This document shows, piece after piece, positions 1-64,000 of a stretch of DNA of 64,000 nt. The position numbers and the translations under genes were made by a program. This DNA comes from a virus: the IMG/VR virus record IMGVR_UViG_3300045988_115142. The stretch is one strand, 5' to 3'. Positions within the stretch are counted from its first letter, which is position 1. Each line of letters opens with the position of its first letter. Under the pieces are notes generated by a model. That model did not search any database and was not told the origin of the DNA. It saw only the letters and a list, made by a program, of their open reading frames with translations.

Positions 1-3000
1 TCATTATATCTATCTTTCAATTCAAATACTTTTGGAGAAAGATTGATAATCTCCATACCGAATCTAGTTTTAATATCCATAGTAAGTTTCTTTAGATAGT
101 TAGTTACATCAATCAATTGATGTTTAGCTATCTTCTTACCATTGATAAAGATCATTGTATTCTCTTTAGTGATATTTCTATCAATCTTATCCATATCTAG
201 ATATAAGAATCCAGAGCTAGGAAGATAATTAATAGTACCGTTTTCATCAGAACCAGTATGGAATAATACTACAGAGAATTGACGTTGATTTTCACCATAT
301 CTAGGAATATCTGTAAGTGTAATTACACGATTATCGGAATCGATATAATATCTATTCTTATCAAGATATACTCCATCGTAGAATAACATCATGTAATCAT
401 TATAATCTACTTCAGATTTAAATAACTCTGGTAGATGGATAGTAGTTTCACCTTCAGATATACGGTTAGTGTATTCATGTTTATTTACATAAGCACCATT
501 ACCATTATATACGAAGATAAATCTTACATGTTGTCCAGGAATAAGTTTTTCATCTAATCCATCTTCAAATACAATAGCACTTCTATCCATAGTGATAGTA
601 TAATTATCAGATGGAATGAAGATACCACGCATATGAATAATGAATGGGATTTCTTTATTATTCTCTGGATATGGAATAGTGAATCTACGTTGACCTTTTT
701 GTTCAATCTTAACTTTAGCTTCATCCATAACGAATTTATTCTTATCGATAGAAGTAGATAAACTATAAGGAGTATAGTATCTATTTAAAGTTTCATAAGC
801 AAAGTATACAGTAATCTTAGTACCAGCAGGCATACCAGAATCGAAGTTAATAGAATTTCTATCTACTGTATATTTAGAAGGTTCTACATATTCACCATTA
901 GCGAATAAAACCATAGTATTCGGATTCATATCAATAGGAGAGAACCCAGGTAAGTCAACAAAGTCAGCATAAGGCATAGTTAAACTAATAGGGTAGAAGT
1001 TTATAGAGAGTACTTTATTAGAAAGATTTTCTGCATAGATAAATTCAATCTTATCACCAGTTCTATTAAAGTCTTCTCTATGCATGATTACTAACTTATC
1101 TCTAGTAATACCATAATCATTAGGATCCATTAATTTACCATTGAAGAATACCATATAAGAATCAGGTATATTTGCTTTAGGTAAAGTAATAGGATTTTCT
1201 GCTTTAGATGTAATAGTATAAGTATAATGAGAAATCTTGATATTGTTAGATTCAAGTTTCTTTTTGTCGGTACAAACTACAGCAGTTACATCAGTACCAG
1301 CTTTAACTGTATCTGTAAATATAATATGAGAACCTTCAATAGTATAAGCATTAGACTTTTGAATTTGAGAATTCTTGAATACTAATACTGAACGGTTATC
1401 GATCATATTTAAATCACCGAAGTCTACATCTGTAGTATCAGCAGCTACATTTACAGTCTTAGGTAAGTATTGGGTGGAGTTATTATCCGTAGGAATAGAA
1501 TACATATAAGGTTTAGTTGAGTAGTATGGGAATAAGAAGGTTACTTCTTCACCAATAATACACTCATCATCTTGGTCTAGGAATGTAATATACCATTTAT
1601 CCCCATCTTTATAAGTATAATAAGTTTCAGGAGATTTAAACAAACCATGTTTAAATACAGCTACAGCACCTTGAGCAGATGCATCGTAGTCTTTAAATGG
1701 TAATGGAATTTCAAAAGTAGTTTGCATATCACTAGTAGCATATGACATAATACTCTTGATAACCAAGTTATTAGTATATGATTCCAAACCCTTACCAGTA
1801 TTCATACCTAAATAGAATACTTCTACTCTATCTGTAGGTTTAACTGTCTTCATAGTATAAATAACTTTGAAGTTGATCTTAGGTTCAGATAAAGTAGGAA
1901 CTAGAGTCTTATAATAAATGCTATTCAATAAACGACCATTGATAAACAATAAGAACTTATCTTGATTATAAGCACTATTGAAATATAGTGGTAAAGAAAT
2001 AGCATTTGTTTCTTTTTTGATGTTTATCTTAGCGTATCTAAATTGGTTTACAGAACCTACATAGAGGTCTGTATTTATATATTCATCCTTAGGTAGTTTA
2101 ACCTTACCTGTCTCATAATCATATTTGATATTAAGAGGACACAAAGCATGATCACCTAGTTTATTAGTATATACTAATAACTCTTCTGGTGGAATATAAT
2201 AATCAGATACGTTTAGATATGTTTCATCTGTCTTATGTTCTTGGTCTATAGGTAATACTTCATTACGTATATTTTTAATATACACGATCTCAATGAAGTC
2301 ATTTACGCCAAGATTAGTAGGTTTGAATTTGAATGTATCGTGTTCATACACAATATCTTTATAGTACTCTGGAAGTTCATTGTTATGGAAGATCATTACA
2401 TAAGTTTCATTATGGAAGTTAGACTTACCATAAATATCTCTACTCATTGTAACCCAACCATCAGCATCCATTCGTTTTACTATATCGGTATAAGTGTATT
2501 CACAACAATGCATCGTACTATTCTTATCGAAGATAGGATCAAACTTATTCTTATCGTAGTCAAAGATATATTGAATAGAATTATTAATATTCTCTTCATA
2601 TGATAATGATGGAAGATGTTTAAAGTCGAATTCTTTTTGCATCAACTTCCTATCTATAGTATCAATCCCTGGTACATCGGTGATAGTTTCTTCAGCAGCA
2701 ATACGTCTAGCTAATACATTATTAGGGAAACGATTGATATAATCTTCTGAATCAATACCTTCATCGAAGTAAGTGACTACTGCAGATACAGGATGAGTTC
2801 TGAAGAATGGATCATCTATAGTCAATAAGTTCCCAGCATAAGTTACTACACGGTAGTATGTACTGAATTTACCATCAGGAGTAAATACAGCTACAGAACT
2901 ACGAGGTATCTTCTTCTTAGTATTAATATCCAACTTGAATTTTCTAAATTCTTGATTACGATATACTAATACTTTAGCTTTAGGATGCAATGTACCGACT

Positions 3001-3575
3001 ACGATATTACCAGTTGGGTCAAATAGACCTCGCTCATTAAATCTGAATTGAATCTTAGTACCATCTTTAGCATAACTATCTTCAGAATATGATACCTTTG
3101 TAGGAAGCATCAATATAGATACATCTTTTGGTTCATAATCGTAGTCATAACCATCAATAATAGCAGTAAGGTGTTTATTAGACTTAACCAACTTCAATTT
3201 AGACCATGGGATAAATACATCATCTACAAATAATAAGAATGGTGTGATGTATTCCTTTTCTACTGCATCTAGCATTAGACTTTCAAAGAAGTCCGGAGAA
3301 GTTCTAGAATAAACATAGTTATTCTTGATATCATATAAGTGAAGGAATAAGTTCTTACGTCTATGAAGAGTTCTATACTTACCATCTTTGAAGTGAAGTT
3401 TATCTGTACTAAAGCCAGGCTTAACAAGATAAGGAACTAAACCAACTTGTACGTTGTCTATAGCTTCTGCAGCTTGGGTACGCTTATATTCGGTGAGAGA
3501 TACTATATCGGAATAACGAGAGATCTCTTCTTCGGTATCTTTCCATTCATCTGGATTATGAACGTAGTTATCCAA
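1..3575 (-). CDS. Large repeat-built virion fibre/baseplate-like protein, C-terminus beyond window edge (>1190 aa)
   Basis: Missing from the ORF track because it runs off the window. The minus-strand frame is open from TTG at 3575 (AGGAGA 9 nt upstream; in-frame TAA at 3584-3582) down to position 3. I hand-translated it and re-checked segments near 3500, 2030, 650 and 80 without finding stops. There is no other ORF >=60 aa on this strand in 3.5 kb. At least 9 copies occur of a module like hhhF-x-[ND]-G-x(8-12)-Y-x(5-10)-I-x-F (VLVFKNSQIQKSNAYTIEGSHIIF; MVFFNGKLMDPNDYGITRDKLVIM; MVLFANGEYVEPSKYTVDRNSINF; MMLFYDGVYLDKNRYYIDSDNRVITL). Function is inferred only from repeat architecture and size. 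Confidence 0.6.
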   Translation of the reverse strand, partial: MDNYVHNPDEWKDTEEEISRYSDIVSLTEYKRTQAAEAIDNVQVGLVPYLVKPGFSTDKLHFKDGKYRTLHRRKNLFLHLYDIKNNYVYSRTSPDFFESLMLDAVEKEYITPFLLFVDDVFIPWSKLKLVKSNKHLTAIIDGYDYDYEPKDVSILMLPTKVSYSEDSYAKDGTKIQFRFNERGLFDPTGNIVVGTLHPKAKVLVYRNQEFRKFKLDINTKKKIPRSSVAVFTPDGKFSTYYRVVTYAGNLLTIDDPFFRTHPVSAVVTYFDEGIDSEDYINRFPNNVLARRIAAEETITDVPGIDTIDRKLMQKEFDFKHLPSLSYEENINNSIQYIFDYDKNKFDPIFDKNSTMHCCEYTYTDIVKRMDADGWVTMSRDIYGKSNFHNETYVMIFHNNELPEYYKDIVYEHDTFKFKPTNLGVNDFIEIVYIKNIRNEVLPIDQEHKTDETYLNVSDYYIPPEELLVYTNKLGDHALCPLNIKYDYETGKVKLPKDEYINTDLYVGSVNQFRYAKINIKKETNAISLPLYFNSAYNQDKFLLFINGRLLNSIYYKTLVPTLSEPKINFKVIYTMKTVKPTDRVEVFYLGMNTGKGLESYTNNLVIKSIMSYATSDMQTTFEIPLPFKDYDASAQGAVAVFKHGLFKSPETYYTYKDGDKWYITFLDQDDECIIGEEVTFLFPYYSTKPYMYSIPTDNNSTQYLPKTVNVAADTTDVDFGDLNMIDNRSVLVFKNSQIQKSNAYTIEGSHIIFTDTVKAGTDVTAVVCTDKKKLESNNIKISHYTYTITSKAENPITLPKANIPDSYMVFFNGKLMDPNDYGITRDKLVIMHREDFNRTGDKIEFIYAENLSNKVLSINFYPISLTMPYADFVDLPGFSPIDMNPNTMVLFANGEYVEPSKYTVDRNSINFDSGMPAGTKITVYFAYETLNRYYTPYSLSTSIDKNKFVMDEAKVKIEQKGQRRFTIPYPENNKEIPFIIHMRGIFIPSDNYTITMDRSAIVFEDGLDEKLIPGQHVRFIFVYNGNGAYVNKHEYTNRISEGETTIHLPELFKSEVDYNDYMMLFYDGVYLDKNRYYIDSDNRVITLTDIPRYGENQRQFSVVLFHTGSDENGTINYLPSSGFLYLDMDKIDRNITKENTMIFINGKKIAKHQLIDVTNYLKKLTMDIKTRFGMEIINLSPKVFELKDRYN

Positions 3576-3612
3576 TTTCTGTTATCTCCTTTCATAAAAT
3601 AAAGCAAAGAAA

Positions 3613-3638
3613 GATGTAGGGTAATTATACCCTACATC
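3613..3638 (-). terminator. Intrinsic terminator of the minus-strand gene 3647..4576
   Basis: GATGTAGGGTA-ATTA-TACCCTACATC. On the minus strand it is followed by TTTCTTTGCTTT. Confidence 0.75.
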
Positions 3639-3646
3639 ACCTTTAG

Positions 3647-4576
3647 CTAAGCAATTTCAGTATAAATAATATATTTACCGTAAGAAACTAGACTAGTACC
3701 AAGTACTTTTTCAATTGTCTTTTGATTGTTTAAGTATACACCACAGAAAGCATCTGTAATCATAGTAATCAAAGCAGGAACGTATTCAGCACCAAAGATA
3801 GTAGCAGGTCCATATAAATACATCCATTTTTCAATGAATAAAGTTGTAGTTAAACGATCAAGTTTGAATGTTTCTTTAATAAACTCAATGAATGTAGGAA
3901 GATCTTTATAATCTTCTTCATTAGCTACGATAGAAAGAGTCTTAGCTTCAATAGGTCGAACACCAGCAGCTTTAGCAGCTAGTTCAATAACCTTATCTTC
4001 ATTTACATCTAATTCTGCTACTGATTGAATGAAGTAACGAGCAGCATGATACATCATCTTATCTTTTTGACCAGGAATATTAGAAATATTACCTACGAAG
4101 TCAATAATATGAGTAAATAGACGAGCATAGATGTAAGTTAAATCGATAAAGTTCTTACTTGTATTTACATAAGTCTTAGGGATTTTATTATAAACCATAT
4201 TTACTTTAGCAGATACAAGATAAGCAATCAACGTTTCAATATTAGCATTGAAACGATTGTTCTTATTTGTTTTAACCAATCCAGTTACATCGATATAGAT
4301 TTTCTTATTTCTTTTATCTCTACCATCGCCAGAGTAAATTACTTTAAATGGACGAGGGAAAGGTTTCTTTGGTACAAGAAGTACACAGTTTTCAGAAGTA
4401 AGAATCTTCATCAAATAAGCTGGAGCATTACTACGTTTTACTGGGCTAGCAATGTCTTCGATAAATTCCGTTGTGTTTTTATCTATTCTGGAACCATGCA
4501 TAATTTCTTTAAGCATGTCTTGTTCATTTAGCTTATAGCTTTGAAAAATAAAGCCATCTGTAATAGATTTAGCCAC
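3647..4576 (-). CDS. Hypothetical protein (possibly virion-associated by context)
   Basis: 309-aa track ORF directly upstream of the fibre-like gene on the same strand. Terminator hairpin 3613-3638 follows its stop. No motif recognised. Confidence 0.75.
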   Translation of the reverse strand: MAKSITDGFIFQSYKLNEQDMLKEIMHGSRIDKNTTEFIEDIASPVKRSNAPAYLMKILTSENCVLLVPKKPFPRPFKVIYSGDGRDKRNKKIYIDVTGLVKTNKNNRFNANIETLIAYLVSAKVNMVYNKIPKTYVNTSKNFIDLTYIYARLFTHIIDFVGNISNIPGQKDKMMYHAARYFIQSVAELDVNEDKVIELAAKAAGVRPIEAKTLSIVANEEDYKDLPTFIEFIKETFKLDRLTTTLFIEKWMYLYGPATIFGAEYVPALITMITDAFCGVYLNNQKTIEKVLGTSLVSYGKYIIYTEIA

Positions 4577-4706
4577 TATATATCATCCTTTCATTAAACG
4601 AAACGGGGGTATTTTAGTAATTTTACTACTATGTTTTTGTAATCTATTTGTACCGGCACATCATTATAAAATGCGAAAGTTTATAATTTTTAATAGGAGA
4701 ATAAAA

Positions 4707-5048
4707 ATGGCTAATTTATTAAAAGAGACTCTAGAAGTATTAGATAATTTAGGGATAAAAGAAGAAGAAGTAATATACGTTGTTAATAGAGAGAAACCTA
4801 AAGATTGTAAGTTTATGACTTGGGAAATGTTTAAGGATATAGCTAGATATAAAACATACGATGAAGGTCTTGGTACTGTTGAGGTTAATACCGATATTAT
4901 CATCTATACTGTCGACTATATTCTATACCGTCATGAATATGATGGGGCAGAAAGATGGGAAGAAATCCCAACACCAGAACACATGCACGAATTATTATCC
5001 GGTAAATCACCAGAAATATTCTCTATTGATGGTCATGATTTTTACTAA
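4707..5048 (+). CDS. Hypothetical protein
   Basis: Track ORF 4671..5048. The ATG at 4707 has TAGGAGA upstream at good spacing, so the MANLLKETLE... form is preferred. No motif recognised. Confidence 0.7.
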   Translation: MANLLKETLEVLDNLGIKEEEVIYVVNREKPKDCKFMTWEMFKDIARYKTYDEGLGTVEVNTDIIIYTVDYILYRHEYDGAERWEEIPTPEHMHELLSGKSPEIFSIDGHDFY

Positions 5049-5105
5049 ACTGGTTATCTTTTACAATAATTGTATATTATAATAATGGGAGGAATAAGTC
5101 GAACA

Positions 5106-5870
5106 ATGGTCTTAAATAGTGATTTAACAAAATCTTATATCAAAATTATTGAAGATATTGTATTACAAGATAAAGATTTTAAAAGTAGTTACGAATGTAA
5201 CGGTATCAAAGTCCCAAGAGTAACATCAGTTCTTGGGAGAACTATCCATGATGATTTTTTGATGTATTGGGCTAATAGTTTAGGATTTAAACGTCAAAGT
5301 TATAGAAAAGTATTAAACCATGCAGCGAATATTGGTACAGAAGTACACAATTACCTTGCTAAACTTATAACTAATTCACCAAATCTAGAACCAGGTCATG
5401 ATTTGATGCAGGAATCGGTTAATTGTATTGAATCGTTTGAAACTTGGTGGAGAATGCTTAATGACAAGCACAAAGTAACGGTATTAGGTTCTGAAAAGAC
5501 TCTAACTTGTCCATACTTTGGTGGTACTTATGATTTACTACTATCAGTAGATGACAGAATCTTCTTAATGGACTTTAAGACTTCTAATCAAGTATCTTTT
5601 AAGTACTTCTTACAATTAGCAGCTTATAGATATCTTTTATGGTATTGTGAAGGTATTGAAGTTGATGGATTTACTATACTTCGAATGGATAAACGTGATA
5701 GTGTATTTGAAGTAGTTCATTGTGATATGAATATACCAGAACAAGCTGAATTTATGGAATATTGTCATCAGATGTTCTTTAGTCTATTGACTTCCTATAA
5801 CTATATCCTAAATATGGAGAATAAGTTCAAAGATATTTACAAGGAGCTAAAATGGTCGAACGCATTTTAA
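5106..5870 (+). CDS. PD-(D/E)xK nuclease, RecB/Cas4-like exonuclease family
   Basis: Ordered motifs typical of this family: RVTSVL near the N-terminus, GTEVH, GGTYDLL (motif II Asp), MDFKTS (D/E-x-K) and QLAAYRYL (QxxxY). Start 5106 (GGGAGGA upstream) is preferred over track start 5070. Confidence 0.65.
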   Translation: MVLNSDLTKSYIKIIEDIVLQDKDFKSSYECNGIKVPRVTSVLGRTIHDDFLMYWANSLGFKRQSYRKVLNHAANIGTEVHNYLAKLITNSPNLEPGHDLMQESVNCIESFETWWRMLNDKHKVTVLGSEKTLTCPYFGGTYDLLLSVDDRIFLMDFKTSNQVSFKYFLQLAAYRYLLWYCEGIEVDGFTILRMDKRDSVFEVVHCDMNIPEQAEFMEYCHQMFFSLLTSYNYILNMENKFKDIYKELKWSNAF

Positions 5871-6379
5871 TAAGATATATAGTCGGTTATTCTATGACTA
5901 TACAAAAACTAAGATGGTTTGCTCCTATTCTTTACTCTATAGTATTATGGTTCTATACTCTTAGCTTCAAATCCACTATAAAGCGATTATTTAAGAGAAA
6001 TAATCTCTATTGGGCAGCATTATGGACTTTTGAGTTAAGTAAAAATAATACTAAGACACATAGCCTATATCTAAATAAACCTATTGGTAGTAAGCTTAAG
6101 TATAATATGATTAGGTTTGTAGGACCAAGTTATAAAGTAACTAAAGATGATATGTACTTTATCGATATCGGTATATTTAGAAACCGTTTGATGAGATATA
6201 AGGTCTGTCCTTATGATGATGATAGAGTTTCTTGGTCATTATATGAATTAAAACCGAATAGGTATATAGATTCAGGTAATTATAGATTACCTCAATTAGA
6301 ATCTGAAATAACCAATGAGTTAGTAGAAATATGTGTACAACTATTCTTAGAACAAGCTAATGAAATTTATAATAAGTAA
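5852..6379 (+). CDS. Hypothetical protein with N-terminal hydrophobic segment
   Basis: Track ORF with AAGGAG 6 nt upstream of the ATG. Overlaps the upstream gene by 19 nt. Hydrophobic stretch LRWFAPILYSIVLWFYTLSF. Followed by a strong terminator. Confidence 0.7.
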   Translation: MVERILIRYIVGYSMTIQKLRWFAPILYSIVLWFYTLSFKSTIKRLFKRNNLYWAALWTFELSKNNTKTHSLYLNKPIGSKLKYNMIRFVGPSYKVTKDDMYFIDIGIFRNRLMRYKVCPYDDDRVSWSLYELKPNRYIDSGNYRLPQLESEITNELVEICVQLFLEQANEIYNK

Positions 6380-6395
6380 TTTTGCGAAAAAGCCT

Positions 6396-6419
6396 CCGTT
6401 ACCAGATATCTGGTAACGG
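6396..6419 (+). terminator. Intrinsic terminator (perfect 24-nt palindrome CCGTTACCAGAT/ATCTGGTAACGG plus T-run)
   Basis: Perfect inverted repeat read directly, followed by GACTTTTATC. Lies 17 nt after the stop of 5852..6379. Confidence 0.8.
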
Positions 6420-6442
6420 GACTTTTATCATAAAATTCTCTT

Positions 6443-6460
6443 CCGGTTTTTCTAAACCGG
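6443..6460 (+). other. Second small hairpin CCGGTTT-TTCT-AAACCGG
   Basis: 7-bp stem with a 4-nt loop, read directly. No clear T-run, so the role is unclear. Confidence 0.5.
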
Positions 6461-6516
6461 CAAAATAAACCAAGAACCAAGAATTGACTTATAAAGTTTG
6501 TAGTTAATTCTATAGA

Positions 6517-6546
6517 TTGAGATAATCTACAGTGTGTATTTATAAT
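6517..6546 (+). promoter_or_regulatory. Candidate sigma-70/SigA-type promoter (TTGAGA - 18 nt - TATAAT) pointing into the ORF-free region
   Basis: -35 TTGAGA at 6517-6522 (5/6 to TTGACA) and consensus TATAAT at 6541-6546 with an 18-nt spacer. It lies downstream of the terminator. Such matches can occur by chance in an AT-rich genome. Confidence 0.4.
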
Positions 6547-6862
6547 GTATTTAGCTTTTTTCTGATTTGTCTTATATATGATTTTGATAAGTTTACAGTT
6601 TATCTAAAATAAATAAGAAATGTGGTTAAGTCTAATTCTATTACATCATCTTATTCCATATCAAAAATATAAAAGGTAATGTGATGTTTTGCGAATATGA
6701 ATAAAATGAAGGGTTCTTGGTTATGAATTATTAGAAGTATAACAGGGTAATCGTTTAGATTGTTGTTTGACGTATTATAAATGAAAGATGGTCTAAATCG
6801 TTACCACAATTATATTCTAATTATTTATATGTAAATTGATGTAATAAAAAATAAAGTAGGGT

Positions 6863-6886
6863 GGTCTACTCCATATGGAGTAGACC
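6863..6886. other. Perfect 24-nt palindrome GGTCTACTCCAT/ATGGAGTAGACC inside the ORF-free region
   Basis: Read directly. Not followed by a T-run on the + strand. Confidence 0.6.
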
Positions 6887-6901
6887 GAGTACACACATCA
6901 T

Positions 6902-7021
6902 TAGTTTGGAGCAGCAATGTACGCTTAAGGAAGAAGATACTAGTTTGGCATTAAACGTACAGTATTAAGAGTCATGTTAAGTAGTGTAAGACAGAAAGGT
7001 CCACAAGGAGCTTTAGTTTGG
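6902..7021 (+). repeat. Three direct copies of TAGTTTGG (6902, 6941, 7014)
   Basis: Exact 8-mers within 120 nt. An inverted partial copy CAAACTAAAG at 7030-7039 pairs with the third copy. Confidence 0.6.
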
Positions 7022-7339
7022 CCATCAAACAAACTAAAGTATTATATTATCTATAAGGAAAGTTACTATAAACGAACAACAGTAGTTATTTAAGCATAGG
7101 AGTTTTTATAGACCTGATTTTAAATATGTTAATCAACTAAAAACCATATTTAAAACCAACACGAACGGTCTATATCATGTCAAGTATCTTTTTAGTCAGC
7201 AGGCTAAAAACGAATATAAACTAATCACCAAATTTATATTCTTGTAAGTTCACATTTGTTATGGCTGTGTAAAACAAAATGTGACTGATTAAGGTATATA
7301 TTTTATAAGAGGAAACAAAACTAGTATCTTTCTTCCTTA
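6926..7339 (+). ncRNA. Candidate structured RNA domain (~410 nt): 21-bp closing helix around five local hairpins; class unknown
   Basis: 6926-6946 (TAAGGAAGAAGATACTAGTTT) pairs with 7318-7339 (AAACTAGTATCTTTCTTCCTTA), with one bulged T. Enclosed hairpins: 7011-7020/7030-7039 (10 bp); 7107-7114/7167-7174 (8 bp) containing 7118-7128/7145-7155 (11 bp); 7189-7195/7204-7210 (7 bp); 7213-7220/7233-7240 (8 bp); 7250-7257/7277-7284 (8 bp). There are stops in all frames. Strand is assumed from flanking genes and the upstream promoter. Confidence 0.4.
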
Positions 7340-7420
7340 CAATATAGTTCTCAAATTAAAATGTAAAGTTGCTCTAACACGACCATAAGAGACACTTTAA
7401 GACAATTTTAGGGGGATAAT

Positions 7421-8545
7421 ATGCAAGATTTTTTCGTTGAAGCCCATATATCGGATATACATTTTGGAGCTATGGATCCAAAAGAGCAATATAAACTGTT
7501 AAAAGACCAATTCATAGATCGGCTTATGACCCTACCGATTCTAGATATAGTATCGGTTAATGGTGATATTTTTCATCATAAATTTATGGCTAACTCTGAG
7601 TCTGTTTCGTTAGCTTGTTATTTTATTTCTGATTTGATCAAAGTATGTGCAATCAAAAATGCTACATTGTTAATTATTGCCGGTACTTACTCCCATGATG
7701 CGGATCAAATAAAATTATTCTACCCTATGGCTGAACAAGCTATAGCAAATGGGACAGACGTTCGGATTATCGAAGAAGTTAAATTCGAAACAGTCAAAGG
7801 TAAAAGAATTCTATGTATTCCAGAATTATATGGAAAAGGTTCTGAATACTATGAGCAATTCTTATACCAATCTGGATTCTATGATGCATGTTATATGCAT
7901 GGTACATTCGTAGGTGCTATCTTTGGTAAAGATATACCTAATTTGAATTCAGATAGAGAACCAGTATTCTATATGGATCATTTCAGACACTGTGCTGGTC
8001 CAATTATATCTGGTCATGTGCATACACCTGGGTGTTATGCAAAACATTTCTACTATTGTGGTTCTCCATATAGATGGCAATTTGGTGAGGAAGAAGAAAA
8101 AGGATTCATCATCATGATGCAAGATATGAGAACTCGACAATATGCCGTTCATTATGAACCAATCATATCTGATAAGTATATTACTATCAATATGGATTCC
8201 ATGATTAATGGAGACCCTAAAGATATGATAGCATATATTGCTCAAACTATGAAAGAAGAAGATATTAAATATCTTCGAGTTCGATTTACTGAGAGCAATC
8301 CAGAGAATTTAGAGATTATTCAGACATTTTATCGGAATAATCCTAACGTAAAAATCGAAACTAAAATTCATAATGACAATATAGTACAGAATCTTCAAGA
8401 GATTCAAAACGAGTACGAAAATTATGATTATCTATTCGATAAGAATATTACGCCGGAGAATAAATTGGTTCGATATATTAATCAATCCGAGGGAAGCGTA
8501 TTTTTGACTTACGAAGATTTAATCGGAATCTTACAAAATATTTAA
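7421..8545 (+). CDS. Mre11/SbcD-like metallophosphoesterase nuclease (T4 gp47-like)
   Basis: Calcineurin-like phosphoesterase motifs in canonical order: ISDIHFG (DxH), VNGDIFH (GD), IIAGTYSHD (GNHD variant), MHGTF and ISGHVHTPG (GHxH). SD GGGGGA upstream. Confidence 0.7.
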   Translation: MQDFFVEAHISDIHFGAMDPKEQYKLLKDQFIDRLMTLPILDIVSVNGDIFHHKFMANSESVSLACYFISDLIKVCAIKNATLLIIAGTYSHDADQIKLFYPMAEQAIANGTDVRIIEEVKFETVKGKRILCIPELYGKGSEYYEQFLYQSGFYDACYMHGTFVGAIFGKDIPNLNSDREPVFYMDHFRHCAGPIISGHVHTPGCYAKHFYYCGSPYRWQFGEEEEKGFIIMMQDMRTRQYAVHYEPIISDKYITINMDSMINGDPKDMIAYIAQTMKEEDIKYLRVRFTESNPENLEIIQTFYRNNPNVKIETKIHNDNIVQNLQEIQNEYENYDYLFDKNITPENKLVRYINQSEGSVFLTYEDLIGILQNI

Positions 8546-8575
8546 TTTTAATTCTTGGGAAGGAATTGTGGTACG

Positions 8576-10426
8576 ATGGCAGAAACTATCCGTGAAAGAC
8601 AGCGTCGTAGAACCAGTAAGTATGGTACAAAAAGAAACCAAACAGTACGTTTGAATGTAAATTACAACATCCAAATGTTTACTAAGTTCTGTGAATACGC
8701 GTTGAGCGAAAATCAAATGATTGGAGTTACTGGTCTTGAAAACTTATTGAAAGTATTAAAGGCTAGTGAAGTAAAACACTTCAGCGAAAACGAATCTATG
8801 ATGCTCAGATATCTATTTGCTATAGATGCTATTGAGCTTAGATTAAGATACGGGTCTACAATTGGTCGTGATTTATTATTAACCACAATTTGTGGATTGG
8901 TTGGTAATAAATATGAAAATTTAGATATTCCATCTTTCCAAGAACTTTCTGATGGTGAAGTTAAATGGGTAGAAGATGTTGTTACAAATATCTTAGATAC
9001 TCAAACTGTAAATAAAACTATCGAAAGTTTGAATCTATCCATCGCGGATTATATAAACGGAAGTCCTGAAAATTATTTCGAAAATGCAATGCGTATTAAA
9101 GAAATAATTAATGGTGCATCTACTCAATTCAATGAAAACTATATTGATACAAATACAGATGAAACAGACTTCTTGTTATCTAATCCAAGAGGACCATTAG
9201 ATTTAATCATCAATCGTAAGAAACAACCTTCTTACAAATTGAAAACTGGTATGCATCGGTTTAATGACATTCTTTCTGGCGGTTTCGAAGGTTCTCGTGT
9301 TTATTGTTTATTTGGTTTACCAGGTGAAGGTAAAACGACAACCTTACTTAATATCTTCTATCAAATTAAGAAGTATAATACAAACTTCAAATGCAAAGAT
9401 AAAACTAAGAAACCTCTCTTGTTATTCTTCACAATGGAAAATACAATGAGAGAAGCCGTTGATTCTTTATATACTATCTCTTGCGGTACAGACAAAGATA
9501 TGGCTGAGTTCACAACAGACCAAGTATTAGAACAACTAGCTGAAGAAGGAATGGTAGTTAATGAATCCTCTCCAATTAATATGGCGATTCGTTATAAACC
9601 AATCAATTCTGTTGACGTAAGTTATTTACATCAAATGACAGAAGATTTTGCTAATAGAGGATATGAAGTCATTGGGGTATTATTCGACTATATTAAACGT
9701 ATTAAACCAATTGATAATTATCAAATGGAAGAACGTTTTAAATTAGGTGCAGTAATCAATGACTTGAAAAACTTTGCGAATAGATTTGATATTCCAGTAA
9801 TCACCGCATCACAAATTAACCGTGAGGGTGCTAAAACTGTAGATGAAATTCGTAATAATTCTAAGAAAGATGTTACCGATGGTATCGGTCGTGCTAATAT
9901 CGGTGAGTCTAGTCTTATCGATGAAAACGTAGATGCTACTATCTTTATCGTTCCACAATGGGTCGGTGAAGAAAAGTATATGGGTTTCAAAGTAACTAAG
10001 ACTCGTTATAAATGCACAGCAACTGATAGGACTTTCTTCCAACCATTTGACAAAACTAATACTATTAAATTAGTAGAAGATTCTAGACTTGCTTCACCAT
10101 TGAGTGTACTTAACCTTAGTGGTAGTAAGAAAGATATTATGAACGGAGCTCCATCAGAAATGTATCGCTTTGATGGTAGTGTAAAATTACCAGAAAGAGA
10201 AAATAAATTACTGACAGAGCCAAGTCCGTTTATGGGTTTAGATAGTGAAGATGAATTAGATATTATACCACAACCTACAGTAGTTCGTAATGAACCAAAA
10301 GAGGAAATAGTGGTTGATGAATCTGAATTATTACACCCATTCAGTATGATAGAAGAGCCATTGTATGTAATGGATGATATGGATATGAGTAATGGTGAGA
10401 TTAAAGTAATCTCATTCCTTGCTTAA
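8576..10426 (+). CDS. DnaB-like replicative DNA helicase
   Basis: C-terminal RecA-type core with Walker A GLPGEGKTTTLLN, Walker B VLFDYIKR and DnaB-type motif ASQINREG. The start is uncertain: ATG 8576 versus TTG 8555 in the track. Confidence 0.7.
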   Translation: MAETIRERQRRRTSKYGTKRNQTVRLNVNYNIQMFTKFCEYALSENQMIGVTGLENLLKVLKASEVKHFSENESMMLRYLFAIDAIELRLRYGSTIGRDLLLTTICGLVGNKYENLDIPSFQELSDGEVKWVEDVVTNILDTQTVNKTIESLNLSIADYINGSPENYFENAMRIKEIINGASTQFNENYIDTNTDETDFLLSNPRGPLDLIINRKKQPSYKLKTGMHRFNDILSGGFEGSRVYCLFGLPGEGKTTTLLNIFYQIKKYNTNFKCKDKTKKPLLLFFTMENTMREAVDSLYTISCGTDKDMAEFTTDQVLEQLAEEGMVVNESSPINMAIRYKPINSVDVSYLHQMTEDFANRGYEVIGVLFDYIKRIKPIDNYQMEERFKLGAVINDLKNFANRFDIPVITASQINREGAKTVDEIRNNSKKDVTDGIGRANIGESSLIDENVDATIFIVPQWVGEEKYMGFKVTKTRYKCTATDRTFFQPFDKTNTIKLVEDSRLASPLSVLNLSGSKKDIMNGAPSEMYRFDGSVKLPERENKLLTEPSPFMGLDSEDELDIIPQPTVVRNEPKEEIVVDESELLHPFSMIEEPLYVMDDMDMSNGEIKVISFLA

Positions 10427-10462
10427 TATAAATTATATTTTTAAAAATCAGGAGGATTACCC

Positions 10463-10783
10463 ATGATTACAGCACAAGATGCATTTAACATCATCACAGA
10501 ATTCAAAAACTATTCTGATACAGCAACAGCTTTCATTCAAGCTATGAATGAAGAGATTGTATCATTGATTGAAAATGCTAAGACTCAAAAAGAGCAAATA
10601 TTTGAGTACAGCAAATTAGCTGTACTCAAAAAGAAAGACCTAGAAGATATTATTGGCTATTACGAATTACTTGGTTATGAAGTTGTAGTTAAAGGTTCTG
10701 GGACTAATCTATACGGTGATAGAGTAGACGTTAGATTTATCGTTAAATGGGATAAGAATGAATCTACAGATGTGAATGCTTAG
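10463..10783 (+). CDS. Hypothetical protein
   Basis: Track ORF with AGGAGG upstream. No motif recognised. Confidence 0.7.
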   Translation: MITAQDAFNIITEFKNYSDTATAFIQAMNEEIVSLIENAKTQKEQIFEYSKLAVLKKKDLEDIIGYYELLGYEVVVKGSGTNLYGDRVDVRFIVKWDKNESTDVNA

Positions 10784-11213
10784 CATTATACTTCTCTAGA
10801 TTAATTCTTTCAGATGTATTGATCTTAGAAATCATATCCATTAGAGTACTTCTACGAAGTAATCTAATTTTATGAATATCTCTAAACTCTCTGACATCAA
10901 TCATGTCATTAAGCATCAAGATAATGAAGTATAAATCTGTACTTCCATAAATATCTAGTGCTAGGTGTTTAGGATTATATCTATATTTTAACTGCTCCTC
11001 AAGGCTTAGAGTACATTCGATTGTTTCTTCCTTGAGTTCTTCTATATAATCCCTCAAAATATTTCGTACCACGAAATTAATACTTCCCAATTTCTCCATA
11101 TAGCAGAAATCAACATACCGATTTTCGGCATGGGTTTTACCAGCAGTAACAAATTCGGATAACGTATGGGCATTTTCGGGAGCAGTTAAATTAGAGTAAT
11201 CATAATACGACAT
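10764..11213 (-). CDS. Hypothetical protein
   Basis: Track ORF. Its ATG overlaps the stop of the upstream minus-strand gene (TAATG), indicating translational coupling. Confidence 0.7.
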   Translation of the reverse strand: MSYYDYSNLTAPENAHTLSEFVTAGKTHAENRYVDFCYMEKLGSINFVVRNILRDYIEELKEETIECTLSLEEQLKYRYNPKHLALDIYGSTDLYFIILMLNDMIDVREFRDIHKIRLLRRSTLMDMISKINTSERINLEKYNAKHSHL

Positions 11214-11548
11214 TAGTAGTCACCTCCAACGATGATAGGATTCTTGATATCACCAGAAGAGAACGATACTAAGAAACGAGTCCCTGGTGGGATAAATTTA
11301 ACAGGAAATCTTCTTGAGATTTCATAAGGTACATCAATTGTGATTACAGCTGATGTATTGGCACTGCCTAAAGGTAGATGGTCGGTTTCTTTATTCAAAA
11401 GATTACCACCTTGGTTTTCAGTCTTCTCTATTTGATTAGAGTTTTCTTTGAGACCAACTAAGCTTTGAATACGAAAAGTTTGTTTTCCTGGAGTGTATTT
11501 ATCACAGGTTGTTAGTAATACAGCAATATATGTATCATTATAAGCCAT
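11213..11548 (-). CDS. Small protein, possible OB-fold hub/spike-like domain
   Basis: The C-terminus PPGTRFLVSFSSGDIKNPIIVGGDY resembles the GD-x3-P-x-I-x-G element of gp5/gpV/VgrG-type N-terminal OB domains. This is a weak, motif-only call. GGAGG upstream. Confidence 0.35.
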   Translation of the reverse strand: MAYNDTYIAVLLTTCDKYTPGKQTFRIQSLVGLKENSNQIEKTENQGGNLLNKETDHLPLGSANTSAVITIDVPYEISRRFPVKFIPPGTRFLVSFSSGDIKNPIIVGGDY

Positions 11549-11653
11549 CTAAATTTACCTCCTTAGATAAAATAGAACTTGGGTATATAATATAAATATG
11601 AATAAGTAATTTCTTATTATATTTATGTGAATGATTTAAAGAAGGAGTTCCAA

Positions 11654-12286
11654 ATGCCTCGTATAACCAAGAAAGAGTTAGCTAAACAGCAACGATATTA
11701 TGAGACTATGAATCATAATGCTGAGTTATTCTCAGATCGTATGATTCAACGATTGGGTCTTATCCCATTTATTAATGATAATCTCCTATGTTCCGAGGAG
11801 TCTTTAGAGAATAATGAGTTATTATACTTCACATATGATGGTAATAAATACATCGACTATGGAATGTATAATAGACTAAAGGAACAAGCTGTTATGGCTA
11901 CTGGAGATCCAGAAGCTGTACCAGAATTGCCATTAGGGATTAAACTATTTGATCCATATAATGATATTAAACTTTGTATCAACTGTGTTTGTTGGTTCCT
12001 TGAAGTAAACCTTAACAAAGACACAGATAGAATCTTATTCCTGAATGTAACAAATGCTAAGATGAATGATCTTGGTCATGCTACGATCAAATTCGATAAT
12101 ATGTATGAATTATCTGGTAATGAATATCATCGTGATTGTATCAAATATCTAGATTTGATTTATAAGATCGATGATGCTAATGTCTTTGAATATAGAGACT
12201 TATCTAAATTGGATATTGGTACTTATGAAGAATTTGAACAACCAGAAAACCCAGATGGGTTGATTACTGTATTCAGAAAAATTTAA
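11654..12286 (+). CDS. Hypothetical protein
   Basis: Track ORF 11627..12286. The ATG at 11654 has GAAGGAG upstream. No motif recognised. Confidence 0.7.
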   Translation: MPRITKKELAKQQRYYETMNHNAELFSDRMIQRLGLIPFINDNLLCSEESLENNELLYFTYDGNKYIDYGMYNRLKEQAVMATGDPEAVPELPLGIKLFDPYNDIKLCINCVCWFLEVNLNKDTDRILFLNVTNAKMNDLGHATIKFDNMYELSGNEYHRDCIKYLDLIYKIDDANVFEYRDLSKLDIGTYEEFEQPENPDGLITVFRKI

Positions 12287-12299
12287 TTTGGAGATAATT

Positions 12300-13484
12300 A
12301 TGATAGAATTAAGTCAAGAACAAGAAAGAGTTGTTCAAGCCGCCGTTGATTTTTATCATAATTCATCAGAACAAGTATTTCAATATTCTGGCAAAGCCGG
12401 AACAGGTAAATCTGTTGTTATGATGGAGATAATTCGACGTCTAGGCTTAATGCCAGAAGAGGTTGCACCTATGGCATATATAGGTGCCGCCGCTATCGTT
12501 CTTAGAACTAAAGGGTTAATGAATGCTAAGACAATTCATTCATGGCTCTTTGAACCTAAGTGGGAATATGATTATGATAATATAGACCCATATTTCAATA
12601 GACCAAAAAGAAGATTGGTATTTGTACCAACTCCTCTTATTGGTAAGAAGTTGATATGTATAGATGAAGCAGGTTCTGTTCCATATTCTCTTAAGAAAGA
12701 AATAGAATCTCGTGGAATTAAGATTATTGCCGCAGGAGATTTAAACCAATTACCTCCTGTAGCAGATAGACCAGCATACTTATATGATGGTAAGGTTCAT
12801 GTGCTCAATACTATTATGAGACAAGCTCAAAGTTCAGCGATTGTGTATCTTGCAGACCGTATTTTAAATAATCAACCAATCCATCGTGGATTGTATGGTG
12901 ATGTAAACGTAATCTATGAAGATGAATTACATCCAGATATGTTTAAAGTAGCAGATATTGTAATCTGTGGTCGTAATAAAACAAGAGAACGTTATAATCG
13001 TTTTATGAGAGAGCTCTGTGGTATAGATCCTATGCTTAAGATACCAGCTTATGGTGAACAATTGATTTGTCGTAAGAATAACTGGTTAAGATCTGAGCAT
13101 GGTATCAGTCTAGCTAATGGTTTAACCGGTAGAGTAATCAATGAACCGTCTGTGTTGGGAGTATCTTCTGATAGTTTCCATATAGACTTTATGCCAAATC
13201 TATTCCCATCTGTATTTAGAGACTTGAAATGTGATTTCAAATACTTTAACGCCGCTTATGAAGATAAAGACATGTTTAAGAGTGGTCATTATCGTCCAGC
13301 TGGTGAATTATTTGAATTAGGTTATGCTATCACTACTCATATCTCCCAAGGTTCTCAGTTCATGAACGGTATTTATATTTCTGAATACATGAATAAGAAT
13401 ATCAATAGAAACTTAGATTATGTAGGTATTACTCGATTCAGTAATACTTGCATCTATGTATTAAAATCGAAGAAGTTCTATTAG
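12300..13484 (+). CDS. SF1B DNA helicase (RecD/Dda/Pif1-like)
   Basis: Walker A GKAGTGKSV, Walker B ICIDEAGSV, AAGDLNQLPPV and C-terminal YAITTHISQGSQF, the typical motif set of RecD/Dda-type helicases. Confidence 0.75.
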   Translation: MIELSQEQERVVQAAVDFYHNSSEQVFQYSGKAGTGKSVVMMEIIRRLGLMPEEVAPMAYIGAAAIVLRTKGLMNAKTIHSWLFEPKWEYDYDNIDPYFNRPKRRLVFVPTPLIGKKLICIDEAGSVPYSLKKEIESRGIKIIAAGDLNQLPPVADRPAYLYDGKVHVLNTIMRQAQSSAIVYLADRILNNQPIHRGLYGDVNVIYEDELHPDMFKVADIVICGRNKTRERYNRFMRELCGIDPMLKIPAYGEQLICRKNNWLRSEHGISLANGLTGRVINEPSVLGVSSDSFHIDFMPNLFPSVFRDLKCDFKYFNAAYEDKDMFKSGHYRPAGELFELGYAITTHISQGSQFMNGIYISEYMNKNINRNLDYVGITRFSNTCIYVLKSKKFY

Positions 13485-13496
13485 GGAGTGAAATAA

Positions 13497-13808
13497 GTGG
13501 AGCAGGAGAGATGTCCTAAATTTAGGAATGTTAAGAAACATAATCGTCTTAGATTTGTTCCTGAAAATGGTTGTACTGGTTGTAGGCATTACAATCAGTA
13601 CTATAATGAGTGTAAATTTCCTTTCAAGGAATTGACTATAGCTAATATAGATTTCAAAAGGAATAAATCAATTCCTCCAAGAGAGACAACTGATATAAAT
13701 AGCAAAAAAGAATTTATTATAAATAATCGAGTATTATTAATCGGTGTATTTATAACCTCTTTTGTTTTAACTTATATCTGGGCATTGTTTGTATACTGGA
13801 GGGACTGA
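13497..13808 (+). CDS. Cys-rich protein with C-terminal transmembrane anchor
   Basis: GTG start with AGGGAG 8 nt upstream. N-terminal CPKF...CTGCRHY...C cluster and C-terminal hydrophobic helix VLLIGVFITSFVLTYIWALFVYW. Confidence 0.65.
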   Translation: MEQERCPKFRNVKKHNRLRFVPENGCTGCRHYNQYYNECKFPFKELTIANIDFKRNKSIPPRETTDINSKKEFIINNRVLLIGVFITSFVLTYIWALFVYWRD

Positions 13809-13809
13809 T

Positions 13810-13896
13810 ATGTTTAAGGACGATGCTAAAGTCTTTGCCCTTAGCATAATTATATTAGGTATAATTATGGCTTTTATGATAGATATTATATGGTAG
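13810..13896 (+). CDS. 28-aa hydrophobic microprotein (MFKDDAKVFALSIIILGIIMAFMIDIIW)
   Basis: Below the track size cutoff. Its ATG lies 2 nt after the upstream TGA (CTGATATG). It encodes a single predicted TM helix and ends 10 nt before the next gene. No independent SD, which suggests coupling. Confidence 0.45.
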   Translation: MFKDDAKVFALSIIILGIIMAFMIDIIW

Positions 13897-13906
13897 GAGG
13901 AAGTTA

Positions 13907-14350
13907 ATGGGTCGTAAAGTAAAACAAAGACGCCATAGGAAGTTAGATTTAACTAAAACTAATTACAAAGCAACTTCCTGTGAAGATACTACAGTCGATG
14001 TAAGTACATTGACTGAGGTCAAAGAAGCTAATAAAGAGATTATGGAAAAGAAATCCAAGAAATCTCGTAAATATGATAATAATAAAGATCTACCAGCTAT
14101 TCTCGAAAGAGATGTGTGCTTCGGCTTTGTCGAGCACTCTGGTAGACCATTAGCACAGCACTTCAATTCCCAAGGAATGTGCTATTGTTGTATGTTCTAT
14201 GATATCAAAAACGGTGGCGGCTGTACATATCATCATGTAGAATTAGACGACAATGGTATTTCTGGTAAGAAAGTATTGAAATACGTAGTTATGATTCAAT
14301 CTATCATTATAGCTGCTCTAGTTATATTCTGTATATTGGCAGTACTATGA
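13907..14350 (+). CDS. Basic/Cys-rich protein with C-terminal transmembrane anchor
   Basis: AGGAGG upstream. Lys/Arg-rich N-terminus, Cys cluster (CFGF...CYCCMFY...GGGCTYHH), and a C-terminal helix VVMIQSIIIAALVIFCILAVL at the very end. Confidence 0.7.
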   Translation: MGRKVKQRRHRKLDLTKTNYKATSCEDTTVDVSTLTEVKEANKEIMEKKSKKSRKYDNNKDLPAILERDVCFGFVEHSGRPLAQHFNSQGMCYCCMFYDIKNGGGCTYHHVELDDNGISGKKVLKYVVMIQSIIIAALVIFCILAVL

Positions 14351-14472
14351 AAAAGACCACATTTGTATTATTCTGGCTTTTAGTGTTTATCCTGTCCAGT
14401 GTATTCTGGACATGGATATTCAAATCCGGATATAATAAAATTCTATACGATTATATAATATCTATATGGTAG
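14347..14472 (+). CDS. 41-aa hydrophobic microprotein (MKKTTFVLFWLLVFILSSVFWTWIFKSGYNKILYDYIISIW)
   Basis: Below the track cutoff. ATGA start/stop overlap with the upstream gene. One TM helix. Ends in I-S-I-W, like the I-I-W end of the 13810 microprotein. A terminator overlaps its stop. Confidence 0.5.
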   Translation: MKKTTFVLFWLLVFILSSVFWTWIFKSGYNKILYDYIISIW

Positions 14473-14490
14473 GGTAATATTAACTCTACC
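14468..14490 (+). terminator. Intrinsic terminator
   Basis: GGTAGGGT / ACTCTACC stem (one G-U pair) with an AATATTA loop, then TAAAATTATATTTTTT. Confidence 0.6.
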
Positions 14491-14530
14491 TAAAATTATA
14501 TTTTTTAATAAAGAAAGGAGTAAAACACCT

Positions 14531-15070
14531 ATGCAAAAATTAACAAGAACTGACTTTATCCAACCGTTTATATTCTTGGATGAAGAAAACAAACCTATCG
14601 TTCCTTCTGAGATCAAGAAGTATCTATTACTAATTGAATTTAGTGAATCTTCTGATACTCCAGTGGAACAAGAAAGAACCTATGCAGTAATCGAAGGTCG
14701 TGGTAATGCGGCTAAAGAGATTATTAAGAATCTACCAGATCTTTATGGTGAAGATTCTATCAATTGGTTCAAATCTATGATCATCTCTGATTCTCAAAAG
14801 ATCAGTGATGGTATTTCGTTCTATTCCTTTATCAGAATGCTTTTAGAAAATAATATGCTAGCCGAATCCGACTGGAATAATATTATCTTCAATGGTTCTG
14901 ATGAAGGTTTTGATTTATCTGTATGGAATGAATTCATTCTAGATAAAGCAGAGCAAATCATTGAATTAGATCCAATCGATCCTGAATTTGGTGAAGATAC
15001 ATATGAAGCTCGCATCGAAGCATTCTATCGTTGGGATTTGTATGGTGATGAGGAGGAAAATAATGGCTAA
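14531..15070 (+). CDS. Acidic hypothetical protein
   Basis: Track ORF with AAAGGAG upstream. Asp/Glu-rich, ending in GDEEENNG. Confidence 0.75.
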   Translation: MQKLTRTDFIQPFIFLDEENKPIVPSEIKKYLLLIEFSESSDTPVEQERTYAVIEGRGNAAKEIIKNLPDLYGEDSINWFKSMIISDSQKISDGISFYSFIRMLLENNMLAESDWNNIIFNGSDEGFDLSVWNEFILDKAEQIIELDPIDPEFGEDTYEARIEAFYRWDLYGDEEENNG

Positions 15071-15503
15071 ACCTAATAAGAAGAATAATTATGGTTCTGC
15101 ATTCTTCGACCCTTTGATTAAATCCAAAGGTGATACCTTTATGGTAATGGAACGTCCTGAACGTTTAATGAAGAAAGTACCATTATTACTTAAGGACTTA
15201 GCATATGGAAATATTACTGAAAAGTATAATAAGTATTTCACATATGACTTCGTAACTCACATCGTAATCCCAGCATTACAAACTTTGCATTTGAATGCTT
15301 TGATTCATTATAATGCAACCAAAGAATTCTATGAGAAATATGGTGCTCAAGATATCTTTACTGTAATGCAAACAGATGGAGAACTTCTAGCTGTTTACGA
15401 TATTGCATTATCCGGCTTCAACGATATGGTAGCTTCTAATGGTAATTTAGGATACTTGATTAGTATGGGTGTAAAATTAAAGCAGTATAAATTTATAATT
15501 TAA
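15063..15503 (+). CDS. Hypothetical protein
   Basis: Track ORF 14988..15503. The ATG at 15063 is preceded by GAGGAGGAAAATA and overlaps the upstream stop by 8 nt. Confidence 0.7.
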   Translation: MAKPNKKNNYGSAFFDPLIKSKGDTFMVMERPERLMKKVPLLLKDLAYGNITEKYNKYFTYDFVTHIVIPALQTLHLNALIHYNATKEFYEKYGAQDIFTVMQTDGELLAVYDIALSGFNDMVASNGNLGYLISMGVKLKQYKFII

Positions 15504-15583
15504 TTTTTAATATCCGGCTAACAATATTGTAAGAATACTCTTATATGAGTATGATGCTATTTTTATCGCATGGAGGTGAAATA

Positions 15584-16117
15584 ATGGAAAAAGCACAAGT
15601 TATCGCTCTACGAGATGCTTTCATGAGCGTCTTGAGATATAGTGAATCTCTCAAAAAGAACATTGCTGAACCACTCTGTATTCGTTTAGATAATGATGTA
15701 ATCTTAAGTGGAGCTCACAAGCATTTCATTTGGGATGATGATAACGACATTCTATTCTATTATTCTACAAATGAAAAAGGAACAGGATTCGAACCTGCTG
15801 GTACTGGACGTAAAGTCTATGCTGGTATGTTATCCGCATCTAACTATGACAATATTCAAGAGATGTGGACTCAATTGACCGAAGAATCCTTTGGTCAATC
15901 ATTAGCAGTATTGAAAGCTAAATTCCCATCTGCTCATGGTGTTGGTGATGGTGCTAAAGTAATTCCAATCGATGACAATATCGGTGGTCTTATTAAAGCC
16001 GCTATCTTCGATCCATTGGATGTGAATAAACACTCTGCTTATCGTAACAACTATGCCAAGACTAAAAAACCATCTGAATTACCACTTGGTATGGTAAGCG
16101 AAGAGCTTAAAAAATAA
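15584..16117 (+). CDS. Hypothetical protein
   Basis: Track ORF 15545..16117. The ATG at 15584 is preceded by GGAGGTGAAATA. Confidence 0.7.
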   Translation: MEKAQVIALRDAFMSVLRYSESLKKNIAEPLCIRLDNDVILSGAHKHFIWDDDNDILFYYSTNEKGTGFEPAGTGRKVYAGMLSASNYDNIQEMWTQLTEESFGQSLAVLKAKFPSAHGVGDGAKVIPIDDNIGGLIKAAIFDPLDVNKHSAYRNNYAKTKKPSELPLGMVSEELKK

Positions 16118-16224
16118 TATAGTTAAAATGAATTATAACTATATAATATCGTTATGAAATAAGAAAATCTTATTTTAAAAAATATTTTTATATTACACAC
16201 ATTTTTAGTCAGGAGGATAAAACA

Positions 16225-17205
16225 ATGACTAACAATTACAACAACTTCAATCAACAACCTCAACAACCAATGATGGGTGGTTATGGCTATGGTATGGGTA
16301 TGCAACCACAATGGCCACAACCTATGGCAGCTCAAATGGCACCTCAAAACACGAATATGCCTATGAACAGCACATTGACTCAAGACGAAATCAACGCTCT
16401 TCGTAACCGTAATACTCGTGATATGGAAGCTTTCTTCCAACCACCAAAAGACTCTACAGAAATCGCACGTTACAAATGTAACCACCGTGATCACAATGGT
16501 CAATCTACATTAAGTGCGAATGCAGACGGCTCTTGCACATGTGGTATCTGCCATGAAACGTTTAATTATATTGAACCATCCAACGAAAATCGTAAAGAAT
16601 TGTCCAACAACGTTCGCCACGTAGTTTCCCAATTCAACGATATCTGGAATACAATGAAAGCTAACTGGGGCCCAATCTCTCCAGAATTGGCTGACAAATT
16701 GTATGTATTTGGCACGGTTATCGACCAATTGCCAAAAATGTGGGATAAATCCGCTGAATACATTTTGAACTACTATGGTTCCATGAATGTAGCTCAAGGT
16801 GGTTATGGTTACGCTAACGATTACAACACATTGAATCGTTTGTCTGCAATCACAACTGGTGCTCCTATGTATGGTTATGGATACCCTGGTATGCAACAAC
16901 AACAATGGGCTCCTCAACCAGCTCCTCAAATGAATGGTGCATTCTGGAATGGTGGTTACCAACAACAACCTCAACCAGTAGCAGGTATGCAAATGCAACA
17001 ACCTCAAGCTGGTGGCTGGGGTGCTCCTCAAAGCTACCAAGCTCCTGTAGCTCCAGCACAAGCTGCTCCTCAACAACCTGTAGCTAACCCTGCTGAAGGC
17101 ATGGCTAATCCTATTGGTCAACAAGCTCCTGTAGCAGCTCCACAAGCTCAACCTGCTACAACAACAGCATCTGCGGCAGCGGCTATCCCTGGTTTTGAAA
17201 ACTAG
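16225..17205 (+). CDS. Protein with Q/P/M/G-rich low-complexity arms, central Cys/His domain and C-terminal IPGFEN tip
   Basis: AGGAGG upstream. N-terminus NNYNNFNQQPQQPMMGGYGYGMGMQPQWPQP. Central CNHRDH...CTCGICH. C-terminal ~110 aa is almost only Q, P, A, G and M, ending AAAAIPGFEN. Visibly more G+C-rich than its neighbours. Confidence 0.8.
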   Translation: MTNNYNNFNQQPQQPMMGGYGYGMGMQPQWPQPMAAQMAPQNTNMPMNSTLTQDEINALRNRNTRDMEAFFQPPKDSTEIARYKCNHRDHNGQSTLSANADGSCTCGICHETFNYIEPSNENRKELSNNVRHVVSQFNDIWNTMKANWGPISPELADKLYVFGTVIDQLPKMWDKSAEYILNYYGSMNVAQGGYGYANDYNTLNRLSAITTGAPMYGYGYPGMQQQQWAPQPAPQMNGAFWNGGYQQQPQPVAGMQMQQPQAGGWGAPQSYQAPVAPAQAAPQQPVANPAEGMANPIGQQAPVAAPQAQPATTTASAAAAIPGFEN

Positions 17206-17228
17206 TAGATGAAGTTAAGATAACATTT

Positions 17229-17254
17229 GGAAGTAGAGATTATTCTCTACTTCC
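17229..17254 (+). terminator. Intrinsic terminator
   Basis: GGAAGTAGAGA-TTAT-TCTCTACTTCC (11-bp stem) followed by TTTTTT. Confidence 0.85.
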
Positions 17255-17298
17255 TTTTTTATCTTTATTTTTATCTTATTTGAAAGGGTAATAAATAG

Positions 17299-19698
17299 AT
17301 GACCTCGATTGAGAAATTTAAAAAGAATATCAATTCTTACGGCAAATCTATTCGAACCATGGGTTCTTTTACAGAGGCTGTAAGAAAAACTCCAGGTCAA
17401 TATATAGGTTACGTTGGAGATAAAGGTTTTATTAATATGATCCGTGAAGTATTTCAGAACTCCATGGATGAATTGATGAAAGATAAATCTCCGTGTACTG
17501 AAATTTGGACTGAATATTATGAAGATACAAATACTTTCGTAAGTATGGATAATGGTCGTGGTATTCCATTTGACAATATCGAACGTATCTTCACAAAACC
17601 AAATACATCATCTAACTTTGATAAAGAAAAAGGTACAGGTGAATTCTCCTCTGGTCGTCATGGTGTTGGTGCTAAAGTTACCAATGCTTTGTCTAGTCGC
17701 TTTATTGTAGATAGCTACTTATGTAAAGAAGTTTCTCCAAGTGGTAAAGCTGAACATCGACATATGGAATTCATCGAAGGCTTCCCATGGAGTAAAGGTG
17801 AAGTTAGCCAACCTAATAAAGAAAATCGTCAAGGTTCTAGAATTGAATTCTCACCTTGTTATGATATTATGGGTGAAATCACTACAACATGTGATGACGT
17901 ACTTAATCTTATCAGTACTTTAGTACCATTGATGAAGATTGGTGCTATCGTAAACTTCAAAGGTGTAACTAAACGTGGTCAAGTAATTGAGAAACGTTTA
18001 GTAAATGAAAAAGGTATCCTTACGTTCTTAGATACAATGACTAAGAAACGTGTATGTGATCCTATCTATATCTCTGGTATGAATCCAGAGAAAACAATGC
18101 GTGCAGAAATTGCATTCACTTGGGGTGCTGATGATATCGACAGTTCTGAAGAAGTAGTCTCCTTCGGTAATATGTGTCCTACCATCAGCCAATCTATTCA
18201 TGTATCTGCTTTAGTTGATGCGGTAGCAACTTACTTCCGTAATTATTTGAATAAATTTGTATTCAATAATTCTAGTAAGATATCTGTTATTAATAATGAT
18301 ATCAAATCTGGTTTCAAGGGTGTAATCTCTGCATTCCATATTGAACCGATGTTCTCTGGTCAAGCTAAAGAAATTCTTTCCAATGCTGACTTAGAACCAT
18401 TTATCAAAGACCTAGTTAAACTAGCATTAGATGAATGGTGTAAAAAGAACGCTGATGGTGTGTCTAGAATTTCTAACCATGCTAAAGCTGCCGCTACCTT
18501 ACGTTTGAACGTAACCAAAGAGAAGATTGATACATTAAAGAAATCTCAAGTATCAGTATTCACAGGTCTTCCTTCCAAGTATGGTAAACCAACTGGTAAG
18601 AAGAATCTTGAATTCATATTGGTAGAAGGGGATTCTGCATTGAATCCATGTCGTACTGCAATCGACCATAGCTGTCAAGGTATTTTCCCACTTCGTGGTA
18701 AAGTAAAGAATGCTATGACATGTAGTCGTAAAGACTTCTTCGATAATGAAGAAAACAAAGCTATCTATACTATCTTAGGTTGCGGTGCTGGTAAAGCATG
18801 CGATCCAGACAAATGTAAATTTGATAAGATTATATTCTTAGCCGATGCCGATACTGATGGACTTCATATTCGTTCTTTGTTGTTAAAAATGTTCTTGATA
18901 TACTACCGTCCATTGGTAGAGCAAGGTCGTGTATACGCTGCTATTCCACCATTGTATGGTATTAAGAAAAAGAACAAACGTATGGTTACTAAGGATGATT
19001 ACCTTAGCAACATGCAATACTTTACAGATAAATCTGATTATATCGAATATATCTATAAACTATTTGCTAAGAATCATGTAATCACACAATGGGATGGTAC
19101 TCCATTCCATGGCAAAGAAATTGAACGTCTATTGAATAAGAATTTCAATTACCTTCAAAACATGGATATCTTGTGCCAAGACTATGCAACAGATCCAGAG
19201 TTAATGGAAACGTTGTATAAACTTATTACAAGAAAAACCCCATTGAATGGTATTAAGAAAGCTATTCATAAAGAATATCCATATCTCTCTGTAAGAGAAG
19301 AGAATGGATGTCTTGTAGTAGATGGTCTAGCTAAAGATAGAGTTCAAACTCTTATCTTTACATCTAATATGCTAAAGGATTGCTATCGTTTAATCGGAGA
19401 TAGCATTAATGAAAACTATAAAGATGAAGGTTACCAAATTGATGGTAAACGAGTTAGTCTTTATACATTAATGAAAACTCTAGATGATTCCAAACCAGAT
19501 ACAATCCAACGCTATAAAGGTTTAGGCGAAATGAATCCAGTAGAATTAATGATTTCTACAATCCATCCAGCTTATAACCGAACTCTAATTCAGTTCACCG
19601 CTGAAGATATGCAACGTGAAATCAACGAAATTCGTCGATTAGATACAGATAAACATAATCTATTAGATGACGTTGACGTTGCTGGATATGATATTTAA
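17299..19698 (+). CDS. Type II DNA topoisomerase, ATPase/TOPRIM subunit (GyrB/ParE-like; T4 gp39-like)
   Basis: GHKL motifs EVFQNSMDE, DNGRGIP and GRHGVGAKV; TOPRIM ILVEGDSA and ADADTDGLHI; C-terminal YKGLGEM. Confidence 0.9.
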   Translation: MTSIEKFKKNINSYGKSIRTMGSFTEAVRKTPGQYIGYVGDKGFINMIREVFQNSMDELMKDKSPCTEIWTEYYEDTNTFVSMDNGRGIPFDNIERIFTKPNTSSNFDKEKGTGEFSSGRHGVGAKVTNALSSRFIVDSYLCKEVSPSGKAEHRHMEFIEGFPWSKGEVSQPNKENRQGSRIEFSPCYDIMGEITTTCDDVLNLISTLVPLMKIGAIVNFKGVTKRGQVIEKRLVNEKGILTFLDTMTKKRVCDPIYISGMNPEKTMRAEIAFTWGADDIDSSEEVVSFGNMCPTISQSIHVSALVDAVATYFRNYLNKFVFNNSSKISVINNDIKSGFKGVISAFHIEPMFSGQAKEILSNADLEPFIKDLVKLALDEWCKKNADGVSRISNHAKAAATLRLNVTKEKIDTLKKSQVSVFTGLPSKYGKPTGKKNLEFILVEGDSALNPCRTAIDHSCQGIFPLRGKVKNAMTCSRKDFFDNEENKAIYTILGCGAGKACDPDKCKFDKIIFLADADTDGLHIRSLLLKMFLIYYRPLVEQGRVYAAIPPLYGIKKKNKRMVTKDDYLSNMQYFTDKSDYIEYIYKLFAKNHVITQWDGTPFHGKEIERLLNKNFNYLQNMDILCQDYATDPELMETLYKLITRKTPLNGIKKAIHKEYPYLSVREENGCLVVDGLAKDRVQTLIFTSNMLKDCYRLIGDSINENYKDEGYQIDGKRVSLYTLMKTLDDSKPDTIQRYKGLGEMNPVELMISTIHPAYNRTLIQFTAEDMQREINEIRRLDTDKHNLLDDVDVAGYDI

Positions 19699-19710
19699 AA
19701 ATAAATGAGA

Positions 19711-19736
19711 GGTGGTACCGAATATTCGGTACCACC
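19711..19736 (+). terminator. Intrinsic terminator, perfect 26-nt palindrome with AATATT centre
   Basis: GGTGGTACCGAATATTCGGTACCACC, located 13 nt after the topoisomerase stop. Confidence 0.75.
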
Positions 19737-19764
19737 CTTAATTTCGCAAAAGGAGGAATTTGTT

Positions 19765-20163
19765 ATGGGATTAGATGCATATATTGAAGTGAGAGCGTAT
19801 GATAAGAAAACTCATACAAAGATGTTAGAAATGGAAATTTCATACTTCAGAAAATATAGACACCTTCAAGCATTTATGGAAGACTTGTATTACAATAAAT
19901 ACAACGGTAATGAAGTATTTAATACTGTTCCTTTGGAGTTAGAAAAAGTTGATATTCTAGACTTAGAAGATTCTTGTAGAAGAAATATGGAAGAATATTC
20001 CGATGCTTCTGGATTCTTCTGGGGTCAAAGAGACTTTGATGGTGAATTTGGTGAGAAAGAAAAGATTCTTAAAACCATTAAATGGTGTAAAATATTCTTA
20101 GAAGCTAATGAAGATCCAGATGAGGAATTAGAATATGTGCTTGTCTATAATTGCTGGTGGTAA
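19765..20163 (+). CDS. Hypothetical protein
   Basis: Track ORF 19705..20163 would start inside the terminator. The ATG at 19765 is preceded by AAAGGAGG. Confidence 0.7.
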   Translation: MGLDAYIEVRAYDKKTHTKMLEMEISYFRKYRHLQAFMEDLYYNKYNGNEVFNTVPLELEKVDILDLEDSCRRNMEEYSDASGFFWGQRDFDGEFGEKEKILKTIKWCKIFLEANEDPDEELEYVLVYNCWW

Positions 20164-20284
20164 TGAATGGTAAATGTTCTTTACTATAAAAATTATTTTA
20201 TCGAGTATAATTAACCTTATGGGTGAATTATAAAGATAGATAAAGAATGTCAATCAAAGACAGGTTTCATATTCAAACGATAAT

Positions 20285-20306
20285 GGAGAGTCTGAGAAGA
20301 CTCTCC
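20285..20306 (+). terminator. Orphan terminator-like hairpin in a 290-nt intergenic region
   Basis: GGAGAGTC-TGAGAA-GACTCTCC followed by TTATCAACTTTTCATTTTTT. It lies about 120 nt after the nearest upstream stop. Confidence 0.6.
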
Positions 20307-20454
20307 TTATCAACTTTTCATTTTTTATCTATTTTTATACAATCCAGTAAGCGTTAACGTTCCACGGGCGATTAAGAAAGCTCTGGAAACAGCATATTTG
20401 CCTGAGTTATAAGGCTATATAATTTTCATAAGAAGAGGTAGGAGTGATTAGAAA

Positions 20455-21528
20455 ATGCTAAACAAACAATTTAGTACTATGTCGGAAGTAGGAGACCATC
20501 TACAAAAAGTATCTGAGATACTTACATCTTATTTTACTAGTGATGAAGTAAAAGGTAAAGAAGTTATTATTCTTCACCATACAGATATGGATGGTATTTC
20601 CGCTAGAGAGATACTTAGATCTTTCCTTAATCAGTATACTGAATATAAGGATATCAAGACAATAGCATATAATTATGAAAAAGATTATGATTTTGCATCC
20701 TTCAATCCAGATGGATTAGATGTAATTTCGGTAGACCTTTCCTTAAAGGTAAATGATATTGAATTAATATCTCAGGTTAGTCATAGATTTATTATGACAG
20801 ACCATCACGCTACATCCATTAGGCAGTTTGGTAGTACCAGCGACCGATTATTACGTATAGTCAAACCTAATGAAGAAAGTTCTGATAATGAGTTCAAGAC
20901 TCTTGTGTTATTAGATACTAATAGATGTGGTGCTAAAATCGTTTATGATGTGCTTAAGAAAACAAAATGTCCAGATAATGGTGACTATGCAATGAAATTG
21001 CTACGTCATTTTGGAAATACTTTTGATCATATTAATCCAGTTACAGTGAACCTAATTGACCAATACGATAGATGGGTATATACCGATAATGATCCTGTCT
21101 ACTTGAATGAATATTTTTATGCTAGTAATAGAGTAAGAATGCCAGATAATGAATTCTATTTCCTAGGGATCCTTACAGAATTAGACGTTAGTGGATTCTT
21201 GAAGATTGGTAGGGATATCTTTAATGCTAAGAGAATAATTAGTGATATTCAAGCAGATAATTTCACTCAACCAACTAATATCACTATTGGTGGTAGAACA
21301 TACTCAGTTTGTCGAGCATTTGGTTTTACTAACTCTTTATCCTTCGGTGATAAAATGAAAGAATATGATATCTGCGAAAGTATCAGATATTATGATCAAA
21401 AGACTGGACGATATACAGTTTCTCTTTATACGTCAAACCCCGATATAGATGTAAGCAGAATTGCAGAACTATTTGGTGGTGGAGGACATCCTGGTGCCGC
21501 TGGGTTCTGCTCAACAGAATATATCTAG
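20455..21528 (+). CDS. DHH/DHHA1-family phosphoesterase (RecJ/NrnA-like)
   Basis: HHTDMDGISA (DxD), MTDHHATS (DHH) and C-terminal GGGGHPGAAGF (DHHA1 GGGH). Confidence 0.75.
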   Translation: MLNKQFSTMSEVGDHLQKVSEILTSYFTSDEVKGKEVIILHHTDMDGISAREILRSFLNQYTEYKDIKTIAYNYEKDYDFASFNPDGLDVISVDLSLKVNDIELISQVSHRFIMTDHHATSIRQFGSTSDRLLRIVKPNEESSDNEFKTLVLLDTNRCGAKIVYDVLKKTKCPDNGDYAMKLLRHFGNTFDHINPVTVNLIDQYDRWVYTDNDPVYLNEYFYASNRVRMPDNEFYFLGILTELDVSGFLKIGRDIFNAKRIISDIQADNFTQPTNITIGGRTYSVCRAFGFTNSLSFGDKMKEYDICESIRYYDQKTGRYTVSLYTSNPDIDVSRIAELFGGGGHPGAAGFCSTEYI

Positions 21529-21546
21529 ACAAAAGAGGTTTTATTA

Positions 21547-24240
21547 ATGATTAAACATATTGAAAAACGTGACGGGAGTATTGTTGAATTTGACCGTACT
21601 AAAATTTTAAATGCAATTCTTAATGCTATGAATTCTGTGGGTGCTGTAGATGAAGAAGCAGCCAACAATACAACCACAGCTGTAGTTCGTAATTTAAATA
21701 AATTAGATTCCGATACAGCTGCTGTAGAAGATGTACAAGATTTAGTTGAAGTTCAATTAATGAAGAAATATCCAGACGTTGCTCGTGAATATATCACATA
21801 CCGTAAACGTCGTAATGATATTCGTACAGCTAAAACAGAAACAATGAAAGAAGTTATGAGTATTCTTAAATGCGAAGACGTCAAAAACTCTAATGCTAAC
21901 GTTGATGAATACTCCTTTGGTGGTCGTAAGAAAGAAGCATCTGATGTAATTCAAAAAGAAATTGCATTGAATACTCTTATCGACCCAGACATTGCTGAAG
22001 CTCACCGCAAAGGTATTCTTTACATTCATGACTTATCTGAATATGCAGTAGGTCTTCATAACTGTTTGAATGCCGATATTGCTTATTGCTTAGCTCATGG
22101 TTTCGAAGCTCGTAACGGTGGTGTCCGTCCAGCTAATTCCTTTGCAACAGCATGTCAATTAATTGCAGTTATTTTCCAAATTCAATCCCAATGTCAATTC
22201 GGTGGTATTGCAACTACTAAGATTGACTTTGACTTAGCTCCATATGTACGTATTTCCTTCTTGAAACATTTCAAACGTGGTTTACGTTACTTTGGTACAG
22301 GTGTTGGTAACGATTATGATACATTCGTATCTAAATATGGTAAAGATGTAGTCAATACAGCATCCATCGAAGCTGATTGGAATATCTTCAAAGACTTCTG
22401 TACTCCAGCATACATTTATGCTTTAGAAGAACTCGAACGCGAGGGTAAACAAGGTGCTCAAGCACTTTATCACAACTTAAATACTTTAGAATCTCGTGCT
22501 GGTTCTCAAGTACCATTCACTTCCATTAACTTTGGTTTAGATACTTCTTGGGAAGGTCGTAAAGCTACACAATGGATGATGAATGCATCTCTTGATGGTA
22601 TTGGTATTAACCATACTACTTCCATCTTCCCTATTTCCATCTTTGTTTATAAGAAAGATGTAAATGACCGTCCTGGTACAGACAACTATGATTTGAAGAA
22701 ACTTGCTATCAAATCTTTAACTAAACGTATTTATCCTAACTTCGTAAATGCTGATTGGCAATCCAATGTTCCAGATGTACACCCAATTCGTATTGTAAAT
22801 AAAACAGTATTCCATCCAATTGAATCTGAAGTAACTTTACGTATTGACCATCATGTTGGCGAAACTAAAGTATTTGATCCATTGAACTTCAAGAAAACTT
22901 TAGTAAGCGATTATGACAAACTTACTTTGAAACGATTGATTAATTCTATTCCTGAAGAATATGTATCTGCTCCAGATGAAGATGGTATCCAAGTAATAGA
23001 TCTTCGCTTCACTGATAGACGTTATTTGATTAAAGATTCAACTTCTAAATTCAATAAATACAATACTGATCGTAATGATCATTATACTAAATTGAATTGG
23101 TTAGCTGTAGATACAGAAACTAATGAAGTAGCAATCACCACAGAATCTTTCAATTACGATATCGAATGTACTGAAGAAGAAGGTCCTTACAAAGCTAAAG
23201 TACTTCGTACAATGCAACTCCCTAAACCTGAATACAATAACGATACAGAAATGTCTACCATGGGTTGCAGAACGCTAGTTGGTTATGACTTACATGGTAT
23301 GGGTTATCAAAAGACTGGTCGTGGTAACTGTACACCTGTAACTATTAACTTAGCTCGTATTGGTATTCGTCATGGTATTTGCTTAGGTGAACGTAAAGAA
23401 GCTGATATTGATGGTTTCTTCAAAGAACTTGACGAAATCTTGGAAATGTGTGAACGTGAACTTCTTAAACGTTTCGAACACATCTGTTCTCAAGATATTC
23501 GTTCTGGTTTCTTCACTTACCATAACCATGTAGCTGCTGATACCGAAGCTGCTCTTGAGAAGGGTTCCATTTATGAAACAATGAGACACTTCTCTCAAGC
23601 ATTAGGTTACATTGGTGTGGCTAATATGTGCTATGCTATGTTTGGTAAATACCATAACCAAGATAAAGACGTATTGAAATTCGCTGTATCTGTAGTTAAA
23701 CATATTGCAGACTATGCTGATGAATGCAAGAAACGTCATAACTTGAACTTCGCAGCATATGCTACTCCTGCAGAATCAACTTGTTTAACTTTAGCTTCCA
23801 AACTTCAAAAAGAATTTGGTAAGATTAAAGGTGTATGTGATCGTGAGTACTTAACTAACTCCCATCATGTTCCAGTATATGAAAACATTTCCGTTCGTGA
23901 TAAAATTGATACAGAAGCTGAATTCTCCATCTATCCAACAGCTGGTTGTATAATGTACGCTGAAATGTCCTCTGGTGTAATTGGTAATCCTAGAGCAGTA
24001 GAAAAGATTATTGATTATGCTATGGCTGACACTCGTGTTCCATACTTCGCTATCAACTTCCCAATCGATAGCTGTGATGATTGTGGATACACTGGTGAAA
24101 TCAATACAGATACTTGCCCAGTTTGTGGTTCTACTAATATCAACCGTTTACGTCGTGTAACTGGTTATATTACTACAGACTATCGCAAATTCAACAAAGG
24201 TAAATTCTGTGAAGTTAATGACCGAGTAAAACACATTTAA
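21547..24240 (+). CDS. nrdD: Anaerobic (class III) ribonucleoside-triphosphate reductase
   Basis: N-terminal ATP-cone (IEKRDGSIVEFDRTKILNAI), active-site MGCR, C-terminal Zn ribbon CDDCGY...CPVCGS and glycyl-radical motif RRVTGY. Confidence 0.9.
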   Translation: MIKHIEKRDGSIVEFDRTKILNAILNAMNSVGAVDEEAANNTTTAVVRNLNKLDSDTAAVEDVQDLVEVQLMKKYPDVAREYITYRKRRNDIRTAKTETMKEVMSILKCEDVKNSNANVDEYSFGGRKKEASDVIQKEIALNTLIDPDIAEAHRKGILYIHDLSEYAVGLHNCLNADIAYCLAHGFEARNGGVRPANSFATACQLIAVIFQIQSQCQFGGIATTKIDFDLAPYVRISFLKHFKRGLRYFGTGVGNDYDTFVSKYGKDVVNTASIEADWNIFKDFCTPAYIYALEELEREGKQGAQALYHNLNTLESRAGSQVPFTSINFGLDTSWEGRKATQWMMNASLDGIGINHTTSIFPISIFVYKKDVNDRPGTDNYDLKKLAIKSLTKRIYPNFVNADWQSNVPDVHPIRIVNKTVFHPIESEVTLRIDHHVGETKVFDPLNFKKTLVSDYDKLTLKRLINSIPEEYVSAPDEDGIQVIDLRFTDRRYLIKDSTSKFNKYNTDRNDHYTKLNWLAVDTETNEVAITTESFNYDIECTEEEGPYKAKVLRTMQLPKPEYNNDTEMSTMGCRTLVGYDLHGMGYQKTGRGNCTPVTINLARIGIRHGICLGERKEADIDGFFKELDEILEMCERELLKRFEHICSQDIRSGFFTYHNHVAADTEAALEKGSIYETMRHFSQALGYIGVANMCYAMFGKYHNQDKDVLKFAVSVVKHIADYADECKKRHNLNFAAYATPAESTCLTLASKLQKEFGKIKGVCDREYLTNSHHVPVYENISVRDKIDTEAEFSIYPTAGCIMYAEMSSGVIGNPRAVEKIIDYAMADTRVPYFAINFPIDSCDDCGYTGEINTDTCPVCGSTNINRLRRVTGYITTDYRKFNKGKFCEVNDRVKHI

Positions 24241-24264
24241 ATTATATAATATAGAAATGAAGAG

Positions 24265-24288
24265 CCTCTAGTCATTATTGACTAGGGG
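24265..24288 (+). terminator. Hairpin after nrdD
   Basis: CCTCTAGTCA-TTAT-TGACTAGGGG (10 bp with one G-U pair), followed by TGCTTCCTTTCC, a weak T-run. Confidence 0.55.
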
Positions 24289-24335
24289 TGCTTCCTTTCC
24301 ATTTAATTATATTTTAAACAAAAGGAGAATTACTT

Positions 24336-24494
24336 ATGGAAGCGAACACAGAAAGAACAATTAAAGTCAATACTCTTAATCTTAAAGAACGTAAAGAGGA
24401 CTTAATTACTATCGACATTAGCGGTTACGATGTAGTATCTGAAAATAAAAATACTATCGTATTACTTCGCTCTGAAATGGTCGATAAAAAATAA
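24336..24494 (+). CDS. 52-aa hypothetical protein between nrdD and nrdG
   Basis: Below the track cutoff. AAAGGAGA lies 7 nt upstream of the ATG. Encodes MEANTERTIKVNTLNLKERKEDLITIDISGYDVVSENKNTIVLLRSEMVDKK. Flanked by hairpins on both sides. Confidence 0.55.
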   Translation: MEANTERTIKVNTLNLKERKEDLITIDISGYDVVSENKNTIVLLRSEMVDKK

Positions 24495-24500
24495 TTATTT

Positions 24501-24521
24501 AGGGGAGGTAATTCCTCCCCT
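24501..24521 (+). terminator. Hairpin AGGGGAGG-TAATT-CCTCCCCT
   Basis: 8-bp G/C-rich stem, extendable by 3 A-T pairs, followed by AAACCTTTATTTTT. Confidence 0.6.
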
Positions 24522-24584
24522 AAAAACCTTTATTTTTAACTAGCTATAATCTATAGCTAAGAAAACTAATAGAAAGGAAACAAT

Positions 24585-25130
24585 ATGGGATATATTAAAC
24601 ATCCTGAATTGACTACTAATGTAGCAGCAATCAACCCAGAATCTATAGTAGATGGACCTGGTGTTAGATTGACTCTATACTTGTCAGGTTGTAAGCATAA
24701 TTGCTACAACTGCCATAACAAAGAAGAACAAGATTTCAACTTTGGTACTAAATACACTTTACAAGAACTATTCGATCAAGTGACACAAATGATTGATAGT
24801 AATCCTATTGTAGATGGTATTACATTAAGTGGTGGAGACCCACTATATCAACCAGAAATAGTACAAGAATTAACCTATGCTCTTAAGAAGTATTATGGTA
24901 CTGAATTTAGTATTTGGCTATACACTGGATTTGTTTTAGATAAAGACTTCGAAGATACAGAAGCTTTATATGCTACTATTAAAAATATCGATGTTATTGT
25001 AGATGGATTATATATCGAAGATTTAAAAGACTATTCTCAAGCTTTTAGAGGCTCTACGAACCAACGCTTTATAGATGTACACACCCTTGTTAAAGAGGGG
25101 CAAATTGTAGAATTAAATTATCTAATTTGA
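24585..25130 (+). CDS. nrdG: Anaerobic RNR activating enzyme (radical SAM)
   Basis: CxxxCxxC cluster in GCKHNCYNCHN, SAM-binding LSGGDPL, and the size and position next to nrdD. Confidence 0.85.
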   Translation: MGYIKHPELTTNVAAINPESIVDGPGVRLTLYLSGCKHNCYNCHNKEEQDFNFGTKYTLQELFDQVTQMIDSNPIVDGITLSGGDPLYQPEIVQELTYALKKYYGTEFSIWLYTGFVLDKDFEDTEALYATIKNIDVIVDGLYIEDLKDYSQAFRGSTNQRFIDVHTLVKEGQIVELNYLI

Positions 25131-25182
25131 TACGTTTGTGTACATTTAAGTAGGTAATTTTACGTAGATAAGGAGCAATACT

Positions 25183-25689
25183 ATGAAATTTGAAAAAGTC
25201 TCTTTAAAAACTTTCATACAAGAAGTACGAGAATCGTACTTATGGAAATACAGAGAGTATACTGATGAAGAATTAGAAATCTTCTATAATCGAATTCAAC
25301 TTCCTGAAAGATCTACAGCTGGTTCTGCAGGATATGATTTCGTAAATCCATTCAATACAATTGAACTAAATACGACTAATGTAGAAATTCCTACTGGTAT
25401 TAAAGTACAACTAGATCCAGATAAGATCTTGATGTTAGCACCACGATCTTCATCCGCAAGAAATGGTTATATGTTCTCTAATACTTTAGGTATCATCGAT
25501 AGTGATTACTACAACAATCCAACTAACGAAGGTTGTATTAGAGTATCTCTTAAAGCTATGGGCACTAGTCATCCTATATTCGACTATGGTGATAAAATTG
25601 CTCAAGGTGTTATTTTACAATACTTTACAACTGAAGATGATAAAGCTACTGGTAAACGTACTGGTGGTCATGGTTCTACTGGTAAATAA
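25183..25689 (+). CDS. dut: dUTP pyrophosphatase (trimeric dUTPase)
   Basis: Motifs AGSAGYD, APRSS, GIIDSDY and C-terminal RTGGHGSTGK. Confidence 0.85.
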   Translation: MKFEKVSLKTFIQEVRESYLWKYREYTDEELEIFYNRIQLPERSTAGSAGYDFVNPFNTIELNTTNVEIPTGIKVQLDPDKILMLAPRSSSARNGYMFSNTLGIIDSDYYNNPTNEGCIRVSLKAMGTSHPIFDYGDKIAQGVILQYFTTEDDKATGKRTGGHGSTGK

Positions 25690-25702
25690 AGGATAGGAAA
25701 CA

Positions 25703-28105
25703 ATGGCTGAAAAAATTATCCAAGCTAATATCTTGGAACAATCTAAACGTGACTTGACTACTTATGCAATATATGTAGCTCGTCGTCGTGCATTACCAAA
25801 TCCTTTCGATGGATTAAAACCAGTTCATCGGAAGATTCTATATTCTCTATTTTATGATTTTGGTAAACAAACTCGTCGTAGAGAAACAATTAAAACTCAA
25901 GCAGTTGTAGGTAACGTATTACAGAAGTATCATCCACATGGTGATTCATCTGTAAATGCTTCTATCAAACCTATGACTAACTGGTTTGAATCTTATATCC
26001 CAACTATTGACCATCAAGGTTCATTCGGTAATATGTCTGGAGATGGTGCAGCAGCTCCTCGTTATACAGAAGTAATGATTTCCGATTATGGTCTTGAATG
26101 TGTAGTTGGTGATCTTGCACAATCTCCAAACTCTACTGATTGGCAAGAAACTTATAATGGTTCTGAAAGAGAACCAATCTACTTCCCAGCAGTTGTACCA
26201 AACTTGTTAGTTAATGGTGCATTTGGTATTGCTGTAGGTTTAAGAACTTCTGTACCTAAGCATAACATTTCTGAAGTAATTGCAGCAACTATTAATTTAA
26301 TTCAAAACCCTAGTGCTGATGTAGTATTATTGCCAGATGACTGTTGTGGTTGTGATATTGTAGAAGCAGACTTCAAAAAGATTTCCGAAACAGGTAAAGG
26401 TACTTTTAAAGTACGTGCTCAAACAGAAATTTGCGAGTTCAATAAGAAACCTGCAATTAAAATCACTTCTTTACCACCTATGGTATATCTATCTAATATT
26501 CAAAGTAAGATTGAAAAATTAGTAGAAGGTAATGTATTACCACAAATCGAAGAAGTACTCGATGATTCTCAAGTAGATGAAAAGAATGTAGCATTCGATA
26601 AATTCACAGCTTATATTATGCTTAAGAAAGGCTGTGATCCTAACTACGTTAGAGATTGTTTATATTCTCTTACAGATTTAGAGAAAACTATTTCTGTAAA
26701 TATGGAAGTAGTTTATAATGAAGCACCAGCTTTATTGAACTATAAACAATATTTGGAAATCTTCATTAACTTCCGTCGTGAACGTAAGTATCGTGCTTTC
26801 TCCAATATCTTATCCGAAGCTAAAACAAAATTCCATAGAATGGAAGCATTTGTTAACTTATTAGAAACAGGTAAGATTGATGCTGTAATCACTAAGATTC
26901 GTTCTAAGAATCTTAAAGAAGCTGAGTTACAAGAATTCTTGATGAAAGATATTAAGATGAAGAACCCATTGACACCTTTGCAATGTAGTTACATCTTATC
27001 TGCTCAACTTAAAGCACTTTCTAAAGAACGTTTGGGGTATTACAAAGACCAAATGGCTGAAGCAGCTAAAGTAATCGATCAATGCTTCCACACAATTACA
27101 CATCCAGAAGAAATTGATCGTATTATTATCGAAGAACTCAAAGCAGCTGATAAGAAGTTTGGTTGTCCTCGTCGTAGTAAGTTCATTTCTGCTTCTGAAG
27201 CAGCTGGTATCCCAGAAGGTACTTTCAAAGTAGTACTTACAGAAAAAGGTATTATTAAGAAATGCGACCAATCTGAAAATATCCGTGAATTGAAAGATGA
27301 CCGCATCAAGTTGAACTTGGTTGTTGATAATAAAGACAATCTACTTCTATTCAGTCGTCTTGGTAAGGTATTTAAAGTACCAGTAAACAAAGTTCCATTC
27401 GGTAAAGGTGCTTCTGGTGGTGTAGATCTTCGTGTTCTTATGAAGAAATATACTGGTGAAGGTATTTGTACTATTATTCCAGAATCTGTAGTTGAACAAA
27501 TCATCGAAAATAGTAAAAAGAACAAAGAACGTGTTCTTGTTTATGTGATGACAAAGAATGGTATCTTTAAGTCTATGGATATTGCTGAATTACTTGGAGT
27601 TCCATTAAGTGGGTTAATCTATACTAAGTTATCTGACAATGATATGGTAGCTGATATCATTTTCATGGGTCAGTATAACGAAATGATTATTTACTCTAAT
27701 AATAAAATCCTTAGAGTTCCTGGAACTGAAGCTCCTATGCTTACACGTTCAGCTAAAGGTGTTATTGGTATGAAATCTAAGAATAAAGTCGATGGTTTCA
27801 TCTGTTTAACTCCTAATTCTACTGACGTTGTAATCATTACAGCTTCTGGTAGAGTAAATCGTATTCCATTAGCTATTGTACCATTGTCTAAACGTGGTAT
27901 GGCAGGTATGACTGGTATTAAATTGAATAAAACTGATTCTATCGTTTCTATTCATGTATGTAATGCTCATGATACTCTTAATGTAGTATCTATGAAAGAA
28001 AAATACCAAATTCCTGTAGCTAGTATTCCAGAAGGTTCTAGTGTTAGTACTGGTGCTAAACTTATTGATGCTTCTGGTATCATTCATACTTCTATTTCTC
28101 GATAA
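25703..28105 (+). CDS. Type II DNA topoisomerase, DNA breakage-reunion subunit (GyrA/ParC-like; T4 gp52-like)
   Basis: GLKPVHRKILY, KYHPHGDSS, and the catalytic Tyr context AAAPRYTE. The long C-terminal region has repeated G-rich beta-strand segments. Confidence 0.9.
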   Translation: MAEKIIQANILEQSKRDLTTYAIYVARRRALPNPFDGLKPVHRKILYSLFYDFGKQTRRRETIKTQAVVGNVLQKYHPHGDSSVNASIKPMTNWFESYIPTIDHQGSFGNMSGDGAAAPRYTEVMISDYGLECVVGDLAQSPNSTDWQETYNGSEREPIYFPAVVPNLLVNGAFGIAVGLRTSVPKHNISEVIAATINLIQNPSADVVLLPDDCCGCDIVEADFKKISETGKGTFKVRAQTEICEFNKKPAIKITSLPPMVYLSNIQSKIEKLVEGNVLPQIEEVLDDSQVDEKNVAFDKFTAYIMLKKGCDPNYVRDCLYSLTDLEKTISVNMEVVYNEAPALLNYKQYLEIFINFRRERKYRAFSNILSEAKTKFHRMEAFVNLLETGKIDAVITKIRSKNLKEAELQEFLMKDIKMKNPLTPLQCSYILSAQLKALSKERLGYYKDQMAEAAKVIDQCFHTITHPEEIDRIIIEELKAADKKFGCPRRSKFISASEAAGIPEGTFKVVLTEKGIIKKCDQSENIRELKDDRIKLNLVVDNKDNLLLFSRLGKVFKVPVNKVPFGKGASGGVDLRVLMKKYTGEGICTIIPESVVEQIIENSKKNKERVLVYVMTKNGIFKSMDIAELLGVPLSGLIYTKLSDNDMVADIIFMGQYNEMIIYSNNKILRVPGTEAPMLTRSAKGVIGMKSKNKVDGFICLTPNSTDVVIITASGRVNRIPLAIVPLSKRGMAGMTGIKLNKTDSIVSIHVCNAHDTLNVVSMKEKYQIPVASIPEGSSVSTGAKLIDASGIIHTSISR

Positions 28106-28116
28106 AGATAATAAAT

Positions 28117-28142
28117 CCCATAACCTAATATTAGGTTATGGG
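28117..28142 (+). terminator. Intrinsic terminator, perfect 26-nt palindrome
   Basis: CCCATAACCTAATATTAGGTTATGGG followed by TTATCTTTTATT. Confidence 0.8.
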
Positions 28143-28164
28143 TTATCTTTTATTGGAGGTTAAA

Positions 28165-28815
28165 ATGTCACATACAGTTGCACTAATCTTCACTATTATA
28201 ACCATAGCAGTTCTAGGATTGATGGTTATTAACTTACTTTGGATTAGTGGTATTTATATCGATACATTTGGCATGGCTTATCCTGCTAAACTGGATATAT
28301 ATCGAAAGTTTAAGAAATTAATTACCGAAAGAACACCAGAAAATGTTAAAGAAATGCTATTCTTATTTGGGTTAAGTGAATTCGAATACCCAAGCGGTAC
28401 AGCATTCAGTATATCTATGCCAAATAAGATAGATTTGCAACCAATGAAAGGTGTTCTTATTAGAATCGGTAGTGTTGTCGATTTGATTACACACAAACCA
28501 CTGTTTGTAAGACTTCTCGGTAAGAAGAAAGCAAATACTTTTATTGAAATATATAATGGTGCTGCCGAAGGTAAAGCTATTATTGCTTACACTAGAATAA
28601 ATGCTGACGATGGTACCCCATTTTCAACATTTTCGGTATTCTTATACTCAAACTCGGATTTTGAAACTCTTAAGATAGATATACATAATCCGAATTCATT
28701 ATTTGCTTGTGCATATATAGCAGATTTCTCTATAGTATATAAACGTTATCTTACTTTAGGAGAATCTAAATTCATGCATGACTATATGATGGAAAAAGAA
28801 AATAAAGAAGCTTAG
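28165..28815 (+). CDS. Hypothetical membrane protein
   Basis: The ATG at 28165 is preceded by TGGAGGT. N-terminal TM helix VALIFTIITIAVLGLMVINLLWI. The track start 28138 lies inside the terminator. Confidence 0.7.
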   Translation: MSHTVALIFTIITIAVLGLMVINLLWISGIYIDTFGMAYPAKLDIYRKFKKLITERTPENVKEMLFLFGLSEFEYPSGTAFSISMPNKIDLQPMKGVLIRIGSVVDLITHKPLFVRLLGKKKANTFIEIYNGAAEGKAIIAYTRINADDGTPFSTFSVFLYSNSDFETLKIDIHNPNSLFACAYIADFSIVYKRYLTLGESKFMHDYMMEKENKEA

Positions 28816-28823
28816 CCTTCTTT
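28804..28823 (+). terminator. Weak A/U-rich terminator hairpin
   Basis: AAAGAAG-CTTAGC-CTTCTTT followed by ATTTTTTG. Overlaps the stop of 28165..28815. Confidence 0.4.
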
Positions 28824-28862
28824 ATTTTTTGTTTACTTTTGATTAAAGGAGGTAATTTAATA

Positions 28863-29198
28863 ATGAATATTAAAACTGGAGATATTATTAAATTCGTGAA
28901 TAAGAATAAACGTTCACTTAATAAAGATTTCACTGTTCATATTCAACATGATCACAAAGGTTGTAAACCTTCAGTAGTTACTAAATTTACTGAAGCATCT
29001 TCTGAAGACTTAACACCAATGAGTAATACTGTAGTAGAAAAAGCTACTCAATACACTAAGTTCTTAAAAGGTTTTGATCCTGAAACAGTAGTACTCAATA
29101 AATGTAACACTTGTGGTAAAATCTTCTATGCTGATTCTCTTGATATCGGTGAGAATGGTGAATTGGTTATTAGTGGTAAAGAAACTAAAGAAGACTAA
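28863..29198 (+). CDS. Hypothetical protein
   Basis: AAAGGAGG upstream of the ATG at 28863. One CxxC (CNTCGK) near the C-terminus. Confidence 0.7.
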   Translation: MNIKTGDIIKFVNKNKRSLNKDFTVHIQHDHKGCKPSVVTKFTEASSEDLTPMSNTVVEKATQYTKFLKGFDPETVVLNKCNTCGKIFYADSLDIGENGELVISGKETKED

Positions 29199-29203
29199 GA
29201 TGT

Positions 29204-30385
29204 ATGAAGAATAATACTAGCGTAATCAAGAAACTTGTATATCCTATAGTACAAGAAGCTATGGATAAACGAGGTAAACGTGAATTTGCTAAGATATTCA
29301 AAGAATTTATTGATGCTAGAGCTGAATATGTATTCTCTACTTTACCTTTAAAACGAATTCCATACACTAAAGCAGATTCAGATAAACTATTTGCTGGTAT
29401 TGGTATAGATATCAATCTAGTTAAAGATGCTATCGCTAATACTTATTATGGTGATGACAAACGGTATAACTTCGTAGCACCACAAGACCCAACATCTGTA
29501 CTATGTCTCTGTATCGTAAAATACTTTATGGATAAACATGATACAAAGATGCTAGAATTAGCATCGGTGTATATGGGATTCACTGGTAAATTCTATCCTT
29601 CATTACACTATCGCTCTTTCCCTATTGAACCAGTAGATTATGTAATGGAATGGGTAGTAAATAATGCGATGTCTCAGAAGTTCGATATCGTAAGTAAAGG
29701 TAATATCTTTGGTGCTATTCGCTCTAAATGTCAAGTATGGTATAGTACGTATAAGACTAAGTTCAGAGACTTCGATGACGATGATGTAGTATACATAATC
29801 TTACAGTTACGGAACCGTTTGGGAGACTTTATTAAAAATATTGCTAAAGAATACTATAAAGCATATGAAAATAAAGACTACATGGTATACAATTCCGATA
29901 ATGAAGATTCTGAAAACCCATCAGAGTATAGAATTGCTAAATCAGACTCTTTCTTAGCCGAAAAGAATATCGATAAAACTATGGCGTTCATAACTGCTGG
30001 TGGTGTATCATATAGAAACTGTAAACTTGCTTCTAATACAGCAGTTAAAACAGATGAACTCAAATCTATTATCGAATCCATTACCAATACACCGAATGCT
30101 ACTCGTAAGATTCGTGAAGTTATATCTATCATGATATATACTTACTTTGAACAATCTAAAGATAAAGATGTTTTGAATATGGATTTCATTGTATTTACCA
30201 CAAACCCAAAACCAAATTCAAAAGATCCTCATATTGCTCGAATGAAACAAATTATAGAAGATTGGTTAGAAACAGGTTCTATTGCATACCGTAGACGTAA
30301 ACAACGTCTAGCTACTAGAAACTTATATTTCAAATCAATCCTCATGTATTTTGCTATGAGTATCTATGAAGCAAATAAACGATAA
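29204..30385 (+). CDS. Hypothetical protein
   Basis: 393-aa track ORF, tightly following the upstream stop. No motif recognised with confidence. Confidence 0.75.
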   Translation: MKNNTSVIKKLVYPIVQEAMDKRGKREFAKIFKEFIDARAEYVFSTLPLKRIPYTKADSDKLFAGIGIDINLVKDAIANTYYGDDKRYNFVAPQDPTSVLCLCIVKYFMDKHDTKMLELASVYMGFTGKFYPSLHYRSFPIEPVDYVMEWVVNNAMSQKFDIVSKGNIFGAIRSKCQVWYSTYKTKFRDFDDDDVVYIILQLRNRLGDFIKNIAKEYYKAYENKDYMVYNSDNEDSENPSEYRIAKSDSFLAEKNIDKTMAFITAGGVSYRNCKLASNTAVKTDELKSIIESITNTPNATRKIREVISIMIYTYFEQSKDKDVLNMDFIVFTTNPKPNSKDPHIARMKQIIEDWLETGSIAYRRRKQRLATRNLYFKSILMYFAMSIYEANKR

Positions 30386-30391
30386 AAAGGT

Positions 30392-30415
30392 CCACTACCC
30401 AATATTGGGTAGTGG
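30392..30415. terminator. Bidirectional terminator between convergent genes
   Basis: CCACTACCCAATATTGGGTAGTGG, a perfect palindrome with A-run upstream and T-run downstream. Sits between 29204..30385 (+) and 30428..31531 (-). Confidence 0.8.
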
Positions 30416-30427
30416 TATTCTTTTCGC

Positions 30428-31531
30428 TTATTTATCAAGGTAATAGTCAACACCACGAACTTGGTTGTTATTGGTATCAGAACGTTGTTTATCAAAACTT
30501 TTCTTGATATCGGATTTAGCACGTTGTACAATATAGTTATCATCGTCATCTTTGAGATATTGTTCGATAGTCTTTTCGATCTTTTTGATATCCTCTTGGA
30601 TTTTCTTCTTATCGGAAGGTTTAAGAGTTTTATTGTGCTTCAATTCATATTCAAGATATGTAATTACATCAGCAGCACGTTCACCGAAGTCTGGATGCGT
30701 TTTTACATCAGATAAAGTATTGATGAAAATTCTTAGTTCGAATAAAGCTTTATCAAAGAAGTTCAAATCTTCAATACGAGATGTTGTTTGTCCAGAACGG
30801 AAATCATTTAATCTATCTTCAGTAATTTTAAGAACTTGAGGAATGAAAGAACCATAACCAAACATAGAAGCAAATTGGTCAGCAAAAGTTTCTTTCTTCC
30901 ATACACGGTCTTTCAAACCTACATATACTTTACCAAATATATTGTAAAGCACATTACTGGTCAAAAGTAAACGCTTTCTTTCAGCACCAAGTAAATTGAA
31001 ACGAGAAAGAGTTTGATAAATACTTTCTACAGTTTCTTCACGATGCATAACCATACGGAATTGTTTTTCAAATGTATGACCAATCTCATGTAAGATTGTA
31101 GCCATACCTAACTTAGCATCTTTACATTTACGAAGGAAGTTAGTATTTAAATAAATATCAACCCATGGTTGATATTTATCATTGAATTTAAAGGTACCTT
31201 TATTCATATCAATACTGACTACTTTACGGACGCTAGCTAGGTTATCTTGTGCAAAGAAACCAGTAGGCATTGTCCATCGAATAGATGCTGGTCCGCATTC
31301 GGAACTCAATACTATATCGGATTTATAATAGAATCCAAATTGGTCACATAGAGAGTTGCACATAATTTCTAATTTATCTCTAAAGAAATCCATGTTTTTG
31401 TCTGTAATAGACTCTTTAAGTAATCTATCGATAATATCTTGTAAAGCTTTTTCTGCTTTAAAGATAGGCTTAGGAATATTCGAAAAATACGCTTCAAGAT
31501 AATATTCTTGCTCAAAATCTTTATAATCCAT
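30428..31531 (-). CDS. Zn-metallopeptidase-like protein (HExxH)
   Basis: ATILHEIGHTFE contains the canonical HExxH motif. AGGAGG upstream on the minus strand. Family not determined. Confidence 0.6.
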   Translation of the reverse strand: MDYKDFEQEYYLEAYFSNIPKPIFKAEKALQDIIDRLLKESITDKNMDFFRDKLEIMCNSLCDQFGFYYKSDIVLSSECGPASIRWTMPTGFFAQDNLASVRKVVSIDMNKGTFKFNDKYQPWVDIYLNTNFLRKCKDAKLGMATILHEIGHTFEKQFRMVMHREETVESIYQTLSRFNLLGAERKRLLLTSNVLYNIFGKVYVGLKDRVWKKETFADQFASMFGYGSFIPQVLKITEDRLNDFRSGQTTSRIEDLNFFDKALFELRIFINTLSDVKTHPDFGERAADVITYLEYELKHNKTLKPSDKKKIQEDIKKIEKTIEQYLKDDDDNYIVQRAKSDIKKSFDKQRSDTNNNQVRGVDYYLDK

Positions 31532-31599
31532 TATAATGAAAATCCTCCTTTTCTTTTTGAACTTAATATCATTACTTAACTGTTTTAAGCGGAAGATTA

Positions 31600-31623
31600 C
31601 CCATAGCCAATATTGACTATGGG
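31600..31623. repeat. Copy of the CCCATAGCCAATATTG... palindrome located in a divergent promoter region
   Basis: CCCATAGCCAATATTGACTATGGG (one mismatch). The first 16 nt are identical to 63915-63930. No T-run on either side. Confidence 0.6.
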
Positions 31624-31784
31624 TTAATCCGGAAGGTTAGAATTAAAGATAGAAATCGTCGCATTAACAGGGATTAGCTATTGATCTCTACTAATATGTT
31701 TCCTCTAGTGTAAAAACCAATCTATGCTGAACATTTGTATAATCCTACCCTACCTAAATTAATTAAAGGAGGTACTTACGCTAA

Positions 31785-32525
31785 ATGGCTATAACTAAGA
31801 AACAACGTCATGATGTAGAGATGTTGATATACAAAGTTATGGATACTTTAGACCCAACAGAACAGAACTCTGCTTGGTATAAAGAGAAATTCCGTAATAT
31901 GAATGACGATCAGTTCTATAAATTCTTCCAACAAGAATTCCCTATTAAATTCCAAATGAAAGTATTCGAAATCGAACCTAATTTGGAACAAATGTATGCG
32001 GTAATGGATAATATCCTCCATGTACCAGTAATGGAGAATGTTAATCTACCATTCTTATATAGAAATAAAGACGGTAAACCTGTAGGAACTAACTACAAAG
32101 CAACCGTAGTTTATGTCCCAATGAAAAAGATGAAACAGTTCTTGGCTAAAAAGAACTCCATGTCTATCAATATCGACGAACGTAATATGAAAACAGGACG
32201 TTTATTAGGTGCAGATAAGAACGGTAACACTTCTGACCGTGAATTTGAATGTATGGCTGTAATGGGTTTAGAGAAAACTATGAAAGAGTTCTCTACTTAT
32301 AGAGCTGATACTGTAAATGCTAAAAACGAGTTCTACAATACAATAGCGACTAAAGGTATGGTATCATTAGATGATGTCGATGTATCTGTAGACGACTCTA
32401 TTTCTCGTAATACGTTAAATGCATATCTTATTGGTGCTGGTATTAATACAAACCTTATCAATATTGGTAATTACTTACCAGGTACTGTAAAAGGTAAAGA
32501 AGCTGTCAAAATTAAGCGTCAATAA
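31785..32525 (+). CDS. Hypothetical protein
   Basis: Track ORF with AAAGGAGG upstream. No confident motif. Confidence 0.75.
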   Translation: MAITKKQRHDVEMLIYKVMDTLDPTEQNSAWYKEKFRNMNDDQFYKFFQQEFPIKFQMKVFEIEPNLEQMYAVMDNILHVPVMENVNLPFLYRNKDGKPVGTNYKATVVYVPMKKMKQFLAKKNSMSINIDERNMKTGRLLGADKNGNTSDREFECMAVMGLEKTMKEFSTYRADTVNAKNEFYNTIATKGMVSLDDVDVSVDDSISRNTLNAYLIGAGINTNLINIGNYLPGTVKGKEAVKIKRQ

Positions 32526-32600
32526 TAGTGAATTTAACTGTATATTATATTCTTGATAAGTCTATTGAAAATTTAAATATAGAAAAGGAGGTGTAGACTT

Positions 32601-32729
32601 ATGTCCGAAGATAAAAATCAAGTAGGTGTTATCCATGAAGTGGGTGACTTTGGTTTAATTGGTGAATTGTCCCAAGAGGATCAAAAAGCCTTTAAAGAAA
32701 AAGACAAAAAAGAAAATAAGGCTGAATAA
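32601..32729 (+). CDS. 42-aa hypothetical protein
   Basis: Below the track cutoff. AAAGGAGG lies 9 nt upstream. Encodes MSEDKNQVGVIHEVGDFGLIGELSQEDQKAFKEKDKKENKAE. Followed by a terminator. Confidence 0.55.
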   Translation: MSEDKNQVGVIHEVGDFGLIGELSQEDQKAFKEKDKKENKAE

Positions 32730-32739
32730 TTTTAAAGTT

Positions 32740-32768
32740 AGGTGCTCTACTATATTGGTAGAGCACCT
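32740..32768 (+). terminator. Intrinsic terminator
   Basis: AGGTGCTCTAC...GTAGAGCACCT (11-12 bp) followed by TTTATTATCC. Confidence 0.8.
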
Positions 32769-32855
32769 TTTATTATCCTTTATTACAAAATATTTATCGA
32801 AAGGTGGCTGAGTTATTAAAAGTACGATAAAGGATTGTCTAAAGGAGGAAATACG

Positions 32856-33593
32856 ATGTATAAATTTTTAGAAAAACACAAAGGATTTATGACTAGATTT
32901 CTTTGTATTATAATAGCCGCATTATTGGTATCTAACGTATTCATGTTAGAACGTGCCAGTGCACTTGAAATGAAAATACAAAGTGCTCAAGAACAGATTG
33001 AACAACATGACGAATATATTAGCAAGCATGTTGAAGAAATAAAAGAAGTTACTAAAGCACAACAAACTGTAAAAAATCATATCGATGCAATGACAAAACA
33101 TGAAGATGCTATCAATGCCATTAAAGGTGGTTATGGATACGATTCAGACTTATCAAACAACAACCCATCTTCTCTATTAACAGCTGATGATATGAATAAG
33201 ATCATCAATTACTGGATAGAACGGAGAGGTGTATCTAAAGAGTTTGCTGGTAAAGGACAAGCTTTTATCAATGCTTCTATTCAAACAGGAATGAACCCTA
33301 TCTATATTCTAGCTCATGCAGCTGCAGAATCTGGTTGGGGTAGTTCTCATTTGGCTAGGACTCGTCACAATTATTTCGGTATCAATGCAGTAGACCAAGA
33401 TCCTGGTAGAGCTTCTACAATGGGTGGAAGTTTAGAAGAAGGTATTACTGCTGGTGCTGATTGGATTAAGCGTCATTTCTATAACAATGGTTATACTTCG
33501 CTTAGATCTATGAAACATGGTAATTATGCTACCGATCCTAAATGGGCTGGTAATATTTTACATATAATGAATGAAAGTGTTTCAGTATTGTAG
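32856..33593 (+). CDS. Membrane-anchored GH73 N-acetylglucosaminidase (peptidoglycan hydrolase)
   Basis: The C-terminal domain carries the GH73 signature AHAAAESGWGSS...HNYFGINA. N-terminal TM/signal-anchor FLCIIIAALLVSNVFML is followed by a coiled-coil-like segment. AAAGGAGG upstream of the ATG at 32856. Confidence 0.75.
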   Translation: MYKFLEKHKGFMTRFLCIIIAALLVSNVFMLERASALEMKIQSAQEQIEQHDEYISKHVEEIKEVTKAQQTVKNHIDAMTKHEDAINAIKGGYGYDSDLSNNNPSSLLTADDMNKIINYWIERRGVSKEFAGKGQAFINASIQTGMNPIYILAHAAAESGWGSSHLARTRHNYFGINAVDQDPGRASTMGGSLEEGITAGADWIKRHFYNNGYTSLRSMKHGNYATDPKWAGNILHIMNESVSVL

Positions 33594-33607
33594 AAAGGAA
33601 TTTGAAA

Positions 33608-34759
33608 ATGCTATTAAATGCAAAAGTAATTGGCATTGGTGCAGCTGGTAACAAAGCTACTATTGCCTTATTTAAGAAATATCCTGAGATTGCTAAGGAT
33701 ATGGTTTTAATCAACTCTACGTTAAAAGATATTCCAGAAGAATATCATGACCGTGCTATTGAATTAGATGGTGAATATCGTGGTTGTGCTAAAGAACGTA
33801 CAATTGCTAATCAAATGATGGTAGATACTCTTAAGAGTGGTCATTTCGAATATGAAAAAGACCCTAAAGATTGTATGACTATCATTGTTACATCTTCTGA
33901 AGGTGGTACTGGTTCTGGTGCATCTGTACTTCTAGCAAACTACTTGCACAAAGTACATGGTACACATATCCACTTCTTCGTATTCACTGGTTTTGAAGAC
34001 GACGTTCGTGGATTAAAAAATACAGTAGATCTATTCAAAGAAATGGATGATAGCTTTACAGTAGAAGCTTTATCTAACAAATCTTTCTTAGAAGCTGCTG
34101 GTAATAATCGTTTACGTGCAGAACAATTAGCAAATGAAAAGTTTGCTGATAACGTAAACATCTTATTAGGTGGTACTATTAATAAATCTTCTCAAAATAT
34201 TGATGAATCCGATTTGTTAAAAACTGTACGTACACCTGGTTTTATGTATATTGACCGTGTCAATATGACTAAAATCAAAAACTCTGATGATTTCAACCGT
34301 CGTATTACTGAAGTAATTGATGATATGAAATCTTTAGAAACCCAACCATCTGCAAAGCGTATCGCTACAGTTCTTGATGTAAAAGAACGTGCATTAGAAT
34401 TCATTGACTTTGGTTATGAAGTTATTAAGAAACGTTTTGGTATGCCTTTCGAAGCATTCTCTCATGTGCAAGACTTACATGAACCTGAATACTTAGATAT
34501 TATTGTATCTGGTTTGAAAATGCCTATCAATGAAATCGAAAAGACATACGAAGATTTCAAAGAACGTTCTAAGTTTGTAGATACTACAGCTGATGACTTC
34601 TTCAACAAAGAATATGCTACTAATGCAGATATCTTTGATACACTTCAAGCAGATGCAACACCGGCAGATGTAGACGCTGCCAAAGATGACTTCTTTAAAT
34701 CTCTTGGTAAAGATAAAAAAGAAGAATCTAAGAAAATTAAAGTTGTACAAGACTTTTAG
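33608..34759 (+). CDS. Tubulin/FtsZ-superfamily GTPase (PhuZ/TubZ-like phage tubulin)
   Basis: T1-loop VIGIGAAGNK, tubulin signature T4-loop SSEGGTGSGAS (GGGTGSG), T7-like NIDESDL, and a charged C-terminal tail (...AAKDDFFKSLGKDKKEESKKIKVVQDF). ATG 33608 is preferred over TTG 33602. Confidence 0.8.
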   Translation: MLLNAKVIGIGAAGNKATIALFKKYPEIAKDMVLINSTLKDIPEEYHDRAIELDGEYRGCAKERTIANQMMVDTLKSGHFEYEKDPKDCMTIIVTSSEGGTGSGASVLLANYLHKVHGTHIHFFVFTGFEDDVRGLKNTVDLFKEMDDSFTVEALSNKSFLEAAGNNRLRAEQLANEKFADNVNILLGGTINKSSQNIDESDLLKTVRTPGFMYIDRVNMTKIKNSDDFNRRITEVIDDMKSLETQPSAKRIATVLDVKERALEFIDFGYEVIKKRFGMPFEAFSHVQDLHEPEYLDIIVSGLKMPINEIEKTYEDFKERSKFVDTTADDFFNKEYATNADIFDTLQADATPADVDAAKDDFFKSLGKDKKEESKKIKVVQDF

Positions 34760-34783
34760 AGTCAAACTAAAGGAAGAACATTT

Positions 34784-34807
34784 CCCATACCCAATATTGG
34801 GTATGGG
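34784..34807 (+). terminator. Intrinsic terminator, perfect palindrome
   Basis: CCCATACCCAATATTGGGTATGGG, extendable by an outer helix (AGGAAGAAC/GTTCTTTC), followed by a T-rich tract. Confidence 0.8.
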
Positions 34808-34840
34808 AGTTCTTTCGCAAAATCTATAAGGGGGTAAAGT

Positions 34841-35491
34841 ATGATATATAGTAAACTTAATACTACACGAGATGGTAGAAAACCAAAAGATGTATTGTTT
34901 AGTGATACGTATACCGATGGAACTGAGAAAGATGTATTATTACGGTTCTTGAATAAATATGATGATAGGGATGAAATAGATATAGACGATATATCTAAAT
35001 TAATAGCTATATCAGCACTAAACGTTAAGTATAAGCTTAGAGGTAAGGGTATAAAGCATTATCTTAGTCCTCGTACTATTGATGGTAAATTACGTAGAAC
35101 AATCAACAGAGCTTCTATTGCTCAAATTAAAGAAATAGTACATGATAGAACTATCAATAAAGAATTCCGAGGGGAATTATTAGAATTCTTAGATGATAGA
35201 GTAAATCCATCTAGCCCAAATTATGGTATTCCATTTAATCTTAACGATAACTGTACTTGGGATGATTACGATTTTAAAGAGGAATTCTCTGATTGTAAAA
35301 TCAAAGACTTATTTAAACTTGGTCTGACTAGAGGAATTATTAGAGTTCCTACTAAAGAGGAATATCTGAATAATTTACTACGTTCCCATAATTTACCATA
35401 CAGGGTAAGTTGCACTGGTAAAGGCAATAAACCAATATTCAAGGTTTATGAAGTCAAACCAGAACTTATGGTTATTAAAATTTATAGATAG
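34841..35491 (+). CDS. HTH-containing protein, paralog A of a tandem triplet
   Basis: Shares two blocks with the next two genes: DEIDIDDISKLIAISALNVKYKL (excisionase/MerR-like HTH pattern) and CKIKDLFKLGLTRGIIRVP...LPYRV. Confidence 0.65.
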   Translation: MIYSKLNTTRDGRKPKDVLFSDTYTDGTEKDVLLRFLNKYDDRDEIDIDDISKLIAISALNVKYKLRGKGIKHYLSPRTIDGKLRRTINRASIAQIKEIVHDRTINKEFRGELLEFLDDRVNPSSPNYGIPFNLNDNCTWDDYDFKEEFSDCKIKDLFKLGLTRGIIRVPTKEEYLNNLLRSHNLPYRVSCTGKGNKPIFKVYEVKPELMVIKIYR

Positions 35492-35502
35492 GAGAAATTA
35501 CT

Positions 35503-36231
35503 ATGGATGCAAAGGAAATCAAACTAAGAGAAGAATTAGATTCCATTGACGAAACTATGGCTTTAAAAAGAAGAGAAATAGAAGATCTTAAAAAGAAAAA
35601 AGAAAAGCTAAAAGTAGAACTCGATGATCATATGTATACCAATATGAATACATTGATTTACAACTCCTTAAAATCCGATGACCCGGCTATTGAGTTATTA
35701 AATATGGCTAATGATAAAGACGAATTATCTTTAGATGATGCTGCATTTATTCTTGGTATCACTCCAAATACACTCAGAGCTAGAGTAGATTCTGATCATA
35801 TAAAGAAATATCGTAGATATGATGCTCATAATACAATAATGAGTAGACTTGAAGTTGGATATATCAAATCCCTTCTCGATATGAAGAAGTCCGATCCAAA
35901 GATTCGTGAATGTGTAAAATACATTCTAGAATTTTATAATATTACCGGATTTCCTCTTTCTATATCGACACCATTGAAAGAGTTAGAGGCTCCTATTAAG
36001 CAGTTTAGAAGTTATAGAGACATGACAGTTTGCGATCTGATAGCTAAAGGATTTGGTCGTGGTCTCATTACATATCCTCAACACAATACAGTAGAACGTA
36101 TGCTTTATTCGTATAATATTGGTTATAGATTGGGATGGTTGAGATCCAGTTTAAGGGGTCGTACCGTATATAAAAGCATTAAAGATGATACAGTAAGACC
36201 AATTAGTGTTTATATTAATAAGGAGAAATAA
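35503..36231 (+). CDS. Coiled-coil plus HTH protein, paralog B
   Basis: N-terminal heptad-like KLREELDSIDETMALKRREIEDLKKKKEKLKVELDD. HTH block DELSLDDAAFILGITPNTLRARV. Second block MTVCDLIAKGFGRGLITYP...IGYRL. Confidence 0.7.
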   Translation: MDAKEIKLREELDSIDETMALKRREIEDLKKKKEKLKVELDDHMYTNMNTLIYNSLKSDDPAIELLNMANDKDELSLDDAAFILGITPNTLRARVDSDHIKKYRRYDAHNTIMSRLEVGYIKSLLDMKKSDPKIRECVKYILEFYNITGFPLSISTPLKELEAPIKQFRSYRDMTVCDLIAKGFGRGLITYPQHNTVERMLYSYNIGYRLGWLRSSLRGRTVYKSIKDDTVRPISVYINKEK

Positions 36232-36232
36232 G

Positions 36233-36940
36233 ATGGACTTCAACTCAAGAGAAGATTTACAAAAAGAATTGAAAAAGGTAGACGATGATATAGCGAAAGC
36301 AGAAATAAATCTTACTACTTTACGTCTATATAGACAAACTATAGCTGACCGATTAAGTCAAGTAATGGAAAGTAAATGTAAGATTGTCAACGTTGGAGAT
36401 TTCGACGGCTCTATAGATCCTATCAAAGCTTGTTTAAATTCTTTAAATGATTCTGATGAAATTAGAATCGAAGATGTGTCTTACATGTTTGGTATCTCTG
36501 TGGCTGTATTATTGACTAAGATCGATACTAAAGAATTGAGAGTATTCAAATACTCCAATAAAAGAAATAGCCGTACTGGTAAAGTATTGACAGTAAAATA
36601 CATAAAGAAACTCTTAGAAGAACATAATAGCGATGATATCAAAAAGCGTAAATATGTAGAATATATATTTAAAGAGTATCATGAAAATGCTATGTCTTTA
36701 AATATTAAGAGTAGAGTAAAAGACCTACTATATAAACCTTATGATAATCCTGAGTATGAAAATTTGACTCTAAAACAACTAATCATTGGTGGTTTTAATC
36801 GTGGGTTTATTAAGTTTACTCACTATAATACTATGATTAAGATGCTTGATTCTTTCAACTGTGAGTATACTCTAGATTATTCTTCTTACAGAGTTATGGA
36901 AAAATCTACAAATAAACTAATTAGGGTATATTCTAAATAA
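36233..36940 (+). CDS. Coiled-coil plus HTH protein, paralog C
   Basis: The ATG at 36233 is preceded by AAGGAG. N-terminal REDLQKELKKVDDDIAKAEINLTTLRLYRQ. HTH block DEIRIEDVSYMFGISVAVLLTKI. Second block LTLKQLIIGGFNRGFIKFT...CEYTL. Confidence 0.7.
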   Translation: MDFNSREDLQKELKKVDDDIAKAEINLTTLRLYRQTIADRLSQVMESKCKIVNVGDFDGSIDPIKACLNSLNDSDEIRIEDVSYMFGISVAVLLTKIDTKELRVFKYSNKRNSRTGKVLTVKYIKKLLEEHNSDDIKKRKYVEYIFKEYHENAMSLNIKSRVKDLLYKPYDNPEYENLTLKQLIIGGFNRGFIKFTHYNTMIKMLDSFNCEYTLDYSSYRVMEKSTNKLIRVYSK

Positions 36941-36945
36941 TATAT

Positions 36946-36969
36946 TGGGAGCTGAATATTCAGCTCCCA
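36946..36969 (+). terminator. Intrinsic terminator, perfect palindrome
   Basis: TGGGAGCTGAATATTCAGCTCCCA followed by TATTTTTATTTTTTATTTTTT. Confidence 0.85.
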
Positions 36970-36992
36970 TATTTTTATTTTTTATTTTTTAA

Positions 36993-37020
36993 TTGACAAT
37001 TTTATAAATATCCATATTTT
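36993..37020 (+). promoter_or_regulatory. Candidate sigma-70/SigA-type promoter
   Basis: Consensus TTGACA at 36993-36998 preceded by a long T/A-rich UP-like tract. TATTTT follows at 16-nt spacing. Lies about 30 nt upstream of the 37050 gene. Confidence 0.4.
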
Positions 37021-37049
37021 ATATTTAAATCTAATAAGGAGAATACATT

Positions 37050-37889
37050 ATGAACGGACAATTCGCCACAACAGGGCGATATACATTTGAACAATTACTA
37101 GTCATGATGGCTGATATAGATACTATGTCTTATCATGAACTTTATCGTATCTTGGAAAACTATTATCATGTCATTCTAGAACATTTAGAAGATAGACATT
37201 CTAAGAAGTTAATACCTCTTTATGGTTCACCTAAATTCTTATTCACTCTTCTTCAAGTATTGAATAATACAGAAAGAAGTTCTGAAAGATGTAGATTGGT
37301 AAACACATTCCTTAGAAGTACTTTATTCTCTGAGAATGGACCATATATCCGAGATATTGCTTACTTGATTGCTAAGTTCTATAATTATGACACAGTAGCA
37401 AGATTAGAAGCATTAGGTACATTAGATGAAGAATTATGTATCTATCTCTCTATTATTTCTAAAGCATCTATTAGAGATTATGTGAATATCAACCGCATCA
37501 ATTACACTATCTGCTCCTTTACTAATAGAGATTTAACTCCTATGGAGATAATTCAAATCTATAACGTTCTTTACCCTAGAAACTTTACTGATGTATTCAT
37601 CAACTCTATGGCAAATGATATAGTGGATACAGAGACAACTGATCCATCTATACTTCCAAGAGCTTTACTTATCGAAGAGTCTCTCAAACAAGCCGTATGT
37701 ATGATTTTAGAAACATTCGATACTGGTATTATCTCTCAAATACTTATTTCTTATAATGAGTATTGTATGTTTAATGGGAAGAAATCTCCATCTATTCTCA
37801 AGTACTGTTCTGATAAACTAGGGTATCCTTTCCTCAAAGTTCCTATCATCGTTAGAGAACTAGAAAAGCAAGATATCTTTATCGGATAG
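37050..37889 (+). CDS. Hypothetical protein
   Basis: Track ORF with TAAGGAGA upstream. No motif recognised. Confidence 0.75.
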   Translation: MNGQFATTGRYTFEQLLVMMADIDTMSYHELYRILENYYHVILEHLEDRHSKKLIPLYGSPKFLFTLLQVLNNTERSSERCRLVNTFLRSTLFSENGPYIRDIAYLIAKFYNYDTVARLEALGTLDEELCIYLSIISKASIRDYVNINRINYTICSFTNRDLTPMEIIQIYNVLYPRNFTDVFINSMANDIVDTETTDPSILPRALLIEESLKQAVCMILETFDTGIISQILISYNEYCMFNGKKSPSILKYCSDKLGYPFLKVPIIVRELEKQDIFIG

Positions 37890-37972
37890 AAAATCGTTTT
37901 TAATGTAGAGATGTACTCTATAATACATATAATAAAACACTTATTTTTTATTTAAAATAAAGGAGTAAATCC

Positions 37973-39244
37973 ATGGCAAAAGAAGTTACTGTATACAACA
38001 ACGATGTAGATTATCAATCATCTTTAGCATACGAATTCAGAAATGTAGTATCTAAAGATAAAGATCTTCGTATGTCTTCTGAAGCTAAAATTGATATTGG
38101 ATATCCAACTGGTTTCTTGGGCTTTGACTTCATGAATGGTTACAAAGTTCATAATAATGGCGAAACTAAATACAACCTAGGTATCTCTGATGGTAGTATG
38201 GTAATGGTAATTGGTCGTTCTGGTTGTGGTAAATCTACATTCTGTACACAAATGGCGGCTAACATTGTACGTCCATTCAAAACTTCTACAATCTTCGAAG
38301 ATTCTATCGAAGGTGGTATGGTTAAAGAACGCCGTATGCAGTTAAGTGGTTTCAATACAGAAGCTGAATATAAGAAACGTTTTGTAATTCGTAATACTGG
38401 TATTACAGCAGAAACTTTCTTAGCTCGTATTAAATTCATTCATGATTTGAAATTAGCAGATCCTGAAAGATATAAATACGATACTGGTTATGTAGATGAA
38501 GAAGGAAACCCAATCAAATTATTTGAACCAACGGTTTATATCTTAGACTCCATTGCTTTGATTATGCCAGATGATTTGGTAGAAGAAGGCGAAGTATCTA
38601 CCAACATGTCTGTTACTCGTACAGCTAAAGTTGTAACTGATATTATTCGTCGAGTAGTACCTATGCTTAAAATGGCTAATATCATTTTAATCGTAGTAAA
38701 CCATATCCTTTCTGATGTATCTATTCGTCCTAAGAAAGCTGACTTAATGTATTTGAAACAAGGTGAATCTTTACCTCGTGGTAAAACTGTAATCTATCTT
38801 TCTAATACAGTAATTCGGTTAGATGATACTAAACTTAAAGCAGACGAAAAGTTCAAAGTAGCTGGTTCTTTAGTAGATGTAACTAATACTAAGTCTCGTT
38901 CAGCTGGTGCTGGTCAAACTTCTACAATGGTATTTACTTATGACCACGGTTTTGACCCAGAACTTTCTTTATTTATGCTATTACAAAACAATGGTCGTGT
39001 AAACGGTGCTGGTATTGGTTACTACTTTGATGACCATACTGACTTCAAATTCTCTTTGAAAGGTTTCAAAGAAAAACTTCGTAAAGATCCAGAGTTCTAT
39101 AAGCTCTTTATGGAAGTAGCTAAAAGTGAATTAGAAAAATTGCCTTCTAACGCAAACGATATAGTTGATGTAGATGAACAAGATCAAAACGAAAGTAATA
39201 ATGTTACTTCTGATATTCTTGGTACAATTGGCATCAAATATTAA
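37973..39244 (+). CDS. RecA-superfamily recombinase (UvsX/RecA-like)
   Basis: Walker A VIGRSGCGKSTF, Walker B VYILDSIALIMP, and a hydrophobic strand ending IVVNHI, as in RecA/UvsX cores. The subfamily assignment is tentative. Confidence 0.55.
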   Translation: MAKEVTVYNNDVDYQSSLAYEFRNVVSKDKDLRMSSEAKIDIGYPTGFLGFDFMNGYKVHNNGETKYNLGISDGSMVMVIGRSGCGKSTFCTQMAANIVRPFKTSTIFEDSIEGGMVKERRMQLSGFNTEAEYKKRFVIRNTGITAETFLARIKFIHDLKLADPERYKYDTGYVDEEGNPIKLFEPTVYILDSIALIMPDDLVEEGEVSTNMSVTRTAKVVTDIIRRVVPMLKMANIILIVVNHILSDVSIRPKKADLMYLKQGESLPRGKTVIYLSNTVIRLDDTKLKADEKFKVAGSLVDVTNTKSRSAGAGQTSTMVFTYDHGFDPELSLFMLLQNNGRVNGAGIGYYFDDHTDFKFSLKGFKEKLRKDPEFYKLFMEVAKSELEKLPSNANDIVDVDEQDQNESNNVTSDILGTIGIKY

Positions 39245-39312
39245 TATATCTTTTAATCATATAATATCAATATGAAGTGATATTAGTGCTTAAAAGAAAG
39301 GAAGGTTAGAGA

Positions 39313-41763
39313 ATGGCAACATCACTTAATTTAATTCAAGCCGCAATGGAAAAACAAAATGCTTATCCAAGTGCGGAATATGTAATTGGCAAATCGTTAC
39401 AACAGCCAGCTACTAATACAAACTCTGGTCCTCGTAAACTCATGTATGGTTTACAGGCAGAACAAACTATTCAGATCTCGAAGCCAGAAACGCCTTTAAT
39501 GGCTACTGGCTTTGAAGGTCAATTTGCTGAGTATTCCAGCAACTATATTATTGCCGAAGACGACTATGAAGTCATTGACAAAGTATATAAAAACAAAATG
39601 ATGTATTGGATGTTCGTTAGAAATACTAAAACAGGGAAAGTCGACGTATTCGCTAGAACAACTTATGAATACATCACAGAAATGTATGGCTATGAAATGA
39701 ATACAGAATATATTGATGCGTTAACTCCAGGTGATATAATCCCTAAGAACTCACCAATTATTCTACCAGATTCATTTGATAGTGCATTAAATGCAGGTAC
39801 TGGTGTAAACTTAACTTGTGTTTACATGGCATTAGCAGAAACTACAGAAGACCCAGTGGTCTTATCTGAATCTGCAGCTCGTAAACTTACTGCACCTACC
39901 TACAAAAACGTAGAAGTCATGGTCAATGATAATGATATTCTACTAAACCTTTATGGAGATGAAACAGGCAACTATAAATCTTTCCCAGATATTGGTGAAG
40001 AGGTTAAACATCGTACACTCTGTGCTCTTCGTAAAGAAAAGAAAGAGGATGAAGCACTCTATACACAATCGGTACAGATGCTTAAAGAAAGGCTACAATC
40101 CGATACTGCTTTCCTCGCAAATGGTACTGTTATAGATATCGATGTATATTGTAACAATACAGAATATGATAATCCACAAATCGAGAAATACTATAATAAA
40201 ACTTTAGAATATTCTCAAAAGATTGTGGATATTCTAGAAAAGGAAAAACGAAAAGGTTATACACTTACTAGTGAAGCTGACAGATTGCTTTATAACTCCA
40301 AGTCTATTCTTGAAGGCAAGCCTTATATGACTAAAGACAAAGTATTTACTAACTTAGTAATCAACTTTGTAGTCAAAGAAGAAAAGCCTATGGAGCAAGG
40401 TGATAAATGTACAGACCGTTATGCTGGTAAAGGTGTAGTATCTTACATATGGCCGGACGAAGAAATGCCAATGTATGAACGTAATGGTGAATTATTCCCA
40501 GTGGATATCATCTATAACTCTTCTACAATGGTTAACCGTCAAAATCCAGGACAAACATTCGAAACTGAAATCAACTATGTATCAGATCGCATAGTAGAAA
40601 GAATGCGTAAGATGTATTATGGAGCTTCTGAACTAAATAGATCAGATATGGTTCCAGAATGCGAAAATATGATTCTTAAGTTTATGAATGTAGTAAATCC
40701 TGAAGAAGCATTCTTCTATAATGAACAAATTATGGAATATGGATTACAAGAACGTGAGTTCTTCTTACAATCTGTAATGGCAGACAATGCTTTATTCTTA
40801 GTTTGTAAGCCAATATCTGGTAATATCAACTTAACTACTTTGTATAATTTATATACTGAGTTTCCTTGGGTTGAATTAGATAAACTTTGGGTAAAACAAA
40901 AATGTTCTGATGGTTCTTATAGACGTATTCAAACTAATCGTGGTGTTATCACTGGAAAAAAGTATATCTATAGATTGAAACAAATTGCAGAAGAAAAATT
41001 CTCTGCTGTATCTTTAGCGTCTACTAACTTACGTGGTGAAAATACTAAGACTAGAGCTCATAAACAACACAGAAGTGTACATTCTGACACTCCTGTAAGA
41101 TTAGGTGCAATGGAATCATCTAACTTATTAGATGCTGCCGATGTATCAATGAGATTAGCTATTGTATTTATGCTACTTTCATCTTCATTCAAATACAGAC
41201 GTCAAGCTTATCAATTATTGGTAGGTGATCCATTTAAACCATATATCAAACTTGATGCAGAAGCAAACGTATTGGCAACATCACGTTCAGCTGAGATTGC
41301 TAAAGTATTGATGAAAGCTATTGGTCTTAAGATCAACTTCAATAAGACAAAGAAGATGTATAAAGCACCAGTACTTCTTAATGTATTTGAACAACTTCCA
41401 GATATCAATAATCCATATTATAGATATGGGTGTTATGATCAAGACATTGTTCAATCTCCAATTATTCGTATGCCATTCTTTGTTAAGAATGAAGATATGG
41501 ATAGATTGGTTAAGTTGTATAAGAAACACCATAAAGATGAATTGCTTATGAGTCCAATTAACTTCAATGGTGTTGATAATATTATCGATGCAGATATTAT
41601 CAATAAAGTAATGACATTGATTAGTACTTGTGAAAATATGGATGAAGCTGAAGCAGCAGTTAAAGCTAAGACTCCAGAACCATTAGCAATTCCAATGCAT
41701 GTAATGCCTGTTATTAGAACCGGAGGCGAAAGATATGAACCAACGTCTAATAACAATTCTTGA
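39313..41763 (+). CDS. Phage multisubunit RNA polymerase, beta subunit C-terminal half
   Basis: PRKLMYGLQAEQTIQISKPETPLMATGFE aligns with bacterial beta NRALMGANMQRQAVP..PLVGTGME. GDKCTDRYAGKGVVSYIWPDEEMP...PVDIIYN aligns with GDKMAGRHGNKGVIS...DMP...VDIVLNP. NRQNPGQTFE aligns with SRMNIGQILE. Confidence 0.8.
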   Translation: MATSLNLIQAAMEKQNAYPSAEYVIGKSLQQPATNTNSGPRKLMYGLQAEQTIQISKPETPLMATGFEGQFAEYSSNYIIAEDDYEVIDKVYKNKMMYWMFVRNTKTGKVDVFARTTYEYITEMYGYEMNTEYIDALTPGDIIPKNSPIILPDSFDSALNAGTGVNLTCVYMALAETTEDPVVLSESAARKLTAPTYKNVEVMVNDNDILLNLYGDETGNYKSFPDIGEEVKHRTLCALRKEKKEDEALYTQSVQMLKERLQSDTAFLANGTVIDIDVYCNNTEYDNPQIEKYYNKTLEYSQKIVDILEKEKRKGYTLTSEADRLLYNSKSILEGKPYMTKDKVFTNLVINFVVKEEKPMEQGDKCTDRYAGKGVVSYIWPDEEMPMYERNGELFPVDIIYNSSTMVNRQNPGQTFETEINYVSDRIVERMRKMYYGASELNRSDMVPECENMILKFMNVVNPEEAFFYNEQIMEYGLQEREFFLQSVMADNALFLVCKPISGNINLTTLYNLYTEFPWVELDKLWVKQKCSDGSYRRIQTNRGVITGKKYIYRLKQIAEEKFSAVSLASTNLRGENTKTRAHKQHRSVHSDTPVRLGAMESSNLLDAADVSMRLAIVFMLLSSSFKYRRQAYQLLVGDPFKPYIKLDAEANVLATSRSAEIAKVLMKAIGLKINFNKTKKMYKAPVLLNVFEQLPDINNPYYRYGCYDQDIVQSPIIRMPFFVKNEDMDRLVKLYKKHHKDELLMSPINFNGVDNIIDADIINKVMTLISTCENMDEAEAAVKAKTPEPLAIPMHVMPVIRTGGERYEPTSNNNS

Positions 41764-44062
41764 TGCTTTACGAAATGGTAAAGATATCATTACTCCAGAA
41801 GATGTAACTGATATCAATAATATTTCTGTAAATTATATTCAAGGTCAAGGTAAAGTAGAACCAAGAGATATTAGAAATATATTGGAGATATCCAATATCT
41901 TATACAATAATACTCAAAGAGCTATATTACCTTTGGATGATGCCATCTATGATTCAGTTGTAGTTAAGTTCAAGAATCAAGGGTTTGAACCACCAGTTGG
42001 TGCAGTTGGTATTACTATAGACAGTAAAGATAACGTTGGTTCTTTATTAGAAGATCAATCTCTTCTTGAAGTGTTTAAAACTATCCCAGAAGAGAAAGCT
42101 AAGGAAATGCTTTATGATAAAGATCTTATGAGATTTGAAATGCCTATTAAAGAGGATTTCTATAATCCAAATAGCGTAGGTAATTATACAGAACTCTCTA
42201 AGATTAAGCATAGTGCTGAGCATAATTATCCTGAGCTTGTTGGTACTCTTTACAAATGTAAGTATACCACAATGAATGAAGCTGTAGCAGCTGGAGTAGA
42301 ACCAGATGATATCACAACTATGGTATTTGAAAGAGATTTCTTGAGTAAATACTATAATGCAGTTTTCCCATATACAATGGATGGTAAAGCTGGATTGATA
42401 GCTGAGCTTAAATACGATGGTGTATCTATAGAAGCTACAGTTGATGGTGATACTATCATTGCAGCTTATAGTCGTGGTGATACAGCTAATGGAATAGCTT
42501 CTGACTACACTCCAATCTTTGGTGGTAAAGTATTCCATCGTGCTAAAGGTATCATTCCAAAAGGAACTGTCTTTGGTATTAAATTCGAAGCAATAGTTAC
42601 GGATAGAAATCTTGAAATTCTCAAATATAAATTCGGGAAAGAATATAAGAATTCTCGGGTAGCTATTATTGGCTTGCTTGGTAGTTCTGATGTAAACAAA
42701 TATAGAGATTTGATTACACTGGTACCAATCAGAACCAGTGGATTACAATTCGATGATATGGTTCAAGAAGTAGAATTCTTGAATAAGTATTATTCCTCTG
42801 GTGTAGAGATGAAGTATACTTATATGAGAGGGAATTATAATGAACTCTTATTCCAAACTTATCGATTCGTTCAAGATGCTTCTGCTCTAAGAGGTATCAT
42901 GGGATTCATGTATGATGGTGTAGTAATCTCATTCGCTGATTATAATATCCATAAGATTCTTGGTAGAAATAACTTTACTGATAATTGGGCTATGGCTATT
43001 AAATTCAATGCTATGAGTGCTGATACTATCTTCAATGGGTATACATACACAGTAGGTCAAAATGGTCTAATCACACCAATGGCTCACTTCAAACCTGTCC
43101 AATTCCTTGGTTCTACGCATGACAAAACGACTGCTCATAGCTATAAGAGATTCAAAGAATTGGCTTTAAAGGTTGGGGATCCAGTTAGGATTACATATGT
43201 GAATGATGTTATCTGTTATATAGATAAACCATTTAAAGATGTAGACAATCCTAATCCAGTTATCCCATTCCCTACACATTGTCCAGCTTGTGGCAGTCCT
43301 ATTACTTTATCTATGTCTGGTGATAGTGCTTATTGTCTAAATCCTCTTTGTCCAGAACGTAATGCTACTCGTATTACGAACATGGTTAAGAAGTTAGGAT
43401 TCAAAGACTTCTCCAGAGCATACATCTCCAAGCTAGATATAAAATCATTTAGAGATTTGATTGAATTAGATAAGATATATTCAGCAGAACTAATTGGTGA
43501 TGCTTTAACTAATAAACTATTCGACCAAATCAATAAGATTAAATCTGAACCATTACCAGATTATAAAGTGGTAGGTGCTCTTGGCTTCAGTTCTATTAGT
43601 GCTGAACGCTGGAGAATTATTCTAAATAATGTATCTTTAAATGCTATCATTCATAATGATGACGATAGTGTTAGACGTTTGATTAGTATGGTTAAAGGTA
43701 TTGGTAAAGTAATTGCTGATACTATAGCTAAAGAACGCCATGTCTTCATGGATGATTTGTTATTGATAGAATCTATGCCTAATTTACAAATAACCTTCAG
43801 AGGTGAAGGAGCTTCTGTACAAGATAGAAAGACAGTTCGGTTTACTGGATTTAGATCTGCTGTATTAGAAGAAGAATTTAATAAATTAGGATTCGATGCA
43901 GATGGTAACAAATCTGTAACTAAGAAGACCGATATCTTAGTTATTCCTTATCCAGGATTTGTATCTTCTAAGTTAAGCAAGATAAGTCCTAATTGTTTAG
44001 TACTTTCTGAGAAAGATGCTTATGACTACATAATGTATCTTCAAAGTCAAAATAATTTATAA
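41735..44062 (+). CDS. ligA: NAD-dependent DNA ligase
   Basis: Adenylation motif ELKYDGVSIE (KxDG), Zn finger CPACGS...CLNPLCPE, HhH-like region, and a C-terminal BRCT-like TVRFTGFRS...SVTKKTDILVI. The start overlaps the RNAP gene by 29 nt. Confidence 0.85.
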   Translation: MNQRLITILDALRNGKDIITPEDVTDINNISVNYIQGQGKVEPRDIRNILEISNILYNNTQRAILPLDDAIYDSVVVKFKNQGFEPPVGAVGITIDSKDNVGSLLEDQSLLEVFKTIPEEKAKEMLYDKDLMRFEMPIKEDFYNPNSVGNYTELSKIKHSAEHNYPELVGTLYKCKYTTMNEAVAAGVEPDDITTMVFERDFLSKYYNAVFPYTMDGKAGLIAELKYDGVSIEATVDGDTIIAAYSRGDTANGIASDYTPIFGGKVFHRAKGIIPKGTVFGIKFEAIVTDRNLEILKYKFGKEYKNSRVAIIGLLGSSDVNKYRDLITLVPIRTSGLQFDDMVQEVEFLNKYYSSGVEMKYTYMRGNYNELLFQTYRFVQDASALRGIMGFMYDGVVISFADYNIHKILGRNNFTDNWAMAIKFNAMSADTIFNGYTYTVGQNGLITPMAHFKPVQFLGSTHDKTTAHSYKRFKELALKVGDPVRITYVNDVICYIDKPFKDVDNPNPVIPFPTHCPACGSPITLSMSGDSAYCLNPLCPERNATRITNMVKKLGFKDFSRAYISKLDIKSFRDLIELDKIYSAELIGDALTNKLFDQINKIKSEPLPDYKVVGALGFSSISAERWRIILNNVSLNAIIHNDDDSVRRLISMVKGIGKVIADTIAKERHVFMDDLLLIESMPNLQITFRGEGASVQDRKTVRFTGFRSAVLEEEFNKLGFDADGNKSVTKKTDILVIPYPGFVSSKLSKISPNCLVLSEKDAYDYIMYLQSQNNL

Positions 44063-44152
44063 AAGTATATTATAGATGTGGTAAGGGTGGTGTATTTTCC
44101 ACATCACCCATACACAATTTTAATATTTTTATATTTCAAGGAGGACAAACCT

Positions 44153-44749
44153 ATGAAAGACTATCAAGCTAGTTATAGCGAAAAGTTTAAAGAAGCATTA
44201 AGAAAGTTTAATGACTCTGCAACAGCATTGTACTTCGTAGTACAAACATCTACAAGTCATGACTACGAAGATCCATTCACAACAGTAACTGTGTACAACA
44301 AGAAGAAAAATACAGATTGGGAAGCTACACTCTTATCCGAGTTCTGCTCCGATCCTAATAAAGATCTTATTGCTACATATCAAAAAGTTTCACTCACCAC
44401 CAAACCTGGTAAGGAATCTATAAATATTACTGTAATTAAAAACGTCATTGGTTTTGGTATTGCTACAAGCTTAGAACAAGTAAACGAAATCATCACTTAT
44501 ATGGAAGCAGATAATCGCGATCTTCGTAAAATCTATTTCTATGATTATGATTTGGTCATTCAAGAACTTGTACCACCTAAAGCTTCTGATTTAATTGCAA
44601 CTAAACCAAACTTTAGTCAACCAATTAATGGTGCTTATGGTACAATCACCACCTTCAATTCAGGAACAGCAGATACTGACAGTGTTGTTGATAAAACCGA
44701 GAAAGTACCGCTTCAACAAGTCGGTTCTATCCCTGGTTTTGAAGGGTAA
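44153..44749 (+). CDS. Hypothetical protein: folded domain, disordered tail, C-terminal IPGFEG tip
   Basis: The ATG at 44153 is preceded by AAGGAGG (the track start 44078 has no SD). The last ~45 aa are low in hydrophobics and end QQVGSIPGFEG. Confidence 0.75.
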   Translation: MKDYQASYSEKFKEALRKFNDSATALYFVVQTSTSHDYEDPFTTVTVYNKKKNTDWEATLLSEFCSDPNKDLIATYQKVSLTTKPGKESINITVIKNVIGFGIATSLEQVNEIITYMEADNRDLRKIYFYDYDLVIQELVPPKASDLIATKPNFSQPINGAYGTITTFNSGTADTDSVVDKTEKVPLQQVGSIPGFEG

Positions 44750-44765
44750 TTAATTTTGGTTTAAA

Positions 44766-44794
44766 CTGACAATAGCAGTTTGAATATATAATAT
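44766..44794 (+). promoter_or_regulatory. Candidate promoter (CTGACA - 17 nt - TAATAT, within TATATAATAT)
   Basis: 5/6 match at -35 and 4/6 at -10, about 30 nt upstream of the 44825 gene. Weak. Confidence 0.3.
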
Positions 44795-44824
44795 TTTATT
44801 AATCCACTTAGGAGGAAACAATCA

Positions 44825-45415
44825 ATGAAATTCGCAGAATCCGCAGTAGCAAATGCAGTACAATCCAACTTATTACAAGAAAAAATCGCTTGGTCTGCAA
44901 GCTTTACAGAAATCTTTATTAAAGCAGCTGTAGAAGGTATCACTACTTACCTTGGTCAAGTTAAAAACGAAGGTCCTAAAACTGTAGTAGTTAAAAATGG
45001 TGATAATACAGTAGTCTTTTCCGCATCTATCGAAAAACATGAATCCGATGATGGCGAAGGCTTCAGTGTAAACATGTTGGTTAACCCAACTGAAGATGAA
45101 TTAGTTGGTGATAAAGTAACATTCGACGATGTAGTATTATCTGCTATCTTCGAAAAAGTTGCTTCCAAATATCGTTTCAATATTGCACCAATCAATGGTC
45201 AAGAATACACTTCTAAATTGATTGCTGTAATGATCAAATCCATTAAGGAATACTTCCGTACAAATATCGATGTAGATCCTGTATTGGAAATTCCTAACTT
45301 CGTAATCTTCGAAGGTTATGTAGAAGATGACAAAGTTAAAGTTAAAGTAGTACTTGATGCAGCTATCAAACAAATCGTAAAAGATGATGCTGTATTAGAA
45401 GAAGAAGCAAAATAA
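44825..45415 (+). CDS. Acidic hypothetical protein, likely abundant
   Basis: AGGAGG upstream. Codon choice resembles that of the capsid-like gene (GGT/GCT/CGT/GTA-rich). No motif recognised. Confidence 0.75.
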   Translation: MKFAESAVANAVQSNLLQEKIAWSASFTEIFIKAAVEGITTYLGQVKNEGPKTVVVKNGDNTVVFSASIEKHESDDGEGFSVNMLVNPTEDELVGDKVTFDDVVLSAIFEKVASKYRFNIAPINGQEYTSKLIAVMIKSIKEYFRTNIDVDPVLEIPNFVIFEGYVEDDKVKVKVVLDAAIKQIVKDDAVLEEEAK

Positions 45416-45429
45416 TTGCTGGGGTAACA

Positions 45430-46083
45430 ATGGACATCAAAAAAGCAGTATTACAAAATAAGACTTTAGACGTAGTTTCTATGTCTGAATTTGGTCGCTT
45501 AATTGATAATAATGCTCCATTCTTACGAGATGTCTGTGTAGAGATCGGAGACTATGTATATCCATACAAAGAGTCTCCGAAATCTAAACGTGATGTCTGT
45601 ATTACTAATTTTGGTCCTCTTATTACTTGGCAAGAACCAACTACAGAAGAGGATAAAGAAGCATACTCTGCTAATAACATCGTTGACTTATCTCCAAAGA
45701 ATACAAAAAGTTTGGTAGATAATATTCGAGCAGCTGATAAGATTAAAAGTCTTGAAAGTACTCGTTTAGCTAAAATCAGTAATGTACTTACCTTACCTAT
45801 CAATGAAGAAGATTCCGAAGAATTAGTTGCTATCAAGCAAGCTATTAACGCTAAAGGAATCGACTCAGATTCATATAAGGCTAAGTTCCCATCTGAATCT
45901 GATTTTAACAACGATATGCGTGCTCTTAAATCCGCAGCTAATAATAACATTAGTTTCTTTAAAGCTAAGCGTGTATTAAATGCATTTGATATTGATATGG
46001 AACTCATTATCAAAGACAAACCAGATGCAGTTAATCCAATTGGTGAAGAAATCCGTGTATCATTAACTGGTGAAAAAGATTAG
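45430..46083 (+). CDS. Hypothetical protein
   Basis: Track ORF. No motif recognised. Confidence 0.7.
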   Translation: MDIKKAVLQNKTLDVVSMSEFGRLIDNNAPFLRDVCVEIGDYVYPYKESPKSKRDVCITNFGPLITWQEPTTEEDKEAYSANNIVDLSPKNTKSLVDNIRAADKIKSLESTRLAKISNVLTLPINEEDSEELVAIKQAINAKGIDSDSYKAKFPSESDFNNDMRALKSAANNNISFFKAKRVLNAFDIDMELIIKDKPDAVNPIGEEIRVSLTGEKD

Positions 46084-46149
46084 TAATTACTGTAGTTATA
46101 TTATGCAAAAATTTTACAATAGATTACTAATTGAAGGAGCAATACAATA

Positions 46150-47862
46150 ATGATCACTCAAAGAGAATTCATTAAACGATTTACCGAGAAAACAACTATT
46201 CCATTCAACGGTGATTTATTTGTGCGTTCTGATGATGATATTGTAGAGCATTTGAAAAAGATAATCCTTTCATGTCAAACATCGAATGGTATCTTTGCAG
46301 TCAAAGTTAAGGGCTTTGAACTTATCGAAGGATATACAAACGTCCAAGAAACTTTGAAAGAGTATTATTCTAAAAATAATAATCGGAATCGTAAGAAAGG
46401 TGCTGCTGATGAAAATCAGTATAACTATATCAATCTAAAAGATTCGATTATCAAGATTTTAGTCGTAGATTATCATCTAATGGCTAAGGGTCAGGAAGAG
46501 AACCTTCGGGTTCTCATCATGATCCCTGAAGTTGTTAAAAAGTTTTATTTTTATCTTAATGGGAATTATTACCTCCCTATGTATCAAATCGTAGATAGAA
46601 GTACTTACAATTCAACTTCAGCTAAGAATGAGAAGGATTATATCACACAGAAGACCAACTTCCAACCGATAAATATCTATCGACATGTGTATGAACTTAA
46701 TACTTCTGATGGTGAAACAGTTCCAGCGACTGAGTTCGATTGTAATATCTTCAAAAAGACATTCCCAGCATCATTATTCCTATTCGCTAGATATGGTTTA
46801 ACTGGTGCATTACGTGAACTTGGTTTAGATAAGATATTTGTATTCACATCAGACGATAAGTTCAAAGATGATCCTGAAATACTCACATTTATTCCAAATA
46901 CTAATACGAATATACACATCAACGTACCAAAAAGTATTTATAAAAATAATCAACTCGTTCAGCATATAGTCTATACACTCTGTATGCGAACTGATAAGCA
47001 TCTCAGTCTAAATGGTCTATTCGATACTGAGTATTGGGTAGGTAAGTTAGGTGAGACATTTAGTGTAGCTAATAAGCTCATTAAAGGTCACAGTATTCTA
47101 CGTTCCTTTGAGTCTATCTTAGACTTCAATATCCAAGAGCAACTTCGTTTACCTTGGACAGCTAAGAAAGATATGTTCTGTGTTCTTATGTGGATGCTTA
47201 AAGAATATTCTTCCTTAAGAGAACGTGATACATTGGATGTAACTAAGAAGAAATTGCGTTATGGTGAATATATCGCAGCTACTTATGCTAAGACTTTAAA
47301 TTCTAAGATTTATCGTCTAAGCAATAACGGTAACCGTGTAGATATTGATTATATTCGCAAAAACTTAGATATCCAACCGGACTATTTAATAAAAGAGCTT
47401 ACTCGCAGTCAATTGATTGCGTTTAGAAATGCTGTAACGAGTGTTGACTCTATTACAGCATTGAAATTTACTTACAAAGGCATCTCTGGTATTGGTGAAA
47501 ACAAAGCCAATAGCGTATCAGATTCTTTCCGTCTATTAGATATCTCTAATATGGGTATCCTAGATCCAGATGCATCTTCCGCATCAGATCCTGGTATTTC
47601 TGGTTCTGTAGTTCCTATGCTTAAACCAGCTGCTCATGGATATCTTTCAGATGAACCTGAACCGATGTTCTGGCAAGATGATTTCAATGCACTTTATGAA
47701 GAGTATAAAAAGATTAAAGGGCTACAAGAACTCATCGAATTCAAAGCTGACGTTTTGGGTGACGAAGAAGCTGCTAAGAATGTGGCTATGGCTCGCATTG
47801 CTACAGAGATGGCTACTAATGTTAACTCTACTTTAGCAAGAATCGTTGAGGAAAATGAATAA
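46150..47862 (+). CDS. Phage multisubunit RNA polymerase, beta subunit N-terminal half
   Basis: SQLIAFRNAVTSVDSITALKFTYKGISGIG...FRLLDISNMGILDPDASSASDPGISGSVVPML aligns with the bacterial beta Rif-region/fork segment QLSQFMDQ..SEITHKRRISALGPGGL...[25 protein letters not shown]. Confidence 0.7.
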   Translation: MITQREFIKRFTEKTTIPFNGDLFVRSDDDIVEHLKKIILSCQTSNGIFAVKVKGFELIEGYTNVQETLKEYYSKNNNRNRKKGAADENQYNYINLKDSIIKILVVDYHLMAKGQEENLRVLIMIPEVVKKFYFYLNGNYYLPMYQIVDRSTYNSTSAKNEKDYITQKTNFQPINIYRHVYELNTSDGETVPATEFDCNIFKKTFPASLFLFARYGLTGALRELGLDKIFVFTSDDKFKDDPEILTFIPNTNTNIHINVPKSIYKNNQLVQHIVYTLCMRTDKHLSLNGLFDTEYWVGKLGETFSVANKLIKGHSILRSFESILDFNIQEQLRLPWTAKKDMFCVLMWMLKEYSSLRERDTLDVTKKKLRYGEYIAATYAKTLNSKIYRLSNNGNRVDIDYIRKNLDIQPDYLIKELTRSQLIAFRNAVTSVDSITALKFTYKGISGIGENKANSVSDSFRLLDISNMGILDPDASSASDPGISGSVVPMLKPAAHGYLSDEPEPMFWQDDFNALYEEYKKIKGLQELIEFKADVLGDEEAAKNVAMARIATEMATNVNSTLARIVEENE

Positions 47863-48107
47863 TGGCTACTATGTATACTCGTTACTTTGTTTTCTCTTCT
47901 AAACAAGTAGAAGAGATGAACAAAATTGCTGATCAACGCGGAGCTTCCAGACCTAAGCTCGGCACAGTTGTTGTAAATGGAATTCCAAAAGAATTTACAG
48001 CAATTTTAACAAACATCGACCATATGAAATATGCCGATAGTAAGGTACTCATCTCTGGTGATATCAGAACTATCAAGCATAATATGGGAGACCTTAATTT
48101 ACTATAA
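47862..48107 (+). CDS. Hypothetical protein (translationally coupled to RNAP beta-N)
   Basis: TAATG start/stop overlap with 46150..47862. Confidence 0.65.
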   Translation: MATMYTRYFVFSSKQVEEMNKIADQRGASRPKLGTVVVNGIPKEFTAILTNIDHMKYADSKVLISGDIRTIKHNMGDLNLL

Positions 48108-48397
48108 TGGAAAATGACGGTCTACTTCATGTAATCAAAAGGCTCCCTATGGGAATCTGCCCAGTATGTGGGAAACCACTAATGCTACTTAGGTCTGAAT
48201 ATACTGCGTATATTTTAGCAGAGTCTGGTTACATTAGAAGCAAAGTGGATGAAAAATCCGAAATGAAAATGATTTGTCCTAAATGTGGATATACTGAAAA
48301 TGCTAGAGTTGGTGATGATGGTATCATCCCAGAACGTCTAGATGATTTAGTACCATCTACTGGAGAAATCAAGAACAACCCTATTGGGTCGAAATAA
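48107..48397 (+). CDS. Zinc-ribbon protein
   Basis: CPVCGK...CPKCGY, two CxxC pairs about 45 aa apart. TAATG overlap with the upstream gene. Confidence 0.65.
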   Translation: MENDGLLHVIKRLPMGICPVCGKPLMLLRSEYTAYILAESGYIRSKVDEKSEMKMICPKCGYTENARVGDDGIIPERLDDLVPSTGEIKNNPIGSK

Positions 48398-48408
48398 GAA
48401 GTTGTTAT

Positions 48409-48434
48409 CCCATTACCCAATATTGGGTAATGGG
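48409..48434 (+). terminator. Intrinsic terminator, perfect palindrome
   Basis: CCCATTACCCAATATTGGGTAATGGG followed by GTTTCTTTCAAAAAAA. Confidence 0.8.
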
Positions 48435-48500
48435 GTTTCTTTCAAAAAAATATTAAGCGAGTAATATAAATTACTTGATATAAATTAGGAGGAATTACTC

Positions 48501-50033
48501 ATGGAAAAAATCAAATTAACAGAAGAACTTGAAAGATTAATTAGTCGTGGTCAATACAATGGTCAAGATGACAAATTAAAAGATGTCATTACAAATGAAG
48601 GTGTTTGTAGAAATATCTTTGCAGATGACGATTCTTTTGATGCGGTAAGTGAATTTACTGTAGATATGCTAGCATTATTATTAGGATACATGGCTGTAAG
48701 ATTAGGTGAGTTTAACGATCCTAATGAATACATTCATACTATTTCTAAATTCGCTGCATTGTTCGATATCGATTCAGCTTCTTATTATGATGAAGAGAAA
48801 AAAGATTTTGATTTAGAACGATTAGTGTATGATATCGCTACTAAAAATTATGAATCCTATTGGAATTATGATGAAATTTCCAAACACCCAGAAGAATTAG
48901 AATTATTCACTAAGGTATACAATAACGATATCCAAACTTTATTGGCTGCTGTAGCTGCTGGTGATAGAAGTATTGCTATGCAAATACTTAATCCAAAAAC
49001 AATGCTATTCTATAGCAGCAAACTAATAGCTAAGAAACCTGAAAATGAAGAAGAAGAAATGAAGATGGTTGCTAAATTAGAAACAATGAATGATCTTTCT
49101 GTTATTTTAGCAAAAGCTATTGGTCTTTATGGTGAAGGTGATAAAGATAAATTATTCCTTGATTCTATTAAGGATAATCCAATTAATAATGTTATGGATC
49201 CTGATAGTATTCTTAAATTATCTAAGACTCTAATGTCTATTTTCAATGGATATTTAGATTCTCAAGCTGAAGAAGATGGTCCATTCCCAGTATTTAATTT
49301 ACTAAGTCAAGAAGGTCATACCTTCCCATTGACTTTCACACCTAAAGTTGTTGATGACTTCAAATTCTTAGTATCTGTATTGACAATCAAATTATTCTAT
49401 GATAAGAAAAAATTCAATGCAGATACCTTTGATTCTATCTTCCGTCCTAAGGATAAAGAATTAGCTGAAAAGGTATTGGCTAAACTTGTTGAAAGCCCAC
49501 TATTTAAAGAAACCATAGTTAAGGATATCGATATCTTTAATGAAAGTGGTGACTTTGATTTATTCGAAGCTCTTCAAGAACTTACAAGTGTAACTAACCC
49601 TTGTAATCTATTCTTAAAACGTTATGCATTTTATGCAGGATTTGAAGAACTTAGAGAGACTTATGAAACTATAAGATCTATTTTTACTGAAACTAAGGAA
49701 CAAAAGATCGTCTTCGATGCCTTTGAATCTAGACTTCTATTCAACTTATTATATCCTGCATTCATGGCATTCCTAGTAGTCTCTGAAGATCAAGAAATCT
49801 ATACAGAATTCTTGAAAAAGACAAGAGAAATTCTTCATGATAATATTGGAGAAGAAAAGCGGAATGTTTCTCTACTAGCAGCTTCCTATAATATAGTAGC
49901 AGACGATGAATTCTTCGAAATCTGTACTCTAGCTCAAAAGATTGATGAATTATCTGCCAGAGCTGTTGAAGATTGTGAGATCGATGAATTACCTGATAAC
50001 GTTGTCAAATTCGATAGAAGCAAATTAAGCTAA
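48501..50033 (+). CDS. Hypothetical protein
   Basis: 510-aa track ORF with AGGAGG upstream. Appears largely helical and acidic. No motif recognised. Confidence 0.8.
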   Translation: MEKIKLTEELERLISRGQYNGQDDKLKDVITNEGVCRNIFADDDSFDAVSEFTVDMLALLLGYMAVRLGEFNDPNEYIHTISKFAALFDIDSASYYDEEKKDFDLERLVYDIATKNYESYWNYDEISKHPEELELFTKVYNNDIQTLLAAVAAGDRSIAMQILNPKTMLFYSSKLIAKKPENEEEEMKMVAKLETMNDLSVILAKAIGLYGEGDKDKLFLDSIKDNPINNVMDPDSILKLSKTLMSIFNGYLDSQAEEDGPFPVFNLLSQEGHTFPLTFTPKVVDDFKFLVSVLTIKLFYDKKKFNADTFDSIFRPKDKELAEKVLAKLVESPLFKETIVKDIDIFNESGDFDLFEALQELTSVTNPCNLFLKRYAFYAGFEELRETYETIRSIFTETKEQKIVFDAFESRLLFNLLYPAFMAFLVVSEDQEIYTEFLKKTREILHDNIGEEKRNVSLLAASYNIVADDEFFEICTLAQKIDELSARAVEDCEIDELPDNVVKFDRSKLS

Positions 50034-50048
50034 TCGTAAACTCCCAGT

Positions 50049-50070
50049 AATGGGCACTTATGTGCCCATT
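50049..50070 (+). terminator. Intrinsic terminator
   Basis: AATGGGCAC-TTAT-GTGCCCATT followed by ATTTTTTG. Confidence 0.85.
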
Positions 50071-50138
50071 ATTTTTTGTCTTATATGAACTTTATAATAA
50101 TTGAAATGGATTTTAGATTAAAAAATTAGGGAGGACAA

Positions 50139-52388
50139 ATGAGACCGTATCCATTGATGAAAAATTACAAACGCACCGACCATTCAAATCTCATCGATGC
50201 TCTCCGGGAATGGAAATCATTCTCTGACAATGTTGAAAACAACTTTGAACAAGCTACTTTTATTTTTTCTCAAGCCCTTAAAGGAATTGATGAATTAGAA
50301 GCTAGTAATGAATTTAGAGGAAAGAACGATTATATTTTCTCCCTAATTCACACTGCGTCGAGGTTCTATAATATAGCATTAGATGAGTATATCAAACTTT
50401 CCGGTAAGTTTAAACCAACTAAGTATTTAGAACTACTTCATTTATATCTTAAAGATTCTAAATCAGGTGAAGGTTATATCAAAAAAGAGTATGAATTATA
50501 TACTATGGGTTTAGCTGCTAAACGTGTCGAAGAAAACCATAATATTATTCAAAAACGTTTTGATATCAAATCTATTATCGTCAAATTACTTGGTATCGAT
50601 GAAGAAGGTTCTGATATTTATTATAAATATAGATATATCGTTCCAATCCTTGGGGTTCATCTTGCTTCTTTGATTGATACTTATAGAATGGATCCTGTTC
50701 AAAAAGCTGTCTTGACTATTGAAGAACTTCACTACGTTATCAAATATATTGAAAGAAATTCCAAAGAAGAATGTTTCTCTACTATATTCGATAATATCTT
50801 AGGACCTGCATTCTATTATATCAATGCATATAAAGATACAGATAATGAAGTTACTTTAGAAGATATTGTAGATGAATTATTAAAGGCTAATTGGATTCCT
50901 TTCGATGGTAAACAATATCTAAAGAATAGTTTTAGTGAATTTGAAGATCGTATTAAAGAATACAAAGGTTTAGTTCCTGTATGGGCTAATGGTATAACTG
51001 CAAATGTAGTTTGTTATATCTTAAAAACTTATGCAGAAGATAATACTATTGGTAGACCTAAGTCTTTCTTCAACTTTATCAACGAAGAAGATTACCCTAT
51101 GGAAATCAAAGGTATTGAAGTAGATTATACTGATAAAATTTTCCTTTATACTATCCTAACTATCTTACCTATTCTTTATACAGATAAAACAGCAGAGGGT
51201 ACTCATATTGATGATCCTATAGCTATAGAAGTATTCGTTAAAAAACGAATCAAAGAATCTAAATCTACTAAACTTGTATGTGATGCTATCAGATTCTCTT
51301 CATATATCATTGGTCTAGTATGTGGCAATGAAAAATTAGGTAATTTCTTAAGAAGTATTGCCGATGAATATATGATTGCAGAAGAAAAGAAAGAAGAAAA
51401 AATGGACGCAATTGATCATGCTCTAATGAGACCTTCATACATTAAATGTGCTGAAATGGCAGAAGAAGCCGCTGAGATTATTTCTCTATCTGAAGAGTAT
51501 TCCTCTGCTCCTAAATTTAATATTTGTCAAGATACAATTATTAAATTCCCAGAAGCAATTCCATTCTTTGAATACTATGCTCGTACTTATCCAGAACACC
51601 TCGACAGAGATATTCTATTAAATAGAGCAGAATTGGTAATTAAAGAAAATGCTATCTCTAGTAAGATGGATATGGATCTTGCTGCTAATATCTCTAAAGT
51701 AAATACATATCGTAATCGTCTAGTAGAAACTGTTAAAGTAGATGATCCTGTAGAATACTTCCGAAACTTCACAGAAGCTACTCAATTAATGGAAGATATC
51801 ATGGCTTTCATTGAATCATATGACTCTGATTTTGATGATGACTACGATGATGACGATGACGAAAAAGAAGAATTAACTCCTAAGCAAAAACAAGAACAAA
51901 AGAAAAAAGTTGAAGCAACTAAGAAAAGTCTTCTTAGTAGAATGGCTGATGTTCTAGCTAAAGCTGGTGGTGCTGTTGAAAAGGTAAAACCTAAGCTTAA
52001 ATCTGTCAGTAGTAAAATTATCGATGTTTTAGCCAATATTACTACTATGGGTGATGAAGAAAAGATCGCTCAATTAAAGACAAAGATCTTACCTAACCTT
52101 AGAAATATCTTGATGGTAATCGTAACAGCTGGTTTAGCTATTACAACACCATATCTTTTGGTATTGGTATTAGTAATTAACGCTATTAGCACAACAAATA
52201 CTTCCGTTGAAACTAAGAAGATCGTTAAAGATGAACTTGATGTAGAATTGGGTATTGTTGAAAAGAAACTCAATACAGCTGACCTTACTGAAAGTGATGA
52301 AAAGAAACTTCTTATGCTTAAGAGTAAAATCAATCGTCAAATTGAACGTATTGATAAAGAAATTGAAAAGGCTAAATCCAAGAAATAG
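50139..52388 (+). CDS. Large hypothetical protein with poly-Asp run and C-proximal hydrophobic segment
   Basis: 749-aa track ORF with GGGAGG upstream. Contains DSDFDDDYDDDDDEKEE, the hydrophobic stretch ILMVIVTAGLAITTPYLLVLVLVINAI, and a coiled-coil-like tail. Confidence 0.8.
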   Translation: MRPYPLMKNYKRTDHSNLIDALREWKSFSDNVENNFEQATFIFSQALKGIDELEASNEFRGKNDYIFSLIHTASRFYNIALDEYIKLSGKFKPTKYLELLHLYLKDSKSGEGYIKKEYELYTMGLAAKRVEENHNIIQKRFDIKSIIVKLLGIDEEGSDIYYKYRYIVPILGVHLASLIDTYRMDPVQKAVLTIEELHYVIKYIERNSKEECFSTIFDNILGPAFYYINAYKDTDNEVTLEDIVDELLKANWIPFDGKQYLKNSFSEFEDRIKEYKGLVPVWANGITANVVCYILKTYAEDNTIGRPKSFFNFINEEDYPMEIKGIEVDYTDKIFLYTILTILPILYTDKTAEGTHIDDPIAIEVFVKKRIKESKSTKLVCDAIRFSSYIIGLVCGNEKLGNFLRSIADEYMIAEEKKEEKMDAIDHALMRPSYIKCAEMAEEAAEIISLSEEYSSAPKFNICQDTIIKFPEAIPFFEYYARTYPEHLDRDILLNRAELVIKENAISSKMDMDLAANISKVNTYRNRLVETVKVDDPVEYFRNFTEATQLMEDIMAFIESYDSDFDDDYDDDDDEKEELTPKQKQEQKKKVEATKKSLLSRMADVLAKAGGAVEKVKPKLKSVSSKIIDVLANITTMGDEEKIAQLKTKILPNLRNILMVIVTAGLAITTPYLLVLVLVINAISTTNTSVETKKIVKDELDVELGIVEKKLNTADLTESDEKKLLMLKSKINRQIERIDKEIEKAKSKK

Positions 52389-52396
52389 GAGGTCAT

Positions 52397-53335
52397 ATGT
52401 TTGCATTTGATGATGAATTTGGTTTATTTGATGAAGATGTGATCTTCGATAACGAAGATATACTTCATGAAGCACCAAATGATGATAATAAAAAAGAAAA
52501 TAAAGGACAAAATGGTAGTGGAGATAATACCGACTCAACAGAAGATGATGCTCCTACTGACTATACTGATGGTAGTGAAAGCCCTAACACCCCCGTAGAC
52601 GATGAGGGCAATCCAGATTATACAGAAGAAGAGGAACCGGATTATGATGAAGAATCCGGTAATGATCCAGAAAATGATCAAACTAATACTGATTCTGAAT
52701 CTGATGATACTAACACAGAAGTAAAGTCAGATGAAGGAGATGGTGAAATACCAGATTCTGATAACGCTGACGGTAATATCGATACTGATACTGAAGGAAC
52801 TGATGATGATTCTGATTCACCAGATTATACTTCAGAAGAAGATCCTTCTGCAGCTGAAGGAGAACCAGGGGATGACACCGATGGTGCTGGTGACGAAGAA
52901 GCTGGAGATGGTGACGCTACTGGAGATGATATGGGTGGAGAAGATACCACTGATGATACTTCAGGTGATACTACCGAAGGTGGAGATGGTGAAATCTCTC
53001 AACTTCAAAATGACTTGTTCTCTAACCTTTCTGATGAGCAAATGAAGCTTAGGATTAATAGTATTAAAGACTCCTTTATTGAGTTATACTCAAACGTTGA
53101 TAATACGTCTAAGCAGATCCTGCTAGTTAATCGATCTTCTGATAATATCGTAGCTATCAATTATATTAATGAAACTTTAGGTGCCCTAAAAGATATGATT
53201 AGGGATGCCCTTACAGTTTCTTTTGGTACTCGTTCTATAGCAGAAAATCAGATTGTGTTACAAAAGCTTGTTGCTATCTATTCTTTGGTTTATAAAATCG
53301 TAGAAAAGATTGGCAACAGGAAAGAAGAAAAATAG
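52397..53335 (+). CDS. Polyacidic protein (possible scaffold/internal head protein or DNA mimic)
   Basis: About 200 aa consist almost exclusively of D, E, G, T, S, N and P, followed by a ~110-aa helical-looking C-terminal domain. Located directly upstream of the capsid-like gene. Confidence 0.5.
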   Translation: MFAFDDEFGLFDEDVIFDNEDILHEAPNDDNKKENKGQNGSGDNTDSTEDDAPTDYTDGSESPNTPVDDEGNPDYTEEEEPDYDEESGNDPENDQTNTDSESDDTNTEVKSDEGDGEIPDSDNADGNIDTDTEGTDDDSDSPDYTSEEDPSAAEGEPGDDTDGAGDEEAGDGDATGDDMGGEDTTDDTSGDTTEGGDGEISQLQNDLFSNLSDEQMKLRINSIKDSFIELYSNVDNTSKQILLVNRSSDNIVAINYINETLGALKDMIRDALTVSFGTRSIAENQIVLQKLVAIYSLVYKIVEKIGNRKEEK

Positions 53336-53458
53336 AAATTATTTGGGATAAGAACCCAACCACTTATAAATAGATTCTACTGATGATAGTAGAGATGTGT
53401 GTGACAGATAGACACTGTGATGAAATTTAATATTCTCATATAAGGAGGAATATTCCTA

Positions 53459-55405
53459 ATGGCAATCGTAGGCTCTACAGATAATGCTAATAAAGAGATT
53501 CTTCGTGGTTACGAACAAGACTCCATGCATGAAACTGCTGCTCGCTTTGTTGAATTAGCACGTGCAGCTAAACAAGAATCCGGCTTGGATATCTTCAATA
53601 ACCCAACAGAATTCTTAACTAATAACCTTGGTAAAGAAGATCTTAAATCTTTCTTCGTAAACGAATCTTACGACGCAGAAGATCCTCGTTTCAAAGGCAA
53701 CTCCGCTGCTCTTCGTTCTCACTTAGAAAACATGGAAATGTTGTTCGAAAACGACGTACAAGCAGCTGTTACTGAATCCACTAACTTGGGTGCATTGTCC
53801 CCAGTAATCGGTATGGTAACACCAATCCATAAAAATATCTTGATGAACGCTGTTTATGATCAAGTAATGCCAAAAGACGTTTCCCGTAGCCCTAAATTCA
53901 CTTTGACTATGGAAACTCGTAACTTGGTTGATACTAAAGGCAACAAAATCGATATGTATGCTGAACAAAACTTGATCAAGAAAGCTATCGATGAATCCGT
54001 TCCTACATTCGACAAAGTTATCACTACTTTGCCTGAACAAGAAGCTACTGACTTCGTTGCTGAAGCAGTTGCAGCTAATGTAATTGACGCTTCCGTTCAA
54101 TCCATTGCTAACCTTTCCATGCGTACAGAAGTTTTTGGCGTTGTAGTTAAAAACGTATACGTAGAAAAAGGCGAAATGGTTTGGGATGCTACTCAACAAA
54201 AAGAAGTTCCTGCTACAGCAGCTGGTGCTAACTCCGTATTGTTCAAATTACATGCATTCTTCACTCCTGGTTATGGCGACCATGTTCGTCAAATGCATCG
54301 TGCATTCATGATTTCCTTCAAGAAAAATGCTACTGATACAGTAACTGCTTCTGGTACAATCATGGGTTACTTGAATGAAAAGAACCGTATGTTGCTTCAA
54401 TGTGGTCCATTGAAAGTTAAAGACGGTGCTACTGAAGCATTCGATACTACTACTTTCTTGGTAGAAGCACTTGTTGTTCGTGCTGTATTTGATGTATCTT
54501 CCGCTGCATTCCCAACTGTTAAAGTTGAATGGTCCAGTACTACAGATATCTTCCAAATTCCAGAAGCTCCACATGTAACTGTACCTATCACTCCAGAAGA
54601 AGTTAAAGACGTTCAAGCTCTTTATGACGTAAACCAAGTTACAAAACTTATGTCCATGATCCGCCTTGCTCTTCTTCATTGGAAAGATGATTCCATCCGT
54701 GATGATCTTGATGCTTCTTACTTGGCTATGCCTGAATCCAAACAATACAAAGCAGCATTTGACTTCACACCTCCAATTAACTTCACTGGTCTTCCAGTAG
54801 TATGGCGTAATGGTCAATTCATGGATCGTTTGGAAACTATGGTTACTGAAATGCTCCAAGAATTGAATGATGAAAACATGACTATCGCTATCTTCGGTCG
54901 TCCTGACTTGATCCGTCGTATTGCTCCTCAACAATACACTTATCAAACAGCTTCCAACATCGGTCCTGTTGAATTAGACTTCACTCGCACTGTTGTTACT
55001 TCCGAACATCGTGTATACAACTTCATCTCCACTAACAAAATGCGTAACAACAATAACTTCGTAGTATTGTTGATTCCTCGTAACTCCATGCGTATTACTT
55101 ACAAAGTGGTAGATTACCAAATGTACTTAAGCAACGAAATTCGTGATGCTCGTCAAACTGCATTGCCAGCTATGACTGCATTCGAACGTTGGTTATTCTT
55201 ACAATATCAACCTGTTCAAGGACGTATGCATATTATGAATCCTACTGGCTTACGCAACAACCCTGAAGACGACGTTAAAGACTTCATCGGTGCTAATGCT
55301 ATGAACGATTACACTGCTAACCGTGCAGATTATGCTAACGAAGTTAACGGTGTAGTTGATCCAGCTACAGGTCACTTCCAAATTCCACCTATCAAAACTA
55401 ACTAA
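53459..55405 (+). CDS. Abundant virion structural protein, probably major capsid protein
   Basis: 648 aa with a strong SD. Codon usage is markedly shifted towards CGT/GCT/GGT/GTT/TTC/AAC compared with its neighbours. Preceded by the polyacidic scaffold-like gene and followed by a strong terminator. Identity is by context only; tail sheath or another abundant protein is not excluded. Confidence 0.4.
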   Translation: MAIVGSTDNANKEILRGYEQDSMHETAARFVELARAAKQESGLDIFNNPTEFLTNNLGKEDLKSFFVNESYDAEDPRFKGNSAALRSHLENMEMLFENDVQAAVTESTNLGALSPVIGMVTPIHKNILMNAVYDQVMPKDVSRSPKFTLTMETRNLVDTKGNKIDMYAEQNLIKKAIDESVPTFDKVITTLPEQEATDFVAEAVAANVIDASVQSIANLSMRTEVFGVVVKNVYVEKGEMVWDATQQKEVPATAAGANSVLFKLHAFFTPGYGDHVRQMHRAFMISFKKNATDTVTASGTIMGYLNEKNRMLLQCGPLKVKDGATEAFDTTTFLVEALVVRAVFDVSSAAFPTVKVEWSSTTDIFQIPEAPHVTVPITPEEVKDVQALYDVNQVTKLMSMIRLALLHWKDDSIRDDLDASYLAMPESKQYKAAFDFTPPINFTGLPVVWRNGQFMDRLETMVTEMLQELNDENMTIAIFGRPDLIRRIAPQQYTYQTASNIGPVELDFTRTVVTSEHRVYNFISTNKMRNNNNFVVLLIPRNSMRITYKVVDYQMYLSNEIRDARQTALPAMTAFERWLFLQYQPVQGRMHIMNPTGLRNNPEDDVKDFIGANAMNDYTANRADYANEVNGVVDPATGHFQIPPIKTN

Positions 55406-55426
55406 TTTCTAAGTGACTAATAATCG

Positions 55427-55452
55427 GGACTAGAGGATAATTCCTCTAGTCC
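55427..55452 (+). terminator. Intrinsic terminator
   Basis: GGACTAGAGGA-TAAT-TCCTCTAGTCC followed by TCTTTTATTT. Confidence 0.85.
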
Positions 55453-55481
55453 TCTTTTATTTCCTTAGAGGAGGGTGCGAA

Positions 55482-56594
55482 ATGCAAAAAGACGATACTG
55501 CCTTGTTCGAAAGCATTGGTGAGTTACGATACGAACTGATGCAATTAAAGGTTGATCCTGATAATTCTGCGTTACTATCTTCCATTAAGAGAATACTTAA
55601 CGATATTTTCGATGACTCGAAATGTGAAGACGTTATCTTTACTAATAATACAGATAAAATCTTCTTTGGTCTAACGGTAATGCCCGTGTTTAATGACTCT
55701 CAACAGGTCGTCGATATAGTTTTAAACAGTACTAACTTTGCTATATCCAAATATCGTGTTGAGATCGATTCTAAGCTTCTTGATAATTACACAGGATTGA
55801 ATATTGATGAAATTACTTCTATCTTATTACACGAAGTAGCTTCTCTGGTATACAATGACACTCCTGCTCGTAAAGCTCGCTACTTAATCGATTTGTGTTT
55901 AACTCAAAATAATACAAATATCAAGATCTCCAGCTATATCTCCTATGTGGAGTTATTAGCTTATGGTCTTAAAGAAGCGATCCGTAAATCAGCTTCCATT
56001 TTCTACGTTAAAGATAATGGTGCTATTCAAGAATTTGATGACGCATTAGAATTGACTCGATTCTTAGAAAGTGCTATTGCTAAATTAGATGCTCTTGGTT
56101 ATCTATATGATAAAGGTACCAATGCAGCTGAAGTAGTTATTAAATGGACTTTACGTCTATATAAGGATATCCTTACATACCGTATTCCAGCTTTACATAC
56201 TATCAATAAATCTTGTTTAGTAACAGCATCTGAATTGGAACAAGATGAGTTGAAGAATGTTGCTCGTCATTTAACTCGTATTGATGATTCTTTCTTGATT
56301 CAAGAGTCTGGTATTCTTGCCGATACTCCTGATAAGAAAGATATTGTTGCTAAGTTAAATGAACGCAAATCTATTAAGAGTTTCTTTGATACATTTGCAG
56401 AAACAGTTGCTCTTGGCAAAACTGCAAAGACTATTACTGAAGCTCAAGATTTATTCTTTAAATCTAACAGCGAGATGAGTCAAATCAAATATTATCTAGA
56501 AAATAATGAGCTTGATGCAAAGACAGCTAAGGATTTGGACAGATTGTATTGTCGATATGATATCATCAGGACTTCCTTACATACTAAGATCTAA
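55482..56594 (+). CDS. Hypothetical protein with degenerate HExxH-like site (LLHEVASL)
   Basis: GAGGAGGG upstream. DEITSILLHEVASLVYN resembles the metalloprotease helix of 30428..31531 but lacks the second His. Confidence 0.7.
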   Translation: MQKDDTALFESIGELRYELMQLKVDPDNSALLSSIKRILNDIFDDSKCEDVIFTNNTDKIFFGLTVMPVFNDSQQVVDIVLNSTNFAISKYRVEIDSKLLDNYTGLNIDEITSILLHEVASLVYNDTPARKARYLIDLCLTQNNTNIKISSYISYVELLAYGLKEAIRKSASIFYVKDNGAIQEFDDALELTRFLESAIAKLDALGYLYDKGTNAAEVVIKWTLRLYKDILTYRIPALHTINKSCLVTASELEQDELKNVARHLTRIDDSFLIQESGILADTPDKKDIVAKLNERKSIKSFFDTFAETVALGKTAKTITEAQDLFFKSNSEMSQIKYYLENNELDAKTAKDLDRLYCRYDIIRTSLHTKI

Positions 56595-56608
56595 TCTTAA
56601 TATATAAT

Positions 56609-56634
56609 GAGAGTACCCAATATTGGGTACTCTC
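56609..56634 (+). terminator. Intrinsic terminator, perfect 26-nt palindrome
   Basis: GAGAGTACCCAATATTGGGTACTCTC followed by TTTCTTTTCG. Confidence 0.85.
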
Positions 56635-56751
56635 TTTCTTTTCGTAGATTGTTAATTTTAATATTTAATATAACAAACTAGTAAAAGTAATTATAAGCAT
56701 TAGCTTATTATTGTATTTAGTTAAATTATATTTTTTTAGGAGGCTATTATC

Positions 56752-57462
56752 ATGGCACTAGGAGACAACAACAATCGCGAATTAAGACCTACAGTATACT
56801 CTGGTTATACTTTCTACAACACACGTTCTGAGAAAGCTAAATCTCGTATGAACTTCTCTATGTGGAAGAATACTATTAAACTTTCTATCGAACGTATGGT
56901 AAAAGAATCTAACGACGGTTATGGTGCAGAATTCGATACAGAAAATCCAGCATTATTATACTTAACTGCTTCTAAAGCATTAGTATTGGCTGATCTTCTT
57001 AAAGCTTACTTACGTGACCCAGAACAATACTCTGGTTTCGGTGTAGAATCTGCACGTGCATTGATTACTATCACTCGTGAAGGTGATGACGATGTTCTTA
57101 CTGTATCTACTAAGAACGGTTCTGAAATCGGTGATGGTTTATCTTATGTATTAAATCATTCTTTCCCTGTAGTTGAAAAAGTTAAAGAAGATGGTAGTAT
57201 TTCTTACAATAATTCTTTTGCTTCTTCTACAGATATCAAACAATTGATTTTCCAATTGGATGACTATGTACATGCAATGAATAATACTATTGCTTTCTCT
57301 GTTATTGATAACTTGGCTAGAAACACTCAATCTAAATATAGCTTCTTGAAAGAAGCATTAAGTGGTGGTTCTTCCTATGGTAACAATAATGGTGGTAGCC
57401 GTTATGGCAAAGGTTCTGCAAGCCAAAACAACGAAGTTGACGACTTAGACGACTTCATGTAA
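56752..57462 (+). CDS. Putative single-stranded DNA-binding protein
   Basis: Architecture only: a ~190-aa folded region, a G/S/N/Y-rich linker (GGSSYGNNNGGSRYGKGSASQNN), and an acidic tip ending in aromatic/hydrophobic residues (EVDDLDDFM). This is the pattern of bacterial SSB and T7 gp2.5 tails. Codon usage suggests high expression. Confidence 0.45.
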   Translation: MALGDNNNRELRPTVYSGYTFYNTRSEKAKSRMNFSMWKNTIKLSIERMVKESNDGYGAEFDTENPALLYLTASKALVLADLLKAYLRDPEQYSGFGVESARALITITREGDDDVLTVSTKNGSEIGDGLSYVLNHSFPVVEKVKEDGSISYNNSFASSTDIKQLIFQLDDYVHAMNNTIAFSVIDNLARNTQSKYSFLKEALSGGSSYGNNNGGSRYGKGSASQNNEVDDLDDFM

Positions 57463-57492
57463 TAGACAAAATATACTAAAGAAGATACAATG

Positions 57493-57519
57493 GAGAGTAT
57501 ACGATATCCGTATACTCTC
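57493..57519 (+). terminator. Intrinsic terminator
   Basis: GAGAGTATACG-ATATC-CGTATACTCTC followed by TATACTTCGTTT, a weak T-run. Confidence 0.65.
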
Positions 57520-57544
57520 TATACTTCGTTTCAGGTAGGTTTAT

Positions 57545-58231
57545 ATGGATACTACTATTAAATACGTAACTAAGAACTTTATTGAATTTGAAGTATTATT
57601 TGATTTAGATTTGGCTATAGCTCAGTATATCTTATTGAATACTAAGAATACTAATTTCATTGATAAATCTATTAGGGAATCCAAGGTAGAGATCACTAAT
57701 AATTATCTTAAGAATAAGCTACTATATAGAAAGTATGATAATCCATTATCTGCAGTATTGGATAATAAATACAAAGATAGCTTTGACGACATATTGGAAT
57801 CTATCATGAAAGATCACGCTGATGATGTATATGAAAGAATTATTCCTACAGATCTATTACAAGCTATCAATGCTATGGGTGTAGCTGATGATATTATCAA
57901 ATCTAGAATCAAATGTAATAACGAAAAACAAGTCAATATAGTTGAGAAATATTCTGAGGTATTGGAGACAGTTAGAACCAATGAATTATTCGAAGATTCT
58001 ACTTCTCTATTTATCAAATACCTTAATAATATTCAAGATTATGCTCCTATTGGTGGTAAATACATTTATATCGTTAAAGGTAATTACAATCTAGGTCCAA
58101 ATTTTCTCCCAAGTCCAGTTGTAACTATATTGGGAGAACAAAATGTAATACGGATGGTTGATATCTATTCCAATATCACTATTCCAGAAGTAAACTTGGA
58201 GGATTATATTAATGAACACAGCAAGAATTAA
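57545..58231 (+). CDS. Hypothetical protein
   Basis: Track ORF. Overlaps the chaperonin start by 20 nt. Confidence 0.7.
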   Translation: MDTTIKYVTKNFIEFEVLFDLDLAIAQYILLNTKNTNFIDKSIRESKVEITNNYLKNKLLYRKYDNPLSAVLDNKYKDSFDDILESIMKDHADDVYERIIPTDLLQAINAMGVADDIIKSRIKCNNEKQVNIVEKYSEVLETVRTNELFEDSTSLFIKYLNNIQDYAPIGGKYIYIVKGNYNLGPNFLPSPVVTILGEQNVIRMVDIYSNITIPEVNLEDYINEHSKN

Positions 58232-60014
58232 AGCGGTTTCTAATATTGTACCTAAAAACGTTCTTCGTGAAGTCCAATTAGAAACTATTGAACGTATAGC
58301 TAATGCTTTGGCTAACTCTTATGGTCCATCTGGTTCCACTACACTCATTCGTAAAGGTGATGATGTAAAAGGTTCTGGTGTGACTGCTTATACTAAAGAT
58401 GGTCATAGTATTTTAGGAGCTATTAAGTTCAATAAACCTATCGAAATGAGTATTCTCGATGATCTTAAAGATATTACTCGCAATACTGTTAAAACAGTTG
58501 GTGATGGTACAACATCTGCTGTAATCCTCTCCTATGAAATCTTCCGTGCATTGAACGAAATCATTAGCGACCACGCCAATTTCACCGAAAAGGCTGTAGT
58601 CGCTGAACTACAGAAAGTAGTTAAAGATATTACTACTATTATTGAAAATAGTAAGCAAAAACCTACTATTGATAAAATCTACCAAATTGCTTTGACATCT
58701 ACTGATGGTAATGAAGAAGTAGCTAGCTCTATTCGTGAAATCTACGAACAATTTGGTCTTGGTGTATATATCGACGTAGGTATTTCTAATACTACTAACC
58801 ACATGGTGAAAACTTATGAAGGTTTGACTATTGATGGTGGTTATTTCAATCCATGCTTCATAAACCGTGCCAAAGACGCTGTTTCTGAACTTCAAAATCC
58901 TAATATTTACATTTTTGAAGACCCTATTGATAATAACTACACGCTTAATCTTTGCTACAAGATTGTAGAGCAAAATTTAATTGCTCCTTTAACTAAATAC
59001 AATACTTTGGTTCAACAAGGTAACCAAGCTGAAGCAGATGCTGTAATTACTAATGAACTTAAGGCAACTGCAATCATTACTCCTACATTTGGTCGTGATA
59101 TTCGTTCCCAAATGGATAGTATCATCGATATGATGAGTAGTTCTAAAATTGAACAACGTGCTCCATTGACTATTATCACTGGTATGACTGATGTAGATCG
59201 TCTTGCTGACTTAGCTACTATGACTGGTGCTAAGACTATCAAGAAATATGTAGATCCTGAAGTTCAAAAATCTGATGTAGAAAAAGGTATTGCTCCTACA
59301 TTGGATAATGTGGCTACTGAATTCGGTGGTAAAGCTGAATTATTAGTTGCTGATACTAAAACTACTAAAGTTATTAACCCAGAATTAATGTTTGATATTG
59401 ATGAAGAAGGTAAACGAGTATTCAGCAGTGAATATAGCAATCTTCTTGCTTCTTTAGAAGCTCAATTAGCTCAATTGGATACAGTAAAAGAATCTGCTAC
59501 TGAAGTAAATGTACTTCGTCGCCGTATTCAATCTTTGAAATGTAATATGGTAGATTACTTAATCGGTGGCGTATCTTATACTGACCGTGATGCATTAAAA
59601 GATGCTGTAGAAGATGCTGTTCTTAACTGTCGTTCTGCTGCTAAAGAAGGTATTGGTTATGCTGCTAACTTCGAAGGTCTTCGTGCTGCTCATGAAGTTG
59701 CTGAAGTTACTTCTAACCTAAGCCCAATTAGAGAGGCTGTAAGCAATGCTGTATATAAAGCATATGCTAATACAGTTGCTCGTATCTATGTAGACTATAT
59801 GGCGGTTGAAGATATTGAGCAAGATGATTTGATTAAAACTCTTATTGAACGTAATAAACCTATTGATGTAACTGGTAATGATCGTGAAGTATTATCTTCT
59901 ATCAAAACAGACCCAACTACATTACAAGCTATTGTAGATATCGTAGGTTTGATGTTCAAAACAAATCAATTCTTGTGCCCAATTCCAGATATGAATACAT
60001 ATACTGCTGAATAG
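58212..60014 (+). CDS. GroEL-like (group I-type) chaperonin
   Basis: The N-terminal ~110 aa align position by position with the GroEL equatorial domain (LANSYGPSGSTTLI.. versus VTLGPKGRNVVL; TKDGHSILGAIKF versus TKDGVSVAREIEL). This includes the nucleotide-binding GDGTT motif (VGDGTTSAVILSYEIF). The 600-aa length fits. Confidence 0.8.
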   Translation: MNTARIKAVSNIVPKNVLREVQLETIERIANALANSYGPSGSTTLIRKGDDVKGSGVTAYTKDGHSILGAIKFNKPIEMSILDDLKDITRNTVKTVGDGTTSAVILSYEIFRALNEIISDHANFTEKAVVAELQKVVKDITTIIENSKQKPTIDKIYQIALTSTDGNEEVASSIREIYEQFGLGVYIDVGISNTTNHMVKTYEGLTIDGGYFNPCFINRAKDAVSELQNPNIYIFEDPIDNNYTLNLCYKIVEQNLIAPLTKYNTLVQQGNQAEADAVITNELKATAIITPTFGRDIRSQMDSIIDMMSSSKIEQRAPLTIITGMTDVDRLADLATMTGAKTIKKYVDPEVQKSDVEKGIAPTLDNVATEFGGKAELLVADTKTTKVINPELMFDIDEEGKRVFSSEYSNLLASLEAQLAQLDTVKESATEVNVLRRRIQSLKCNMVDYLIGGVSYTDRDALKDAVEDAVLNCRSAAKEGIGYAANFEGLRAAHEVAEVTSNLSPIREAVSNAVYKAYANTVARIYVDYMAVEDIEQDDLIKTLIERNKPIDVTGNDREVLSSIKTDPTTLQAIVDIVGLMFKTNQFLCPIPDMNTYTAE

Positions 60015-60044
60015 TAAAATAAATTATGTAAGGGAGGGATATGA

Positions 60045-60818
60045 TTGTCCGTCGAAACTACATTTGCTAATTATATACGACGACCTGGTATTGTCGGGAG
60101 TACTACACCACAAATTAAACTAATTGAAATGGATGCTCGTCAAAGATATGAACGTATCTTGATGCGGGAAGGTGGTAGTTTAAAGTTTTATCAATTCAAA
60201 GACGATAAAAACGATACCTATTATATTCATATCAAAGTCCCATCAGAAGTATTAGATAAATTCTATTACGATGTGATTATAAAGTTCTGTGGTCATACAG
60301 GTACAGAATCTTATCCTACCCTTACTAACTATAATATTCAAGTCTTCTCTAATGACCCCGCTTTCTGTTATACATATGCCTATGTATTTAATAAAGAAGG
60401 GATGTTAATTAAAGACTTTGCTGATAAGATTGGTCCAGACTTCTTAAAGAGTAAGCCTAGAGAACGAAATCCTAAAGAAACTTTTGGATTTGTTAAATCT
60501 CTATACTTTGCTTACTTCTTTATGGAGCAAAAGAAGTTATTTGAAAAACGTTGGTGGGATAAAGCTAAGCCTTATAAAGCTGATGCTATATCCCGCAACA
60601 TTATGAAGGCTGATTCTAAGATTGTTAAGCGTCAAAGAGAAGCAGAACAGCTTAGAAAAACTGAGAAGGCTACTAAACAAACCCCTCAACCTCCTAGAAA
60701 TACTTTCACTGGAAGTGATCATGTCAAGCCAGCTAGAGTTGCTAGCGGTGTACGTAAAACAGGGACTGTTAAAACTACCAAGACAGTACGTACAACTAAG
60801 GCGATTCGAAAAAGATAA
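60045..60818 (+). CDS. Hypothetical protein with basic C-terminal tail
   Basis: TTG start with GGGAGGG 7 nt upstream. The C-terminal ~70 aa are Lys/Arg/Thr-rich (KTGTVKTTKTVRTTKAIRKR). Confidence 0.65.
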   Translation: MSVETTFANYIRRPGIVGSTTPQIKLIEMDARQRYERILMREGGSLKFYQFKDDKNDTYYIHIKVPSEVLDKFYYDVIIKFCGHTGTESYPTLTNYNIQVFSNDPAFCYTYAYVFNKEGMLIKDFADKIGPDFLKSKPRERNPKETFGFVKSLYFAYFFMEQKKLFEKRWWDKAKPYKADAISRNIMKADSKIVKRQREAEQLRKTEKATKQTPQPPRNTFTGSDHVKPARVASGVRKTGTVKTTKTVRTTKAIRKR

Positions 60819-60895
60819 TATAGCTGTATATTATAGAAATGAAGAAGGTTATTTGATCTTTATAAATAACCTAAAATCCATTTAGGAGGGTTAAA

Positions 60896-62482
60896 ATGGT
60901 AGAAGAATTAAAGAACGTTTTTATTGATCTCGGAGAAGCTCAGCCATTTGTCTATGTAGATGACTGGGTTCCTCAACCTGAAGACTTTATTTTTACAACC
61001 TCAAAAGGTTTAATTGAATTGAATGATATCGCTAGGATCTATGGCTTAGAAGATCATCATCCAATTGCTTTCTATTCGATGGCTAGTAAGAAATGCTACA
61101 ATGGTGCAACTGTAGTAAAACCAAATGGCGATGTATCCATTGGTTTCCGTGACCATTGTATTCATTATCTTAACTATTTCGAAAAGTTTTATGATACTGA
61201 ACATACTGTAGTTAATATTTTAGCTCAGTTGAAGTATCTAATTGAATATCTTGAAGGGTATAATGAAGATAAGTTGGTATCGGATATCCAACGTTACTTC
61301 ATTTCTAAGGATAGTAATCCTGTACTCCATTATGATATCCATAGATTTGTAAGGGATAATTATAATATACATTTAACGTATAAGAATAAGAATAATCCAT
61401 GTCTAGAATATAGAGATTATCATGCTTGTATTTTGTTTGAAATTTCTATTCTTCAAAATATGATTATTCCTACTCTTATTCATTTCTCTTATCTACATCA
61501 ATACACAAACCAAGATATCCAAAGACTCTTATTGAGAGTATTTGATAATATCTTATTTGAAGTAGATAATAAATACAATGTCGATATGGCTTCTAAGTTA
61601 TTTGAAACTATCTTGACAAATGTAAATAAAAATAAGAAGGGTAATCCAGTGTTATGGGATATGCAAGAAATCCGAGCTCGTAATCCTATTTCACATGCAA
61701 TGGAAACCCAACAAAATATTTTGGTACAAATCATTCCAAAATATTCATTCAAAGAAAATATCATCTCGTTTAACTTCTTCTCTATTCAAAATGATTTGAA
61801 TAATAAAGTTCTACGAGCTAAGTATGAGTATGCTTTAGCATCAGTATCTTCTTCCAATGTGGATGAAGATAATAATTCTGAAGCAGATAAGTTCGAAGCT
61901 CACTTAGCTAAGATGAATGAATCAGCAGTTATTCAATCTACATTAAACTGTAATCAAACAATTCAACGTATTGAAGCTTTATATGGTCCATTCTCTGAAG
62001 ATGAAATTAATTTCTATATGAAAGAGCTTGGTAAAGAAGGTAAGAATATCAAAAACCAATTCCAATTCAATTTGGTTTCTTATCTATTCTTAAAAGAGTT
62101 TAAAGATATCCAAGCAGTTAAGTTAGTTACATTTAGACAATATGTGATTATGCTATTAGCTGCTAAGAAGTATCTTATCTCAGCTGGTCAATCTCTATTA
62201 CCATATATCATTGGTGGTAGAGTAGAAAAGATTGTTAGTCGTAAGACTGTAAATAAGAAGATTCTTCAAAAGATTCAATTCTCCGAAAACTATCCTAAAA
62301 TAGTTGCTAAATACAATAATAAGAAAATCCAAGAAGAAATCATCTTTAAAACAATCTCCCAAATCTTAGCCTCTGATTTCAGAAATATTGACTTCTATAA
62401 TCAAGAGCTTAATGGAATCAAAATCCAATGTATTCCAGAAAAGATTTCTGAAGAGTTGCTTCAATATATTCTGTTAATTTAA
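60896..62482 (+). CDS. Hypothetical protein
   Basis: 528-aa track ORF with AGGAGGG upstream. No motif recognised. Confidence 0.8.
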   Translation: MVEELKNVFIDLGEAQPFVYVDDWVPQPEDFIFTTSKGLIELNDIARIYGLEDHHPIAFYSMASKKCYNGATVVKPNGDVSIGFRDHCIHYLNYFEKFYDTEHTVVNILAQLKYLIEYLEGYNEDKLVSDIQRYFISKDSNPVLHYDIHRFVRDNYNIHLTYKNKNNPCLEYRDYHACILFEISILQNMIIPTLIHFSYLHQYTNQDIQRLLLRVFDNILFEVDNKYNVDMASKLFETILTNVNKNKKGNPVLWDMQEIRARNPISHAMETQQNILVQIIPKYSFKENIISFNFFSIQNDLNNKVLRAKYEYALASVSSSNVDEDNNSEADKFEAHLAKMNESAVIQSTLNCNQTIQRIEALYGPFSEDEINFYMKELGKEGKNIKNQFQFNLVSYLFLKEFKDIQAVKLVTFRQYVIMLLAAKKYLISAGQSLLPYIIGGRVEKIVSRKTVNKKILQKIQFSENYPKIVAKYNNKKIQEEIIFKTISQILASDFRNIDFYNQELNGIKIQCIPEKISEELLQYILLI

Positions 62483-62492
62483 GACAATTAAT

Positions 62493-62518
62493 TCCAGAGA
62501 CTAATATTAGTCTCTGGA
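62493..62518 (+). terminator. Intrinsic terminator, perfect 26-nt palindrome
   Basis: TCCAGAGACTAATATTAGTCTCTGGA followed by GTTTTATTTG. Confidence 0.85.
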
Positions 62519-62546
62519 GTTTTATTTGCTAAAAGGAGGTGAGATT

Positions 62547-63590
62547 ATGGATATACAAGAAGAATTAAAATACTATCTAATGGAAACATTTCCAGATGCT
62601 AAATCCGCATCAAATGGAAGAGAAGTAGTTATTAGATGCCGCTTCTGTGGTGATAGTAAGAATAAAGACTCTAGACACTTATACTTATCATTAGGAGATT
62701 CTGTTAAAGGAATACCTCCATTGTATCATTGCTTTAAGTGTAATGAGAGTGGTGTATTGTCTAAAGATGTTATCAGAGAACTTATGGGTTATGCTGATAC
62801 ATCTGAAGTATTATATAAACTGGATAAATCGAATAAAGAGATATTTAAGAATTCTAAATATCGACCATTAAATAACAATTACTATTTGAATCAAAATTAC
62901 CCATATACCGATAATACTTATAACACAAAGAAAATTGAATATATATCTAATCGTCTTGGAATAGATTTTTCTTATGGTGAAATAATCTCTAACAAAATAA
63001 TACTTGACGTAAAAGAATTATTAAGTTATAATAAGATTAACGTTGAGAATCGATTTCGTGATCTAATCGATTATGCTTCGCTGAATTGTATTGGCTTTCT
63101 AAGTATGAATAATAGTTTTGTCACATTTAGAAATCTCCGTAAGAATCCACCAAGACAGTTTAACTTTAGATACATGCAATACAACATTTTCAATTCATTT
63201 GAATCAGGGAATAAGTATTATTGTATTCCGACCATAATAAACACGATGTCGAATGAACCTATACATATTCGAATAGCGGAGGGGGCTTTCGATATATTAT
63301 CCGTTAAGTATAATTTATGTGGAGGTAACACTGAACAACAGATGTACATATCTGCTAATGGTAAAGGTTTTAGTAGTGTAATTAAACATGTTTTAACTAC
63401 ATATCCTATACCTAATTTAATTTTAGACCTGTATTTAGACAACGATTATGGTAATGATTACGCCATATGGAATTGTAAAAAAGCTCTTGAATTAAATATA
63501 CCAGTATACTTACACAGGAACAGGTTTGAAGGTGAGAAAGACTTTGGAGTTCCCGCTAATAAAATTTGTGAACAGGTTTTGAAAGTTTAA
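62547..63590 (+). CDS. DNA primase (zinc-finger plus TOPRIM, DnaG/T7 gp4-like)
   Basis: N-terminal Zn-binding CRFCGD...H...CFKCNESG. TOPRIM-like IRIAEGAFDILSV (Glu) and LYLDNDYGNDYA (DxD). AAAGGAGG upstream of the ATG at 62547. Confidence 0.7.
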   Translation: MDIQEELKYYLMETFPDAKSASNGREVVIRCRFCGDSKNKDSRHLYLSLGDSVKGIPPLYHCFKCNESGVLSKDVIRELMGYADTSEVLYKLDKSNKEIFKNSKYRPLNNNYYLNQNYPYTDNTYNTKKIEYISNRLGIDFSYGEIISNKIILDVKELLSYNKINVENRFRDLIDYASLNCIGFLSMNNSFVTFRNLRKNPPRQFNFRYMQYNIFNSFESGNKYYCIPTIINTMSNEPIHIRIAEGAFDILSVKYNLCGGNTEQQMYISANGKGFSSVIKHVLTTYPIPNLILDLYLDNDYGNDYAIWNCKKALELNIPVYLHRNRFEGEKDFGVPANKICEQVLKV

Positions 63591-63624
63591 GTAAACTTTG
63601 TTTATGAGAAGGGAAGTGTTATTT

Positions 63625-63906
63625 ATGAAATCTCCAAAAGAGCTTTTACGGGGAGTGTCTGATTGGATGATGTTTATTGAGGAACTTAAATTGACTAAAT
63701 ACGAAGTATTTATCATTTTCCTCTCCTATACTATTTTCCTCATGGCACTCTTCTTCTCTATTCTTGCTTTCATATCTCTTTATTGTAGTGGAAATCTTTC
63801 AATGATATGCCCAGTTATATTACTGGGTATAGTCGTTGATATTTTTCTCTTCATCAAGTCGTTTAAACTATATGAAGAGATAGTTGCTAGTAAGAAATTC
63901 AAATAG
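63625..63906 (+). CDS. Small membrane protein (two predicted TM helices)
   Basis: The ATG at 63625 has GAAGGGAAG upstream. Hydrophobic stretches IIFLSYTIFLMALFFSILAFISLY and ICPVILLGIVVDIFLFI. Confidence 0.65.
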   Translation: MKSPKELLRGVSDWMMFIEELKLTKYEVFIIFLSYTIFLMALFFSILAFISLYCSGNLSMICPVILLGIVVDIFLFIKSFKLYEEIVASKKFK

Positions 63907-63914
63907 ATCACTTG

Positions 63915-63938
63915 CCCATAGCCAATATTGGCTATGGG
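63915..63938 (+). terminator. Intrinsic terminator, perfect palindrome
   Basis: CCCATAGCCAATATTGGCTATGGG followed by AATTTTATTTTC. Confidence 0.85.
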
Positions 63939-63968
63939 AATTTTATTTTCTCAGGAAGGAATAATGAA

Positions 63969-64000
63969 ATGAAAACATGCGTAACACTTTATGAAACACA
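63969..64000 (+). CDS. 5' end of a CDS running off the window (MKTCVTLYET...)
   Basis: AGGAAGGA lies 8 nt upstream of the ATG at 63969. Only 10 codons are visible. Confidence 0.4.
   Translation, partial: MKTCVTLYET

What the first reader, a model, noticed from the sequence alone, without database searches (positions are those of the whole stretch)
6380..7420. About 1 kb with no ORF in any frame, packed with helices, in an otherwise wall-to-wall coding genome
Elsewhere in the window intergenic spacers run from a few nt to about 290 nt. Here roughly 1040 nt carry stops in all six frames, and the track has no ORF of 60 aa or more. The order of elements is as follows. First come the upstream gene's terminator (6396-6419 plus T-run) and a second small hairpin (6443-6460). 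Next is a tandem ACCAAGA-ACCAAGA at 6468-6483, whose first part (6468-6478 AACCAAGAACC) is complementary to 6712-6722 (GGTTCTTGGTT). A near-consensus rightward promoter follows (TTGAGA 6517-6522, 18 nt, TATAAT 6541-6546). Then come a 14-15 bp imperfect helix 6746-6759/6792-6805, a perfect 24-nt palindrome 6863-6886, and the closed multi-hairpin domain 6926-7339 (separate finding). The SD of the Mre11-like gene begins only about 70 nt after the last helix. So this is either a free-standing large structured RNA of several hundred nt or an exceptionally long structured leader. Large ornate RNAs such as GOLLD and ROOL are known mostly from phages and prophages of low-GC Gram-positive bacteria, which makes this class plausible. 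I cannot match any consensus by eye, so it may equally be a new class.
Basis: partly seen in the sequence, partly recalled or inferred. Interest (0 to 1): 0.8.

Follow-up and report, generated by a model that had tools for sequence, protein, structure and literature searches.

The report
Leftward noncoding RNA gene in jumbo phage
The 1-kb gene-free stretch is real and partly conserved, and the signals in it point to one or two non-coding RNA genes read leftwards (opposite to the neighbouring genes) by the phage's own late RNA polymerase, of no known RNA family and with no expression data yet.

Summary

The phage is an AR9/PBS1-like jumbo phage with its own RNA polymerases, so the sigma-70-like rightward promoter is probably irrelevant. 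Its -35 is not conserved among strains. Overall folding energy is no better than in coding DNA.

Four things are special:
- Diversity in 6700-7420 is 3-10 times lower than at neighbouring synonymous sites.
- A 21-bp long-range stem (6926-6946 / 7318-7339) is invariant in 26 strains. It recurs with different, still complementary sequence in two related clades.
- Read on the minus strand, the motif abutting this stem fits the AR9 late-promoter consensus. It is perfect in four related clades with gaps of 380 nt or more, one base off here, and absent in clades with short gaps.
- U-rich terminator tails and G.U-compatible hairpin variants occur on the minus strand only.

Best model (confidence about 0.5): a leftward late ncRNA of about 490 nt with a terminal stem, 7338 to about 6845, possibly continuing or followed by a second unit to 6396. 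Function is unknown.

The parts
6380..7420 (.). ORF-free spacer between a 175-aa gene (5852-6379) and the Mre11/SbcD-like gene (7421-8545)
6396..6419 (.). Perfect 24-nt palindrome, a bidirectional intrinsic terminator. The plus-strand tail is GACTTTTATCA. The minus-strand tail (6395->6380) is AGGCTTTTTCGCAAAA, the tail consensus seen after other terminators of this phage.
6443..6460 (-). 7-bp hairpin CCGGTTT/AAACCGG. Among 26 strains every one-sided change is A.C on the plus strand, which is G.U on the minus strand (9 strains). Three strains are fully compensated (CCAG/CTGG).
   Evidence: Read from the alignment. The counts are blurred by a 1-nt loop indel.
6468..6483 (.). Tandem AACCAAGAA x2, left arm of long-range stem S1, in a block with pi 0.003
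6500..6699 (.). Fast-evolving spacer (pi 0.02-0.16), 23-25% GC, containing the sigma-70-like hexamers 6517-6546
6712..6722 (.). GGTTCTTGGTT, right arm of S1; invariant in 26 strains
6746..6805 (.). Imperfect hairpin H (5+2+5 bp plus three apical G.T pairs that exist only on the plus strand)
6756..6767 (-). AACAACAATCTA, a perfect AR9-type late motif on the minus strand. It is a possible promoter of a second leftward unit, 6756->6396. Weak evidence, since the motif is common by chance.
6843..6886 (-). Perfect palindrome P (6863-6886) of the phage's terminator class. There is no T-run on the plus strand. On the minus strand it is followed by ACCCUACUUUAUUUUUUAUU. It is the proposed terminator of the leftward RNA.
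6926..6946 (.). Left arm of long-range stem S2 (TAAGGAAGAAGATACTAGTTT); invariant in 26 strains
6947..7317 (-). Interior of the S2-closed domain, holding several hairpins. Blocks 6940-7099 and 7180-7339 have pi 0-0.02. Hairpin 7100-7179 is dimorphic. One compensatory double change occurs in each of two hairpins (7128/7145 and 7253/7281).
7043..7057 (+). Imperfect AR9-type early-promoter-like element TATATTAT-CTATAA-G. Its flanks deviate from the window's nine good copies.
7318..7339 (.). Right arm of S2 (AAACTAGTATCTTTCTTCCTTA); invariant in 26 strains
7338..7349 (-). AACT-ATATTG-TA on the minus strand, the AR9 late-promoter consensus AACA-N6-TA(+1) with one mismatch. The predicted start A7338 is the second base of the S2 arm. 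The block is invariant in 26 strains.
7376..7387 (+). AACA-CGACCA-TA, a late-type promoter of the Mre11-like gene, 34 nt before its ATG. It is conserved in L031 (AACACTGTCGTA). It stands back to back with the minus-strand promoter, with predicted starts 49 nt apart.

Best explanation
The gap is a leftward (minus-strand) non-coding transcription unit of an AR9/PBS1-like jumbo phage.

Proposed mechanism:
- The phage's non-virion (late) RNA polymerase starts at about A7338, from the late-type promoter AACTATATTGTA (7349->7338). This promoter stands back to back with the late promoter of the Mre11-like gene.
- The first 20 nt of the RNA pair with a segment about 390 nt downstream (stem S2). The RNA therefore has a flush, base-paired 5' end closing a multi-hairpin body.
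- About 40 nt after the stem comes terminator-type hairpin P with a U-rich tail. This gives an RNA of about 490 nt (7338 to about 6845).
- Read-through, or a second unit starting near 6756 and closed by the shorter stem S1, reaches hairpin 6460->6443 and the consensus terminator 6419->6396. These shield the convergent upstream gene.

A paired 5' end plus a 3' terminator hairpin is the usual build of a stable, free-standing RNA. I therefore propose that the product acts in trans as a stable late RNA, as a protein-binding scaffold or decoy. Its body evolves fast between clades but is constrained within the species.

Shown: absence of coding capacity, purifying selection, conservation and compensatory change of S2, placement of promoter-like and terminator-like signals, and strand-specific wobble variants.

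Inferred: that the unit is transcribed at all, the exact ends, stability, and any function.
For: 1. Identity of the phage and its signals. Gene order matches AR9 and the Staphylococcus jumbo phages. An RNA polymerase beta-like gene is present. AR9 early promoters are AAATATATATTAT-6N-G and late promoters AACA-6N-TA/G (PMC5312081). The early type recurs upstream of plus-strand genes here: 9 hits, all on the plus strand, against 2.2 expected. The perfect late type sits 42 and 48 nt upstream of two of the minus-strand protein-coding units in the window, and 34 nt upstream of the Mre11-like gene.

2. Conserved position of a leftward late motif. Every related clade with a gap of 380 nt or more has a late-type motif on the minus strand 70-135 nt before the Mre11 ATG, pointing into the gap. 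It is perfect in L034 (AACATATCTATA), L038 (AACATATTTATA), L136 (AACATAATAATA) and L137 (AACATTTTAATA). It reads AACT in the window and in L031. All predicted RNAs start purine-rich. Four clades with gaps of 162 nt or less have none, and neither does the 328-nt gap of the more distant L119.

3. Stem S2. It matches 21 of 22 positions and is invariant in 26 strains. L034 has 22 of 24 at the same place, with 0 of 200 shuffles reaching that score. L031 has 15 of 17, with 3 of 200 shuffles. The sequences differ between clades but the arms stay complementary. In all three the arm begins at the predicted start site.

4. Termination signals on the minus strand.
- Hairpin P has a U-rich tail on the minus strand only, and the same holds in L031.
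- The 6396 terminator carries the phage's tail consensus CUUUUUCGCAAAA on the minus strand.
- In hairpin 6443-6460 all one-sided variants (9 of 26 strains) are G.U on the minus strand and A.C on the plus strand, and 3 strains are compensated.

5. Selection. Pi is 0-0.02 in 6860-7099 and 7180-7419. Adjacent third-codon positions have pi 0.044-0.136, and first and second positions 0.004-0.019.

6. Definition of the fold. The minus-strand fold is better defined: ensemble diversity is 0.13 per nt on the minus strand and 0.22 on the plus strand. Coding controls average 0.21, with 4 of 48 at or below 0.133. The model RNA has z -5.4 and its centroid is close to the MFE structure.
Against: - There is no expression data of any kind.
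- The promoter in the window has AACT instead of AACA. The relaxed motif is common by chance: six copies on the minus strand of the L031 gap alone. The consensus is borrowed from a Bacillus phage.
- The U-run after P begins 7 nt past the stem, further than in this phage's canonical terminators.
- G exceeds C on the plus strand across 6500-7100.
- Helix H and hairpin 7189-7210 contain G.T pairs that exist only on the plus strand.
- Within the domain, predicted paired positions are not less variable than unpaired ones: 33 of 250 against 24 of 176.
- Only two single compensatory events support internal hairpins.
- The arms of S2 show no wobble variants at all in 26 strains. That fits sequence-specific recognition as well as it fits pairing.
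- Mismatches in the S2 equivalents of L031 and L034 give no strand preference.
- L136, L137 and L038 have no terminal stem or only a weak one.
- Overall MFE z-scores do not differ from coding DNA.
Confidence: 0.5

Rival explanations
1. Rightward (plus-strand) structured RNA or long structured leader of the Mre11-helicase operon. Read-through from the upstream operon, or the weak early-like promoter at 7043, would give a long 5' UTR. S2 might then act as an RNase III processing stem.
For: - The plus strand has slightly lower total MFE (-252.9 against -238.3 kcal/mol).
- G exceeds C on the plus strand.
- G.T pairs in helix H and hairpin 7189-7210 exist only on the plus strand, and helix H also has a T.G variant.
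- An early-like element lies at 7043-7057.
- In AR9 the Mre11-like gene lies inside an early operon and also has its own late promoter.
Against: - No canonical early or late promoter on the plus strand lies between 6420 and 7376.
- The sigma-70-like site is in the fastest-evolving block and its -35 is not conserved.
- A strong terminator precedes the gap on the plus strand.
- Hairpin P has no U-tail on the plus strand.
- A transcript starting at 7057 would lack the left arm of S2.
- The motif abutting S2 makes sense as a promoter only on the minus strand.
- The variants of hairpin 6443-6460 are mismatches on the plus strand.
- The plus-strand ensemble is no better defined than coding sequence.
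Confidence: 0.12
2. A DNA-level element, not an RNA. It could be a replication origin or regulator-binding region next to the replication module, with AACCAAGAA x3 and TAGTTTGG x3 as binding sites. Alternatively it could be an invertible promoter segment flanked by inverted repeats.
For: - The position is immediately upstream of the Mre11-like, DnaB-like and PIF1-like genes.
- The block 6500-6700 is AT-rich.
- Short motifs are enriched in direct and inverted copies.
- The S1 and S2 arms are invariant without a single wobble variant. This suits protein recognition, or arm homogenisation by recombination.
- A related clade carries 1.2-2.1 kb arrays of units about 41 nt long, roughly four helical turns, at the same locus.
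Against: - All 30 contigs of this phage are colinear across both repeats, so no inverted orientation was seen.
- No recombinase is among the neighbouring genes.
- The interior of the L034 repeat holds no promoter motif.
- The GC-skew turn lies 2-3 kb to the left, at the strand switch.
- Arms 190-370 bp apart would not extrude as a cruciform.
- This reading does not explain the strand-specific wobble variants or the promoter and terminator placement.
Confidence: 0.15
3. Transcription matters but the RNA product does not. A divergent late promoter fires leftwards to insulate or tune the Mre11 late promoter, or to form an R-loop. The gap is the run-off zone, ended by terminators that protect the upstream gene.
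For: - The promoter position is conserved across six clades, while body sequence and length (0.3-0.95 kb) are not.
- There are tandem minus-strand terminators at the left end.
- The interior 6500-6699 evolves neutrally.
Against: - The body 6860-7339 is 3-10 times less diverse than neighbouring synonymous sites.
- S2 is kept by compensatory change in three clades.
- Neither is expected if only the act of transcription counted.
Confidence: 0.13
4. Decaying remnant of lost genes or a mobile insertion (MITE-like, with terminal inverted repeats), with no present function beyond the terminator and the Mre11 promoter.
For: - The locus is plastic. Gap length runs from -25 to 2113 nt among relatives, and some carry an unrelated 373-aa gene there.
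- Dimorphic cassettes suggest recombination.
Against: - There is no residual protein similarity.
- There is no second copy in 64 kb and no evident target-site duplication.
- Diversity is low relative to synonymous sites.
- The inverted-repeat arms stay complementary while diverging between clades, which dead terminal repeats would not do.
Confidence: 0.07

Closest known systems
Late (non-virion RNA polymerase) transcription units of Bacillus phage AR9, including its non-coding and antisense late transcripts (PMC5312081)
   Same: The gene neighbourhood is the same: Mre11/SbcD-like then DnaB-like helicase. The Mre11-like gene has its own AACA-N6-TA late promoter. Late promoters that drive transcripts on the opposite strand are reported in AR9, including antisense RNA at its Mre11-like gene g002.
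   Different: Here the leftward unit lies wholly in a dedicated 1-kb gene-free spacer and overlaps no gene. AR9 has only about 100 nt plus a small gene upstream of g002. The window's promoter has one non-consensus base. Nothing here has been measured.
Large structured RNAs of phages and prophages (GOLLD, ROOL) and other large bacterial ncRNAs (OLE, HEARO, raiA)
   Same: Several hundred nucleotides, many hairpins, phage-borne, low-GC genome, function not obvious.
   Different: There is no match to any of their covariance models on either strand. Conservation is confined to one species-level clade plus positional analogues. Covariation support is limited to one long-range stem and two single events.
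Stable RNAs closed by a 5'-3' terminal stem (6S RNA, SRP RNA, RNase P RNA; viral decoys such as adenovirus VA RNA). Comparison from general knowledge, not tested.
   Same: In the model the first nucleotides pair with a distal segment to give a flush terminal stem, followed by a 3' hairpin. This architecture protects both ends.
   Different: There is no rod with a central bubble as in 6S RNA, no sequence or model match, and the size and interior are unrelated.
rRNA-operon and phage T7 RNase III processing stems. Comparison from general knowledge, not tested.
   Same: A duplex of about 20 bp formed by sequences hundreds of nucleotides apart is the classic RNase III substrate.
   Different: In the favoured model the stem sits at the primary 5' end, so no excision is needed. 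Cleavage is untested.

Membership tests
Rfam families (GOLLD, ROOL, HEARO/OMEGA, OLE, raiA, group I/II introns, 6S, tmRNA, RNase P and all others of release 15) | Score at or above the family's gathering threshold against its covariance model | tested here: not met
   There were 0 hits in the 64-kb window at gathering score. In 6300-7500 only five hits with E of 1.8-8 appeared, to snoRNA and lncRNA models. There were 0 hits in seven related loci.
tRNA / tmRNA cluster | Cloverleaf genes detectable by ARAGORN | tested here: not met
Protein-coding gene (standard or recoded) | Open frame, possibly with one reassigned stop codon; indels in multiples of three; homologues | tested here: not met
   frame-breaking indels
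AR9-type late promoter (non-virion RNA polymerase) | AACA-N6-T(A/G), with the last base as the start site, upstream of late transcription units | tested here: inconclusive
   The window has AACT-ATATTG-TA on the minus strand, one mismatch. The motif is perfect at the matching position in L034, L038, L136 and L137. The consensus is validated in the window only by its position before two minus-strand genes and the Mre11-like gene. Activity cannot be tested here.
AR9-type early promoter (virion RNA polymerase) | Extended AT-rich element (here (TA/TG)TATAWTAT), 6 nt, then G, usually within ATG or TTG | tested here: not met
   The only candidate in the gap, 7043-7057, deviates in the two upstream bases and at the start region.
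Intrinsic terminators of this phage | 24-26-nt perfect palindrome with an ATAT centre, followed within 0-3 nt by a T-rich tail | tested here: met
   6396-6419 meets it on both strands. 6863-6886 has the hairpin, but its T-rich tail is on the minus strand only and starts 7 nt after the stem, so it meets the definition only partly.
Sigma-70 promoter driving a rightward RNA | Conserved -35 and -10 hexamers in a phage that uses host RNA polymerase | tested here: not met
   The hexamers are present. The -35 is replaced in 7 of 26 strains. Promoter-like sites are only mildly above shuffles, 17 against 11.3. AR9-like phages transcribe independently of host RNA polymerase.
Invertible promoter segment (inverton) | Inverted repeats flanking a promoter; both orientations present in populations; a recombinase | tested here: not met
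   Repeats are present, but 30 of 30 contigs have the same orientation. No recombinase is among the neighbours. Read-level data were not available.
MITE / transposon remnant | Terminal inverted repeats, target-site duplication, multiple copies | tested here: not met
   It is single-copy in 64 kb, and no duplication is visible at the arm borders. The rest of the roughly 255-kb genome was not searched.
Iteron-type replication origin | Arrays of initiator-binding repeats, an AT-rich unwinding element, origin activity | not testable with these tools
   Short motifs are enriched and an AT-rich block is present. The skew turn is elsewhere. Activity is unknown.

The most novel reading that the evidence does not exclude
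AR9-like jumbo phages of the human microbiome carry, just upstream of their Mre11-helicase module, a position-conserved but fast-evolving locus for late, leftward non-coding RNAs. In this phage the product would be a structured RNA of about 490 nt (perhaps about 940 nt) with a terminal stem, and a new class of large phage RNA. In two or three sister clades there are shorter analogues. The 1.2-2.1-kb arrays of degenerate 41-nt repeats in another clade at the same locus are probably rightward, so they may or may not be related. The RNA might act as a stable decoy or scaffold during late infection.
Probability: 0.3. Interest if true: 0.75.

Novelty: new variant of a known kind. Interest (0 to 1): 0.55.

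Why it matters
This phage is common. Its exact Mre11-like protein is indexed in 199 blocks of the public assembly collection, and the samples are human-associated. Phages of the AR9/phiKZ type run their own transcription.

Very little is known about non-coding RNAs in such phages. A 2026 review says only that phiKZ expresses some.

A conserved late RNA gene with a defined promoter, terminal stem and terminator would be a concrete, testable entry point. Its ends and strand are predicted to the nucleotide. It sits back to back with the promoter of a replication and recombination gene. Related clades offer natural variants: no gap, 0.3-kb units, 1-kb units, and repeat arrays. If it proves to be only a transcriptional buffer, that still clarifies how these genomes insulate convergent and divergent units.

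Tried and rejected
- Known RNA families: rejected.
- tRNA or tmRNA: rejected.
- Similarity to deposited phage genomes: none by blastn.
- Stop-codon recoding: rejected. I briefly suspected it when 1-3646 also seemed ORF-free. That region is in fact a giant gene running off the window start.
- Decayed copy of the 373/377-aa genes that sit upstream of Mre11 in some relatives: no similarity.
- Small proteins: no family hits.
- Sequence homology between the gaps of different clades: none by blastn or nhmmer. Only the arms, the promoter-proximal motif and the palindrome flanks can be aligned by eye.
- Thermodynamic exceptionality: rejected against coding controls.
- Stem-versus-loop variability within the domain: no difference.
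- Inverted orientation of the repeat-flanked segments: none in 30 contigs.
- The motif ATAG-N4-8-AAATTA as a plus-strand promoter class: not enriched. It was reinterpreted as the minus-strand late motif.
- A covariance model of the whole domain was not built. The domain exceeds the 400-column limit and within-clade variation is too low.
- Literature: no description of such an RNA was found.
Full report
**What the window is.** The window comes from a jumbo phage of about 255 kb with about 30% GC, found in many human-associated metagenomes.

- Gene order around the finding is: a giant Laminin_G-type gene and a 309-aa virion-protein gene on the minus strand, then a PD-(D/E)XK nuclease, a 175-aa gene, the gap, an Mre11/SbcD-like gene, a DnaB-like helicase and a PIF1-like helicase.
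- This order matches Bacillus phage AR9/PBS1 and the Staphylococcus jumbo phages.
- The phage encodes an RNA polymerase beta-like subunit.
- AR9 transcribes its genome with two phage polymerases. Early promoters are AAATATATATTAT-6N-G and late promoters are AACA-6N-TA/G (PMC5312081).
- The early type is clearly used here. TATAWTAT-N5-TG occurs 9 times, all on the plus strand, most in spacers just upstream of genes, against 2.2 expected.
- The late type sits 42 and 48 nt upstream of two of the minus-strand coding units of the window.

**The observation.** The gap 6380-7420 is truly free of genes.

- The longest ORF is 39 aa.
- Recoding of a stop codon does not rescue a frame.
- Gene callers found nothing there in ten more contigs.
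- The small ORFs hit no family and are broken by indels between strains.
- The claim of unusual foldability fails. The gap's MFE z-score is -5.0, inside the range of twelve coding controls with a median of about -4.5. Local windows are ordinary.

**Population data.** I collected 30 contigs of the same phage species.

- All are colinear with the window over the gap.
- In a 26-sequence alignment, diversity is patchy.
- Positions 6420-6459 and 6500-6699 evolve at or above the synonymous rate, with pi of 0.02-0.16.
- The blocks 6380-6419, 6460-6499, 6700-6739, 6860-7099 and 7180-7419 have pi of 0-0.02.
- Third-codon positions in the flanking genes have pi of 0.044-0.136. First and second positions have 0.004-0.019.
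- The right two thirds of the gap are therefore under purifying selection, and the left-centre is spacer.
- The sigma-70-like promoter lies in the spacer. Its -35 hexamer is replaced in 7 of 26 strains.

**Comparison with relatives.** The Mre11-like protein has a large family of homologues. I fetched the upstream region in many clades.

- Synteny is kept but the spacer length varies widely.
- It is -25 to 162 nt in many clades.
- It is 328-450 nt in L034-36, L038, L119, L136 and L137, 977 nt in L031, and 1.2-2.1 kb in the L066/L117 clade.
- The spacers share no similarity detectable by BLAST.
- Three local features are shared, described in the next three sections.

**Shared feature 1: a long-range stem.**

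- The window's inverted repeat S2 (6926-6946 / 7318-7339) matches 21 of 22 positions and is invariant in 26 strains.
- L034 has a counterpart at the same place, 22 of 24, with 0 of 200 shuffles reaching that score.
- L031 has one too, 15 of 17, with 3 of 200 shuffles.
- The arm sequences differ between clades but stay complementary. The left arm is purine-rich and the right arm pyrimidine-rich.
- L038 has only a weak version. L136 and L137 have none.

**Shared feature 2: a leftward late promoter.**

- The motif that abuts the right arm puzzled me on the plus strand ((A/T)TATAG...AAATTA).
- On the minus strand it reads as an AR9-type late promoter.
- It is AACT-ATATTG-TA in the window and AACT-ATATCA-TA in L031.
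- It is perfect in four clades: AACA-TATCTA-TA in L034, AACA-TATTTA-TA in L038, AACA-TAATAA-TA in L136 and AACA-TTTTAA-TA in L137.
- In all six clades it lies 70-135 nt before the Mre11 ATG and points into the spacer. The predicted RNAs all start purine-rich.
- Where a terminal stem exists, the RNA starts on the first bases of the arm.
- Four clades with spacers of 162 nt or less lack the motif, as does the more distant L119 with a 328-nt gap.
- The Mre11-like gene has its own plus-strand late motif (AACACGACCATA, 7376-7387), conserved in L031. The two promoters therefore stand back to back.

**Shared feature 3: terminators that work leftwards.**

- This phage ends genes with 24-26-nt perfect palindromes with an ATAT centre, often a TACCCAATATTGGGTA core, followed by a T-rich tail.
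- Palindrome 6863-6886 belongs to this class. It has no T-run on the plus strand. On the minus strand it is followed by ACCCUACUUUAUUUUUUAUU, and L031 shows the same arrangement.
- The terminator at 6396-6419 carries, on the minus strand, the exact tail CUUUUUCGCAAAA that follows plus-strand terminators at 19742 and 34813.
- Hairpin 6443-6460 gives the clearest strand signal. Among 26 strains, all one-sided changes (three kinds, 9 strains) are A.C on the plus strand, which is G.U on the minus strand. Three strains carry the compensated CCAG/CTGG form.

**The model.** A late RNA starts at about A7338 and runs leftwards.

- Its first 20 nt pair with 6946-6926.
- Hairpin P follows 40 nt later, giving about 490 nt.
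- The fold of this RNA has z -5.4, and its centroid is almost identical to the MFE structure.
- Ensemble diversity on the minus strand is 0.13 per nt, against 0.22 on the plus strand and 0.21 +/- 0.05 in coding controls.
- Transcription evidently reaches the left end as well. This happens either by read-through or from a second unit that starts at the perfect late motif 6767->6756 and is closed by stem S1 (6722-6712 / 6478-6468). Both S1 arms sit in near-invariant blocks around a neutral interior.
- I rate the second unit as weak, because the motif is frequent by chance.

**Weaknesses.**

- Nothing is known about expression.
- The window's promoter is one base off consensus.
- P's U-run is displaced.
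- G exceeds C on the plus strand in 6500-7100.
- Some hairpins have plus-strand-only G.T pairs.
- Stems are not less variable than loops inside the domain.
- Internal hairpins are supported by only two single compensatory events.
- The complete invariance of the S2 arms would also fit protein recognition of DNA.
- I therefore keep four rivals open: a DNA-level element, transcription without a functional product, a plus-strand leader, and decayed filler.

**Known families.** There is no Rfam match on either strand. I found no published description. The nearest known things are AR9's late transcription units, including its opposite-strand late transcripts, and, by architecture only, stable RNAs closed by a terminal stem.

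**Verdict.** The finding is real and worth follow-up, but not as first described. It is not a rightward GOLLD/ROOL-like giant or a leader. Most probably it is a leftward, late, free-standing non-coding RNA gene of a new family, in a locus that hosts varied non-coding DNA across this phage group.

Noticed in passing
L066:380-2470, L070, L079, L114 (about 2.0-2.1 kb) and L117:1300-2420 (about 1.2 kb): In a related clade (Mre11 52% identical) the spacer upstream of Mre11 is an array of about 25-45 highly degenerate units. The units have a period of 38-42 nt and share only the core A-nn-TCTATA-N9-10-AATG(T/C)A. CTAT[AG] occurs about 60 times in about 2.1 kb of L066, several-fold above a rough base-composition expectation (my estimate, not computed). 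In L117 the array ends in a plus-strand intrinsic terminator just before the Mre11 promoter. No ORFs, tRNAs or Rfam hits were found. Nature unknown: a promoter-like array, protein-binding iterons, or a repeat RNA.
   Followed up: partly
window 19711, 28117, 30392, 34783, 36946, 48409, 56609, 62493, 63915 and others: The phage's terminators are perfect 24-26-nt palindromes that often share the sequence core TACCCAATATTGGGTA. Some share the tail TTTCGCAAAA. Conservation goes beyond what a hairpin needs, so sequence-specific recognition or spread of a repeat element is possible.
   Followed up: partly
window 5073, 11586, 14454, 16142, 24245, 32541, 39260, 44066, 60827 (+ strand): AR9-type early promoters ((TA/TG)TATAWTAT-N4-(A/T)TG), most in spacers just upstream of plus-strand genes (three lie at gene boundaries). 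This is the same consensus as the early promoter annotated at AR9 47-59.
   Followed up: yes
window 1-3646 (- strand): A giant gene (Laminin_G_3-type protein in relatives, over 1,000-2,100 aa) runs off the window start, so the ORF listing does not list it. The region only looks non-coding.
   Followed up: yes
window 7100-7179 and 6500-6540, 6646-6692: Dimorphic cassettes. Two sharply different haplotypes, including a 10-nt indel and clustered substitutions, segregate among otherwise near-identical strains. This suggests recombination with a diverged lineage.
   Followed up: partly
L005/L010 (same contig IMGVR_UViG_3300006832_000004) and L039: These contigs carry the locus twice in opposite orientation, or as a mirror image around about position 4900. 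They are most likely assembly artefacts (hairpin contigs).
   Followed up: no
window 21547-24240: The 897-aa NrdD-like anaerobic ribonucleotide reductase matches its family in two separate stretches (residues 3-409 and 568-897). This leaves about 160 residues unmatched, possibly an insertion such as an intein or extra domain.
   Followed up: no
L032:3785-4906, L033:88-1209: In one related clade (Mre11 68% identical) an unrelated 373-aa gene of unknown function occupies the position directly upstream of Mre11, in place of the spacer.
   Followed up: partly

What the first reader, a model, noticed from the sequence alone, without database searches (positions are those of the whole stretch)
6926..7339. 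21-bp long-range helix (one bulge) closing a ~410-nt domain of five consecutive hairpins
This is read directly from the sequence. TAAGGAAGAAGATACTAGTTT (6926-6946) is the reverse complement of AAACTAGTATCTTTCTTCCTTA (7318-7339) apart from one extra T. A 20+ bp complement about 370 nt apart is far beyond chance for a 1-kb AT-rich region. Five non-overlapping local hairpins lie between the arms. They are 7011-7020/7030-7039 (10 bp); a nested pair 7107-7114/7167-7174 enclosing 7118-7128/7145-7155 (8 + 11 bp); 7189-7195/7204-7210 (7 bp); 7213-7220/7233-7240 (8 bp); and 7250-7257/7277-7284 (8 bp, extendable by 3 bp). A closing helix around a multi-branch junction is the signature of a folded RNA domain rather than a promoter. 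Two alternatives fit the same inverted repeat: a MITE-like nonautonomous element with 21-bp terminal inverted repeats (I see no flanking target-site duplication), or a DNA cruciform/origin element.
Basis: seen in the sequence. Interest (0 to 1): 0.85.

Follow-up and report, generated by a model that had tools for sequence, protein, structure and literature searches.

The report
Helix-clamped noncoding RNA gene, jumbo phage
The 21-bp long-range inverted repeat is real, and it most likely forms the closing stem of a ~490-nt noncoding RNA made from the opposite (minus) strand of an uncultivated jumbo phage; this would be a new candidate phage RNA of unknown role, and there is no transcript evidence yet.

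Summary
Arms 6926-6946 and 7318-7339 pair over 21 bp with one bulged T, and only 1 of 120 simulated 64-kb sequences does as well. The five inner hairpins exist but are not beyond chance (z -1.7).

The window is a ~255-kb jumbo phage from metagenomes that encodes its own multisubunit RNA polymerase. The repeat lies in a 1041-nt ORF-free gap upstream of an SbcD-like/DnaB operon.

It is not a multi-copy MITE. No other copy, empty site or flipped allele turned up in IMG/VR, GTDB genomes or JGI metagenomes.

Two related lineages carry an inverted repeat at the same place. Their interiors are unalignable and 191 or 237 nt long, yet the arms stay complementary.

In all three lineages an AR9-type late-promoter motif, AAC(A/T)-N6-TA, sits on the minus strand. 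Its predicted start falls on the first bases of the arm. A palindromic hairpin with a T-rich tail only on the minus strand follows the other arm.

Best reading (confidence about 0.45): a late minus-strand RNA, 7338 to ~6845, whose 5' end is clamped by a terminal helix.

No Rfam family matches and the function is unknown. I rate it a new member of a known kind, of moderate interest.

The parts
7338..7349 (-). Predicted late-type promoter P(-). It reads AACTATATTGTA on the minus strand (AAC[A/T]-N6-T(-1)A(+1)). T(-1) is 7339 and the predicted start A(+1) is 7338.
   Evidence: Motif found. The same motif abuts the arm in L048/L157 (AACTATATCATA) and L051 (AACATATCTATA). The AR9 consensus comes from PMC7598289 and PMC9209446. 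The AACT variant is the positionally conserved operon promoter in L072/L075. Of 149 such motifs in the window, this is the only one whose downstream 19 nt has a complementary partner.
7318..7339 (-). Right arm, which is the 5'-terminal arm of the predicted RNA (5'-AAGGAAGAAAGAUACUAGUUU from 7338).
   Evidence: Invariant in 25 strain haplotypes.
6947..7317 (-). Enclosed body of 371 nt, containing local hairpins H1 7011-7039, H2 7107-7174, H3 7189-7210, H4 7213-7240 and H5 7250-7284.
   Evidence: Fold z is only -1.7. It is not conserved between lineages. H2 and H5 keep their stems in divergent strain L092 through GC>AT and CG>TA double changes.
6926..6946 (-). Left arm, which is the 3' arm of the closing helix.
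   Evidence: Invariant in strains.
6887..6925 (-). 39-nt spacer between the closing helix and the terminator hairpin. It contains the ACACACA tract shared with L048/L157.
6845..6886 (-). T2: perfect palindrome GGTCTACTCCATATGGAGTAGACC (6863-6886) followed, on the minus strand only, by ACCCTACTTTATTTTTTA. This is the predicted terminator of the RNA.
   Evidence: I7. The homologous hairpin in L157 (2543-2520) is flagged as terminator-like on the minus strand only. The window copy itself is not flagged by the scan, because its T run starts 7 nt after the stem.
7376..7387 (+). P(+): AACACGACCATA, 34 nt before the ATG of the SbcD-like gene. It is the divergent partner of P(-).
   Evidence: The motif lies 22-39 nt upstream of this gene in 8 of the 10 gap-bearing relatives scanned and 33 nt upstream in L053 (read from the sequence). 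The background rate is 0.12 per 95-nt window.
6380..7420 (.). The whole 1041-nt ORF-free gap. It comprises T1 6395-6420, unit A 6421-6862, T2, the inverted-repeat domain, and divergent promoters plus leader 7340-7420.

Best explanation
The inverted repeat is the terminal (closing) helix of a phage-encoded noncoding RNA of about 490 nt, transcribed from the MINUS strand.

Proposed mechanism:
- The phage's own non-virion RNA polymerase initiates at an AR9-type late promoter (AACTATATTGTA, 7349-7338).
- The transcript therefore begins at 7338, the second base of the right arm.
- It runs through the 371-nt body, the left arm and a 39-nt spacer.
- It ends at the palindromic hairpin T2 (6886-6863) and its U-rich tail.
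- The first ~20 nt pair with the segment ~390 nt downstream. The 5' end is then buried in a 20-21-bp stem with one bulge, and the body is closed into one domain. This is the usual design of stable RNAs.

What the comparisons show directly: the repeat itself; its uniqueness; its maintenance across three lineages with an unconserved interior; and the positional coincidence with a conserved promoter-type motif.

What is inferred: transcription, the strand, the ends, and that the helix serves stability or processing.

The RNA's target or role is unknown. My guess is a late-expressed regulatory or decoy RNA whose body evolves fast.
For: (1) The helix is real and rare.

(2) Related lineages carry an inverted repeat at the same site.
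- L051/L052: 24 nt, 92% complementary, 191 nt apart. Score 19 against 10.5 +/- 1.5 in simulations.
- L048/L157: 17-19 nt, 88%, 237 nt apart.
- The interiors share no detectable similarity.
- The promoter plus 5'-arm region of the window and L157 is homologous (p about 0.001), with 3-4-nt indels matched in both arms.

(3) AAC(A/T)-N6-TA is a genuine conserved element in this phage group.
- It lies 25-52 nt upstream of the late virion gene in 7 of 9 lineages.
- It lies 22-39 nt upstream of the SbcD-like ATG in 8 of the 10 gap-bearing relatives scanned, and 33 nt upstream in L053.
- It matches the published AR9 late consensus (PMC7598289, PMC9209446).
- The phage encodes RNA polymerase beta-like subunits.

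(4) In all three repeat-bearing lineages the motif sits on the minus strand, with the predicted +1 at base 2-4 of the arm.
- The 19 nt from T(-1) find 16/19 Watson-Crick pairs (18/19 with G-U) in L048, and 18/19 (19/19 with G-U) in L051. None of 2000 shuffles matches this.
- Seven other motif sites tested the same way give chance values.
- Among 149 motif sites in the window, only this one has a partner.

(5) T2 and its L157 homologue have a T-rich tail only on the minus side. The L157 copy is flagged as a minus-strand terminator.

(6) Strand comparison.
- The minus-strand folds have the lower z in all three lineages: -6.4 vs -5.1, -6.7 vs -5.4, and -4.5 vs -3.5.
- Their centroid energies are closer to the minimum free energy.
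- Three of the five imperfect helix positions in relatives are A-C on plus, which is G-U on minus.

(7) Both arms are invariant in 25 strain haplotypes. H2 and H5 show compensatory double changes in strain L092.

(8) Precedent: RNA-seq has found ORF-free transcribed units of 236-619 nt in jumbo phage PA5oct (PMC7318152).
Against: - There are no transcript data of any kind.
- The promoter motif is short. Four hits in the 1041-nt gap is roughly the chance number. The window's copy has T rather than the consensus A at -8.
- The window's T2 is not called a terminator by the scan, because its U run starts 7 nt after the stem. L051's hairpin is not flagged either.
- The inverted repeat extends 1 nt (window, L048) or 3 nt (L051) beyond the predicted +1. 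An RNA-level constraint does not require that.
- The strand evidence (z differences of about 1 SD, and a 3:1 G-U asymmetry) is weak.
- Only three lineages carry the repeat. Sister lineage L071 lacks it, so formal covariation statistics are impossible.
- Within the species the arms never vary, which says nothing about pairing.
- Independent acquisition of related repeat-bounded DNA cannot be excluded.
Confidence: 0.45

Rival explanations
1. Plus-strand structured RNA. The domain is part of a long 5' leader, or a separate RNA, on the same strand as the SbcD-like/DnaB operon. This is what the first reader implicitly assumed. The helix might serve as an RNase III-type processing stem.
For: - The helix and hairpins form equally on the plus strand.
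- T2 has no T run on the plus side, so plus-strand transcripts from upstream could read through into the domain. One candidate source is the sigma70-like site at 6517-6546, which matches 11 of 12 positions.
- No plus-strand terminator lies between 7339 and the gene.
Against: - No AAC(A/T)-N6-TR motif and no early-type TATATAATAT motif precedes the left arm.
- The operon has its own positionally conserved promoter 34 nt before the ATG.
- Plus-strand folds have weaker z and poorly defined centroids in all three lineages.
- Mismatches in relatives are mostly A-C on this strand.
- This phage type is thought not to rely on host sigma70 polymerase (PMC7598289).
Confidence: 0.12
2. Orphan MITE-like insertion. 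It would be a non-autonomous element of the IS630/Tc1-mariner style, with ~20-bp terminal inverted repeats. It would have landed in a TA just upstream of the operon promoter and now be immobile.
For: - Terminal inverted repeats, noncoding content and a 414-bp size all fit.
- All three repeats start TA and end TA, compatible with a hidden TA duplication.
- Removing the element restores a terminator-to-ATG spacing of 122 nt (window) or 112 nt (L051). That is close to the 107-111 nt of relatives without it.
- Presence is patchy in the clade.
Against: - The arms are single-copy. IMG/VR holds only the two arms per genome of this same phage. 596 Gb of GTDB genomes gave 10 unpaired 18-mer hits and no paired arms. 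The window has none, and GenBank phages show no similarity.
- No empty-site allele appears in the 16 same-species loci aligned, nor in the 12 further same-phage contigs with the left flank found in JGI.
- An ancient orphan insertion would have lost arm complementarity, as its interior lost all similarity. Three independent insertions at the same TA with no donor copies is unparsimonious.
- The TA is equally explained as T(-1)A(+1) of the promoter motif.
Confidence: 0.13
3. DNA-level element. Options are an invertible promoter segment (inverton), a pair of inverted protein-binding sites that loops the DNA, or part of a replication origin next to the replication genes.
For: - Inverted repeats of 17-24 bp flank a 190-370-bp segment directly upstream of an operon, which is the classic inverton layout.
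- The site lies beside the helicase and nuclease genes. It is about 3 kb from the cumulative GC-skew minimum and gene-strand switch.
Against: - The flipped junction was absent from JGI metagenome contigs. All assemblies examined have one orientation.
- No recombinase is among the neighbouring or large genes scanned.
- There are no iterons or direct-repeat families.
- Cruciform extrusion with a 190-370-nt loop is physically implausible (general knowledge).
- The promoter-like motifs lie outside the repeat, not inside it.
Confidence: 0.1
4. No function. The repeat is a by-product of an inverted duplication or template switch in a fast-evolving cargo hotspot, together with chance hairpins.
For: - The locus is hypervariable among relatives: 14 to 1041 nt, with different cargo genes.
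- The interior hairpins are at chance level.
- A per-window p of 0.01 is not extreme for a scan over many windows.
Against: - Three lineages carry significant repeats at the same position relative to the same conserved motif.
- The arms are homologous, with coordinated changes, between the window and L157.
- The arms and neighbouring blocks are the most conserved parts of the gap among strains.
Confidence: 0.15

Closest known systems
ORF-free transcribed units (ncRNAs/sRNAs) of jumbo phages: PA5oct ncRNA001-004 (236-619 nt; PMC7318152) and intergenic or 5'UTR sRNAs of 201phi2-1/phiKZ (PMC11512511)
   Same: A jumbo-phage intergenic region lacking ORFs and of similar size. There is no similarity to known RNA families and the function is unknown.
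   Different: Those were found by RNA-seq, whereas this one is predicted only. No sequence homology was found. Here the defining feature is a 5'-end-to-3'-region closing helix that starts at the predicted transcription start. [quoted passage not shown]
AR9/PBS1 late transcription units driven by non-virion RNA polymerase (promoter 5'-AACA-N6-T-A/G(+1); PMC7598289, PMC9209446)
   Same: The same short motif is positionally conserved before a virion gene and before the SbcD-like operon in this phage group. It also abuts the arm on the minus strand. The phage encodes multisubunit RNA polymerase pieces. Its DnaB and SbcD-like proteins are 29-31% identical to those of AR9.
   Different: The relationship is very distant. 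It is unknown whether this phage has uracil DNA or a gp226-like specificity subunit. The window's P(-) has T at -8. Promoter function was not tested.
Stable RNAs closed by a 5'/3' terminal stem (6S RNA, phi29 pRNA, adenovirus VA RNA) and rRNA-operon RNase III processing stems (from general knowledge)
   Same: A long-range helix of about 20 bp pairs the 5' end with a distal segment and encloses the RNA body. It is followed by a terminator.
   Different: No covariance-model match to any such family. The body is not conserved. Processing or protein binding is untested.
Correia-type / IS630-derived bacterial MITEs (from general knowledge)
   Same: Terminal inverted repeats of about 20-26 bp, possible TA ends, an intergenic position next to a promoter, and a transcript that could form a dsRNA stem.
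   Different: This is single-copy everywhere searched. At 414 bp it is larger than typical Correia elements, which are 100-155 bp. No transposase partner is known. Arm complementarity is retained across deep divergence.
Invertible promoters (invertons) of gut bacteria (from general knowledge)
   Same: An inverted-repeat-flanked noncoding segment immediately upstream of an operon.
   Different: No flipped allele. No recombinase was seen nearby. The promoter motifs lie outside the repeat.

Membership tests
MITE (IS630/Tc1-mariner-like, e.g. Correia) | Terminal inverted repeats bounding a short noncoding element | tested here: met
   21/22-nt arms at 6926-6946 and 7318-7339. No ORF longer than 39 aa lies inside.
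MITE (IS630/Tc1-mariner-like, e.g. Correia) | Target-site duplication flanking the repeats | tested here: inconclusive
   Both ends read TA. Because TA is palindromic, a TA duplication cannot be told apart from two extra helix pairs. No longer direct repeat flanks the arms.
MITE (IS630/Tc1-mariner-like, e.g. Correia) | Multiple dispersed copies in the same or related genomes | tested here: not met
   The window has 1 copy. IMG/VR holds only the two arms per genome of this phage, plus one unpaired hit. GTDB genomes gave 10 unpaired 18-mer hits and no paired arms. GenBank phages show no similarity.
MITE (IS630/Tc1-mariner-like, e.g. Correia) | Presence/absence (empty-site) polymorphism | tested here: not met
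   Every same-species contig examined carries the element in place: 16 loci and 12 JGI contigs. One of them, L079, is a low-coverage contig that breaks at 7142 and has no right arm. More distant relatives lack the element, but their flanks are unalignable.
Invertible promoter (inverton) | Both orientations present in populations | tested here: not met
   The junction diagnostic of the flipped state gave 0 hits in JGI metagenome contigs. All assemblies are collinear. Read-level data are not available.
Invertible promoter (inverton) | Associated site-specific recombinase | tested here: inconclusive
   None among the 19 ORFs scanned. The rest of the ~255-kb genome was not examined.
Known structured RNA families (Rfam 15: group I/II introns, 6S, GOLLD, ROOL, OLE, riboswitches and others) | Covariance-model match at or near the gathering score | tested here: not met
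   No hit at gathering threshold in the window or in five related loci. The best E-value hits in 6300-7500 score 15-17.5 bits against thresholds of 39-90.
Independent ncRNA gene (promoter - structured body - terminator) | Promoter placed to give the proposed 5' end | tested here: met
   AAC(A/T)-N6-TA lies on the minus strand with +1 at base 2-4 of the arm in the window, L048/L157 and L051. This is evidence at motif level only.
Independent ncRNA gene (promoter - structured body - terminator) | Intrinsic terminator at the 3' end | tested here: inconclusive
   The L157 homologue is flagged on the minus strand. The window's T2 and the L051 hairpin are not flagged, because the T run is offset 5-7 nt.
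Independent ncRNA gene (promoter - structured body - terminator) | Structure conserved with compensatory change | tested here: inconclusive
   The closing helix is kept in three lineages with different sequences and coordinated indels. That is too few sequences for statistics. The arms are invariant within the species. H2 and H5 show three double changes in one strain.
Independent ncRNA gene (promoter - structured body - terminator) | A discrete transcript | not testable with these tools
Replication origin | Iterons or initiator boxes plus an AT-rich unwinding element | tested here: not met
   Only weak two-copy direct repeats in 6500-7800. GC content is 29-31%, like the rest of the genome.

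The most novel reading that the evidence does not exclude
The locus encodes a previously unrecognised class of jumbo-phage late RNA. Only the promoter-anchored 5'-terminal ~20-bp dsRNA clamp is conserved, while the 190-370-nt body turns over rapidly. Such an RNA could be a decoy or sponge for host RNA-sensing or RNA-degrading defences. Alternatively it could be a structured primer or regulator for replication next to the helicase operon.
Probability: 0.12. Interest if true: 0.75.

Novelty: new member of a known kind. Interest (0 to 1): 0.45.

Why it matters
Noncoding RNAs of jumbo phages are barely explored. The known ones came from RNA-seq of a few cultured Pseudomonas phages.

If this prediction is right, it gives three things:
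- A sequence-defined ncRNA gene (promoter, 5' end, closing helix, terminator) in an uncultivated jumbo phage that recurs in many metagenome assemblies.
- Evidence that the AR9-type late promoter grammar (AACA-N6-TA) extends to a distant metagenomic clade.
- A simple search rule for finding more such RNAs in phage metagenomes: a promoter motif whose downstream 20 nt has a distal complement before a terminator.

If it is wrong, the locus is simply a variable intergenic cargo site and is of little consequence.

Tried and rejected
- Known RNA families: Rfam at gathering and permissive thresholds, and tRNA/tmRNA, gave nothing.
- DNA similarity of the 1041-nt gap to 50,697 GenBank phages: none.
- Pseudogene idea: proteins encoded at the same locus in relatives (the L049 373-aa protein and others) give no tblastn signal in the gap. 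No ORF longer than 39 aa is present.
- MITE: arm scans of the window, IMG/VR and GTDB found no further copies.
- Inverton: the flipped-junction scan was negative.
- Empty site or other alleles: a left-flank scan of JGI contigs returned 12 same-phage contigs, all in the standard arrangement. One low-coverage contig (L079) breaks at 7142 into unrelated sequence and is probably chimeric.
- Covariation within the species: the arms never vary. L051-type strains are nearly identical.
- Shared motifs among the three RNA bodies: no 8-mer is common to all three. One 13-nt match between the window and L051 (AAAATATATACCT) lies on opposite sides of the helix.
- Early-promoter motif (TATATAATAT) on the minus strand inside the domain: only 1-mismatch hits that lack the downstream ATGA part, so I rejected them as promoters.
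- RNA duplex scans between flanks were uninformative.
- Wider IMG/VR relatives (38 distinct upstream regions): the gaps are short or AT-simple, with no comparable repeat.
- Base composition and skew do not discriminate the strand.
- A second closed RNA in unit A (6421-6862): no 5'-3' complementarity at its motif sites.
Full report
**1. Observation**

The sequence shows TAAGGAAGAAGATACTAGTTT at 6926-6946. Its reverse complement, with one extra T, is at 7318-7339. The repeat finder reports this as two overlapping perfect blocks, 13/13 and 10/10.

I searched for long-range inverted repeats with a loop of 20-1500 nt, allowing one bulge or mismatch. The pair is the best in the 64-kb window. Only 1 of 120 first-order-Markov simulations of the window reached 21 pairs. 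Exact 12-14-nt long-range repeats are frequent here and mean nothing.

The five local hairpins exist and appear in the minimum-free-energy fold. The interior on its own folds at z = -1.7 on both strands. The z of about -4 for the whole segment therefore comes from the closing helix.

**2. Context**

- The window comes from a ~255-kb phage assembled many times from metagenomes.
- It encodes a PD-(D/E)XK exonuclease, an SbcD-like metallophosphatase (7421-8545), a DnaB-like helicase, a Dda-like helicase, both topoisomerase II subunits, NrdD, a ligase and GroEL.
- It also encodes RNA polymerase beta-like proteins.
- Its SbcD-like and DnaB proteins are 29-31% identical to those of Bacillus phage AR9/PBS1.
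- It is therefore a jumbo phage that encodes its own RNA polymerase.
- The repeat lies in the largest ORF-free gap of the window, 6380-7420.
- The gap has two perfect palindromic hairpins. T1 (6395-6420) is flagged as a bidirectional terminator. T2 is at 6863-6886.
- Rfam, tRNA and GenBank-phage searches find nothing.

**3. Mobile-element and DNA-switch tests**

- The arms are unique in the window.
- An exact-pattern scan of IMG/VR finds only the two arms in each contig of this same phage, plus one unpaired hit.
- A scan of one genome per GTDB species finds ten unpaired hits, about the number expected for an 18-mer, and no paired arms.
- Sixteen same-species loci are 93-98.7% identical over the gap.
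- Twelve further same-phage JGI contigs all carry the element in the same orientation.
- One low-coverage contig (L079) breaks into unrelated sequence at 7142 and is probably a chimera.
- The junction expected after inversion is absent from JGI metagenome contigs.
- There are no iterons.

Multi-copy MITE, inverton and iteron origin each fail a defining test.

**4. Relatives**

The nearest protein relatives are 71-57% identical in the SbcD-like protein, and nothing lies between 98% and 71%. They keep the gene order, but the upstream gap varies:

| Locus | Gap and content |
|---|---|
| Window | 1041 nt |
| L048/L157 | 976-977 nt |
| L071 | 450 nt |
| L051 | 390 nt |
| L011-17, L072, L075 | 107-111 nt |
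| L018 | 52 nt |
| L020 | 14 nt |
| L049, L101 | an extra 359-373-aa gene |
| L053 | a minus-strand ORF read by eye |

The gaps are not alignable to one another, apart from the hairpins.

Two lineages have a long-range inverted repeat at the equivalent place:
- L051/L052: 3696-3719 and 3911-3934, 24 nt, 92%, score 19 against 10.5 +/- 1.5 in simulations.
- L048/L157: 2649-2665 and 2903-2919 in L157, 17 nt at 88%, extendable to 19.

L071 has nothing above chance. In a protein tree these five lineages form one clade, and the repeat is patchily distributed within it. Thirty-eight more distant IMG/VR relatives have short gaps and no comparable repeat.

**5. The promoter coincidence**

The published late-promoter consensus of AR9's non-virion polymerase is 5'-AACA-N6-T-A/G(+1) (PMC7598289, PMC9209446).

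In this phage group the motif is positionally conserved in two places:
- 25-52 nt upstream of the late virion-protein gene in 7 of 9 lineages. The window, L051 and L071 all read AACATAGTAGTA.
- 22-39 nt upstream of the SbcD-like ATG in 8 of the 10 gap-bearing relatives scanned, and 33 nt upstream in L053. The window copy is 7376-7387, AACACGACCATA. L072 and L075 use AACTATATCATA.
- The background rate is 0.12 per 95-nt window.

The same motif lies on the minus strand directly against the right arm in all three repeat-bearing lineages:
- Window: 7349-7338, AACTATATTGTA
- L048/L157: AACTATATCATA
- L051: AACATATCTATA

The predicted +1 is therefore base 2 (window, L048) or base 4 (L051) of the arm.

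I took the 19 nt that begin at T(-1) and searched downstream for a complement:
- L048: 16/19 Watson-Crick pairs, 18/19 with G-U.
- L051: 18/19, and 19/19 with G-U. None of 2000 shuffles matches either.
- Seven other motif sites (five in unit A of the window or L048, two in L071) give chance values.
- Of the 149 motif occurrences in the window, only 7339(-) has a partner, at 19/19 with one bulge. The next best is 15/19.

**6. The 3' end and the strand**

- T2 has a T-rich tail only on its minus side. So does its homologue in L048/L157, which shares the ACACACA flank and differs by compensated stem changes.
- The L157 copy is flagged as terminator-like on the minus strand only.
- The window's T2 and L051's hairpin are not flagged, because the T run starts 5-7 nt after the stem.

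Folding the predicted RNAs against the same coordinates on the plus strand:

| Lineage | Minus z | Plus z | Minus MFE / centroid | Plus MFE / centroid |
|---|---|---|---|---|
| Window | -6.4 | -5.1 | -117.8 / -112.2 | -114.6 / -90.0 |
| L051 | -6.7 | -5.4 | -75.2 / -73.6 | -84.8 / -60.9 |
| L157 | -4.5 | -3.5 | -120.5 / -119.7 | -99.4 / -83.9 |

Three of the five imperfect helix positions in the relatives are A-C on plus, which is G-U on minus. One goes the other way. This strand evidence is consistent but weak.

**7. Orthology and maintenance**

- The promoter plus 5'-arm region of the window and L157 is significantly similar (p about 0.001).
- Both arms share the blocks TAAG...AAGAT.
- L157 has 3-4 extra nucleotides between these blocks in both arms.
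- The bodies share nothing and differ in length: 371, 237 and 191 nt.
- Within the species the arms and their neighbours are invariant, while the middle of the domain is polymorphic.
- Hairpins H2 and H5 keep pairing in the divergent strain L092 through three double changes.
- The simplest reading is that an old unit has had its terminal helix maintained by selection for pairing.

**8. Interpretation**

I commit to a minus-strand, late-transcribed noncoding RNA of about 490 nt (7338 to ~6845). Its 5' end is sealed in a ~20-bp terminal helix, and it is followed by a spacer and a terminator hairpin.

The repeat, its rarity, its recurrence and the motif geometry are shown. Transcription, the strand, the ends and any stabilising or processing role of the helix are inferred. 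Function is unknown. Precedents are the ORF-free transcribed units of PA5oct (PMC7318152) and the sRNAs of 201phi2-1/phiKZ (PMC11512511).

The rivals keep appreciable weight: a plus-strand leader or RNA, an orphan MITE-like relic with hidden TA duplication, a DNA-level element, and no function.

Points against my model:
- The motif carries little information.
- The window's copy has T at -8.
- The terminator tail is offset.
- The repeat extends 1-3 nt beyond the predicted +1.
- Only three lineages carry it.
- There are no RNA data.

**9. Verdict**

Novelty: a new candidate member of a known kind, namely phage-encoded structured noncoding RNA. Interest is moderate.

Noticed in passing
window 6421-6862 (and L157 2043-2519): A second ORF-free unit of about 440-480 nt lies between two perfect palindromic hairpins, T1 6395-6420 and T2 6863-6886. 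The same T1...T2 layout is kept in the L048/L157 lineage although the sequence is unalignable. Two minus-strand AACA-N6-TA motifs (6677-6688 and 6756-6767) show no 5'-3' complementarity.
   Followed up: partly
window 13028, 27733, 38659, 47613, 52310 (+) and 7090-7101 (-): The 12-mer TCCTATGCTTAA occurs 6 times (up to 1 mismatch) against 0.54 expected. The five plus-strand copies sit in five different genes, all in the frame that encodes (P/L)-M-L-K. The sixth copy is on the minus strand inside the inverted-repeat domain. The motif is specific to this species among the fetched loci.
   Followed up: partly
window 11584, 14452, 16140, 24243, 44785 (+): Exact TATATAATAT, usually followed by N4-ATGA, lies in intergenic regions upstream of plus-strand genes. 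It is a candidate early (virion polymerase) promoter motif of this phage.
   Followed up: partly
window 4624-4635 (-), 7376-7387 (+), 15520-15531 (+), 31573-31584 (-), 31730-31741 (+), 56672-56683 (+): AR9-type late-promoter motif AACA-N6-TA, often ending in GTA, lies 14-69 nt upstream of same-strand genes. It is positionally conserved across diverged relatives before the virion-protein and SbcD-like genes.
   Followed up: yes
window e.g. 34783-34808, 48409-48434, 36935-36980, 56593-56650, 19703-19744, 28105-28154: A family of perfect palindromic hairpins lies in the intergenic regions and after genes: 9-10 nt, then a central A(A)TAT(T), then 9-10 nt. They are probably terminators and are often bidirectional.
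   Followed up: no
window 4671-5048; loci L079, L025: The 125-aa ORF (phrog_3972) is missing from strain contig L079 through a clean ~395-bp deletion. It is not called in L025. This is a presence/absence polymorphism of a small gene next to the divergent promoter region.
   Followed up: no
L079 (window-equivalent 7142 onward): A low-coverage (3.5x) contig follows the phage sequence to the loop of hairpin H2. It then switches to unrelated, coding-looking sequence. It is a likely assembly chimera, but could be a real rearrangement.
   Followed up: partly
L074 1-5908: The contig carries the SbcD-like and DnaB genes as a perfect inverted duplication around a 178-nt centre. It is probably a fold-back assembly artefact.
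   Followed up: no
L049 2785-3906, L101 1860-2939, L053 1-90: The site upstream of the SbcD-like gene is a cargo hotspot. Some relatives carry an extra 359-373-aa plus-strand gene of unknown function. L053 seems to carry a divergently transcribed minus-strand ORF with its own AACAGATAGGTA motif.
   Followed up: partly
window 21547-24240: The NrdD-like ORF matches its profiles in two blocks (residues 3-409 and 568-897), with about 160 unmatched residues between them. This could be an insertion such as an intein. It was not checked.
   Followed up: no
window 7288-7304 and L051 3731-3747: A shared 13-17-nt stretch, A(A/G)GGTATATATTTT, lies just inside the closing helix. It is next to the right arm in the window but next to the left arm in L051. 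The plus-strand sequence also resembles the promoter/RBS region before gene 20455 (20411-20440).
   Followed up: partly

What the first reader, a model, noticed from the sequence alone, without database searches (positions are those of the whole stretch)
34841..36940. Three tandem paralogs (coiled-coil plus excisionase-like HTH) immediately downstream of the tubulin gene: candidate filament-DNA adaptors
The three consecutive genes share two alignable blocks. Block 1 is DEIDIDDISKLIAISALNVKYKL / DELSLDDAAFILGITPNTLRARV / DEIRIEDVSYMFGISVAVLLTKI, which has the pattern of MerR/excisionase-type helix-turn-helix motifs. Block 2 is DLFKLGLTRGIIRVP..LPYRV / DLIAKGFGRGLITYP..IGYRL / QLIIGGFNRGFIKFT..CEYTL. 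Paralogs B and C additionally start with heptad-like charged helices, while A lacks this. In type III (TubZ) segregation systems the tubulin works with a small DNA-binding adaptor (TubR). In phage c-st it also works with TubY, an HTH plus coiled-coil modulator. A triplicated, diverged HTH/coiled-coil set in the same operon position after a phage tubulin has not, to my knowledge, been described. It could represent adaptors coupling filaments to distinct DNA sites, and the palindrome family is an obvious candidate target.
Basis: partly seen in the sequence, partly recalled or inferred. Interest (0 to 1): 0.65.

Follow-up and report, generated by a model that had tools for sequence, protein, structure and literature searches.

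The report
Hypervariable DNA-binding paralogs beside phage tubulin
Three neighbouring genes next to a jumbo phage's tubulin gene are real duplicates that probably bind DNA, but they look like a fast-diversifying, lineage-specific accessory family rather than an essential partner of the tubulin.

Summary
ORFs A (34841-35491), B (35503-36231) and C (36233-36940) are paralogs (BLASTP 2e-24, 2e-8, 2e-5). They share an excisionase/MerR-type winged HTH and a basic C-terminal domain. B and C also have an N-terminal coiled coil.

The adaptor interpretation is not supported:
- The family occurs only in one narrow clade of uncultivated ~254-kb AR9-like jumbo phages. An exhaustive search of 1.84 billion representative proteins gave 9 hits.
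- The tubulin subfamily has more than 838 metagenomic relatives.
- Four sister clades keep the same backbone (glucosaminidase, tubulin, slot, g279, UvsX, RNAP beta, ligase) but lack A/B/C. Their slot is empty or holds two tandem Bro-N genes.
- Within the clade, tubulin is 98-99% identical while A, B and C fall to 53, 35 and 42%. Each has 5-6 old allele classes that reassort independently.
- No similarity to TubR or TubY goes beyond a generic HTH.
- The AATATT palindromes are gene-end hairpins with compensatory changes, and they also occur in clades lacking A/B/C.

Most likely these are oligomeric, allele-diversified DNA-binding accessory or conflict proteins sitting in a recombination hot spot. 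A tubulin-adaptor or incompatibility role remains possible (about 0.1).

The parts
33608..34759 (+). Divergent tubulin/FtsZ-family GTPase (context gene). The likely start is ATG 33608 (383 aa), although the ORF lister gives TTG 33602.
   Evidence: Pfam Tubulin E=5.5e-6 and PHROG PhuZ E=1.8e-6. The GGTGSG signature is present. Related contigs aa. Identity is 98-99% across the clade.
34783..34808 (.). Perfect 26-nt palindrome (13-bp stem, AATATT centre) between the tubulin gene and A. It is a terminator-like or attenuator RNA hairpin.
   Evidence: Its position is conserved, with a compensatory C/G to T/A change in L001, and equivalent hairpins exist in clades lacking A/B/C.
34841..35491 (+). Paralog A (216 aa). 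It has no coiled coil. It has a winged HTH at about residues 45-92 (nt 34973-35116) and a C-terminal alpha/beta domain.
   Evidence: AF2 model pLDDT 69. It has 5 allele classes with 53-98% identity.
35503..36231 (+). Paralog B (242 aa). Its parts are a coiled-coil helix at residues 3-46 (nt 35509-35640), an invariant acidic DxDE..D motif (nt 35713-35739), a winged HTH at residues 74-117 (nt 35722-35853) and a basic C-terminal domain at residues 176-237 (nt 36028-36213, net charge +7).
   Evidence: AF2 pLDDT 85.7, pTM 0.76. Charges come and heptads. It has 5 allele classes with 35-100% identity.
36233..36940 (+). Paralog C (235 aa). It has an N-terminal coiled coil, a winged HTH at about residues 77-121 (nt 36461-36595) and a C-terminal domain.
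   Evidence: It has 6 allele classes with 42-99% identity.
36946..36991 (+). Perfect 24-nt palindrome followed by a long T-rich run. It is the likely intrinsic terminator closing the A-B-C unit.
   Evidence: In L004 and L006 the stem changes compensatorily, from TGGGAGC..GCTCCCA to GGAGAGC..GCTCTCC.
37050..37889 (+). g279, a conserved gene of unknown function that marks the downstream edge of the variable slot.
   Evidence: Orthologs follow the tubulin gene directly in L018 and L019, and follow the slot in L017 (phmmer 9e-35, 3e-24, 9e-18). There are no Pfam, PHROG, PDB or GenBank-phage matches.

Best explanation
A, B and C are a lineage-specific, tandemly duplicated family of oligomeric DNA-binding accessory proteins.

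Proposed anatomy and mechanism:
- An Xis/MerR-type winged HTH reads DNA.
- A strongly basic C-terminal alpha/beta domain adds a second nucleic-acid contact.
- The N-terminal coiled coil of B and C (and of the fourth paralog in one lineage) multimerises the protein.

The genes sit in a recombination-prone accessory slot between the conserved tubulin gene and g279/UvsX. Each gene exists as several old, deeply diverged allele classes that reassort independently on an almost identical genome backbone. That is the signature of specificity determinants kept diverse by frequency-dependent selection.

I infer that they act on allele-specific DNA targets in phage-host or phage-phage conflict, such as host takeover, exclusion of relatives or private regulation. 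This would be analogous to the tandem Bro-N genes that fill the same slot in a sister clade. I do not think they are obligatory partners of the tubulin.

Shown here: paralogy, fold, restriction to one clade, hypervariability with independent assortment, and absence from sister clades. Inferred: DNA binding, oligomerisation and the conflict role.
For: - Paralogy and architecture.
- HTH assignment.
- Basic C-terminal domain (+7) and overall pI of about 9.
- Restriction to one clade: 5 hits by word-based search, 33 by profile, 9 among 1.84e9 representatives, none in GenBank phages and none in GTDB genomes.
- Hypervariability: A 53-98%, B 35-100% and C 42-99% identity, against tubulin 98-99%, UvsX 95-100% and RNAP 89-100%.
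- The nucleotide identity drops are bounded by gene edges.
- Divergent alleles have dS of 0.4-1.5 against about 0.01-0.75 in the flanking genes (median about 0.15), and omega of 0.13-0.52 against 0.00-0.42 (at most 0.15 in every flank except the glucosaminidase gene).
- There are 5-6 allele classes per gene, in combinations A1-B5-C1, A1-B1-C1, A1-B5-C5 and A5-B1-C6.
- Copy number is 3 or 4.
- In sister clades the slot is empty or holds two tandem Bro-N genes.
- About 32 kb of other window sequence stays at least 90% identical in the same genomes, apart from one small indel gene.
Against: - No DNA-binding or expression data exist.
- The HTH matches are all below curated thresholds, and no Foldseek hit reaches E<=0.001.
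- The wHTH segment of B is net acidic because of the invariant DxDE..D cluster. That cluster could be a protein-binding patch instead.
- No omega above 1 was found, so an arms race is inferred from allele structure, not from positive selection.
- No candidate DNA target was identified.
- Persistent adjacency to the tubulin gene within the clade, and probable co-transcription, leave a tubulin link open. There is no recognisable promoter in the 31-nt gap after the hairpin.
Confidence: 0.5

Rival explanations
1. Tubulin-DNA adaptors, sharpened. The paralogs would be centromere-binding proteins that couple phage genomes to tubulin filaments. The invariant acidic motif would contact the conserved tubulin, and the variable surfaces would read lineage-specific DNA sites, so the allele classes would act as incompatibility determinants between co-infecting relatives.
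For: - The genes lie immediately downstream of the tubulin gene in all 17 or more clade genomes.
- There is no clear separate promoter.
- The HTH plus coiled-coil composition recalls TubY.
- A conserved motor beside fast-diverging DNA-binding partners is what plasmid partition systems show (my own knowledge).
- An invariant DxDE..D cluster sits in otherwise variable proteins.
Against: - hhalign finds nothing against TubR, and only 21 HTH columns against TubY (probability 0.9%).
- The domain order is inverted relative to TubY and there is an extra domain.
- Tubulin orthologs at 47-63% identity with the same synteny lack any homolog.
- The tubulin C-terminal tail motifs are conserved in those clades too.
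- There are no iteron or centromere-like arrays in the window.
- The 6380-7420 region does not co-vary with alleles.
- Conserved synteny within the clade carries little information, because the whole region is collinear.
Confidence: 0.1
2. Protein-binding anti-defence or host-takeover factors. The HTH fold would serve as a scaffold, the invariant acidic patch or DNA-mimicking surface would bind a conserved partner, and the variable surfaces would track diverse host proteins.
For: - The wHTH region is net acidic and has an invariant acidic cluster.
- There is allelic diversity with independent assortment.
- The genes sit in an accessory slot.
- C has few basic residues in its putative recognition helix.
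Against: - The wings and the C-terminal domain are strongly basic.
- There is no match to PADLOC families or known anti-defence families.
- The fold is the classic DNA-binding topology.
Confidence: 0.15
3. Ordinary phage transcription regulators, such as temporal-switch or autoregulatory factors for the phage RNA polymerases, with no conflict role.
For: - The HTH plus oligomerisation architecture fits.
- The genes lie inside the replication and transcription module, next to non-virion RNAP beta and UvsX.
Against: - Core regulators should be conserved along with their polymerase. Here the RNAP subunits are 89-100% identical while A/B/C fall to 35-54%.
- The genes are absent from sister clades that have the same RNAP genes.
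- AR9 has no counterpart.
Confidence: 0.12
4. Selfish mobile genes, such as free-standing homing-endonuclease-like cassettes, inserted between conserved genes.
For: - The position is intergenic, between highly conserved genes.
- The mosaic is bounded by gene edges.
- The slot content varies between clades.
Against: - No nuclease domain or fold was found.
- All three genes are present, full-length and under purifying selection in every clade genome (omega 0.13-0.52). This differs from the presence/absence pattern typical of homing genes.
Confidence: 0.04

Closest known systems
Excisionase/MerR-superfamily winged HTH domain proteins of phages (Pfam HTH_17, e.g. Xis, BldC, Cox-like)
   Same: - The topology is beta-alpha-alpha-beta-beta with the 'LT..EAA..LG.S..T' pattern.
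- Weak HTH_17 and PHROG-66 matches.
- The family profile retrieves a true HTH_17 protein.
- Foldseek gives local hits to MerR-like and excisionase phage proteins, and to BldC and Cox.
   Different: - All matches are below the curated cut-offs.
- The proteins are 3-4 times larger, with an N-terminal coiled coil, a helical linker and a basic C-terminal domain that has no detectable relatives.
- There is no integrase or recombination context.
TubY (MerR-like modulator of type III TubZRC partition, e.g. c-st CST188, pBc10987 TubY)
   Same: - It contains a MerR-like HTH and a coiled coil.
- It is encoded near a tubulin-family gene.
- TubY lies downstream of tubZ in phage c-st.
   Different: - The domain order is reversed. 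TubY has an N-terminal HTH, then a C-terminal tetrameric coiled coil and a Lys-rich amphipathic tail. B and C have an N-terminal coiled coil, then the HTH, then a folded C-terminal domain.
- hhalign probability is 0.9% over 21 columns.
- No TubR or tubC is present.
- The genes are absent from sister tubulin-bearing clades.
TubR (centromere-binding protein of type III partition)
   Same: It is a winged-helix DNA-binding protein linked to a tubulin homolog.
   Different: - There is no sequence similarity, and TubR is not among the top Foldseek PDB hits.
- TubR is about 80-100 aa and is encoded upstream of tubZ, next to iterons.
- Here the proteins are 216-242 aa and encoded downstream, with no iterons.
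Bro-N multigene families of large DNA viruses and phages
   Same: - They are tandem, lineage-specific, variable paralogs with a DNA-binding domain.
- Two tandem Bro-N genes occupy exactly the same tubulin-g279 slot in a sister clade (L017).
   Different: There is no sequence or fold relationship. The analogy is positional and evolutionary only.

Membership tests
TubR (type III partition centromere-binding protein) | Sequence or structure similarity to TubR winged-helix dimers | tested here: not met
   hhalign of the family profile against c-st CST190 gave probability 0.25% over 14 columns. No TubR chain appears in the Foldseek PDB top 50 for models of B or A.
TubR (type III partition centromere-binding protein) | Small protein encoded upstream of tubZ, next to tubC iterons | tested here: not met
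   The genes lie downstream of the tubulin gene and encode 216-242 aa. No tandem or direct repeat arrays were found in the window or in 6200-7600.
TubR (type III partition centromere-binding protein) | Binds the tubulin C-terminal tail | not testable with these tools
   No multimer prediction or experiment was available. Indirectly, the tail is invariant and its motifs persist in clades without A/B/C.
TubY | N-terminal MerR-type HTH, followed by a C-terminal tetrameric coiled coil and a Lys-rich amphipathic tail | tested here: not met
   The architecture is described in PMC7762940. B has its coiled coil at residues 3-46, its HTH at 74-117 and a folded C-terminal domain. A has no coiled coil.
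TubY | Detectable homology to TubY | tested here: not met
   hhalign against c-st CST188 aligned only 21 HTH columns, with E=0.061 and probability 0.9%.
Excisionase/MerR-like winged HTH (Pfam HTH_17) domain | Score above the Pfam gathering threshold | tested here: not met
   The best member scores about 15-17 bits against a cut-off of 27. Six of 16 members match at E<=1.
Excisionase/MerR-like winged HTH (Pfam HTH_17) domain | beta-alpha-alpha-beta-beta winged-helix topology and structural similarity | tested here: met
   The AF2 model of B has E74-76, H77-84, H88-94, E100-104 and E112-117. BFVD hits to MerR-like and excisionase HTH proteins have probability 0.75-0.94 and rmsd of about 3-4 A over 50-60 residues. 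BldC 6ama has TM 0.63 normalised to the target. All E-values are above 0.01, so the similarity is at domain level and moderate.
Excisionase/MerR-like winged HTH (Pfam HTH_17) domain | Transitive sequence link to bona fide members | tested here: met
   The family profile hits P0038 at E=1.4e-5 in 1.84e9 proteins. P0038 passes the HTH_17 cut-off (28.2 bits against 27).
MerR family transcription factors proper | N-terminal wHTH plus a long C-terminal antiparallel dimerisation helix and an effector site | tested here: not met
   The domain order and content differ. No member gave a Pfam MerR match: PF00376 is absent from the family list, and its only hit (E=0.019) is to the outgroup protein P0038.
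Bro-N family | Pfam Bro-N domain | tested here: not met
   A, B and C give no Bro-N match. Bro-N is found only in the L017 slot genes.
RepE-like tandem winged-helix initiators | Two WH domains superposable on RepE | tested here: not met
   RepE54 recurs in the Foldseek lists, but with probability 0.02-0.08, TM of about 0.17 and rmsd of about 15 A.

The most novel reading that the evidence does not exclude
The paralogs are allele-specific centromere-binding adaptors for a phage tubulin. An invariant acidic DxDE..D patch would dock on the ultra-conserved tubulin, while hypervariable HTH and C-terminal surfaces would read lineage-private DNA sites. The independently reassorting allele classes would then be incompatibility groups that keep co-infecting relatives from hijacking each other's positioning or segregation machinery. 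That would be a diversifying kinetochore-like layer in a jumbo phage.
Probability: 0.08. Interest if true: 0.8.

Novelty: new member of a known kind. Interest (0 to 1): 0.38.

Why it matters
If the best explanation is right, this is a new, unannotated family of phage DNA-binding accessory proteins. It marks a recombination hot spot in an uncultivated group of AR9-like jumbo phages that, unlike AR9/PBS1, encode a tubulin. The family is useful as a marker of strain-level diversity and as a candidate conflict locus, but it is not a new mechanism.

Two results matter for anyone studying phage tubulins. The tubulin subfamily is widespread and does not travel with these genes. The conserved neighbour g279 is a better candidate for a tubulin-linked function.

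If the minority reading (allele-specific adaptors) were true, it would give the first example of diversifying centromere-binding proteins for a phage cytoskeleton.

Tried and rejected
1. GenBank phage searches with the DNA, with B, with the tubulin and with g279 found nothing.
2. Whole-protein Foldseek against PDB gave no hit with E<=0.001. The recurring RepE54, menin, KH-tandem and RPC62 hits have TM below 0.25 and were rejected.
3. The PDB profile hit 8vd6 (E=1.4e-5) is a de novo designed repeat protein that matches through three sub-threshold repetitive stretches, so it is spurious.
4. The weak Pfam AbiJ_NTD4 (3 members, best E=0.018), HTH_Mga, SigZ and PADLOC mad1/CasR matches are all far below cut-offs. 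I read them as generic HTH signals only.
5. A nuclease reading of the invariant D..DxDE..D..K residues was rejected. They lie in the loop and first strand of the wHTH, not in a PD-(D/E)xK or other nuclease fold.
6. AR9 early (AAATATATATTAT) and late (AACA-N6-TA/G) promoter consensus scans gave no informative site upstream of A.
7. A search for centromere-like repeats, and for co-variation of the 6380-7420 region with allele class, was negative.
8. Scans of GTDB genomes with the tubulin and with the family profile found nothing, so no host was identified.
9. A sliding-window dN/dS search for positive selection found no window above 1.
Full report
**Observation**

The window is the replication, transcription and nucleotide-metabolism module of a jumbo phage. 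It encodes:
- DnaB-like and Dda-like helicases
- GyrB- and GyrA-like topoisomerase subunits
- an NrdD anaerobic ribonucleotide reductase
- dUTPase
- a UvsX-like recombinase
- split multisubunit RNA polymerase beta subunits
- an NAD-dependent ligase
- a DNA polymerase, a GroEL-like chaperonin and a primase

.

A divergent tubulin-family gene (33602/33608-34759) is followed by three co-oriented ORFs: A at 34841-35491 (216 aa), B at 35503-36231 (242 aa) and C. C most plausibly starts at ATG 36233, giving 235 aa.

Pairwise BLASTP gives B-C 2e-24, A-B 2e-8 and A-C 2e-5. A family alignment with orthologs has 13 invariant columns. These include a D..L....DxDE....D cluster leading into the HTH and an L...G..RG motif in the C-terminal part. 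No further member exists in the window.

**Structure and domains**

AlphaFold2 on a 16-sequence alignment gives a confident model of B (pLDDT 85.7, pTM 0.76). The model contains:
- one long helix (residues 3-46)
- a beta-alpha-alpha-beta-beta winged helix (74-117)
- linker helices (118-148)
- a C-terminal alpha-alpha-beta-beta-beta domain (176-237)

The model of A is weaker (pLDDT 69). It shows the same core without the long helix.

The N-terminal segments of B and C have canonical heptads, with 75% L/I/V/M at a/d positions.

The HTH assignment rests on converging but individually modest evidence:
- Pfam HTH_17 matches 6 of 16 members, all below the gathering score.
- PHROG 66, an excisionase family, matches at E=0.005.
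- The family profile retrieves one outside protein at E=1.4e-5 among 1.84 billion. That protein passes the HTH_17 cut-off.
- Foldseek against BFVD returns mostly MerR-like and excisionase HTH phage proteins, with probability 0.75-0.94 over 50-60 residues.
- BldC, SoxR and P2 Cox appear among the PDB hits.

No whole-protein structural match is significant. The proteins have a pI of about 9. In B, the C-terminal domain carries a net charge of +7. The wHTH segment is slightly acidic because of the invariant acidic cluster.

**Distribution**

The family is extremely restricted:
- A word-seeded search with B found 5 proteins.
- A profile search found 33, all A- or B-type orthologs.
- An exhaustive HMM scan of 1.84 billion representatives found 9. 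All come from the same phage clade except the generic HTH_17 protein.
- GenBank phages, GTDB genomes, IMG/VR and JGI metagenome contigs add only the same clade.

Every clade genome is a contig of about 250-255 kb with identical synteny. The order is dUTPase, GyrA-like..., RNAP-beta-like 246 aa, a 42-aa ORF, glucosaminidase, tubulin, A, B, C, g279, UvsX, RNAP beta 816 aa, NAD ligase. One lineage (L006) carries a fourth paralog of 255 aa with a coiled coil. It is inserted between the tubulin gene and A.

The closest cultured phages by RNAP beta and UvsX are AR9/PBS1, at 34-36% identity. The AR9 region examined around UvsX keeps UvsX, non-virion RNAP beta and ligase but has no tubulin gene, and the window tubulin finds no tblastn match in any GenBank phage.

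**Linkage to tubulin**

The tubulin subfamily itself is widespread. It has more than 838 hits, many at 44-67% identity, on contigs of 230-310 kb.

I examined four sister clades:
- L017 (tubulin 63% identical): the backbone is kept, but the slot between tubulin and the g279 ortholog holds two tandem Bro-N genes of 143 and 161 aa.
- L018 (57%): a g279 ortholog follows the tubulin gene directly.
- L019 (55%): a g279 ortholog also follows the tubulin gene directly.
- L020 (47%): UvsX follows the tubulin gene directly.

An unfiltered hmmsearch of the family profile against all ORFs of these four loci found nothing; the best E-value was 0.66.

The tubulin C-terminal tail motifs are a DDFF motif, a Lys-rich stretch and a terminal acidic-aromatic residue pair. 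They are conserved in these clades as well. The tubulin therefore does not depend on A/B/C. The adjacency seen within the clade is uninformative because the entire region is collinear.

**Hypervariability**

Across 16 clade loci the flanking proteins are nearly invariant, whereas the three paralogs are not:

| Protein | Identity to the window across the clade |
|---|---|
| Tubulin | 98-99% |
| RNAP beta-like 246 aa | 97-100% |
| UvsX | 95-100% |
| g279 | 90-100% |
| RNAP beta 816 aa | 89-100% |
| A | 53-98% |
| B | 35-100% |
| C | 42-99% |

The nucleotide identity drops are sharply bounded by gene edges. Only B drops in L001, only C drops in L007, and all three drop in L016.

Divergent alleles have dS of 0.4-1.5, against about 0.01-0.75 (median about 0.15) in the flanking genes of the same genome pairs. 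Their omega is 0.13-0.52, against 0.00-0.42 in the flanks; it is at most 0.15 in every flank except the glucosaminidase gene. No window exceeds 1.

Each gene has 5-6 allele classes among 17 genomes. The classes combine freely, for example A1-B5-C1, A1-B1-C1, A1-B5-C5 and A5-B1-C6. This is the pattern of old alleles shuffled by recombination onto a homogeneous backbone. It is not recent positive selection, and it is not a co-adapted three-protein set.

About 32 kb of other window sequence stays at least 90% identical in the same genomes. The exception is a 125-aa gene that is present in some genomes and absent in others.

**Palindromes and candidate DNA sites**

The window carries about a dozen perfect 24-26-nt palindromes centred on AATATT. 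Several have a CCCAATATTGGG core. They lie 6-25 nt after stop codons, and most have T-rich tails.

Two of them bracket the A-B-C unit, at 34783-34808 and 36946-36969. The second is followed by a long T run.

Across lineages they keep their positions and change by compensatory substitutions. Equivalent hairpins with different stems occur in L017 and L018, which lack A/B/C. They therefore behave as RNA hairpins (terminators or attenuators), not as cognate protein sites.

Other candidate sites were also negative:
- There are no tandem-repeat or iteron arrays in the window.
- The noncoding region at 6380-7420 contains only weak repeats.
- That region stays 90-99% identical in genomes that carry different A/B/C alleles.

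Only 31 nt separate the first hairpin from the start codon of A, and no promoter-like motif lies there. In contrast, a TATATAATAT-type motif precedes several other genes, and an AR9-early-like motif lies at 32536. Co-transcription with the tubulin gene by read-through is plausible. It is also uninformative, given the uniformly co-oriented gene block.

**Comparison with TubR and TubY**

I fetched the tubR-tubZ-tubY region of phage c-st. hhalign of the family profile against TubY aligns only 21 HTH columns (probability 0.9%). Against TubR it aligns nothing meaningful.

TubY has an N-terminal MerR-like HTH, then a C-terminal tetrameric coiled coil and a Lys-rich amphipathic tail (PMC7762940). B and C have the reverse order plus a folded C-terminal domain, and A lacks a coiled coil. 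The membership tests for TubR, TubY, MerR proper, Bro-N and RepE all fail. Membership of the broad Xis/MerR-like winged-HTH domain class is supported at domain level.

**Conclusion**

The most likely explanation (confidence about 0.5) is this. A, B and C are oligomeric, sequence-specific DNA-binding accessory proteins in a recombination-prone slot. They are kept as diverse, independently reassorting allele classes because they serve as specificity determinants in phage-host or phage-phage conflict or in private regulation. Tandem Bro-N genes in the same slot of a sister clade provide a positional analogy.

The rival explanations are:
- a protein-binding anti-defence role (0.15)
- ordinary transcription regulators (0.12)
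- tubulin-DNA adaptors or incompatibility determinants (0.10)
- selfish homing-type genes (0.04)

The adaptor model is not excluded, because physical interaction could not be tested. It has lost its main comparative support. The finding is a real and novel gene family of a known general kind, and its interest is moderate.

Noticed in passing
window 33602-34759: The tubulin is very divergent. It has no tblastn hit in 50,697 GenBank phage records and no PDB sequence hit. It nevertheless has more than 838 metagenomic homologs (44-67% identity) on 230-310 kb contigs. No tubulin gene lies upstream of UvsX in AR9, one of the closest cultured relatives. This points to a large uncultivated group of tubulin-encoding AR9-like jumbo phages. 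The start codon is probably ATG 33608 (383 aa), not TTG 33602.
   Followed up: partly
window 37050-37889 (g279): This gene of unknown function is conserved directly downstream of the tubulin gene in sister clades (L018, L019) and after the variable slot in L017. It has no Pfam, PHROG, PDB or GenBank-phage match. It is a better candidate than A/B/C for a conserved tubulin-linked function.
   Followed up: partly
L017 9396-10320: In a sister clade (tubulin 63% identical) the same tubulin-g279 slot holds two tandem Bro-N domain genes of 143 and 161 aa. An unrelated family of DNA-binding paralogs has therefore independently occupied the slot.
   Followed up: partly
L006 10001-10768: A fourth family member (P0037, 255 aa, with a coiled coil) is inserted between the tubulin gene and A in one lineage. 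Copy number therefore varies between 3 and 4.
   Followed up: partly
window 19711, 28117, 30392, 34783, 36946, 48409, 56609, 62493, 63915 (and others): A family of perfect 24-26-nt palindromes centred on AATATT, several with a CCCAATATTGGG core, lies just after stop codons and mostly has T-rich tails. Their positions are conserved and they show compensatory changes across lineages and clades. They are likely intrinsic terminators or RNA-stability hairpins. Some abut the next start codon (for example 28117-28142 against ATG 28138).
   Followed up: partly
window 11584, 14452, 16140, 24243, 39259, 44785; also 32536: An AT-rich motif, TATATAATAT, recurs in 5-6 intergenic regions upstream of genes. 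AACTGTATATTAT at 32536 resembles the AR9 early-promoter consensus AAATATATATTAT. These are possible phage RNA polymerase promoters.
   Followed up: no
window 4671-5048: This 125-aa ORF is present in some genomes and absent in others. It has no counterpart in contig IMGVR_UViG_3300045988_076500 (L042) and is 84-85% identical in others. It is the only other strongly variable spot in window 1-20500.
   Followed up: partly
window 30428-31531 (minus strand): An M48-peptidase-like gene is the only minus-strand gene in this block. It is more variable than its neighbours in the deeper lineages (66-88% nucleotide identity in L003, L004 and L006).
   Followed up: no
window 53459-55405: This 648-aa ORF, in a locally GC-richer region (0.39), has no Pfam or PHROG hit. 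It matches PDB 7x30 'Major structural protein ORF12' at E=2e-10, so it is a structural gene embedded in the replication module.
   Followed up: no
window 6380-7420: This roughly 1-kb stretch has no ORF of at least 110 aa. It contains two perfect 24-nt palindromes (6396-6419, 6863-6886) but no iterons. It is 90-99% identical across the clade genomes compared.
   Followed up: partly
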